Assembly (NCBI GenBank): GCA_051362555.1
Contig: CM120642.1
Coordinates: 21,824,001-21,888,000 of the forward strand
Direction: 5' to 3'
DNA from: Lingula anatina
Lineage: Eukaryota > Animalia > Brachiopoda
Length of the DNA stretch: 64,000 nt
Within the stretch, counting starts at the first letter, position 1. Every line of letters begins with the position of its first letter. Below, one piece after another: positions 1-64,000 of this stretch. The notes below the pieces were generated by a model. That model was not told where the DNA came from, ran no database searches, and saw only the letters and a program-made list of their open reading frames with translations. Made by a program: the position numbers and the translations under genes.

Positions 1-3000
1 CACATTCAGTAGCAATACAGAAAAGACACAGCAAACAGAATATAAACAGACACATAGACATAACATTGACAGCATAATCATTCAGCACAGTAGTAATGAT
101 TATAAATAAATAAATTGACAACACAAACATGCACAGTAATCAAAATAAATACAAACAAACACAGTCACAATACAGACATACACTGTGATCAGAATAAGTA
201 AACATGTACAGTGACAACAGAACCATGTAAAGTAACCAGAATAAGCACAAATTAATCTAGTGATTACACAGTCATACACAGTGATCAATGATAGAGTGAA
301 AAGAAACACATACAATGTGATCACAATATATTTACAAACACAGACAATGACAAAACAGAATGGAAACAGCAATGGGAATATAAACAGACACATAAACTAT
401 GCTTACAGAAACAACACCAACATGCACATTTATAATAATGATTTGTCATTAAAATATATACAAACACATTCAGAAACAATAGTGAATAGACACAGCAAAC
501 AATTTATATAAACAGACACATAGTCATACATTGACAACACCATCATTCAGGGCAATAGTAATGTGACAAAACTGGCAAACACATTGTTCACAATAAATAC
601 AAACACCAACAGTAATGACATAAACATGAACAGTAATGTTAATAAATACAAACAAACACAGTCACAATACAGACATACACAGTGATCAAAATAAGTTGAC
701 ATGTACAGTGATGACACAACCATGTAAAGAACACAGTGACCGGAATATGTGCAGACACAAACAGTAACAACACAAACATACACAGTGATCAAAATGAATA
801 TAAACATGTACATTGATAATAGTAATGTGCACTGTGATTAGAATAAACACAAGGAAAAAGTAAAACCATAGCCGTACACAGTCATCACAATATATATAGA
901 AACACATTCAGTAACAATACATAATAGACACAGCAAACAAAATATAAACAGAAACATAGCCATACATTGACAACACAATAAATACAAACACAGACAGTGA
1001 CAGCACTAACGTGGACAGGAATCAAAATAAATTTAAACAAATAGAGTGACAGAAATGACATACACAATGCTCACAATAAATACAAACACCAACAGTAATG
1101 ACGCAAACATATACAGTGATCACAATAAATAGAAAGACAAACAGTGTCAAAACAAACATGCACAGCAATGATAATTATTGAAAACAAGTAGAAGGACAAA
1201 CAGACCTACACAGTGCTGAGAATTAAATGCAGACACAAACAGTAACAACACTAACATACACAGTGATCAAAATAAGTATTAATATGTATATTGACAACAG
1301 TAACGTGCACCATAATGACAATGAACACAAGGGAAAAGAGTGAAAACTTAGTTGTACACATCCATCACAATATATACAAACACATTCAGTAACAATATAG
1401 AATAGACAAAAAAAACAGAATATAAACAAAAACATAAACATACATTGAAAACTCCATTATTCAGCGCAATAGTAATGATTACGAACAAATCGAGTGACAA
1501 AACTGACCTATAAAGTGCTCACAATAAATACAAGCACTAATTGTAATGATGCAAACATATAGAGTGATCACAATGAATACAAACTTAAACATTGACAACA
1601 TATACATGCACAGTAATCGAAATGAATACAAACAAATAGAGTGAGAGAAATGCACAAAGCTCACAATAAATACAAAAACGAACAATAACGACTCTAACAT
1701 ATACAGTGATCACAATAAATAGAAAAACAAACAATGACAAAACAAACATGCACAGCAATGATAATGATTACAAACAAATAGAAGGGCAAACAGACTTACA
1801 CAGTGATCAGAATTTTATGCAGCCACAAACAGTAACAACACAAACAAACACAGTGATCAAAATAGATATTAAATGAAAAACTGATAACAGTAACATGTAC
1901 AGTAATGAGAATGAACACAAGGGAAAAAAGTGTAAACAAGGCAATACACAGTCACCACAATATATACAAACACATTCAGAAACAATACAGAAAAGACACA
2001 GCAAACAGAATGTAAACAGACACATAGACATAACATTGACAGCATGATCATTCAGCACAGTAGTAATGATTATAAATAAATAAATTGACAACACAAACAT
2101 GCACAGTAATCAAAATAAATACAAACAAACACAGTCACAATACAGACATACAATGTGATCAGAATAAGTAAACATGTACAGTGACAACAGAACCATGTAA
2201 AGTAACCAGAATAAGCACAAATTAATCTAGTGATTACACAGTTATACAGAGTGATCAATGATAGAGTGAAAAGAAACACATACAATGTGATCACAATATA
2301 TTTAGAAACACACACAATGACAAAACAGAATGGAAACAGGAATCAGGATATAAACAGACACATAAACTAAGCTTACAGCAACAACACCAACATGCACGTT
2401 CATAATAATGATTAAAAACATATAGACTTAAAAAAACTGACATACAGATTGCTCAAAATAAATATAAACACAAAGAGTGACAACACTAACATGCACATTA
2501 ATCAAATTAATTATGTGCAGACACAAACAATTATGACACAATCATACATAATGATCAAAATAAATATTAACATGTGAAGTGACAAGAGTAACATGCACCG
2601 TAATGAGAATGAACACAAGGAAAAAGAGTGATAACATAGCCGTACACAGTCATCACTATATAGACAAACACATTCAGTAGCAATATTGAATAGACACAGC
2701 AAACAGAATATAAACAGACACATAGTCACACATTGACAACACCATCATTCAGCGCAATAGTAATGTTTACAAACAAAAAGAGTGACAAAACTGGCTTACG
2801 CATTGCTAACAATAAATACAAACACCAACAGTAATGACACAAATATGAATACGGGTAATGTAAATAAATACAAACAAACACAGTCACAATACAGACATAC
2901 AAAGTGATCAGAATAAATTTTGACATGTACAGTGACAACAAAACCATACATAGTAACTAGAATGAAGAATAATTAATTAGGTGATAGCACAGTCATACAC

Positions 3001-6000
3001 AGTGATCAGTGATGGAGTGAAAACACAGACACACACAGTGATCACAATATATATACAAACACATACAATGACAATACAGAATGGAAACAGCAATCGGAAT
3101 ATGAACAGACACATAAACTATGCTTACATCAACATCACCAACATGAACAGTTATAATAATGATTTAAAACATATAGACAGAAAAAACTGACATAAACATT
3201 GCTCACAATAAATATAAACACAAACATTAACAACACAAACATATACAGTGATCACAATAAATAGAAAGACAAACAGTGTCAAAACAAACATGCACAGCAA
3301 TGATAATTATTGAAAACAAGTAGAAGGACAGACAGACCTACACAGTGCTGAGAATTAAATGCAGACACAAACAGTAACAACACTAACATACACAGTGATC
3401 AAAATAAATATCAATATGTATATTGACAACAGTAACGTGCATCATAATGACAATGAACACAAGGGAAAAGAGTGAAAACTTAGTTGTACACATTCATCAC
3501 AATATGTACAAACACATTCAGTAACTATATAGAATAGACACAAAAAACAGAATATAAACAGAAACATAAACATACATTGAAAACTCCATCATTCAGCGCA
3601 ATAGTAATGATTACGAACAAATCGAGTGACAAAACTGACCTATAAAGTGCTCACAATAAATACTAGCACCAACAGTAATGATGCAAACATATACAGTGAT
3701 CACAATGAATACAAACTTAAACATTGACAACATATACATGCACAGTAATCGAAATGAATACAAACAAATAGAGTGACAGAAATGCACAGAGCTCACAATA
3801 AATACAAAAACGAACAATAACGACACAAACATATACAGTGATCACAATAAATAGAAAAACAAACAATGACAAAACAAACATGCACAGCAATGATAATGAT
3901 TACAAACAAATAGAAGGGCAAACAGACTTACACAGTGATCAGAATTTTATGCAGCCACAAACAGTAACAACAGAAACAAACACAGTGATCAAAATAGATA
4001 TAAAATGAAAAAGAGATAACAGTGACATGCACAGTAATGAGAATGAACACAAGGGAAAAAAGTGTAAACAAGGCAATACACAGTCACCACAATATATACA
4101 AACACATTCAGAAACAATACAGAAAAGACACAGCAAACAGAATGTAAACAGACACATAGACACAGCATTGACAGCATGATCATTCAGCACAGTAGTAATG
4201 ATTATAAATAAATAAATTAACAACACAAACATGCACAGTAATCAAAATAAATACAAACAAACACAGTCACAATACAGACATACAATGTGATCAGAATAAG
4301 TAAACATGTACAGTTACAACAGAACTATGTAAAGTAACCAGAATAAGCACAAATTAATCTAGTGATTACACAGTTATACACAGTGATCAATGATAGAGTG
4401 AAAAGAAACACATACAATGTGATCACAATATATTTAGAAAAACACACAATGACAAAACAGAATGGAAACAGCAATCAGGATATAAACAGACACATAAACT
4501 AAGCTTACATCAACAACACCAACATGCACGTTCATAATAATGATTAAAAACCTATAGACTTAAAAAACTGACATACAGATTGCTCAAAATAAATATAAAC
4601 ACAAAGAGTGACAACACTAACATGCACATTAATCGAATTAATTATGTGCAGACACAAACAATTATGACACAATCATACACAATGATCAAAATAAATATTA
4701 ACATGTGAAGTGACAAGAGTAACATGCACCGTAATGAGAATGAACACAAGGAAAAAGAGTGATAACATAGCCGTACACAGTCATCACTATATATACAAAC
4801 ACATTCAGTAGCAATATTGAATAGACACAGCAAACAGAATATAAACAGACACATAGTCACACATTGACAACACCATCATTCAGCGTAATAGTAATGTTTA
4901 CAAACAAAAAGAGTGACAAAACTGACTTACGCATTGCTAACAATAAATACAAACACCAACAGTAATAACACAAATATGAATAGTAATGTTAAAAAATACA
5001 AATAAACACAGTCACAATACAGACATACACAGTGATCAAAGTAAGTTGACATGTACAGTGATGACACAACCATGTAAAGTACGCAGTGATCAGAATATGT
5101 GCAGACTCAAACAGTAACAACACAAACATACACAGTGATCAAAATGAATATAAACATGTACATTGATAATAGCAATGTGCACTGTAATTAGAATAAACAC
5201 AAGGAAAAAGACATGTAAATGTTAAATGAAAAACTGATAACAGTAACATGCACAGTAATGAGAATGAACACAAGGAAAATGTGTAAACAAAGCGATTCAC
5301 AGTCATCACAATATATACAAACACATTCAGTAACAATACAGAAAGATACAGCCAACAGAATATAAACAGACACATAGACATAACATTGACAGCATGATCA
5401 TTAGGGTAAGTAGTAATGATTATAAACAAATAAATTGACAAAACTGACATACACAGTGCTCAAAATAAATACAATCACAAACAGTGACAACACAAACATG
5501 CACAGTAATGAAAATAAATACAAAGAAACACATTCACAATACAGTCATAAAAAGTGATCAGAATAAGTTGACATGTACATTGACAGAACAACCATGTAAA
5601 GTAACCATGTAACTGTTATGAAAAAGAGTGAAAACATAGCCGTACACATTCATCACTATATATACAATCACATTCAGTAGCAATATTGAATAAACACAGC
5701 AAACAGAATATAAACAGACACATAGTCACACATTGACAACACCATCATTCAGTGCAATAGTAATGTTTACAAACAAAAAGAGTGACAAAACTGACTTACG
5801 CATTGCTAACAATAAATACAAACACCAACAGTAATAACACAAATATGAATAGTAATGTAAATAAATACAAACAAACACAGTCACAATACAGACATACAAA
5901 GTGATCAGAATAAATTTTGACATGTACAGTGACAACAAAACCATACATAGTAACTCTAAGAATGAAGAATAATTAATTAGGTGATAGCACAGTCATACAC

Positions 6001-6257
6001 AGTGATCAGTGATGGAGTGAAAACACAGACATACACAGTGATCACAATATATATACAAACACATACAATGACAATACAGAATGGAAACAGCAATCGGAAT
6101 ATGAACAGACACATAAACTATGTTTACATCAACATCACCAACATGAACAGTTATAATAATGATTTAAAACATATAGACAGAAAAAACTGACATTAACATT
6201 GCTCACAATAAATATAAACACAAACATTAACAACACAAACATATACAGTGATCACAA

Positions 6258-6555
6258 TAAATAGAAAGACAAACAGTGTCAAAACAAACATGCACAGCAA
6301 TGATAATTATTGAAAACAAGTAGAAGGACAAACAGACCTACACAGTGCTGAGAATTAAATGCAGACACAAACAGTAACAACACTAACATACACAGTGATC
6401 AAAATAAATAGAAAGACAAACAGTGTCAAAACAAACATGCACAGCAATGATAATGATGACAAACAAGTAGAAGGACAAACAGACCTACACAGTGCTGAGA
6501 ATTAAATGCAGACACAAACAGTAACAACACTAACATACACAGTGATCAAAATAAA
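6258..6555. repeat. 147-bp (three-monomer) tandem duplication
   Basis: atagaaagacaaacagtgtc starts at 6261 and 6408, and gtgctgagaattaaatgc occurs twice in tandem. Confidence 0.9.
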
Positions 6556-9500
6556 TATCAATATGTATATTGACAACAGTAACGTGCATCATAATGACAA
6601 TGAACACAAGGGAAAAGAGTGAAAACATAGTTGTACACATCCATCACAATATATACAAACACATTCAGTAACAATATAGAATAGACACAAAAAACAGAAT
6701 ATAAACAAAAACATAAACATACATTGAAAACTCCATTATTCAGCGCAATAGTAATGATTACGAACAAATAGAGTGACAAAACTGACCTATAAAGTGCTCA
6801 CAATAAATACAAGCACCAATTGTAATGATGCAAACATATACAGTCATCACAATGAATACAAACATAAACATTGACAACATATACATGCACAGTAATCGAA
6901 ATGAATACAAACAAATAGAGTGACAGAAATGCACAGAGCTCACAATAAATACAAAAACGAACAGTAACGACACAAACATATACAGTGATCACAATAAATA
7001 GAAACACAAGCAATGACAAAACAAACATGCACAGCAATGATAATTATTACAAACAAATAGAAGGGCAAACAGACTTACACAGTGATCAGAATTTTATGCA
7101 GCCACAAACAGTAACAACACAAACAAACACAGTGATCAAAATAGATATTAAATGGAAAAGAGATAACAGTGACATGCACAGTAATGAGAATGAACACAAG
7201 GGAAAAAAGTGTAAACAAGGCGATACACAGTCATCACAATATATACAAACACATTCAGAAACAATACAGAAAAGACACAGCAAACAGAATGTAAACAGAT
7301 ACATAGACATAACATTGACAGCATAATCATTCAGCACAGTAGTAATGATTATAAATAAATAAATTGACAACACAAACATGCACAGTAATCAAAATAAATA
7401 CAAACAAACACAGTCACAATACAGACATACACTGTGATCAGAATAAGTAAACATGTACAGTGACAACAGAACCATGTAAAGTAACCAGAATAAGCACAAA
7501 TTAATCTAGTGATTACACAGTCATACACAGTGATCAATGATAGAGTGAAAAGAAACACATACAATGTGATCACAATATATTTACAAACACAGACAATGAC
7601 AAAACAGAATGGAAACAGCAATGGGAATATAAACAGACACATAAACTATGCTTACAGAAACAACACCAACATGCACATTTATAATAATGATTTGTCATCA
7701 AAATATATACAAACACATTCAGAAACAATAGTGAATAGACACAGCAAACAATTTATATAAACAGACACATAGTCATACATTGACAACACCATCATTCAGT
7801 GCAATAGTAATGTGACAAAACTGGCAAACACATTGTTCACAATAAATACAAACACCAACAGTAATGACATAAACATGAACAGTAATGTTAATAAATACAA
7901 ACAAACACAGTCACAATACAGACATACAATGTGATCAGAATAAGTAAACATGTACAGTGACAACAGAACCATGTAAAGTAACCAGAATAAGCACAAATTA
8001 ATCTAGTGATTACACAGTTATACACAGTGATCAATGATAGATCTAGAGTGAAAAGAAACACATACAATGTGATCACAATATATTTAGAAACACACACAAT
8101 GACAAAACATGTTCAGTAAAAACATATAGACTTAAAAAACTGACATACAGATTGCTCAAAATAAATATAAACACAAAGAGTGACATCACTAACATGCACA
8201 TTAATCAAATTAATTATGTGCAGACACAAACAATTATGACACAATCATACACAATGATCAAAATAAATATTAACATGTGAAGTGACAAGAGTAACATGCA
8301 CCGTAATGAGATTGAACACAAGGAAAAAGAGTGAAAACATAGCCGTACACAGTCATCACTATATATACAAACACATTCAGTAGCAATATTGAATAGACAC
8401 AGCAAACAGAATATAAACAGACACATAGTCACACATTGACAACACCATCATTCAGCGCAATAGTAATGTTTACAAACAAAAAGAGTGACAAAACTGGCTT
8501 ACGCATTGCTAACAATAAATACAAACACCAACAGTAATAACACAAATATGAATAGTAATGTAAATAAATACAAACAAACACAGTCACAATACAGACATAC
8601 AAAGTGATCAGAATAAATTTTGACATGTACAGTGACAACAAAACCATACATAGTAACTAGAATGAAGAATAATTAATTAGGTGATAGCACAGTCATACAC
8701 AGTGATCAGTGATGGAGTAAAAACACAGACATACACAGTGATCACAATATATATACAAACACATACAATGACAATACAGAATGGAAACAGCAATCGGAAT
8801 ATGAACAGACACATAAACTATGCTTATATCAACATCACCAACATGAACAGTTATAATAATGATTTAAAACATATAGACAGAAAAAACTGACATAAACATT
8901 GCTCACAATAAATATAAACACAAACATTAACAACACAAACATATACAGTGATCACAATAAATAGAAAGACAAACAGTGTCAAAACAAACATGCACAGCAA
9001 TGATAATTATTGAAAACAAGTAGAAGGACAAACAGACCTACACAGTGCTGAGAATTAAATGCAGACACAAACAGTAACAACACTAACATACACAGTGATC
9101 AAAATAAATATCAATATGTATATTGACAACAGTAACGTGCATCAGAATGACAATGAACACAAGGGAAAAGAGTGAAAACAGTTGTACACATCCATCACAA
9201 TATATACAAACACATTCAGTAACAATATAGAATAGACACAAAAAACAGAATATAAACAAAAATATAACATACATTGAAAAACTCCATTATTCAGGGCAAT
9301 AGTAATGATTACGAACAAATAGAGTGACAAAACTGACCTATAAAGTCCTCACAATAAATACAAGCACCAACAGTAATGATGCAAACATATACAGTGATCA
9401 CAATGAATACAAACTTAAAGATTGACAACATAAACATGCACAGTAATCGAAATGAATACAAACAAATAGAGTGACAGAAATGCACAGAGCTCACAATAAA

Positions 9501-12500
9501 TACAAAAACGAACAATAACGACACAAACATATACAGTGATCACAATAAATAGAAACACAAGCAATGACAAAACAAACATGCACAGCAATGATAATGATTA
9601 CAAACAAATAGAAGGGCAAACAGACTTACACAGTGATCAGAATTTTATGCAGCCACAAACAGTAACAACACAAACAAATATAGTGATCAAAATAGATATT
9701 AAATGAAAAAGAGATAACAGTGACATGCACAGTAATGAGAATGAACACAAGGGAAAAAAGTGTAAACAAGGCAATACACAGTCACCACAATATATACAAA
9801 CACATTCAGAAACAATACAGAAAAGACACAGCAAACAGAATGTAAACAGACACATAGACATAGCATTGACAGCATAATCATTCATCACAGTAGTAATGAT
9901 TATAAATAAATAAATTGACAACACAAACATGCACAATAATCAAAATAAATACAAACAAACACAGTCACAATACAGACATACAATGTGATCAGAATAAGTA
10001 AACATGTACAGTGACAATAAAACCATGTAAAGTAACCAGAATAAGCACAAATTAATCTAGTGATTACACAGTTATACACAGTGATCAATGATAGAGTGAA
10101 AAGAAACACATACAATGTGATCACAATATATTTAGAAACACACACAATGACAAAACAGAATGGAAACAGCAATCAGGATATAAATAGACACATAAACTAA
10201 GCTTACAGCAACAACACCAAGATGCACATTCATAATAATGATTAAAAACATATAGACTTAAAAAACTGACATACAGATTGCTCAAAATAAATATAAACAC
10301 AAAGAGTGACAACACTAACATGCACATTAATCAAATTAATTATGTGCAGACGCAATCAATTATGACACAATCATACACAATGATCAAAATAAATATTAAC
10401 ATGTGAAGTGACAAAAGTAACATGCACTGTAATGAGAATGAACACAAGGAAAAAGAGTGAAAACATAGCCGTACACAGTCATCACTATATATACAAACAC
10501 ATTCAGTAGCAATATTGAATAGACACAGCAAACAGAATATAAACAGACACATAGTCACACATTGACAAAACCATCATTCAGCGCAATAGTAATGTTTACA
10601 AACAAAAAGAGTGACAAAACTGACTTATGCATTGCTAACAATAAATACAAACACCAACAGTAATGACACAAATATGAATAGTAATGTAAATAAATACAAA
10701 CAAACACAGTCACAATACAGACATACAAAGTGATCAGAATATATTTTGACATGTACAGTGACAACAAAACCATACATAGTAACTAGAATGAAGAATAATT
10801 AATTAGGTGATAGCACAGTCATACACAGTGATCAGTGATGGAGTGAAAACACAGACATACACAGTGATCACAATATATATACAAACACATACAATGACAA
10901 TACAGAATGGAAACAGTAATCGGAATATGAACAGACACATAAACTATGCTTACATCAACATCACCAACCTGAACAGTTATAATAATGATTTAAAACATAT
11001 AGACAGAAAAAAACTGACATAAACATTGCTCACAATAAATATAAACACAAACATTAACAACACAAACATATACAGTGATCACAATAAATAGAAAGACAAA
11101 CAGTGTCAAAACAAACATGCACAGCAATGATAATTATTGAAAACAAGTAGAAGGACAAACAGACCTACACAGTGCTGAGAATTAAATGCAGACACAAACA
11201 GTAACAACACTAACATACACAGTGATCAAAATAAATATCAATATGTATATTGACAACAGTAACGTGCATCATAATGACAATGAACACAAGGGAAAAGAGT
11301 GAAAACATAGTTGTACACATCCACCACAATATATACAAACACATTCAGTAACAATATAGAATAGACACAAAAAACAGAATATAAACATAAACATACATTG
11401 AAAACTCCATTATTCAGCGCAATAGTAATGATTACGAACAAATTGAGTGACAAAACTGACCTATAAAGTGCTCACAATAAATACAAGCACCAACAGTAAT
11501 GATGCAAACATATACAGTGATCACAATGAATACAAACTTAAAGATTGACAACATATACATGCACAGTAATCGAAATGAATACAAACAAATAGAGTGACAG
11601 AAATGCACAGAGCTCACAATAAATACAAAAATGAACAGTAACGACACAAACATATACAGTGATCACAATAAATAGAAACACAAGCAATGACAAAACAAAC
11701 ATGCACAGCAATGATAATGATTACAAACAAATAGATGGGCAAACAGATTACACAGTGATCAGAATTTTATGCAGCCACAAACAATAACAACAGAAACATA
11801 CACAGTGATCAAAATAGATATTAAATGAAAAAGAGATAACAGTAACATGCACAGTAATGAGAATGAACACAAGGGAAAAAAGTGTAAACAAGGCGATACA
11901 CAGTCATCACAATATATACAAAGACATTCAGTAGCAATACAGAAAAGACACAGCAAACAGAATATAAACAGACACATAGACATAACATTGACAGCATATA
12001 CATTCAGCACAGTAGTAATGATTATAAATAAATAAATTGACAACACAAACATGCACAGTAATCAAAATAAATACAAACAAAGTCACAATACAGACATACA
12101 CTGTGATCAGAATAAGTAAACATCTACAGTGACAACAGAACCATGTAAAGTAACCAGAATTAGCACAAATTAATCTAGTGATTACACAGTCATACACAGT
12201 GACAACAAAACCATGCATAGTGACTAGAATGAAGAATAATTAATTAGGTGATAGCACAGTCATACACAGTGATCAGTGATGGAGTGAAAACACAGACATA
12301 CACAGTGATCACAATATATATACAAACACATACAATGACAATACAGAATGGAAACAGCAATCGGAATATGAACAGACACATAAACTATGCTAACATCAAC
12401 ATCACCAACATGAACAGTTATAATAATGATTTAAAACATATAGACAGAAAAAACTGACATAAACATTGCTCACAATAAATATAAACACAAACAGTAACAA

Positions 12501-13803
12501 CACAAACATATACAGTGACCACAATAAATAGAAAGACAAACAGTGTCAAAACAAACATGCACAGCAATGATAATGATGACAAACAAGTAGAAGGACAAAC
12601 AGACCTACACAGTGCTGAGAATTAAATGCAGACACAAACAGTAACAACACTAACATACACAGTGATCAAAATAAATATCAATATGTATATTGACAACAGT
12701 AATGTGCATCATAATGACAATGAACACAAGGGAAAAGAGTGAAAACATAGTTGTACACATCCACCACAATATATACAAACACATTCAGTAACAATATAGA
12801 ATAGACACAAAAAACAGAATATAAACATAAACATACATTGAAAACTCCGTTATTCAGCGCAATAGTAATGATTACGAACAAATAGAGTGACAGAAATGCA
12901 CAGAGCTCACAATAAATACAAAAACGAACAGTAACGACACAAACATATACAGTGATCACAATAAATAGAAACACAAGCAATGACAAAACAAACATGCACA
13001 GCAATGATAATGATTACAAACAAATAGATGGGCAAACAGACTTACACAGTGATCAGAATTTTATGCAGCCACAAACAGTAACAACAGAAACATACACAGT
13101 GATCAAAATAGATATTAAATGAAAAAGAGATATCAGTAACATGCACAGTAATGAGAATGAACACAAGGGAAAAAAGTGTAAACAAGGCGATACACAGTCA
13201 TCACAATATATACAAACACATTCAGTAGCAATACAGAAAAGACACAGCAAACAGAATATAAACAGACACATAGACATAACATTGACAGCATAATCATTCA
13301 GCACAGTAGTAATGATTACAAATAAATAAATTGACAACACAAACATGCACAGTAATCAATATAAATACAAACAAACACAGTCACAATACAGACATACACT
13401 GTGATCAGAATAAGTAAACATGTACAGTGACAACAGAACCATGTAAAGTAACCAGAATTAGCACAAATTAATCTAGTGATTACACAGTCATACACAGTGA
13501 TCAATGATAGAGTGAAAAGAAACACATACAATGTGATCACAATATATTTACAAACACAGACAATGACAAAACAGAATGGAAACAGCAATGGGAATATAAA
13601 CAGACACATAAACTATGCTTACAGAAACAACACCAACATGCACATTTATAATAATGATTTGTCATCAAAATATATACAAACACATTCAGAAACAATAGTG
13701 AATAGACACAGCAAACAATTTATATAAACAGACACATAGTCATACATTGACAACACCATCATTCAGTGCAATAGTAATGTGACAAAACTGGCAAACACAT
13801 TGT

Positions 13804-16800
13804 TCACAATAAATACAAGCACCAATTGTAATGATGCAAACATATACAGTCATCACAATGAATACAAACATAAACATTGACAACATATACATGCACAGTA
13901 ATCGAAATGAATACAAACAAATAGAGTGACAGAAATGCACAGAGCTCACAATAAATACAAAAACGAACAGTAACGACACAAACATATACAGTGATCACAA
14001 TAAATAGAAACACAAGCAATGACAAAACAAACATGCACAGCAATGATAATTATTACAAACAAATAGAAGGGCAAACAGACTTACACAGTGATCAGAATTT
14101 TATGCAGCCACAAACAGTAACAACACAAACAAACACAGTGATCAAAATAGATATTAAATGGAAAAGAGATAACAGTGACATGCACAGTAATGAGAATGAA
14201 CACAAGGGAAAAAAGTGTAAACAAGGCGATACACAGTCATCACAATATATACAAACACATTCAGAAACAATACAGAAAAGACACAGCAAACAGAATGTAA
14301 ACAGATACATAGACATAACATTGACAGCATAATCATTCAGCACAGTAGTAATGATTATAAATAAATAAATTGACAACACAAACATGCACAGTAATCAAAA
14401 TAAATACAAACAAACACAGTCACAATACAGACATACACTGTGATCAGAATAAGTAAACATGTACAGTGACAACAGAACCATGTAAAGTAACCAGAATAAG
14501 CACAAATTAATCTAGTGATTACACAGTCATACACAGTGATCAATGATAGAGTGAAAAGAAACACATACAATGTGATCACAATATATTTACAAACACAGAC
14601 AATGACAAAACAGAATGGAAACAGCAATGGGAATATAAACAGACACATAAACTATGCTTACAGAAACAACACCAACATGCACATTTATAATAATGATTTG
14701 TCATCAAAATATATACAAACACATTCAGAAACAATAGTGAATAGACACAGCAAACAATTTATATAAACAGACACATAGTCATACATTGACAACACCATCA
14801 TTCAGTGCAATAGTAATGTGACAAAACTGGCAAACACATTGTTCACAATAAATACAAACACCAACAGTAATGACATAAACATGAACAGTAATGTTAATAA
14901 ATACAAACAAACACAGTCACAATACAGACATACAATGTGATCAGAATAAGTAAACATGTACAGTGACAACAGAACCATGTAAAGTAACCAGAATAAGCAC
15001 AAATTAATCTAGTGATTACACAGTTATACACAGTGATCAATGATAGATCTAGAGTGAAAAGAAACACATACAATGTGATCACAATATATTTAGAAACACA
15101 CACAATGACAAAACATGTTCAGTAAAAACATATAGACTTAAAAAACTGACATACAGATTGCTCAAAATAAATATAAACACAAAGAGTGACATCACTAACA
15201 TGCACATTAATCAAATTAATTATGTGCAGACACAAACAATTATGACACAATCATACACAATGATCAAAATAAATATTAACATGTGAAGTGACAAGAGTAA
15301 CATGCACCGTAATGAGATTGAACACAAGGAAAAAGAGTGAAAACATAGCCGTACACAGTCATCACTATATATACAAACACATTCAGTAGCAATATTGAAT
15401 AGACACAGCAAACAGAATATAAACAGACACATAGTCACACATTGACAAAACCATCATTCAGCGCAATAGTAATGTTTACAAACAAAAAGAGTGACAAAAC
15501 TGGCTTACGCATTGCTAACAATAAATACAAACACCAACAGTAATAACACAAATATGAATAGTAATGTAAATAAATACAAACAAACACAGTCACAATACAG
15601 ACATACAAAGTGATCAGAATAAATTTTGACATGTACAGTGACAACAAAACCATACATAGTAACTAGAATGAAGAATAATTAATTAGGTGATAGCACAGTC
15701 ATACACAGTGATCAGTGATGGAGTGAAAACACAGACATACACAGTGATCACAATATATATACAAACACATACAATGACAATACAGAATGGAAACAGCAAT
15801 CGGAATATGAACAGACACATAAACTATGCTTATATCAACATCACCAACATGAACAGTTATAATAATGATTTAAAACATATAGACAGAAAAAACTGACATA
15901 AACATTGCTCACAATAAATATAAACACAAACATTAACAACACAAACATATACAGTGATCACAATAAATAGAAAGACAAACAGTGTCAAAACAAACATGCA
16001 CAGCAATGATAATTATTGAAAACAAGTAGAAGGACAAACAGACCTACACAGTGCTGAGAATTAAATGCAGACACAAACAGTAACAACACTAACATACACA
16101 ATGATCAAAATAAATATCAATATGTATATTGACAACAGTAACGTGCATCAGAATGACAATGAACACAAGGGAAAAGAGTGAAAACAGTTGTACACATCCA
16201 TCACAATATATACAAACACATTCAGTAACAATATAGAATATAAACAAAAATATAACATACATTGAAAAACTCCATTATTCAGGGCAATAGTAATGATTAC
16301 GAACAAATAGAGTGACAAAACTGACCTATAAAGTCCTCACAATAAATACAAGCACCAACAGTAATGATGCAAACATATACAGTGATCACAATGAATACAA
16401 ACTTAAAGATTGACAACATAAAAATGCACAGTAATCGAAATGAATACAAACAAATAGAGTGACAGAAATGCACAGAGCTCACAATAAATACAAAAACGAA
16501 CAGTAACGACACAAACATATACAGTGATCACAATAAATAGAAACACAAGCAATGACAAAACAAACATGCACAGCAATGATAATTATTACAAACAAATAGA
16601 AGGGCAAACAGACTTACACAGTGATCAGAATTTTATGCAGCCACAAACAGTAACAACACAAACAAACACAGTGATCAAAATAGATATTAAATGGAAAAGA
16701 GATAACAGTGACATGCACAGTAATGAGAATGAACACAAGGGAAAAAAGTGTAAACAAGGCGATACACAGTCATCACAATATATACAAACACATTCAGAAA

Positions 16801-18050
16801 CAATACAGAAAAGACACAGCAAACAGAATGTAAACAGACACATAGACATAACATTGACAGCATAATCATTCATCACAGTAGTAATGATTATAAATAAATA
16901 AATTGACAACACAAACATGCACAATAATCAAAATAAATACAAACAAACACAGTCACAATACAGACATACAATGTGATCAGAATAAGTAAACATGTACAGT
17001 GACAATAAAACCATGTAAAGTAACCAGAATAAGCACAAATTAATCTAGTGATTACACAGTTATACACAGTGATCAATGATAGAGTGAAAAGAAACACATA
17101 CAATGTGATCACAATATATTTAGAAACACACACAATGACAAAACAGAATGGAAACAGCAATCAGGATATAAATAGACACATAAACTAAGCTTACAGCAAC
17201 AACACCAACATGCACGTTCATAATAATGATTAAAAACATATAGACTTAAAAAACTGACATACAGATTGCTCAAAATAAATATAAACACAAAGAGTGACAA
17301 CACTAACATGCACATTAATCAAATTAATTATGTGCAGATGCAAACAATTATGACACAATCATACACAATGATCAAAATAAATATTAACATGTGAAGTGAC
17401 AAAAGTAACATGCACTGTAATGAGAATGAACACAAGGAAAAAGAGTGAAAACATAGCCGTACACAGTCATCACTATATATACAAACACATTCAGTAGCAA
17501 TATTGAATAGACACAGCAAACAGAATATAAACAGACACATAGTCACACATTGACAAAACCATCATTCAGCGCAATAGTAATGTTTACAAACAAAAAGAGT
17601 GACAAAACTGACTTATGCATTGCTAACAATAAATACAAACACCAACAGTAATGACACAAATATGAATAGTAGTGTAAATAAATACAAACAAACACAGTCA
17701 CAATACAGACATACAAAGTGATCAGAATATATTTTGACATGTACAGTGACAACAAAACCATACATAGTAACTAGAATGAAGAATAATTAATTAGGTGATA
17801 GCACAGTCATACACAGTGATCAGTGATGGAGTGAAAACACAGACATACACAGTGATCACAATATATATACAAACACATACAATGACAATACAGAATGGAA
17901 ACAGTAATCGGAATATGAACAGACACATGAACTATGCTTACATCAACATCACCAACCTGAACAGTTATAATAATGATTTAAAACATATAGACAGAAAAAA
18001 CTGACATAAACATTGCTCACAATAAATATAAACACAAACATTAACAACAC
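13804..18050. repeat. Copy of ~6798-11050 (offset 7006, becoming 6988 after an 18-bp deletion); right end approximate
   Basis: ORF offsets 6985->13991, 7509->14515 and 8681->15687 are 7006; 10121->17109 and 10807->17795 are 6988. Junction ttgttcacaataaatacaa|gcaccaattg at ~13800-13820. Confidence 0.85.
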
Positions 18051-21000
18051 AAACATATACAGTGATCACAATAAATAGAAAGACAAACAGTGTCCAAACA
18101 AACATGCACAGCAATGATAATTATTGAAAACAAGTAGAAGGACAAACAGACCTACACAGTGCTGAGAATTAAATGCAGACACAAACAGTAACAACACTAA
18201 CATACACAGTGATCAAAATAAATATCAATATGTATATTGACAACAGTAACGTGCATCAGAATGACAATGAACACAAGGGAAAAGAGTGAAAACAGTTGTA
18301 CACATCCATCACAATATATACAAACACATTCAGTAACAATATAGAATAGACACAAAAAACAGAATATAAACAAAAATATAACATACATTGAAAAACTCCA
18401 TTATTCAGGGCAATAGTAATGATTACGAACAAATAGAGTGACAAAACTGACCTATAAAGTCCTCACAATAAATACAAGCACCAACAGTAATGATGCAAAC
18501 ATATACAGTGATCACAATGAATACAAACTTAAAGATTGACAACATAAACATGCACAGTAATCGAAATGAATACAAACAAATAGAGTGACAGAAATGCACA
18601 GAGCTCACAATAAATACAAAAACGAACAATAACGACACAAACATATACAGTGATCACAATAAATAGAAACACAAGCAATGACAAAACAAACATGCACAGC
18701 AATGATAATGATTACAAACAAATAGAAGGGCAAACAGACTTACACAGTGATCAGAATTTTATGCAGCCACAAACAGTAACAACACAAACAAATATAGTGA
18801 TCAAAATAGATATTAAATGAAAAAGAGATAACAGTGACATGCACAGTAATGAGAATGAACACAAGGGAAAAAACTGTAAACAAGGCAATACACAGTCACC
18901 ACAATATATACAAACACATTCAGAAACAATACAGAAAAGACACAGCAAACAGAATGTAAACAGACACATAGACATAGCATTGACAGCATAATCATTCATC
19001 ACAGTAGTAATGATTATAAATAAATAAATTGACAACACAAACATGCACAATAATCAAAATAAATACAAACAAACACAGTCACAATACAGACATACAATGT
19101 GATCAGAATAAGTAAACATGTACAGTGACAATAAAACCATGTAAAGTAACCAGAATAAGCACAAATTAATCTAGTGATTACACAGTCATACACAGTGATC
19201 AATGATAGAGTGAAAAGAAACACATACAATGTGATCACAATATATTTAGAAACACAGACAATGACAAAACAGAATGGAAACAGCAATGGGAATATAAACA
19301 GACACATAAACTATGCTTACAGAAACAACACCAACATGCACATTTATAATAATGATTTGTCATCAAAATATATACAAACACATTCAGAAACAATAGTGAA
19401 TAGACACAGCAAACAATTTATATAAACAGACACATAGTCATACATTGACAACACCATCATTCAGTGCAATAGTAATGTGACAAAACTGGCAAACACATTG
19501 TTCACAATAAATACAAACACCAACAGTAATGACATAAACATGAACAGTAATGTTAATAAATACAAACAAACACAGTCACAATACAGACATACAATGTGAT
19601 CAGAATAAGTAAACATGTACAGTGACAACAGAACCATGTAAAGTAACCAGAATAAGCACAAATTAATCTAGTGATTACACAGTTATACACAGTGATCAAT
19701 GATAGATCTAGAGTGAAAAGAAACACATACAATGTGATCACAATATATTTAGAAACACACACAATGACAAAACATGTTCAGTAAAAACATATAGACTTAA
19801 AAAACTGACATACAGATTGCTCAAAATAAATATAAACACAAAGAGTGACATCACTAACATGCACATTAATCAAATTAATTATGTGCAGACACAAACAATT
19901 ATGACACAATCATACACAATGATCAAAATAAATATTAACATGTGAAGTGACAAGAGTAACATGCACCGTAATGAGATTGAACACAAGGAAAAAGAGTGAA
20001 AACATAGCCGTACACAGTCATCACTATATATACAAACACATTCAGTAGCAATATTGAATAGACACAGCAAACAGAATATAAACAGACACATAGTCACACA
20101 TTGACAACACCATCATTCAGCGCAATAGTAATGTTTACAAACAAAAAGAGTGACAAAACTGGCTTACGCATTGCTAACAATAAATACAAACACCAACAGT
20201 AATAACACAAATATGAATAGTAATGTAAATAAATACAAACAAACACAGTCACAATACAGACATACAAAGTGATCAGAATAAATTTTGACATGTACAGTGA
20301 CAACAAAACCATACATAGTAACTAGAATGAAGAATAATTAATTAGGTGATAGCACAGTCATACACAGTGATCAGTGATGGAGTGAAAACACAGACATACA
20401 CAGTGATCACAATATATATATACAAACACATACAATGACAATACAGAATGGAAACAGCAATCAGAATATGAACAGACACATAAACTATGCTTATATCAAC
20501 ATCACCAACATGAACAGTTATAATAATGATTTAAAACATATAGACAGAAAAAACTGACATAAACATTGCTCACAATAAATATAAACACAAACATTAACAA
20601 CACAAACATATACAGTGATCACAATAAATAGAAAGACAAACAGTGTCAAAACAAACATGCACAGCAATGATAATTATTGAAAACAAGTAGAAGGACAAAC
20701 AGACCTACACAGTGCTGAGAATTAAATGCAGACACAAACAGTAACAACACTAACATACACAGTGATCAAAATAAATATCAATATGTATATTGACAACAGT
20801 AACGTGCATCAGAATGACAATGAACACAAGGGAAAAGAGTGAAAACAGTTGTACACATCCATCACAATATATACAAACACATTCAGTAACAATATAGAAT
20901 ATAAACAAAAATATAACATACATTGAAAAACTCCATTATTCAGGGCAATAGTAATGATTACGAACAAATAGAGTGACAAAACTGACCTATAAAGTCCTCA

Positions 21001-24000
21001 CAATAAATACAAGCACCAACAGTAATGATGCAAACATATACAGTGATCACAATGAATACAAACTTAAAGATTGACAACATAAAAATGCACAGTAATCGAA
21101 ATGAATACAAACAAATAGAGTGACAGAAATGCACAGAGCTCACAATAAATACATCAACATCACCAACCTGAACAGTTATAATAATGATTTAAAACATATA
21201 GACAGAAAAAACTGACATAAACATTGCTCACAATAAATATAAACACAAACATTAACAACACAAACATATACAGTGATCACAATAAATAGAAAGACAAACA
21301 GTGTCCAAACAAACATGCACAGCAATGATAATTATTGAAAACAAGTAGAAGGACAAACAGACCTACACAGTGCTGAGAATTAAATGCAGACACAAACAGT
21401 AACAACACTAACATACACAGTGATCAAAATAAATATCAATATGTATATTGACAACAGTAACGTGCATCAGAATGACAATGAACACAAGGGAAAAGAGTGA
21501 AAACAGTTGTACACATCCATCACAATATATACAAACACATTCAGTAACAATATAGAATAGACACAAAAAACAGAATATAAACAAAAATATAACATACATT
21601 GAAAAACTCCATTATTCAGGGCAATAGTAATGATTACGAACAAATAGAGTGACAAAACTGACCTATAAAGTCCTCACAATAAATACAAGCACCAACAGTA
21701 ATGATGCAAACATATACAGTGATCACAATGAATACAAACTTAAAGATTGACAACATAAACATGCACAGTAATCGAAATGAATACAAACAAATAGAGTGAC
21801 AGAAATGCACAGAGCTCACAATAAATACAAAAACGAACAATAACGACACAAACATATACAGTGATCACAATAAATAGAAACACAAGCAATGACAAAACAA
21901 ACATGCACAGCAATGATAATGATTACAAACAAATAGAAGGGCAAACAGACTTACACAGTGATCAGAATTTTATGCAGCCACAAACAGTAACAACACAAAC
22001 AAATATAGTGATCAAAATAGATATTAAATGAAAAAGAGATAACAGTGACATGCACAGTAATGAGAATGAACACAAGGGAAAAAAGTGTAAACAAGGCAAT
22101 ACACAGTCACCACAATATATACAAACACATTCAGAAACAATACAGAAAAGACACAGCAAACAGAATGTAAACAGACACATAGACATAGCATTGACAGCAT
22201 AATCATTCATCACAGTAGTAATGATTATAAATAAATAAATTGACAACACAAACATGCACAATAATCAAAATAAATACAAACAAACACAGTCACAATACAG
22301 ACATACAATGTGATCAGAATAAGTAAACATGTACAGTGACAATAAAACCATGTAAAGTAACCAGAATAAGCACAAATTAATCTAGTGATTACACAGTCAT
22401 ACACAGTGATCAATGATAGAGTGAAAAGAAACACATACAATGTGATCACAATATATTTAGAAACACAGACAATGACAAAACAGAATGGAAACAGCAATGG
22501 GAATATAAACAGACACATAAACTATGCTTACAGAAACAACACCAACATGCACATTTATAATAATGATTTGTCATCAAAATATATACAAACACATTCAGAA
22601 ACAATAGTGAATAGACACAGCAAACAATTTATATAAACAGACACATAGTCATACATTGACAACACCATCATTCAGTGCAATAGTAATGTGACAAAACTGG
22701 CAAACACATTGTTCACAATAAATACAAACACCAACAGTAATGACATAAACATGAACAGTAATGTTAATAAATACAAACAAACACAGTCACAATACAGACA
22801 TACAATGTGATCAGAATAAGTAAACATGTACAGTGACAACAGAACCATGTAAAGTAACCAGAATAAGCACAAATTAATCTAGTGATTACACAGTTATACA
22901 CAGTGATCAATGATAGATCTAGAGTGAAAAGAAACACATACAATGTGATCACAATATATTTAGAAACACACACAATGACAAAACATGTTCAGTAAAAACA
23001 TATAGACTTAAAAAACTGACATACAGATTGCTCAAAATAAATATAAACACAAAGAGTGACATCACTAACATGCACATTAATCAAATTAATTATGTGCAGA
23101 CACAAACAATTATGACACAATCATACACAATGATCAAAATAAATATTAACATGTGAAGTGACAAGAGTAACATGCACCGTAATGAGATTGAACACAAGGA
23201 AAAAGAGTGAAAACATAGCCGTACACAGTCATCACTATATATACAAACACATTCAGTAGCAATATTGAATAGACACAGCAAACAGAATATAAACAGACAC
23301 ATAGTCACACATTGACAACACCATCATTCAGCGCAATAGTAATGTTTACAAACAAAAAGAGTGACAAAACTGGCTTACGCATTGCTAACAATAAATACAA
23401 ACACCAACAGTAATAACACAAATATGAATAGTAATGTAAATAAATACAAACAAACACAGTCACAATACAGACATACAAAGTGATCAGAATAAATTTTGAC
23501 ATGTACAGTGACAACAAAACCATACATAGTAACTAGAATGAAGAATAATTAATTAGGTGATAGCACAGTCATACACAGTGATCAGTGATGGAGTGAAAAC
23601 ACAGACATACACAGTGATCACAATATATATATACAAACACATACAATGACAATACAGAATGGAAACAGCAATCAGAATATGAACAGACACATAAACTATG
23701 CTTATATCAACATCACCAACATGAACAGTTATAATAATGATTTAAAACATATAGACAGAAAAAACTGACATAAACATTGCTCACAATAAATATAAACACA
23801 AACATTAACAACACAAACATATACAGTGATCACAATAAATAGAAAGACAAACAGTGTCAAAACAAACATGCACAGCAATGATAATTATTGAAAACAAGTA
23901 GAAGGACAAACAGACCTACACAGTGCTGAGAATTAAATGCAGACACAAACAGTAACAACACTAACATACACAGTGATCAAAATAAATATCAATATGTATA

Positions 24001-24360
24001 TTGACAACAGTAACGTGCATCAGAATGACAATGAACACAAGGGAAAAGAGTGAAAACAGTTGTACACATCCATCACAATATATACAAACACATTCAGTAA
24101 CAATATAGAATATAAACAAAAATATAACATACATTGAAAAACTCCATTATTCAGGGCAATAGTAATGATTACGAACAAATAGAGTGACAAAACTGACCTA
24201 TAAAGTCCTCACAATAAATACAAGCACCAACAGTAATGATGCAAACATATACAGTGATCACAATGAATACAAACTTAAAGATTGACAACATAAAAATGCA
24301 CAGTAATCGAAATGAATACAAACAAATAGAGTGACAGAAATGCACAGAGCTCACAATAAA
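17939..24360. repeat. Recent 3211-bp tandem duplication
   Basis: ORF offsets 18197->21408, 19174->22385 and 20094->23305 are all 3211. A novel junction cacaataaataca|tcaacatcaccaacctg lies at ~21150. Both copies share private variants (gtgtccaaac, an extra TA in aatatatatatac, gcaatcagaat). Confidence 0.92.
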
Positions 24361-26620
24361 TACAAAAACGAACAATAACGACACAAACATATACAGTGAT
24401 CACAATAAATAGAAACACAAGCAATGACAAAACAAACATGCACAGCAATGATAATGATTACAAACAAATAGAAGGGCAAACAGACTTACACAGTGATCAG
24501 AATTTTATGCAGCCACAAACAGTAACAACACAAACAAATACAGTGATCAAAATAGATATTAAATGAAAAAGAGATAACAGTGACATGCACAGTAATGAGA
24601 ATGAACACAAGGGAAAAAAGTGTAAACAAGGCAATACACAGTCACCACAATATATACAAACACATTCAGAAACAATACAGAAAAGACACAGCAAACAGAA
24701 TGTAAACAGACACATAGACATAGCATTGACAGCATAATCATTCATCACAGTAGTAATGATTATAAATAAATAAATTGACAACACAAACATGCACAATAAT
24801 CAAAATAAATACAAACAAACACAGTCACAATACAGACATACAATGTGATCAGAATAAGTAAACATGTACAGTGACAATAAAACCATGTAAAGTAACCAGA
24901 ATAAGCACAAATTAATCTAGTGATTACACAGTTATACACAGTGATCAATGATAGAGTGAAAAGAAACACATACAATGTGATCACAATATATTTAGAAACA
25001 CACACAATGACAAAACAGAATGGAAACAGCAATCAGGATATAAATAGACACATAAACTAAGCTTACAGCAACAACACCAACATGCACGTTCATAATAATG
25101 ATTAAAAACATATAGACTTAAAAAACTGACATACAGATTGCTCAAAATAAATATAAACACAAAGAGTGACAACACTAACATGCACATTAATCAAATTAAT
25201 TATGTGCAGATGCAAACAATTATGACACAATCATACACAATGATCAAAATAAATATTAACATGTGAAGTGACAAAAGTAACATGCACTGTAATGAGAATG
25301 AACACAAGGAAAAAGAGTGAAAACATAGCCGTACACAGTCATCACTATATATACAAACACATTCAGTAGCAATATTGAATAGACACAGCAAACAGAATAT
25401 AAACAGACACATAGTCACACATTGACAAAACCATCATTCAGCGCAATAGTAATGTTTACAAACAAAAAGAGTGACAAAACTGACTTATGCATTGCTAACA
25501 ATAAATACAAACACCAACAGTAATGACACAAATATGAATAGTAGTGTAAATAAATACAAACAAACACAGTCACAATACAGACATACAAAGTGATCAGAAT
25601 ATATTTTGACATGTACAGTGACAACAAAACCATACATAGTAACTAGAATGAAGAATAATTAATTAGGTGATAGCACAGTCATACACAGTGATCAGTGATG
25701 GAGTGAAAACACAGACATACACAGTGATCACAATATATATACAAACACATACAATGACAATACAGAATGGAAACAGTAATCGGAATATGAACAGACACAT
25801 GAACTATGCTTACATCAACATCACCAACCTGAACAGTTATAATAATGATTTAAAACATATAGACAGAAAAAACTGACATAAACATTGCTCACAATAAATA
25901 TAAACACAAACATTAACAACACAAACATATACAGTGATCACAATAAATAGAAAGACAAACAGTGTCAAAACAAACATGCACAGCAATGATAATTATTGAA
26001 AACAAGTAGAAGGACAAACAGACCTACACAGTGCTGAGAATTAAATGCAGACACAAACAGTAACAACACTAACATACACAGTGATCAAAATAAATATCAA
26101 TATGTATATTGACAACAGTAACGTGCATCAGAATGACAATGAACACAAGGGAAAAGAGTGAAAACAGTTGTACACATCCATCACAATATATACAAACACA
26201 TTCAGTAACAATATAGAATAGACACAAAAAACAGAATATAAACAAAAATATAACATACATTGAAAAACTCCATTATTCAGGGCAATAGTAATGATTACAA
26301 ACAAATAGAGTGACAAAACTGACCTATAAAGTCCTCACAATAAATACAAGCACCAACAGTAATGATGCAAACATATACAGTGATCACAATGAATACAAAC
26401 TTAAAGATTGACAACATATACATGCACAGTAATCGAAATGAATACAAACAAATAGAGTGACAGAAATGCACAGAGCTCACAATAAATACAAAAACGAACA
26501 GTAACGACACAAACATATACAGTGATCACAATAAATAGAAACACAAGCAATGACAAAACAAACATGCACAGCAATGATAATGATTACAAACAAATAGATG
26601 GGCAAACAGACTTACACAGT

Positions 26621-29600
26621 GATCAGAATTTTATGCAGCCACAAACAGTAACAACAGAAACATACACAGTGATCAAAATAGATATTAAATGAAAAAGAGA
26701 TATCAGTAACATGCACAGTAATGAGAATGAACACAAGGGAAAAAAGTGTAAACAAGGCGATACACAGTCATCACAATATATACAAACACATTCAGTAGCA
26801 ATACAGAAAAGACACAGCAAACAGAATATAAACAGACACATAGACATAACATTGACAGCATAATCATTCAGCACAGTAGTAATGATTACAAATAAATAAA
26901 TTGACAACACAAACATGCACAGTAATCAAAATAAATACAAACAAACACAGTCACAATACAGACATACACTGTGATCAGAATAAGTAAACATGTACAGTGA
27001 CAACAGAACCATGTAAAGTAACCAGAATTAGCACAAATTAATCTAGTGATTACACAGTCATACACAGTGATCAATGATAGAGTGAAAAGAAACACATACA
27101 ATGTGATCACAATATATTTACAAACACAGACAATGACAAAACAGAATGGAAACAGCAATGGGAATATAAACAGACACATAAACTATGCTTACAGAAACAA
27201 CACCAACATGCACATTTATAATAATGATTTGTCATCAAAATATATACAAACACATTCAGAAACAATAGTGAATAGACACAGCAAACAATTTATATAAACA
27301 GACATAGTCATACATTGACAACACCATCATTCAGCGCAATAGTAATGTGACAAAACTGGCAAACACATTGTTCACAATAAATACAAACACCAACAGTAAT
27401 GACATAAACATGAACAGTAATGTTAATAAATACAAACAAACACAGTCACAATACAGACATACACAGTGATCAAAATAAGTTGACATGTACAGTGATAACA
27501 CAACCATGTAAAGTACACAGTGATCAGAATATGTGAAGACACGAACAGTAACAACACAAACATACACAGTGATCAAAATGAATATAAACATGTACATTGA
27601 TAATAGTAATGTGCACTGTGATTAGAATAAACACAAGGAAAAAGTAAAACCATAGCCGTACACAGTCATCACAATATATATAGAAACACATTCAGTAACA
27701 ATACATAATAGACACAGCAAACAAAATATAAACAGAAACATAGCCATACATTGACAACACAATAAAAACAAACACAGACAGTGACAGCACTAACGTGGAC
27801 AGGAATCAAAATAAATTTAAACAAATAGAGTGACAGAAATGACATACACAATGCTCACAATAAATACAAACACCAACAGTAATGACGCAAACATATACAG
27901 TGATCACAATGAATACAAACACAAACAGTGACAACATATACATGCATGGTAATGATAATGTTTAAAAACATATAGGACAAACAGACATACACAGTGATCA
28001 CAATACTTGCAAACACATACAGTAACAATATAGAATTGACACAGCAAACAGAATATAAACAGACACATAGACATACAGTGACAATACCATGATAAACAAA
28101 CAGAGTGAAAAAACTGACATACACATTGCCAAGAGCCATATAAAGACACAAACAGTGACAACACTAAAATATCCAGTGATCACAATAAAAACAAACACCA
28201 ACAGTAACGACACAAACATATACAGTAATCACAATAAATAGAAACACAAACAGTGACAAAACAAACATGCACAGCAATGATAATGATTACAAACAAATAG
28301 AAGGACAAACAGACTTACACAGTGATCAGAATTATGTGCAGACACAAACAGTAACAACAGAAACATACACAATGATCAAAATAAATATTAAATGAAAAAC
28401 TGATAACAGTAACATGCACAGTAATGAGAATGAACACAAGGAAAATGTGTAAACAAAGCGATTCACAGTCATCACAATATATACAAACACATTCAGTAAC
28501 AATACAGAAAGATACAGCAAACAGAATATAAACAGACACATAGACATAACATTGACAGCATGATCATTCAGCACAGTAGTAATGATTATAAACAAATAAA
28601 TTGACAAAACTGACATACACAGTGCTCAAAATAAATACAATCACAAACAGTGACAACACAAACATGCACAGTAATCAAAATAAATACAAAGAAACACAGT
28701 CACAATACAGTCATAAAAAGTGATCAGAATAAGTTGACATGTACATTGACAAAACAACCATGTTAAGTAACCACGTAACTGTTATGAAAAAGAGTGAAAA
28801 CATAGCCGTACACAGTCATCACTATATATACAATCACATTCAGTAGCAATATTGAATAGACACAGCAAACAGAATATAAACAGACACATAGTCACACATT
28901 GACAACACCATCATTCAGCGCAATAGTAATGTTTACAAACAAAGAGAGTGACAAAACTGACTTATGCATTGCTAACAATAAATACAAACACCAACAGTAA
29001 TGACACAAACATGAACAGTAATGTAAATAAATACAAACAAACACAGTCACAATACAGACATACACAGTGATCAGAATAAATTTTGACATGTACAGTGACA
29101 ACAAAACCATACATAGTGACTAGAATGAAGAATAATTAATTAGGTGATAGCACAGTCATACACAGTGATCAGTGATGGAGTGAAAACACAGACATACACA
29201 GTGATCACAATATATATACAAACACATACAATGACAATAGAGAATGGAAACAGCAATCGGAATATGAACAGACACATAAACTATGCTTACATCAACATCA
29301 CCAACATGAACAGTTATAATAATGATTTAAAACATATAGACAGAAAAAACTGACATAAACATTGCTCACAATAAATATAAACACAAACAGTAACAACACA
29401 AACATATACAGTGACCACAATAAATAGAAAGACAAACAGTGTCAAAACAAACATGCACAGTAATGATAATGATTACAAACAAGTAGAAGGACAAACAGAC
29501 CTACACAGTGCTGAGAATTAAATGTAGACACAAACAGTAACAACACTAACATACACAGTGATCAAAATAAATATTAATATGTATATTGACAACAGTAACG

Positions 29601-30099
29601 TGCACCATAATGACAATGAACACAAGGGAAAAGAGTGAAAACATAGTTGTACACATTCATCACAATATGTACAAACACATTCAGTAACAATATAGAATAG
29701 ACACAAAAAACAGAATATAAACAGAAACATAAACATACATTGAAAACTCCGTCATTCAGTGCAATAGTAATGATTACGAACAAATCGAGTGACAAAACTG
29801 ACCTATAAAGTGCTCACAATAAATACAAGCACCAACAGTAATGATGCAAACATATACAGTGATCACAATGAATACAAACTTAAACATTGACAATATATAC
29901 ATGCACAGAAATCAAAATGAATACAAACAAATAGAGTGACAGAAATGCACAGTGCTCACAATAAATACAAAAACGAACAGTAACGACACAAACATATACA
30001 GTGATCACAACAAATAGAAACACAAGCAATGACAAAACAAACATGCACAGCAATGATAATGACTACAAACAAATAGATGGGAAAACAGACTTACACAGT
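26621..30099. repeat. 3479-bp satellite unit (HOR without the internal 1.7-kb duplication)
   Basis: Marker gatcagaattttatgcagcc at 26621 and 30100; ORF offset 27046->30525 = 3479. Confidence 0.9.
29948..29975 (+). other. 12-RSS-like motif CACAGTG-N12-ACAAAAACG (also at 35130, 40312, 45490, 50668, 55848, 61031); function unproven
   Basis: The sequence reads cacagtg ctcacaataaat acaaaaacg: a perfect heptamer, an exact 12-bp spacer and an 8/9 match to the nonamer ACAAAAACC. The match is certain; the confidence value refers to biological relevance. Confidence 0.3.
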
Positions 30100-33000
30100 G
30101 ATCAGAATTTTATGCAGCCACAAACAGTAACAACAGAAACATACACAGTGATCAAAATAGATATTAAATGAAAAAGAGATAACAGTAACATGCACAGTAA
30201 TGAGAATGAACACAAGGGAAAAAAGTGTAAACAAGGCGATACACAGTCATCACAATATATACAAACACATTCAGTAGCAATACAGAAAAGACACAGCAAA
30301 CAGAATATAAACAGACACATAGACATAACATTGACAGCATAATAATTCAGCACAGTAGTAATGATTACAAATAAATAAATTGACAACACAAACATGCACA
30401 GTAATCAAAATAAATACAAACAAACACAGTCACAATACAGACATACACTGTGATCAGAATAAGTAAACATGTACAGTGACAACAGAACCATGTAAAGTAA
30501 CCAGAATTAGCACAAATTAATCTAGTGATTACACAGTCATACACAGTGATCAATGATAGAGTGAAAAGAAACACATACAATGTGATCACAATATATTTAC
30601 AAACACAGACAATGACAAAACAGAATGGAAACAGCAATGGGAATATAAACAGACACATAAACTATGCTTACAGAAACAACACCAACATGCACATTTATAA
30701 TAATGATTTGTCATCAAAATATATACAAACACATTCAGAAACAATAGTGAATAGACACAGCAAACAATTTATATAAACAGACACATAGTCATACATTGAC
30801 AACACCATCATTCAGCGCAATAGTAATGTGACAAAACTGGCAAACACATTGTTCACAATAAATACAAACACCAACAGTAATGACATAAACATGAACAGTA
30901 ATGTTAATAAATACAAACAAACACAGTCACAATACAGACATACACAGTGATCAAAATAAGTTGACATGTACAGTGATGACACAACCATGTAAAGTACACA
31001 GTGATCAGAATATGTGAAGACACAAACAGTAACAACACAAACATACACAGTGATCAAAATGAATATAAACATGTACATTGATAATAGTAATGTGCACTGT
31101 GATTAGAATAAACACAAGGAAAAAGTAAAACCATAGCCGTACACAGTCATCACAATATATATAGAAACACATTCAGTAACAATACATAATAGACACAGCA
31201 AACAAAATATAAACAGAAACATAGCCATACATTGACAACACAATAAATACAAACACAGACAGTGACAGCACTAACGTGGACAGGAATCAAAATAAATTTA
31301 AACAAATAGAGTGACAGAAATGACATACACAATGCTCACAATAAATACAAACACCAACAGTAATGACGCAAACATATACAGTGATCACAATGAATACAAA
31401 CACAAACAGTGACAACATATACATGCATGGTAATGATAATGTTTAAAAACATATAGGACAAACAGACATACACAGTGATCACAATACTTGCAAACACATA
31501 CAGTAACAATATAGAATTGACACAGCAAACAGAATATAAACAGACACATAGACATACAGTGACAATACCATGATAAACAAACAGAGTGAAAAAACTGACA
31601 TACACATTGCCAAGAGCCATATAAAGACACAAACAGTGACAACACTAAAATATCCAGTGATCACAATAAAAACAAACACCAACAGTAACGACACAAACAT
31701 ATACAGTAATCACAATAAATAGAAACACAAACAGTGACAAAACAAACATGCACAGCAATGATAATGATTACAAACAAATAGAAGGACAAACAGACTTACA
31801 CAGTGATCAGAATTATGTGCAGACACAAACAGTAACAACAGAAACATACACAATGATCAAAATAAATATTAAATGAAAAACTGATAACAGTAACATGCAC
31901 AGTAATGAGAATGAACACAAGGAAAATGTGTAAAAAAAGCGATTCACAGTCATCACAATATATACAAACACATTCAGAAACAATACAGAAAAGACACAGC
32001 AAACAGAATATAAACAGACACATAGACATAGCATTGACAGCATGATCATTCAGCACAGTAGTAATGATTACAAATAAATAAATTGACAACACAAACATGC
32101 ACAGTAATCAAAATAAATACAAACAAACACAGTCACAATACAGACATACACTGTGATCAGAATAAGTAAACATGTACAGTGACAACAGAACCATGTAAAG
32201 TAACCAGAATTAGCACAAATTAATCTAGTGATTACACAGTCATGCACAGTGATCAATGATAGAGTGAAAAGAAACACATACAATGTGATCACAATATATT
32301 TACAAACACAGACAATGACAAAACAGAATGGAAACAGCAATGGGAATATAAACAGACACATAAACTATGCTTACAGAAACAACACCAACATGCACATTTA
32401 TAATAATGATTTGTCATCAAAATATATACAAACACATTCAGAAACAATAGTGAATAGACACAGCAAACAATTTATATAAACAGACATAGTCATACATTGA
32501 CAACACCATCATTCAGCGCAATAGTAATGTGACAAAACTGGCAAACACATTGTTCACAATAAATACAAACACCAACAGTAATGACATAAACATGAACAGT
32601 AATGTTAATAAATACAAACAAACACAGTCACAATACAGACATACACAGTGATCAAAATAAGTTGACATGTACAGTGATGACACAACCATGTAAAGTACAC
32701 AGTGATCAGAATATGTGAAGACACAAACAGTAACAACACAAACATACACAGTGATCAAAATGAATATAAACATGTACATTGATAATAGTAATGTGCACTG
32801 TGATTAGAATAAACACAAGGAAAAAGTAAAACCATAGCCGTACACAGTCATCACAATATATATAGAAACACATTCAGTAACAATACATAATAGACACAGC
32901 AAACAAAATATAAACAGAAACATAGCCATACATTGACAACACAATAAATACAAACACAGACAGTGACAGCACTAACGTGGACAGGAATCAAAATAAATTT

Positions 33001-36000
33001 AAACAAATAGAGTGACAGAAATGACATACACAATGCTCACAATAAATACAAACACCAACAGTAATGACGCAAACATATGCAGTGATCACAATGAATACAA
33101 ACACAAACAGTGACAACATATACATGAATGGTAATGATAATGTTTAAAAACATATAGGACAAACAGACATACACAGTGATCACAATACTTGCAAACACAT
33201 ACAGTAACAATATAGAATTGACACAGCAAACAGAATATAAACAGACACATAGACATACAGTGACAATACCATGATAAACAAACAGAGTGAAAAAACTGAC
33301 ATACACATTGCCAAGAGCCATATAAAGACACAAACAGTGACAACACTAAAATATCCAGTGATCACAATAAAAACAAACACCAACAGTAACGACACAAACA
33401 TATACAGTAATCACAATAAATAGAAACACAAACAGTGACAAAACAAACATGCACAGCAATGATAATGATTACAAACAAATAGAAGGACAAACAGACTTAC
33501 ACAGTGATCAGAATTATGTGCAGACACAAACAGTAACAACAGAAACATACACAATGATCAAAATAAATATTAAATGAAAAACTGATAACAGTAACATGCA
33601 CAGTAATGAGAATGAACACAAGGAAAATGTGTAAACAAAGCGATTCACAGTCATCACAATATATACAAACACATTCAGTAACAATACAGAAAGATACAGC
33701 AAACAGAATATAAACAGACACATAGACATAACATTGACAGCATGATCATTCAGCACAGTAGTAATGATTATAAACAAATAAATTGACAAAACTGACATAC
33801 ACAGTGCTCAAAATAAATACAATCACAAACAGTGACAACACAAACATGCACAGTAATCAAAATAAATACAAAGAAACACAGTCACAATACAGTCATAAAA
33901 AGTGATCAGAATAAGTTGACATGTACATTGACAAAACAACCATGTTAAGTAACCACGTAACTGTTATGAAAAAGAGTGAAAACATAGCCGTACACAGTCA
34001 TCACTATATATACAATCACATTCAGTAGCAATATTGAATAGACACAGCAAACAGAATATAAACAGACACATAGTCACACATTGACAACACCATCATTCAG
34101 CGCAATAGTAATGTTTACAAACAAAGAGAGTGACAAAACTGACTTATGCATTGCTAACAATAAATACAAACACCAACAGTAATGACACAAACATGAACAG
34201 TAATGTAAATAAATACAAACAAACACAGTCACAATACAGACATACACAGTGATCAGAATAAATTTTGACATGTACAGTGACAACAAAACCATACATAGTG
34301 ACTAGAATGAAGAATAATTAATTAGGTGATAGCACAGTCATACACAGTGATCAGTGATGGAGTGAAAACACAGACATACACAGTGATCACAATATATATA
34401 CAAACACATACAATGACAATAGAGAATGGAAACAGCAATCGGAATATGAACAGACACATAAACTATGCTTACATCAACATCACCAACATGAACAGTTATA
34501 ATAATGATTTAAAACATATAGACAGAAAAAACTGACATAAACATTGCTCACAATAAATATAAACACAAACAGTAACAACACAAACATATACAGTGACCAC
34601 AATAAATAGAAAGACAAACAGTGTCAAAACAAACATGCACAGCAATGATAATGATTACAAACAAGTAGAAGGACAAACAGACCTACACAGTGCTGAGAAT
34701 TAAATGTAGACACAAACAGTAACAACACTAACATACACAGTGATCAAAATAAATATTAATATGTATATTGACAACAGTAACGTGCACCATAATGACAATG
34801 AACACAAGGGAAAAGAGTGAAAACATAGTTGTACACATTCATCACAATATGTACAAACACATTCAGTAACAATATAGAATAGACACAAAAAACAGAATAT
34901 AAACAGAAACATAAACATACATTGAAAACTCCGTCATTCAGCGCAATAGTAATGATTACGAACAAATCGAGTGACAAAACTGACCTATAAAGTGCTCACA
35001 ATAAATACAAGCACCAACAGTAATGATGCAAACATATACAGTGATCACAATGAATACAAACTTAAACATTGACAATATATACATGCACAGAAATCAAAAT
35101 GAATACAAACAAATAGAGTGACAGAAATGCACAGTGCTCACAATAAATACAAAAACGAACAGTAACGACACAAACATATACAGTGATCACAACAAATAGA
35201 AACACAAGCAATGACAAAACAAACATGCACAGCAATGATAATGACTACAAACAAATAGATGGGAAAACAGACTTACACAGTGATCAGAATTTTATGCAGC
35301 CACAAACAGTAACAACAGAAACATACACAGTGATCAAAATAGATATTAAATGAAAAAGAGATAACAGTAACATGCACAGTAATGAGAATGAACACAAGGG
35401 AAAAAAGTGTAAACAAGGCGATACACAGTCATCACAATATATACAAACACATTCAGTAGCAATACAGAAAAGACACAGCAAACAGAATATAAACAGACAC
35501 ATAGACATAACATTGACAGCATAATCATTCAGCACAGTAGTAATGATTACAAATAAATAAATTGACAACACAAACATGCACAGTAATCAAAATAAATACA
35601 AACAAACACAGTCACAATACAGACATACACTGTGATCAGAATAAGTAAACATGTACAGTGACAACAGAACCATGTAAAGTAACCAGAATTAGCACAAATT
35701 AATCTAGTGATTACACAGTCATACACAGTGATCAATGATAGAGTGAAAAGAAACACATACAATGTGATCACAATATATTTACAAACACAGACAATGACAA
35801 AACAGAATGGAAACAGCAATGGGAATATAAACAGACACATAAACTATGCTTACAGAAACAACACCAACATGCACATTTATAATAATGATTTGTCATCAAA
35901 ATATATACAAACACATTCAGAAACAATAGTGAATAGACACAGCAAACAATTTATATAAACAGACACATAGTCATACATTGACAACACCATCATTCAGCGC

Positions 36001-39000
36001 AATAGTAATGTGACAAAACTGGCAAACACATTGTTCACAATAAATACAAACACCAACAGTAATGACATAAACATGAACAGTAATGTTAATAAATACAAAC
36101 AAACACAGTCACAATACAGACATACACAGTGATCAAAATAAGTTGACATGTACAGTGATGACACAACCATGTAAAGTACACAGTGATCAGAATATGTGAA
36201 GACACAAACAGTAACAACACAAACATACACAGTGATCAAAATGAATATAAACATGTACATTGATAATAGTAATGTGCACTGTGATTAGAATAAACACAAG
36301 GAAAAAGTAAAACCATAGCCGTACACAGTCATCACAATATATATAGAAACACATTCAGTAACAATACATAATAGACACAGCAAACAAAATATAAACAGAA
36401 ACATAGCCATACATTGACAACACAATAAATACAAACACAGACAGTGACAGCACTAACGTGGACAGGAATCAAAATAAATTTAAACAAATAGAGTGACAGA
36501 AATGACATACACAATGCTCACAATAAATACAAACACCAACAGTAATGACGCAAACATATACAGTGATCACAATGAATACAAACACAAACAGTGACAACAT
36601 ATACATGCATGGTAATGATAATGTTTAAAAACATATAGGACAAACAGACATACACAGTGATCACAATACTTGCAAACACATACAGTAACAATATAGAATT
36701 GACACAGCAAACAGAATATAAACAGACACATAGACATACAGTGACAATACCATGATAAACAAACAGAGTGAAAAAACTGACATACACATTGCCAAGAGCC
36801 ATATAAAGACACAAACAGTGACAACACTAAAATATCCAGTGATCACAATAAAAACAAACACCAACAGTAACGACACAAACATATACAGTAATCACAATAA
36901 ATAGAAACACAAACAGTGACAAAACAAACATGCACAGCAATGATAATGATTACAAACAAATAGAAGGACAAACAGACTTACACAGTGATCAGAATTATGT
37001 GCAGACACAAACAGTAACAACAGAAACATACACAATGATCAAAATAAATATTAAATGAAAAACTGATAACAGTAACATGCACAGTAATGAGAATGAACAC
37101 AAGGAAAATGTGTAAAAAAAGCGATTCACAGTCATCACAATATATACAAACACATTCAGAAACAATACAGAAAAGACACAGCAAACAGAATATAAACAGA
37201 CACATAGACATAGCATTGACAGCATGATCATTCAGCACAGTAGTAATGATTACAAATAAATAAATTGACAACACAAACATGCACAGTAATCAAAATAAAT
37301 ACAAACAAACACAGTCACAATACAGACATACACTGTGATCAGAATAAGTAAACATGTACAGTGACAACAGAACCATGTAAAGTAACCAGAATTAGCACAA
37401 ATTAATCTAGTGATTACACAGTCATACACAGTGATCAATGATAGAGTGAAAAGAAACACATACAATGTGATCACAATATATTTACAAACACAGACAATGA
37501 CAAAACAGAATGGAAACAGCAATGGGAATATAAACAGACACATAAACTATGCTTACAGAAACAACACCAACATGCACATTTATAATAATGATTTGTCATC
37601 AAAATATATACAAACACATTCAGAAACAATAGTGAATAGACACAGCAAACAATTTATATAAACAGACATAGTCATACATTGACAACACCATCATTCAGCG
37701 CAATAGTAATGTGACAAAACTGGCAAACACATTGTTCACAATAAATACAAACACCAACAGTAATGACATAAACATGAACAGTAATGTTAATAAATACAAA
37801 CAAACACAGTCACAATACAGACATACACAGTGATCAAAATAAGTTGACATGTACAGTGATGACACAACCATGTAAAGTACACAGTGATCAGAATATGTGA
37901 AGACACGAACAGTAACAACACAAACATACACAGTGATCAAAATGAATATAAACATGTACATTGATAATAGTAATGTGCACTGTGATTAGAATAAACACAA
38001 GGAAAAAGTAAAACCATAGCCGTACACAGTCATCACAATATATATAGAAACACATTCAGTAACAATACATAATAGACACAGCAAACAAAATATAAACAGA
38101 AACATAGCCATACATTGACAACACAATAAATACAAACACAGACAGTGACAGCACTAACGTGGACAGGAATCAAAATAAATTTAAACAAATAGAGTGACAG
38201 AAATGACATACACAATGCTCACAATAAATACAAACACCAACAGTAATGACGCAAACATATGCAGTGATCACAATGAATACAAACACAAACAGTGACAACA
38301 TATACATGAATGGTAATGATAATGTTTAAAAACATATAGGACAAACAGACATACACAGTGATCACAATACTTGCAAACACATACAGTAACAATATAGAAT
38401 TGACACAGCAAACAGAATATAAACAGACACATAGACATACAGTGACAATACCATGATAAACAAACAGAGTGAAAAAACTGACATACACATTGCCAAGAGC
38501 CATATAAAGACACAAACAGTGACAACACTAAAATATCCAGTGATCACAATAAAAACAAACACCAACAGTAACGACACAAACATATACAGTAATCACAATA
38601 AATAGAAACACAAACAGTGACAAAACAAACATGCACAGCAATGATAATGATTACAAACAAATAGAAGGACAAACAGACTTACACAGTGATCAGAATTATG
38701 TGCAGACACAAACAGTAACAACAGAAACATACACAATGATCAAAATAAATATTAAATGAAAAACTGATAACAGTAACATGCACAGTAATGAGAATGAACA
38801 CAAGGAAAATGTGTAAACAAAGCGATTCACAGTCATCACAATATATACAAACACATTCAGTAACAATACAGAAAGATACAGCAAACAGAATATAAACAGA
38901 CACATAGACATAACATTGACAGCATGATCATTCAGCACAGTAGTAATGATTATAAACAAATAAATTGACAAAACTGACATACACAGTGCTCAAAATAAAT

Positions 39001-42000
39001 ACAATCACAAACAGTGACAACACAAACATGCACAGTAATCAAAATAAATACAAAGAAACACAGTCACAATACAGTCATAAAAAGTGATCAGAATAAGTTG
39101 ACATGTACATTGACAAAACAACCATGTTAAGTAACCACGTAACTGTTATGAAAAAGAGTGAAAACATAGCCGTACACAGTCATCACTATATATACAATCA
39201 CATTCAGTAGCAATATTGAATAGACACAGCAAACAGAATATAAACAGACACATAGTCACACATTGACAACACCATCATTCAGCGCAATAGTAATGTTTAC
39301 AAACAAAGAGAGTGACAAAACTGACTTATGCATTGCTAACAATAAATACAAACACCAACAGTAATGACACAAACATGAACAGTAATGTAAATAAATACAA
39401 ACAAACACAGTCACAATACAGACATACACAGTGATCAGAATAAATTTTGACATGTACAGTGACAACAAAACCATACATAGTGACTAGAATGAAGAATAAT
39501 TAATTAGGTGATAGCACAGTCATACACAGTGATCAGTGATGGAGTGAAAACACAGACATACACAGTGATCACAATATATATAAAAACACATACAATGACA
39601 ATAGAGAATGGAAACAGCAATCGGAATATGAACAGACACATAAACTATGCTTACATCAACATCACCAACATGAACAGTTATAATAATGATTTAAAACATA
39701 TAGACAGAAAAAACTGACATAAACATTGCTCACAATAAATATAAACACAAACAGTAACAACACAAACATATACAGTGACCACAATAAATAGAAAGACAAA
39801 CAGTGTCAAAACAAACATGCACAGCAATGATAATGATTACAAACAAGTAGAAGGACAAACAGACCTACACAGTGCTGAGAATTAAATGTAGACACAAACA
39901 GTAACAACACTAACATACACAGTGATCAAAATAAATATTAATATGTATATTGACAACAGTAACGTGCACCATAATGACAATGAACACAAGGGAAAAGAGT
40001 GAAAACATAGTTGTACACATTCATCACAATATGTACAAACACATTCAGTAACAATATAGAATAGACACAAAAAACAGAATATAAACAGAAACATAAACAT
40101 ACATTGAAAACTCCGTCATTCAGCGCAATAGTAATGATTACGAACAAATCGAGTGACAAAACTGACCTATAAAGTGCTCACAATAAATACAAGCACCAAC
40201 AGTAATGATGCAAACATATACAGTGATCACAATGAATACAAACTTAAACATTGACAATATATACATGCACAGAAATCAAAATGAATACAAACAAATAGAG
40301 TGACAGAAATGCACAGTGCTCACAATAAATACAAAAACGAACAGTAACGACACAAACATATACAGTGATCACAACAAATAGAAACACAAGCAATGACAAA
40401 ACAAACATGCACAGCAATGATAATGACTACAAACAAATAGATGGGAAAACAGACTTACACAGTGATCAGAATTTTATGCAGCCACAAACAGTAACAACAG
40501 AAACATACACAGTGATCAAAATAGATATTAAATGAAAAAGAGATAACAGTAACATGCACAGTAATGAGAATGAACACAAGGGAAAAAAGTGTAAACAAGG
40601 CGATACACAGTCATCACAATATATACAAACACATTCAGTAGCAATACAGAAAAGACACAGCAAACAGAATATAAACAGACACATAGACATAGCATTGACA
40701 GCATGATCATTCAGCACAGTAGTAATGATTACAAATAAATAAATTGACAACACAAACATGCACAGTAATCAAAATAAATACAAACAAACACAGTCACAAT
40801 ACAGACATACACTGTGATCAGAATAAGTAAACATGTACAGTGACAACAGAACCATGTAAAGTAACCAGAATTAGCACAAGTTAATCTAGTGATTACACAG
40901 TCATACACAGTGATCAATGATAGAGTGAAAAGAAACACATACAATGTGATCACAATATATTTACAAACACAGACAATGACAAAACAGAATGGAAACAGCA
41001 ATGGGAATATAAACAGACACATAAACTATGCTTACAGAAACAACACCAACATGCACATTTATAATAATGATTTGTCATCAAAATATATACAAACACATTC
41101 AGAAACAATAGTGAATAAACACAGCAAACAATTTATATAAACAGACACATAGTCATACATTGACAACACCATCATTCAGCGCAATAGTAATGTGACAAAA
41201 CTGGCAAACACATTGTTCACAATAAATACAAACACCAACAGTAATGACATAAACATGAACAGTAATGTTAATAAATACAAACAAACACAGTCACAATACA
41301 GACATACACAGTGATCAAAATAAGTTGACATGTACAGTGATGACACAACCATGTAAAGTACACAGTGATCAGAATATGTGCAGACACAAACAGTAACAAC
41401 ACAAACATACACAGTGATCAAAATGAATATAAACATGTACATTGATAATAGTAATGTGCACTGTGATTAGAATAAACACAAGGAAAAAGTAAAACCATAG
41501 CCGTACACAGTCATCACAATATATATAGAAACACATTCAGTAACAATACATAATAGACACAGCAAACAAAATATAAACAGAAACATAGCCATACATTGAC
41601 AACACAATAAATACAAACACAGACAGTGACAGCACTAACGTGGACAGGAATCAAAATAAATTTAAACAAATAGAGTGACAGAAATGACATACACAATGCT
41701 CACAATAAATACAAACACCAACAGTAATGACGCAAACATATGCAGTGATCACAATGAATACAAACACAAACAGTGACAACATATACATGAATGGTAATGA
41801 TAATGTTTAAAAACATACAGGACAAACAGACATACACAGTGATCACAATACTTGCAAACACATACAGTAACAATATAGAATTGACACAGCAAACAGAATA
41901 TAAACAGACACATAGACATACAGTGACAATACCATGATAAACAAACAGAGTGAAAAAACTGACATACACATTGCCAAGAGCCATATAAAGACACAAACAG

Positions 42001-45000
42001 TGACAACACTAAAATATCCAGTGATCACAATAAAAACAAACACCAACAGTAACGACACAAACATATACAGTAATCACAATAAATAGAAACACAAACAGTG
42101 ACAAAACAAACATGCACAGCAATGATAATGATTACAAACAAATAGAAGGACAAACAGACTTACACAGTGATCAGAATTATGTGCAGACACAAACAGTAAC
42201 AACAGAAACATACACAATGATCAAAATAAATATTAAATGAAAAACTGATAACAGTAACATGCACAGTAATGAGAATGAACACAAGGAAAATGTGTAAAAA
42301 AAGCGATTCACAGTCATCACAATATATACAAACACATTCAGAAACAATACAGAAAAGACACAGCAAACAGAATATAAACAGACACATAGACATAGCATTG
42401 ACAGCATGATCATTCAGCACAGTAGTAATGATTATAAATAAATAAATTGACAACACAAACATGCACAGTAATCAAAATAAATACAAACAAACACAGTCAC
42501 AATACAGACATACACTGTGATCAGAATAAGTAAACATGTACAGTGACAACAGAACCATGTAAAGTAACCAGAATTAGCACAAATTAATCTAGTGATTACA
42601 CAGTCATACACAGTGATCAATGATAGAGTGAAAAGAAACACATACAATGTGATCACAATATATTTACAAACACAGACAATGACAAAACAGAATGGAAACA
42701 GCAATGGGAATATAAACAGACACATAAACTATGCTTACAGAAACAACACCAACATGCACATTTATAATAATGATTTGTCATCAAAATATATACAAACACA
42801 TTCAGAAACAATACTGAATAGACACAGCAAACAATTTATATAAACAGACATAGTCATACATTGACAACACCATCATTCAGCGCAATAGTAATGTGAGAAA
42901 ACTGGCAAACACATTGTTCACAATAAATACAAACACCAACAGTAATGACATAAACATGAACAGTAATGTTAATAAATACAAACAAACACAGTCACAATAC
43001 AGACATACACAGTGATCAAAATAAGTTGACATGTACAGTGATGACACAACCATGTAAAGTACACAGTGATCAGAATATGTGCAGACACAAACAGTAACAA
43101 CACAAACATACACAGTGATCAAAATGAATATAAACATGTACATTGATAATAGTAATGTGCACTGTGATTAGAATAAACACAAGGAAAAAGTAAAACCATA
43201 GCCGTACACAGTCATCACAATATATAGAAACACATTCAGTAACAATACATAATAGACACAGCAAACAAAATATAAACAGAAACATAGCCATACATTGACA
43301 ACACAATAAATACAAACACAGACAGTGACAGCACTAACGTGGACAGGAATCAAAATAAATTTAAACAAATAGAGTGACAGAAATGACATACACAATGCTC
43401 ACAATAAATACAAACACCAACAGTAATGACGCAAACATATGCAGTGATCACAATGAATACAAACACAAACAGTGACAACATATACATGAATGGTAATGAT
43501 AATGTTTAAAAACATATAGGACAAACAGACATACACAGTGATCACAATACTTGCAAACACATACAGTAACAATATAGAATTGACACAGCAAACAGAATAT
43601 AAACAGACACATAGACATACAGTGACAATACCATGATAAACAAACAGAGTGAAAAAACTGACATACACATTGCCAAGAGCCATATAAAGACACAAACAGT
43701 GACAACACTAAAATATCCAGTGATCACAATAAAAACAAACACCAACAGTAACGACACAAACATATACAGTAATCACAATAAATAGAAACACAAACAGTGA
43801 CAAAACAAACATGCACAGCAATGATAATGATTACAAACAAATAGAAGGACAAACAGACTTACACAGTGATCAGAATTATGTGCAGACACAAACAGTAACA
43901 ACAGAAACATACACAATGATCAAAATAAATATTAAATGAAAAACTGATAACAGTAACATGCACAGTAATGAGAATGAACACAAGGAAAATGTGTAAACAA
44001 AGCGATTCACAGTCATCACAATATATACAAACACATTCAGTAACAATACAGAAAGATACAGCAAACAGAATATAAACAGACACATAGACATAACATTGAC
44101 AGCATGATCATTCAGCACAGTAGTAATGATTATAAACAAATAAATTGACAAAACTGACATACACAGTGCTCAAAATAAATACAATCACAAACAGTGACAA
44201 CACAAACATGCACAGTAATCAAAATAAATACAAAGAAACACAGTCACAATACAGTCATAAAAAGTGATCAGAATAAGTTGACATGTACATTGACAAAACA
44301 ACCATGTTAAGTAACCACGTAACTGTTATGAAAAAGAGTGAAAACATAGCCGTACACAGTCATCACTATATATACAATCACATTCAGTAGCAATATTGAA
44401 TAAACACAGCAAACAGAATATAAACAGACACATAGTCACACATTGACAACACCATCATTCAGCGCAATAGTAATGTTTACAAACAAAGAGTGACAAAACT
44501 GACTTATGCATTGCTAACAATAAATACAAACACCAACAGTAATGACACAAACATGAACAGTAATGTAAATAAATACAAACAAACACAGTCACAATACAGA
44601 CATACACAGTGATCAGAATAAATTTTGACATGTACAGTGACAACAAAACCATGCATAGTGACTAGAATGAAGAATAATTAATTAGGTGATAGCACAGTCA
44701 TACACAGTGATCAGTGATGGAGTGAAAACACAGACATACACAGTGATCACAATATATATACAAACACATACAATGACAATAGAGAATGGAAACAGCAATC
44801 GGAATATGAACAGACACATAAACTATGCTTACATCAACATCACCAACATGAACAGTTATAATAATGATTTAAAACATATAGACAGAAAAAACTGACATAA
44901 ACATTGCTCACAATAAATATAAACACAAACAGTAACAACACAAACATATACAGTGACCACAATAAATAGAAAGACAAACAGTGTCAAAACAAACATGCAC

Positions 45001-48000
45001 AGCAATGATAATGATTACAAACAAGTAGAAGGACAAACAGACCTACACAGTGCTGAGAATTAAATGTAGACACAAACAGTAACAACACTAACATACACAG
45101 TGATCAAAATAAATATTAATATGTATATTGACAACAGTAACGTGCACCATAATGACAATGAACACAAGGGAAAAGAGTGAAAACATAGTTGTACACATTC
45201 ATCACAATATGTACAAACACATTCAGTAACAATATAGAATAGACACAAAAAACAGAATATAAACAGAAACATAAACATACATTGAAAACTCCGTCATTCA
45301 GCGCAATAGTAATGATTACGAACAAATCGAGTGACAAAACTGACCTATAAAGTGCTCACAATAAATACAAGCACCAACAGTAATGATGCAAACATATACA
45401 GTGATCACAATGAATACAAACTTAAACATTGACAATATATACATGCACAGAAATCAAAATGAATACAAACAAATAGAGTGACAGAAATGCACAGTGCTCA
45501 CAATAAATACAAAAACGAACAGTAACGACACAAACATATACAGTGATCACAACAAATAGAAACACAAGCAATGACAAAACAAACATGCACAGCAATGATA
45601 ATGACTACAAACAAATAGATGGGAAAACAGACTTACACAGTGATCAGAATTTTATGCAGCCACAAACAGTAACAACAGAAACATACACAGTGATCAAAAT
45701 AGATATTAAATGAAAAAGAGATAACAGTAACATGCACAGTAATGAGAATGAACACAAGGGAAAAAAGTGTAAACAAGGCGATACACAGTCATCACAATAT
45801 ATACAAACACATTCAGTAGCAATACAGAAAAGACACAGCAAACAGAATATAAACAGACACATAGACATAGCATTGACAGCATGATCATTCAGCACAGTAG
45901 TAATGATTACAAATAAATAAATTGACAACACAAACATGCACAGTAATCAAAATAAATACAAACAAACACAGTCACAATACAGACATACACTGTGATCAGA
46001 ATAAGTAAACATGTACAGTGACAACAGAACCATGTAAAGTAACCAGAATTAGCACAAGTTAATCTAGTGATTACACAGTCATACACAGTGATCAATGATA
46101 GAGTGAAAAGAAACACATACAATGTGATCACAATATATTTACAAACACAGACAATGACAAAACAGAATGGAAACAGCAATGGGAATATAAACAGACACAT
46201 AAACTATGCTTACAGAAACAACACCAACATGCACATTTATAATAATGATTTGTCATCAAAATATATACAAACACATTCAGAAACAATAGTGAATAGACAC
46301 AGCAAACAATTTATATAAACAGACACATAGTCATACATTGACAACACCATCATTCAGCGCAATAGTAATGTGACAAAACTGGCAAACACATTGTTCACAA
46401 TGAATACAAACACCAACAGTAATGACATAAACATGAACAGTAATGTTAATAAATACAAACAAACACAGTCACAATACAGACATACACAGTGATCAAAATA
46501 AGTTGACATGTACAGTGATGACACAACCATGTAAAGTACACAGTGATCAGAATATGTGCAGACACAAACAGTAACAACACAAACATACACAGTGATCAAA
46601 ATGAATATAAACATGTACATTGATAATAGTAATGTGCACTGTGATTAGAATAAACACAAGGAAAAAGTAAAACCATAGCCGTACACAGTCATCACAATAT
46701 ATATAGAAACACATTCAGTAACAATACATAATAGACACAGCAAACAAAATATAAACAGAAACATAGCCATACATTGACAACACAATAAATACAAACACAG
46801 ACAGTGACAGCACTAACGTGGACAGGAATCAAAATAAATTTAAACAAATAGAGTGACAGAAATGACATACACAATGCTCACAATAAATACAAACACCAAC
46901 AGTAATGACGCAAACATATGCAGTGATCACAATGAATACAAACACAAACAGTGACAACATATACATGAATGGTAATGATAATGTTTAAAAACATACAGGA
47001 CAAACAGACATACACAGTGATCACAATACTTGCAAACACATACAGTAACAATATAGAATTGACACAGCAAACAGAATATAAACAGACACATAGACATACA
47101 GTGACAATACCATGATAAACAAACAGAGTGAAAAAACTGACATACACATTGCCAAGAGCCATATAAAGACACAAACAGTGACAACACTAAAATATCCAGT
47201 GATCACAATAAAAACAAACACCAACAGTAACGACACAAACATATACAGTAATCACAATAAATAGAAACACAAACAGTGACAAAACAAACATGCACAGCAA
47301 TGATAATGATTACAAACAAATAGAAGGACAAACAGACTTACACAGTGATCAGAATTATGTGCAGACACAAACAGTAACAACAGAAACATACACAATGATC
47401 AAAATAAATATTAAATGAAAAACTGATAACAGTAACATGCACAGTAATGAGAATGAACACAAGGAAAATGTGTAAAAAAAGCGATTCACAGTCATCACAA
47501 TATATACAAACACATTCAGAAACAATACAGAAAAGACACAGCAAACAGAATATAAACAGACACATAGACATAGCATTGACAGCATGATCATTCAGCACAG
47601 TAGTAATGATTATAAATAAATAAATTGACAACACAAACATGCACAGTAATCAAAATAAATACAAACAAACACAGTCACAATACAGACATACACTGTGATC
47701 AGAATAAGTAAACATGTACAGTGACAACAGAACCATGTAAAGTAACCAGAATTAGCACAAATTAATCTAGTGATTACACAGTCATACACAGTGATCAATG
47801 ATAGAGTGAAAAGAAACACATACAATGTGATCACAATATATTTACAAACACAGACAATGACAAAACAGAATGGAAACAGCAATGGGAATATAAACAGACA
47901 CATAAACTATGCTTACAGAAACAACACCAACATGCACATTTATAATAATGATTTGTCATCAAAATATATACAAACACATTCAGAAACAATACTGAATAGA

Positions 48001-51000
48001 CACAGCAAACAATTTATATAAACAGACATAGTCATACATTGACAACACCATCATTCAGCGCAATAGTAATGTGAGAAAACTGGCAAACACATTGTTCACA
48101 ATAAATACAAACACCAACAGTAATGACATAAACATGAACAGTAATGTTAATAAATACAAACAAACACAGTCACAATACAGACATACACAGTGATCAAAAT
48201 AAGTTGACATGTACAGTGATGACACAACCATGTAAAGTACACAGTGATCAGAATATGTGCAGACACAAACAGTAACAACACAAACATACACAGTGATCAA
48301 AATGAATATAAACATGTACATTGATAATAGTAATGTGCACTGTGATTAGAATAAACACAAGGAAAAAGTAAAACCATAGCCGTACACAGTCATCACAATA
48401 TATAGAAACACATTCAGTAACAATACATAATAGACACAGCAAACAAAATATAAACAGAAACATAGCCATACATTGACAACACAATAAATACAAACACAGA
48501 CAGTGACAGCACTAACGTGGACAGGAATCAAAATAAATTTAAACAAATAGAGTGACAGAAATGACATACACAATGCTCACAATAAATACAAACACCAACA
48601 GTAATGACGCAAACATATGCAGTGATCACAATGAATACAAACACAAACAGTGACAACATATACATGAATGGTAATGATAATGTTTAAAAACATATAGGAC
48701 AAACAGACATACACAGTGATCACAATACTTGCAAACACATACAGTAACAATATAGAATTGACACAGCAAACAGAATATAAACAGACACATAGACATACAG
48801 TGACAATACCATGATAAACAAACAGAGTGAAAAAACTGACATACACATTGCCAAGAGCCATATAAAGACACAAACAGTGACAACACTAAAATATCCAGTG
48901 ATCACAATAAAAACAAACACCAACAGTAACGACACAAACATATACAGTAATCACAATAAATAGAAACACAAACAGTGACAAAACAAACATGCACAGCAAT
49001 GATAATGATTACAAACAAATAGAAGGACAAACAGACTTACACAGTGATCAGAATTATGTGCAGACACAAACAGTAACAACAGAAACATACACAATGATCA
49101 AAATAAATATTAAATGAAAAACTGATAACAGTAACATGCACAGTAATGAGAATGAACACAAGGAAAATGTGTAAACAAAGCGATTCACAGTCATCACAAT
49201 ATATACAAACACATTCAGTAACAATACAGAAAGATACAGCAAACAGAATATAAACAGACACATAGACATAACATTGACAGCATGATCATTCAGCACAGTA
49301 GTAATGATTATAAACAAATAAATTGACAAAACTGACATACACAGTGCTCAAAATAAATACAATCACAAACAGTGACAACACAAACATGCACAGTAATCAA
49401 AATAAATACAAAGAAACACAGTCACAATACAGTCATAAAAAGTGATCAGAATAAGTTGACATGTACATTGACAAAACAACCATGTTAAGTAACCACGTAA
49501 CTGTTATGAAAAAGAGTGAAAACATAGCCGTACACAGTCATCACTATATATACAATCACATTCAGTAGCAATATTGAATAAACACAGCAAACAGAATATA
49601 AACAGACACATAGTCACACATTGACAACACCATCATTCAGCGCAATAGTAATGTTTACAAACAAAGAGTGACAAAACTGACTTATGCATTGCTAACAATA
49701 AATACAAACACCAACAGTAATGACACAAACATGAACAGTAATGTAAATAAATACAAACAAACACAGTCACAATACAGACATACACAGTGATCAGAATAAA
49801 TTTTGACATGTACAGTGACAACAAAACCATGCATAGTGACTAGAATGAAGAATAATTAATTAGGTGATAGCACAGTCATACACAGTGATCAGTGATGGAG
49901 TGAAAACACAGACATACACAGTGATCACAATATATATACAAACACATACAATGACAATAGAGAATGGAAACAGCAATCGGAATATGAACAGACACATAAA
50001 CTATGCTTACATCAACATCACCAACATGAACAGTTATAATAATGATTTAAAACATATAGACAGAAAAAACTGACATAAACATTGCTCACAATAAATATAA
50101 ACACAAACAGTAACAACACAAACATATACAGTGACCACAATAAATAGAAAGACAAACAGTGTCAAAACAAACATGCACAGCAATGATAATGATTACAAAC
50201 AAGTAGAAGGACAAACAGACCTACACAGTGCTGAGAATTAAATGTAGACACAAACAGTAACAACACTAACATACACAGTGATCAAAATAAATATTAATAT
50301 GTATATTGACAACAGTAACGTGCACCATAATGACAATGAACACAAGGGAAAAGAGTGAAAACATAGTTGTACACATTCATCACAATATGTACAAACACAT
50401 TCAGTAACAATATAGAATAGACACAAAAAACAGAATATAAACAGAAACATAAACATACATTGAAAACTCCGTCATTCAGCGCAATAGTAATGATTACGAA
50501 CAAATCGAGTGACAAAACTGACCTATAAAGTGCTCACAATAAATACAAGCACCAACAGTAATGATGCAAACATATACAGTGATCACAATGAATACAAACT
50601 TAAACATTGACAATATATACATGCACAGAAATCAAAATGAATACAAACAAATAGAGTGACAGAAATGCACAGTGCTCACAATAAATACAAAAACGAACAG
50701 TAACGACACAAACATATACAGTGATCACAACAAATAGAAACACAAGCAATGACAAAACAAACATGCACAGCAATGATAATGACTACAAACAAATAGATGG
50801 GAAAACAGACTTAAACAGTGATCAGAATTTTATGCAGCCACAAACAGTAACAACAGAAACATACACAGTGATCAAAATAGATATTAAATGAAAAAGAGAT
50901 AACAGTAACATGCACAGTAATGAGAATGAACACAAGGGAAAAAAGTGTAAACAAGGCGATACACAGTCATCACAATATATACAAACACATTCAGTAGCAA

Positions 51001-54000
51001 TACAGAAAAGACACAGCAAACAGAATATAAACAGACACATAGACATAACATTGACAGCATAATCATTCAGCACAGTAGTAATGATTACAAATAAATAAAT
51101 TGACAACACAAACATGCACAGTAATCAAAATAAATACAAACAAACACAGTCACAATACAGACATACACTGTGATCAGAATAAGTAAACATGTACAGTGAC
51201 AACAGAACCATGTAAAGTAACCAGAATTAGCACAAATTAATCTAGTGATTACACAGTCATACACAGTGATCAATGATAGAGTGAAAAGAAACACATACAA
51301 TGTGATCACAATATATTTACAAACACAGACAATGACAAAACAGAATGGAAACAGCAATGGGAATATAAACAGACACATAAACTATGCTTACAGAAACAAC
51401 ACCAACATGCACATTTATAATAATGATTTGTCATCAAAATATATACAAACACATTCAGAAACAATAGTGAATAGACACAGCAAACAATTTATATAAACAG
51501 ACATAGTCATACATTGACAACACCATCATTCAGCGCAATAGTAATGTGACAAAACTGGCAAACACATTGTTCACAATAAATACAAACACCAACAGTAATG
51601 ACATAAACATGAACAGTAATGTTAATAAATACAAACAAACACAGTCACAATACAGACATACACAGTGATCAAAATAAGTTGACATGAACAGTGATGACAC
51701 AACCATGTAAAGTACACAGTGATCAGAATATGTGAAGACACAAACAGTAACAACACAAACATACACAGTGATCAAAATGAATATAAACATGTACATTGAT
51801 AATAGTAATGTGCACTGTGATTAGAATAAACACAAGGAAAAAGTAAAACCATAGCCGTACACAGTCATCACAATATATATAGAAACACATTCAGTAACAA
51901 TACATAATAGACACAGCAAACAAAATATAAACAGAAACATAGCCATACATTGACAACACAATAAATACAAACACAGACAGTGACAGCACTAACGTGGACA
52001 GGAATCAAAATAAATTTAAACAAATAGAGTGACAGAAATGACATACACAATGCTCACAATAAATACAAACACCAACAGTAATGACGCAAACATATACAGT
52101 GATCACAATGAATACAAACACAAACAGTGACAACATATACATGCATGGTAATGATAATGTTTAAAAACATATAGGACAAACAGACATACACAGTGATCAC
52201 AATACTTGCAAACACATACAGTAACAATATAGAATTGACACAGCAAACAGAATATAAACAGACACATAGACATACAGTGACAATACCATGATAAACAAAC
52301 AGAGTGAAAAAACTGACATACACATTGCCAAGAGCCATATAAAGACACAAACAGTGACAACACTAAAATATCCAGTGATCACAATAAAAACAAACACCAA
52401 CAGTAACGACACAAACATATACAGTAATCACAATAAATAGAAACACAAACAGTGACAAAACAAACATGCACAGCAATGATAATGATTACAAACAAATAGA
52501 AGGACAAACAGACTTACACAGTGATCAGAATTATGTGCAGACACAAACAGTAACAACAGAAACATACACAATGATCAAAATAAATATTAAATGAAAAACT
52601 GATAACAGTAACATGCACAGTAATGAGAATGAACACAAGGAAAATGTGTAAAAAAAGCGATTCACAGTCATCACAATATATACATACTCATTCAGAAACA
52701 ATACAGAAAAGACACAGCAAACAGAATATAAACAGACACATAGACATAGCATTGACAGCATGATCATTCAGCACAGTAGTAATGATTATAAATAAATAAA
52801 TTGACAACACAAACATGCACAGTAATCAAAATAAATACAAACAAACACAGTCACAATACAGACATACACTGTGATCAGAATAAGTAAACATGTACAGTGA
52901 CAACAGAACCATGTAAAGTAACCAGAATTAGCACAAATTAATCTAGTGATTACACAGTCATACACAGTGATCAATGATAGAGTGAAAAGAAACACATACA
53001 ATGTGATCACAATATATTTACAAACACAGACAATGACAAAACAGAATGGAAACAGCAATGGGAATATAAACAGACACATAAACTATGCTTACAGAAACAA
53101 CACCAACATGCACATTTATAATAATGATTTGTCATCAAAATATATACAAACACATTCAGAAACAATACTGAATAGACACAGCAAACAATTTATATAAACA
53201 GACATAGTCATACATTGACAACACCATCATTCAGTGCAATAGTAATGTGACAAAACTGGCAAACACATTGTTCACAATAAATACAAACACCAACAGTAAT
53301 GACATAAACATGAACAGTAATGTTAATAAATACAAACAAACACAGTCACAATACAGACATACACAGTGATCAAAATAAGTTGACATGTACAGTGATGACA
53401 CAACCATGTAAAGTACACAGTGATCAGAATATGTGCAGACACAAACAGTAACAACACAAACATACACAGTGATCAAAATGAATATAAACATGTACATTGA
53501 TAATAGTAATGTGCACTGTGATTAGAATAAACACAAGGAAAAAGTAAAACCATAGCCGTACACAGTCATCACAATATATATAGAAACACATTCAGTAACA
53601 ATACATAATAGACACAGCAAACAAAATATAAACAGAAACATAGCCATACATTGACAACACAATAAATACAAACACAGACAGTGACAGCACTAACGTGGAC
53701 AGGAATCAAAATAAATTTAAACAAATAGAGTGACAGAAATGACATACACAATGCTCACAATAAATACAAACACCAACAGTAATGACGCAAACATATGCAG
53801 TGATCACAATGAATACAAACACAAACAGTGACAACATATACATGAATGGTAATGATAATGTTTAAAAACATATAGGACAAACAGACATACACAGTGATCA
53901 CAATACTTGCAAACACATACAGTAACAATATAGAATTGACACAGCAAACAGAATATAAACAGACACATAGACATACAGTGACAATACCATGATAAACAAA

Positions 54001-57000
54001 CAGAGTGAAAAAACTGACATACACATTGCCAAGAGCCATATAAAGACACAAACAGTGACAACACTAAAATATCCAGTGATCACAATAAAAACAAACACCA
54101 ACAGTAACGACACAAACATATACAGTAATCACAATAAATAGAAACACAAACAGTGACAAAACAAACATGCACAGCAATGATAATGATTACAAACAAATAG
54201 AAGGACAAACAGACTTACACAGTGATCAGAATTATGTGCAGACACAAACAGTAACAACAGAAACATACACAATGATCAAAATAAATATTATATGAAAAAC
54301 TGATAACAGTAACATGCACAGTAATGAGAATGAACACAAGGAAAATGTGTAAACAAAGCGATTCACAGTCATCACAATATATACAAACACATTCAGTAAC
54401 AATACAGAAAGATACAGCAAACAGAATATAAACAGACACATAGACATAACATTGACAGCATGATCATTCAGCACAGTAGTAATGATTATAAACAAATAAA
54501 TTGACAAAACTGACATACACAGTGCTCAAAATAAATACAATCACAAACAGTGACAACACAAACATGCACAGTAATCAAAATAAATACAAAGAAACACAGT
54601 CACAATACAGTCATAAAAAGTGATCAGAATAAGTTGACATGTACATTGACAAAACAACCATGTTAAGTAACCACGTAACTGTTATGAAAAAGAGTGAAAA
54701 CATAGCCGTACACAGTCATCACTATATATACAATCACATTCAGTAGCAATATTGAATAAACACAGCAAACAGAATATAAACAGACACATAGTCACACATT
54801 GACAACACCATCATTCAGCGCAATAGTAATGTTTACAAACAAAGAGAGTGACAAAACTGACTTATGCATTGCTAACAATAAATACAAACACCAACAGTAA
54901 TGACACAAACATGAACAGTAATGTAAATAAATACAAACAAACACAGTCACAATACAGACATACACAGTGATCAGAATAAATTTTGACATGTACAGTGACA
55001 ACAAAACCATACATAGTGACTAGAATGAAGAATAATTAATTAGGTGATAGCACAGTCATACACAGTGATCAGTGATGGAGTGAAAACACAGACATACACA
55101 GTGATCACAATATATATACAAACACATACAATGACAATAGAGAATGGAAACAGCAATCGGAATATGAACAGACACATAAACTATGCTTACATCAACATCA
55201 CCAACATGAACAGTTATAATAATGATTTAAAACATATAGACAGAAAAAACTGACATAAACATTGCTCACAATAAATATAAACACAAACAGTAACAACACA
55301 AACATATACAGTGACCACAATAAATAGAAAGACAAACAGTGTCAAAACAAACATGCACAGCAATGATAATGATTACAAACAAGTAGAAGGACAAACAGAC
55401 CTACACAGTGCTGAGAATTAAATGTAGACACAAACAGTAACAACACTAACATACACAGTGATCAAAATAAATATTAATATGTATATTGACAACAGTAACG
55501 TGCACCATAATGACAATGAACACAAGGGAAAAGAGTGAAAACATAGTTGTACACATTCATCACAATATGTACAAACACATTCAGTAACAATATAGAATAG
55601 ACACAAAAAACAGAATATAAACAGAAACATAAACATACATTGAAAACTCCGTCATTCAGCGCAATAGTAATGATTACGAACAAATCGAGTGACAAAACTG
55701 ACCTATAAAGTGCTCACAATAAATACAAGCACCAACAGTAATGATGCAAACATATACAGTGATCACAATGAATACAAACTTAAACATTGACAATATATAC
55801 ATGCACAGAAATCAAAATGAATACAAACAAATAGAGTGACAGAAATGCACAGTGCTCACAATAAATACAAAAACGAACAGTAACGACACAAACATATACA
55901 GTGATCACAACAAATAGAAACACAAGCAATGACAAAACAAACATGCACAGCAATGATAATGACTACAAACAAATAGATGGGAAAACAGACTTACACAGTG
56001 ATCAGAATTTTATGCAGCCACAAACAGTAACAACAGAAACATACACAGTGATCAAAATAGATATTAAATGAAAAAGAGATAACAGTAACATGCACAGTAA
56101 TGAGAATGAACACAAGGGAAAAAAGTGTAAACAAGGCGATACACAGTCATCACAATATATACAAACACATTCAGTAGCAATACAGAAAAGACACAGCAAA
56201 CAGAATATAAACAGACACATAGACATAACATTGACAGCATAATCATTCAGCACAGTAGTAATGATTACAAATAAATAAATGACAACACAAACATGCACAG
56301 TAATCAAAATAAATACAAACAAACACAGTCACAATACAGACATACACTGTGATCAGAATAAGTAAACATGTACAGTGACAACAGAACCATGTAAAGTAAC
56401 CAGAATTAGCACAAATTAATCTAGTGATTACACAGTCATACACAGTGATCAATGATAGAGTGAAAAGAAACACATACAATGTGATCACAATATATTTACA
56501 AACACAGACAATGACAAAACAGAATGGAAACAGCAATGGGAATATAAACAGACACATAAACTATGCTTACAGAAACAACACCAACATGCACATTTATAAT
56601 AATGATTTGTCATCAAAATATATACAAACACATTCAGAAACAATAGTGAATAGACACAGCAAACAATTTATATAAACAGACATAGTCATACATTGACAAC
56701 ACCATCATTCAGCGCAATAGTAATGTGACAAAACTGGCAAACACATTGTTCACAATAAATACAAACACCAACAGTAATGACATAAACATGAACAGTAATG
56801 TTAATAAATACAAACAAACACAGTCACAATACAGACATACACAGTGATCAAAATAAGTTGACATGTACAGTGATGACACAACCATGTAAAGTACACAGTG
56901 ATCAGAATATGTGCAGACACAAACAGTAACAACACAAACATACACAGTGATCAAAATGAATATAAACATGTACATTGATAATAGTAATGTGCACTGTGAT

Positions 57001-60000
57001 TAGAATAAACACAAGGAAAAAGTAAAACCATAGCCGTACACAGTCATCACAATATATATAGAAACACATTCAGTAACAATACATAATAGACACAGCAAAC
57101 AAAATATAAACAGAAACATAGCCATACATTGACAACACAATAAATACAAACACAGACAGTGACAGCACTAACGTGGACAGGAATCAAAATAAATTTAAAC
57201 AAATAGAGTGACAGAAATGACATACACAATGCTCACAATAAATACAAACACCAACAGTAATGACGCAAACATATACAGTGATCACAATGAATACAAACAC
57301 AAACAGTGACAACATATACATGCATGGTAATGATAATGTTTAAAAACATATAGGACAAACAGACTTACACAGTGATCACAATACTTGCAAACACATACAG
57401 TAACAATATAGAATTGACACAGCAAACAGAATATAAACAGACACATAGACATACAGTGACAATACCATGATAAACAAACAGAGTGAAAAAACTGACATAC
57501 ACATTGCCAAGAGCCATATAAAGACACAAACAGTGACAACACTAAAATATCCAGTGATCACAATAAAAACAAACACCAACAGTAACGACACAAACATATA
57601 CAGTAATCACAATAAATAGAAACACAAACAGTGACAAAACAAACATGCACAGCAATGATAATGATTACAAACAAATAGAAGGACAAACAGACTTACACAG
57701 TGATCAGAATTATGTGCAGACACAAACAGTAACAACAGAAACATACACAATGATCAAAATAAATATTAAATGAAAAACTGATAACAGTAACATGCACAGT
57801 AATGAGAATGAACACAAGGAAAATGTGTAAAAAAAGCGATTCACAGTCATCACAATATATACAAACACATTCAGAAACAATACAGAAAAGACACAGCAAA
57901 CAGAATATAAACAGACACATAGACATAGCATTGACAGCATGATCATTCAGCACAGTAGTAATGATTATAAATAAATAAATTGACAACACAAACATGCACA
58001 GTAATCAAAATAAATACAAACAAACACAGTCACAATACAGACATACACTGTGATCAGAATAAGTAAACATGTACAGTGACAACAGAACCATGTAAAGTAA
58101 CCAGAATTAGCACAAATTAATCTAGTGATTACACAGTCATACACAGTGATCAATGATAGAGTGAAAAGAAACACATACAATGTGATCACAATATATTTAC
58201 AAACACAGACAATGACAAAACAGAATGGAAACAGCAATGGGAATATAAACAGACACATAAACTATGCTTACAGAAACAACACCAACATGCACATTTATAA
58301 TAATGATTTGTCATCAAAATATATACAAACACATTCAGAAACAATACTGAATAGACACAGCAAACAATTTATATAAACAGACACATAGTCATACATTGAC
58401 AACACCATCATTCAGCGCAATAGTAATGTGACAAAACTGGCAAACACATTGTTCACAATAAATACAAACACCAACAGTAATGACATAAACATGAACAGTA
58501 ATGTTAATAAATACAAACAAACACAGTCACAATACAGACATACACAGTGATCAAAATAAGTTGACATGTACAGTGATGACACAACCATGTAAAGTACACA
58601 GTGATCAGAATATGTGCAGACACAAACAGTAACAACACAAACATACACAGTGATCAAAATGAATATAAACATGTACATTGATAATAGTAATGTGTACTGT
58701 GATTAGAATAAACACAAGGAAAAAGTAAAACCATAGCTGTACACAGTCATCACAATATATATAGAAACACATTCAGTAACAATACATAATAGACACAGCA
58801 AACAAAATATAAACAGAAACATAGCCATACATTGACAACACAATAAATACAAACACAGACAGTGACAGCACTAACGTGGACAGGAATCAAAATAAATTTA
58901 AACAAATAGAGTGACAGAAATGACATACACAATGCTCACAATAAATACAAACACCAACAGTAATGACGCAAACATATACAGTGATCACAATGAATACAAA
59001 CACAAACAGTGACAACATATACATGCATGGTAATGATAATGTTTAAAAACATATAGGACAAACAGACTTACACAGTGATCACAATACTTGCAAACACATA
59101 CAGTAACAATATAGAATTGACACAGCAAACAGAATATAAACAGACACATAGACATACAGTGACAATACCATGATAAACAAACAGAGTGAAAAAACTGACA
59201 TACACATTGCCAAGAGCCATATAAAGACACAAACAGTGACAACACTAAAATATCCAGTGATCACAATAAAAACAAACACCAACAGTAACGACACAAACAT
59301 ATACAGTAATCACAATAAATAGAAACACAAACAGTGACAAAACAAACATGCACAGCAATGATAATGATTACAAACAAATAGAAGGACAAACAGACTTACA
59401 CAGTGATCAGAATTATGTGCAGACACAAACAGTAACAACAGAAACATACACAATGATCAAAATAAATATTAAATGAAAAACTGATAACAGTAACATGCAC
59501 AGTAATGAGAATGAACACAAGGAAAATGTGTAAACAAAGCGATTCACAGTCATCACAATATATATACAAACACATTCAGTAACAATACAGAAAGATACAG
59601 CAAACAGAATATAAACAGACACATAGACATAACATTGACAGCATGATCATTCAGCACAGTAGTAATGATTATAAACAAATAAATTGACAAAACTGACATA
59701 CACAGTGCTCAAAATAAATACAATCACAAACAGTGACAACACAAACATGCACAGTAATCAAAATAAATACAAAGAAACACAGTCACAATACAGTCATAAA
59801 AAGTGATCAGAATAAGTTGACATGTACATTGACAAAACAACCATGTTAAGTAACCACGTAACTGTTATGAAAAAGAGTGAAAACATAGCCGTACACAGTC
59901 ATCACTATATATACAATCACATTCAGTAGCAATATTGAATAAACACAGCAAACAGAATATAAACAGACACATAGTCACACATTGACAACACCATCATTCA

Positions 60001-61182
60001 GCGCAATAGTAATGTTTACAAACAAAGAGAGTGACAAAACTGACTTATGCATTGCTAACAATAAATACAAACACCAACAGTAATGACACAAACATGAACA
60101 GTAATGTAAATAAATACAAACAAACACAGTCACAATACAGACATACACAGTGATCAGAATAAATTTTGACATGTACAGTGACAACAAAACCATACATAGT
60201 GACTAGAATGAAGAATAATTAATTAGGTGATAGCACAGTCATACACAGTGATCAGTGATGGAGTGAAAACACAGACATACACAGTGATCACAATATATAT
60301 ACAAACACATACAATGACAATAGAGAATGGAAACAGCAATCGGAATATGAACAGACACATAAACTATGCTTACATCAACATCACCAACATGAACAGTTAT
60401 AATAATGATTTAAAACATATAGACAGAAAAAACTGACATAAACATTGCTCACAATAAATATAAACACAAACAGTAACAACACAAACATATACAGTGACCA
60501 CAATAAATAGAAAGACAAACAGTGTCAAAACAAACATGCACAGCAATGATAATGATTATAAACAAGTAGAAGGACAAACAGACCTACACAGTGCTGAGAA
60601 TTAAATGTAGACATAAACAGTAACAACACTAACATACACAGTGATCAAAATAAATATTAATATGTATATTGACAACAGTAACGTGCACCATAATGACAAT
60701 GAACACAAGGGAAAAGAGTGAAAACATAGTTGTACACATTCATCACAATATGTACAAACACATTCAGTAACAATATAGAATAGACACAAAAAACAGAATA
60801 TAAACAGAAACATAAACATACATTGAAAACTCCGTCATTCAGCGCAATAGTAATGATTACGAACAAATCGAGTGACAAAACTGACCTATAAAGTGCTCAC
60901 AATAAATACAAGCACCAACAGTAATGATGCAAACATATACAGTGATCACAATGAATACAAACTTAAACATTGACAATATATACATGCACAGAAATCAAAA
61001 TGAATACAAACAAATAGAGTGACAGAAATGCACAGTGCTCACAATAAATACAAAAACGAACAGTAACGACACAAACATATACAGTGATCACAATAAATAG
61101 AAACACAAGCAATGACAAAACAAACATGCACAGCAATGATAATGACTACAAACAAATAGATGGGAAAACAGACTTACACAGT
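30100..61182. repeat. Homogeneous higher-order repeat: six tandem ~5.18-kb units (5182, 5182, 5178, 5178, 5180, 5183 bp)
   Basis: Marker gatcagaattttatgcagcc at 30100, 35282, 40464, 45642, 50820, 56000 and 61183. The MIAQS pseudo-ORF starts at 29144, 34326, 39508, 44686, 49864, 55044 and 60227. Confidence 0.96.
30360..33650. repeat. Internal ~1703-bp tandem duplication within each 5.18-kb HOR unit (first unit shown; ends approximate)
   Basis: The MITQS pseudo-ORF starts at 30525, 32228, 35707, 37410, 40889, 42592, 46067, 47770, 51245, 52946, 56424 and 58125, alternating ~1703 and ~3479. Markers acgtggacagg and gccaagagcc each occur twice per unit. Confidence 0.92.
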
Positions 61183-61443
61183 GATCAGAATTTTATGCAG
61201 CCACAAACAGTAACAACACAAACAAACAGGTGATCAAAATAGATATTAAATGAAAAAGAGATAACAGTAACATGCACAGTAATGAGAATGAACACAAGGG
61301 AAAAAAGTGTAAACAAGGCGATACACAGTCACCACAATATATACAAACACATTCAGTAACAATACAGAAAAGACACAGCAAACAGAATATAAACAGACAC
61401 ATAGACATAACATTGACAGCATGATCATTCAGCACAGTAGTAA

Positions 61444-62020
61444 GGAAAGTTTGGTGTAGTCAAACGACATTTTATGGCGACAACAATCTCCAAAGCTTAA
61501 TTACGCACATGTGCATTCTGCACATGCTCAATTGTGCCTTAGAGGGGTAATCTCCATTGAGGCACATGTTGCTACTTATACCATGGGGCATCACTGCCTG
61601 GCCTCATTTTGCTTGATTCATTCTGTTCACGCGCATAATACAATTAAGCTACAAGTTATCTCAAATCTTCAACTGAAATCTTCAGTTCAAAAAATTTCAT
61701 TTCTTTGCAACCCCACAAATGAAATTTGTGCAAAATTGTTGGTAAATAATAACTTTTGCTGACTCGTCGCATCATAATTTTTAGGATGATGAGTCTTATT
61801 GAATATTTGATATATAATTTTTATCCCTAAGGCCATAACATTTAATACAGGCAACAATTTGCTACATTGTTATTATTGTTAAAATGATTAGGATAGAGGG
61901 GTTATATAATAAAAGCGGCCTTGTTTGGCCAAATCACGAACAATCAATATTCCTTGTTGCCTTCTTTCTTGCTATGAATGAGACTATAAAAATTTGTGGT
62001 ACACTGAGATGGAGGAGACA
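61444..62020 (+). mobile_element. ~577-bp non-satellite insertion rich in hairpins; unclassified non-autonomous element or retroposed structured RNA
   Basis: The satellite normally reads cagcacagtagtaatgattataaataaataaattgac. Here it is split as cagcacagtagtaa|ggaaag...ggagaca|taaatgataataaataaataaattgac and resumes in register. The insert lacks the A/C skew, has no TIR, and has at most a 2-3 bp (ta/aa/taa) duplication. Strand is inferred from the G-T pair bias. Confidence 0.75.
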
Positions 62021-64000
62021 TAAATGATAATAAATAAATAAATTGACAACACAAACATGCACAGTAATAAAAATAAATGCAAACAAACACAGTCGCAATA
62101 CAGACATACACTGTGATCAGAATAAGTAAACATGTACAGTGACAACAGAACCATGTAAAGTAACCAGAATAAGCACAAATTAATCTAATGATTACACAGT
62201 CATACATAGTGATCAATGATAGAGTGAAAAGAAACACATACAATGTGATCACAATATATTTACAAACACAGACAATGACAAAACAGAATGGAAACAGCAA
62301 TCAGGATATAAACAGACACATACACATTGCTCACAATAAATCTAAACACAAAGAATGACAACACTAACATGCACAGTAATCAAATCAATTATGTTTAGAC
62401 TCAAACAGTAATGACACAATCATACACAGTGATCAAAATAAATATTAACATGTGAAGTGACAAAAGTAACATGCACCGTAATGAAAATGAACACAAGGAA
62501 AAAGAGTGAAAACATAGCCATACATAGTCTTCACAATATATACAAACACATTCAGTTATAATACAGAATAGAAACAGCAAATAGAATATAAACAGACACA
62601 TAGACGTACATTGACAACACCATAGTTCAGCGCAATAGTAATGTTAGCAAACAAAAAGAGTGACAAAACTGACATACACATTGCTCACAATAAATGCAAA
62701 CACCAACAGCAATGACACTAACATGAACAGTAATGTAAATAAATACAAACAAACACAGTCAGAATACAGACATACACAGTGATCAAAATAAGTTGACATG
62801 TACAGTGACGACACAACCATGTAAAGTAACCAGAATGAACACAAATTGATCCAGTGATAACACAGTCATACACAGTGATCAATGATGGAGTGAAAACACA
62901 CACATACAATGTGATCACAATGTACATACAACACATTCAGTGAGAATAGAGAATGGAAACAACAATCGGAATATAAACAGACACATAAACTATGCTTACA
63001 GTAACAACACCAACATGCACAGTTATAATAATGATTAAAAACATATAGACGGAAAAAACTAACATAAACATTGCTCAAATCAATGCAAACACAAACAGTA
63101 AGGACACAAACATATACAGTTATCACAATAAAAAGAAACAGAAACAGTGACAACGTAAACATGCACAGTAATGATAATGATTACAAACAAACACAGTCAG
63201 AATACAGACATACACAGTGATCAAAATAAGTTGACATGTACAGTGACGACACAACCATGTAAAGTAACCAGAATGAACACAAATTGATCCAGTGATAACA
63301 CAGTCATACACAGTGATCAATGATGGAGTGAAAACACGCACATACAATGTGATCACAATGTATTTACAACACATACAATGAGAATAGAGAATGGAAACAG
63401 CAATCGGAATATAAACAGACACATAAACTATGCTTACAGTAACAAAACAACATGCACAGTTATAATAATGATTTAAAACATATAGACTGAAAAAACTGAC
63501 ATACACATTGCTCACAATATATGAAACACAGGGAGTGACAACACTAACATGCACAGTAATCAAATCAATTATGTTTAGACACAAACTGTAACGACACAAT
63601 CATACACTGTGATCAAAATAAGTATTAACATGAACAGTGATAACAGTAACATGCACAGTAATGAGAATGAATAAGGAAGAAAAAGTGAAAACATAGCCAT
63701 ATAAAGTCACAGACAATATATACAAACACATTCAGTTATAATACAGAATAGAAACACAACAGAATATAAACAGACACATAGACATACATTGACAACACCA
63801 TCATTCAGCAATAGTAATGTTTACAAACAAAGAGAGTGACAAAACTGACTTATGCATTGCTAACAATAAATACAAACACCAACAGTAATGACATAAACAT
63901 ACACACTGATCAAATGAAATATTAAAATGTACATTGACAACAGTAATGTACACCATAATGGCAGTGAATATAACTAAAAATAGTGAAAACATAGCTGTAA
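62021..64000. repeat. Diverged (older) flank of the same satellite, not in 5.18-kb HOR register
   Basis: The same blocks recur with many private substitutions (aattgatccagtgataac, cacagtcagaatac, gtgacgacac). It carries left-domain-type markers ccagaataagc and gcaatcaggatata. Confidence 0.92.
62745..63520. repeat. ~438-bp offset duplication in the diverged flank
   Basis: agaatacagacatacacagtgatcaaaataagttgacatgtacagtgacgacac starts at 62761 and 63199, and the private marker aattgatccagtgataac is present in both copies. Confidence 0.85.

Follow-up and report, generated by a model that had tools for sequence, protein, structure and literature searches.

The 64,000-bp stretch of DNA that was analyzed, referred to here as the window, includes a 581-bp insert at positions 61444-62024 that interrupts a satellite array. 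It is one copy of an abundant DNA element without coding capacity, whose mechanism is probably of a known kind but whose ends are atypical, and an end-to-end RNA fold has likely not been selected for. Exact ends, the lack of a target-site duplication, a T|T insertion site, many different flanks, deletion forms, two alternative left ends, and head-to-tail joints were all observed directly. The element is probably a non-autonomous Helitron2/Helentron-like one, copied in trans by a rolling-circle process. A non-autonomous HUH-type element stood among the candidates proposed in an earlier note on this DNA.

The whole window outside the insert consists of one A/C-rich satellite. The array occupies positions 1 to 61443, with base periods of 49 and 147 bp (measured on positions 50000-64000) that are built into higher-order repeats of roughly 1.7, 3.5, and 5.2 kb, and resumes from 62025 to 64000 in a more diverged form. 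The 20-nt left flank of position 61444 has 26 exact matches, of which 25 continue into an empty site and one into the insert. At 24 satellite units the alignment of the 400-bp left flank extends over its full length, and that of the right flank (about 300 bp) starts at the very next base. The insertion produced no target-site duplication, as is the case for Helentrons and HINEs. The earlier view that the insert is mobile is right, and its right end, formerly placed at 62020, is corrected to 62024. The placement of the insert can slide by 2 bp over the dinucleotide AA (61442-61443 or 62023-62024), which on the minus strand is TT, i.e., a T|T step, and in this copy T runs are found at both tips on that strand. 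The marks of Helitron1 (5′ TC, 3′ CTRR, and an A|T site) are absent from the ends and from the empty site. On the basis of the empty sites, the loose ends after 62024, and a joint of one 581-bp unit, the whole element was defined as 61444-62024, tentatively on the minus strand following the Helitron2/Helentron convention. No second copy is present in the 64-kb window.

Outside the window the element belongs to a large family. Eleven sequencing runs contain the stretch or part of it, 10 of them from one organism, and the run index lists no RNA run containing it. In three DNA runs of organism A, 622, 799, and 643 contigs matched at 80% likeness, and the copies bear many different flanks. The right end is constant: flanks unlike one another begin after 62024 in 18, 24, and 22 contigs of the three runs (agreement about 0.4) and after 62023 in 4, the right tip consisting of 3 or 2 A's (T's on the minus strand) in other copies. 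This variation between 62024 and 62023 favors the rolling-circle reading, since it corresponds to the variable T runs of HINEs as described in the portions of PMC4067079 covered here. On the left, unlike flanks were also found before GGCC and position 61702 in 13, 14, and 21 contigs of the same runs. These flanks define an abundant short form of about 330 bp, which has a left end of its own and shares the right end. The module in common, 61702-62024 (minus strand), is delimited by loose ends before 61702 in the DNA contigs and in all four RNA runs. The left end of the short form repeats the layout of the outer left end, with a GG start, TTTG, 7-8 nt, and CAAA. Among the 15 listed of 50 joints, a deletion joint 61492->61888 is present in all three organism A runs and another, 61492->61958, in two of the three; both keep the two ends and lack the interior. 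The head-to-tail joint described below is not one of the 15 listed, a listing that speaks neither for nor against its presence in the DNA. The DNA contig tables behind these observations list 40 variant rows out of 105, 15 joints out of 50, and 23 loose ends out of 555. Some other copies have back-jumps of about 105-120 bp within 61702-61821, where additional letters occur, among them a run of G whose length varies; by analogy with HINEs, these could perhaps be the start of central tandem repeats. Three contigs from run X11 of organism B, two of them inside the insert at depth 2, were not accepted as evidence of a second host.

The combination of one constant end with alternatives at the other resembles 5′ truncation, as expected if the element were a SINE, a piece of a LINE/Penelope UTR, or a retroposed ncRNA. 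We consider this origin highly improbable: the left ends are two sharp points without spread, there is no target duplication, tail, B box, or tRNA, a T run lies 26 nt from the start, and the empty site largely refutes it. The earlier statement that the insert is neither a MITE nor a SINE stands, as there is also no perfect terminal inverted repeat of at least 8 bp, the tRNA search of the element was empty, and four of the stop-to-stop frames gave no Pfam hit, in agreement with the view that it has no TIR, tRNA head, or convincing ORF. Positions 61452-61461, with the common letter at 61455, resemble a tRNA A box at a tRNA-like spacing from the start. A tRNA-type SINE head was considered for this segment and rejected on the absence of a B box and the T run at 61470.

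The ends carry several features of rolling-circle elements. A hairpin at 61449-61465, 5 nt inside the left end, is the candidate 3′ terminator. With C at 61455, the letter found in nearly all RNA reads covering that position, the plus strand forms a lengthened 7-bp stem with a GTA loop, and the minus strand forms 5 bp; the energies for the plus and minus strands are -6.1 and -3.0 as RNA, and -3.2 and -2.0 as DNA. The hairpin is suitably placed for the short palindrome that follows the repeat near the 3′ end of Helentrons, and is weak on the minus strand. Its preference for the plus strand, which is not the strand peeled off in the assumed orientation, counts against the rolling-circle reading. 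Beside the hairpin, 28-33 bp from the end, is a candidate 3′ asymmetric inverted repeat (61471-61481, plus strand) that is complementary to the other tip. That tip, 62014-62024 (minus strand), is the constant end of the long and short forms and the candidate 5′ inverted repeat, with a TTT start and no hairpin; as DNA, neither strand of the region 61950-62025 gives a stable fold. The two repeats pair perfectly over 6 bp (62019-62024 with 61471-61476), and at 7 of 8 and 8 of 11 positions when extended, the chance of such a 6-mer in that zone being about 0.03.

According to the portions of PMC3627910 covered, Helitron2 elements have asymmetric inverted repeats of 8-15 bp, one set 0-2 bp inside the 5′ end and the other 20-30 bp inside the 3′ end, and a 5′-terminal hairpin that includes the repeat. 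The places of the repeats in the present element, one at the very tip and the other about 30 bp from the opposite end beside the hairpin, fit this layout and speak for the rolling-circle reading. The non-autonomous Helitron2 elements described there are also alike in the 5′ T, the lack of duplication, and the size (657 and 673 bp in two examples), but the element in the window has no 5′ hairpin, its repeat matches at 7 of 8 bp, and the host flank is not TTTT. The length of the repeat, 6 bp perfect against 11-15 bp in Helentrons, and the missing 5′ hairpin count against the rolling-circle reading, and for these two reasons we did not file the element as a member of Helentron or Helitron2. When 11-mers of the two end zones are paired, the best pair still contains 3 mismatches, short of the Helentron 11-15 bp rule, and none of the letters of other copies, among the variant rows listed for DNA and RNA, improves it.

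Among the closest known systems are the HINE/DINE-1-like non-autonomous Helentrons, including oyster Cg_HINE. As far as PMC4067079 and PMC7492417 were covered, these elements share the non-coding nature, the absence of duplication, the TT site, the variable T runs, a hairpin near one end, the layout of the asymmetric inverted repeats, the deletion derivatives, and a location in heterochromatin-like repeats. They differ in having inverted repeats of 11-15 bp with at most about 1 mismatch, whereas here only 6 bp are perfect, and the element of the window has no inner inverted repeat near the 5′ end, no microsatellite, and no central tandem array, and includes a 9-nt subterminal direct repeat and two alternative ends on the hairpin side. 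The set formed by no duplication, T|T insertion, an end hairpin, a constant end with alternative far ends, deletions, and joints is known from HINE/DINE-1-like Helentrons and Helitron2 in the covered parts of PMC4067079, PMC3627910, PMC7492417, PMC5148889, PMC11417382, and PMC5876387. The TT preference on the left flank is read from just this copy and the joint, and some short-form flanks in RNA end otherwise than AA, which counts against the rolling-circle reading.

In the mechanism that we favor, a Helitron2/Helentron-type transposase would nick the constant end at 62024 and peel off one strand from there. Peeling would stop at a hairpin-bearing end, either 61702 to generate the short form or 61444 to generate the long form found here, and the peeled strand would then be joined into a host TT. 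Tandem joints would arise when the stop is missed or when the T run of an older copy serves as the landing site. Which end is nicked, which strand is peeled, and which enzyme acts are proposed by analogy with Helraiser.

A joint of this type, 62022->61442, which corresponds to exactly one 581-bp unit, was found in RNA from three of four runs (4, 3, 0, and 12 reads); its source could be tandem copies or circles. The simplest source appears to be tandem copies read through by host transcripts, although circles are also possible. For Helitrons, the covered portions of PMC5876387 and PMC7492417 describe both head-to-tail joints and arrays of tandem copies. The four RNA runs, from three studies, gave 104, 65, 56, and 393 reads matching the element (8-12 million read per run, or 6-25% of each), 37-69% of which run on into unlike sequence. 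This RNA covers both strands and shows no pile-up of starts or ends of molecules in the four runs. Two of the four libraries were poly(A) or oligo-dT and two were unspecified, and the joint was present in one poly(A) and one oligo-dT library. Host transcripts that read through the element are the likely origin of this scarce RNA.

The joint also brings together two copies of a 9-nt motif. The first, GAAAGTTTG, is at 61445-61453 (plus strand), and the second is at 61988-61996 (plus strand) in most other copies, according to variant rows of the DNA and RNA runs; the copy in the window departs from it at 61988 and 61992, and both repeat letters occur together in one loose-end consensus of run X17. 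One repeat is separated from its end of the element by 1 nt and the other from the opposite end by 28 nt; across the head-to-tail joint they are 38 nt apart. No counterpart is described in the covered parts of the element literature, which counts against the rolling-circle reading.

The 9-nt repeat and the AA core keep an IS607- or Crypton-like recombinase or a Replitron-like enzyme in play. One proposal is that a double-stranded circle is moved by a site-specific recombinase (IS607-like serine, or Crypton/DIRS-like tyrosine) that would bind the 9-nt repeats and cross over at the AA core. Exactly this 2-bp AA is common to the joint, the empty site, and the two junctions, the direct repeats lie on either side of the joint, and IS607 elements recombine matching dinucleotides via a circle. 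We regard it as unlikely. In the covered parts of PMC10711439, which is also the source for the circle, the IS607 core is GG rather than AA, and mollusc Fanzor2 elements carry target duplications and terminal inverted repeats; Crypton terminal direct repeats are 4-6 bp in the covered parts of PMC3212892, compared to 2 bp (AA) in register here. The second left end would also be better suited to one-ended rolling-circle copying.

A different kind of HUH enzyme, Replitron-like or IS200/IS605-like, could instead act on the plus strand, inserting the element behind a fixed AA with a TAAA cleavage site at its end. This scheme accommodates the preference of the terminal hairpin for the plus strand and a right flank that is free after 62024, and the covered portions of PMC10288648 describe Replitrons as mostly lacking a target duplication and as carrying short direct repeats close to their ends or right at them. 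It is nevertheless quite unlikely, as the direct repeat is 28 nt subterminal at one end, the right end has no DNA hairpin, and Replitrons are reported from plants, algae, and protists. The joint resembles the 6-bp repeat of Replitron-1 reported in the covered text of PMC10288648, a likeness that we judged to be due to chance because the element lacks that repeat at both tips. Compared with the IS607 family and Replitrons jointly, as far as PMC10711439 and PMC10288648 were covered, the element is alike in the absence of duplication, the dinucleotide-defined insertion, and the near-end direct repeats, but it has an AA instead of a GG core, its repeat is away from the tips, and no enzyme gene was seen. 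There is a small chance that the family is a duplication-free eukaryotic one whose ends, in place of Helentron inverted repeats, would be read through the GTA-loop hairpin of the plus strand and the 9-nt direct repeat on both sides of an AA-core circle joint. Its mover would then be a recombinase or HUH enzyme that has yet to be linked with elements of this type in this host, and it would be expressed at a low level as head-to-tail or circular plus-strand RNA. If so, the element would point to an unrecognized transposase.

According to the earlier note, selection had shaped the plus strand to fold as single-stranded nucleic acid, over almost the whole length of the insert. A corresponding structured RNA element, retrozyme- or viroid-like, would circularize as plus RNA and be copied back into the genome. 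The fold of the plus strand (z about -3.9), joint reads that would be plus-strand RNA in the two stranded-looking runs showing the joint, and, in run X17, a thin plus-strand coverage that reaches every bin of the unit agree with such an element. It is very unlikely, since there is no hammerhead core on either strand and no Rfam hit, the joint reads number 3-12 per run with poly(A) libraries included, and copies with most of the interior deleted still spread. The hammerhead core motif followed by GAAA is absent from both strands of the circularized unit, and the Rfam search of the window gave no hit at the gathering score and one chance snoRNA hit (E 4.3). The lack of a ribozyme core, an Rfam match, or a discrete RNA also speaks against three readings that had been considered, namely a retrozyme, an ncRNA that was retroposed, and a Fanzor guide. 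Metazoan non-LTR retrozymes, as presented in the covered portions of PMC7229834, are similar in low G+C, head-to-tail units, and folding above shuffles; they differ in having a type I hammerhead in each unit and a size of 150-450 bp, which the element exceeds, and the element has interspersed single insertions with internal deletions. Retrozymes also give abundant monomeric linear and circular RNA; reads of the element were scarce in the portions of the four RNA runs covered, two of them from poly(A) or oligo-dT libraries.

The helices named earlier do exist where they were placed: 12 blocks have 92 pairs, of which 81 are Watson-Crick, 9 G-T, and 2 A-A (the rod at 61801-61952 is outside this count). 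Several of the long-range ones, such as 61494-61502/61642-61650, are absent from the computed minimum-energy fold. The computed folding energy is -147.9 kcal/mol for the plus strand (z -3.86, matched by 1 shuffle in 100) and -136.0 for the minus strand (z -1.97, matched by 3 in 100), so that stability above shuffles is confirmed and a one-strand property is not: a strand gap as large was found in 4 of 60 shuffles in the same direction and in 7 of 60 in either direction, and folding without G-U leaves the strands level (-110.0 and -112.9). The paired fraction of the plus fold is 0.67, compared to 0.586 ± 0.024 in 60 shuffles. In 120-nt windows the two best z values are on the minus strand (-3.5 and -3.3), the best on the plus strand being -2.6. 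Dominance of G-U was not found, with 25 G-U pairs in the plus fold and 21 ± 4 in shuffles. A strand-neutral stem finder gave G-T to A-C ratios of 5:5, 7:3, and 8:3 under three settings, with shuffles as skewed in 31, 6, and 1 of 60, respectively; the wobble skew of the plus strand is weak and setting-dependent, and is left only for short hairpins. Local stems number 14, against 10.5 ± 1.7 in shuffles, and the insert is therefore rich in short palindromes.

Other copies do not keep the one-strand folding, and the element is for this reason likely not a structured RNA. We pooled 40 listed rows of 105 from DNA and 40 of 158 from RNA, yielding 61 distinct variants in which subfamilies are mixed and haplotypes are not separated, a pool that does not replace an alignment of copies. 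On the plus fold 21 of them break a pair (one possibly rescued), 17 keep it, and 23 are unpaired, close to the 23.9, 16.8, and 20.3 expected from random placement (P 0.20), and placement on the minus fold and on the DNA folds is no better. The 21 variants on paired bases of the 12 helix blocks include 7 that make G-T, 6 that make A-C, 4 that mend G-T, and 4 other mismatches. None of these listed variants is a compensatory Watson-Crick swap, so the covariation sought is lacking, and in the two pairs where both partners vary the outcome would be C-T and A-C if the changes co-occur. When 13 commoner letters are inserted the energies become -137.4 for the plus strand and -139.5 for the minus strand (shuffles -128.6 ± 5.6 and -124.8 ± 6.3), and the edge of the plus strand is gone. 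The balance of G-T and A-C variants, the absence of compensatory swaps, and the loss of this edge argue against selection for end-to-end folding; what survives of the plus-strand preference is the terminal hairpin 61449-61465. The internal hairpins at 61494-61800 (plus strand) are present in this copy with pairs that are not conserved among others, and probably arise incidentally from a sequence rich in palindromes and in A+T, with no selected RNA fold.

If the rolling-circle reading is true, the element is an ordinary kind of repeat of modest value. The covered parts of PMC11417382 give inverted repeats of 11-17 nt as the HELIANO rule; the ends described here are below it, and such families would therefore be missed or left unclassified. 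This one may already be cataloged in Dfam or Repbase. The two alternative ends and the strand-biased hairpin provide a usable test of the start end and strand of Helitron2-type elements, which in the literature covered have been shown by experiment for the Helitron1 element Helraiser only.

Pattern scans of viral contigs and prokaryote genomes gave no match. The single metagenome match was inside a reading frame putatively labeled protein-kinase-like and was dropped as chance; that frame (L001, 1-1392) has in-frame TAA/TAG, which may point to a ciliate-type genetic code. No relative, and hence no autonomous RepHel(-endonuclease) partner with the same ends, emerged from these scans, and the lack of such a partner counts against the rolling-circle reading.

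The insertion lies at the edge of a homogeneous portion of the satellite. Blocks of 400 bp in 57043-61042 have 99.5-100% identity to other copies, that at 61043-61442 has 98%, and those past 62025 have 85-90%. Possibly the element marks the limit to which the higher-order repeats have spread, or acts as a barrier to them. Within 1-61443 the satellite has a strong strand skew (AT skew about 0.45) and a 49-bp unit built up into 147 bp and higher-order repeats, periods of 2126 and 3211 bp being also common.
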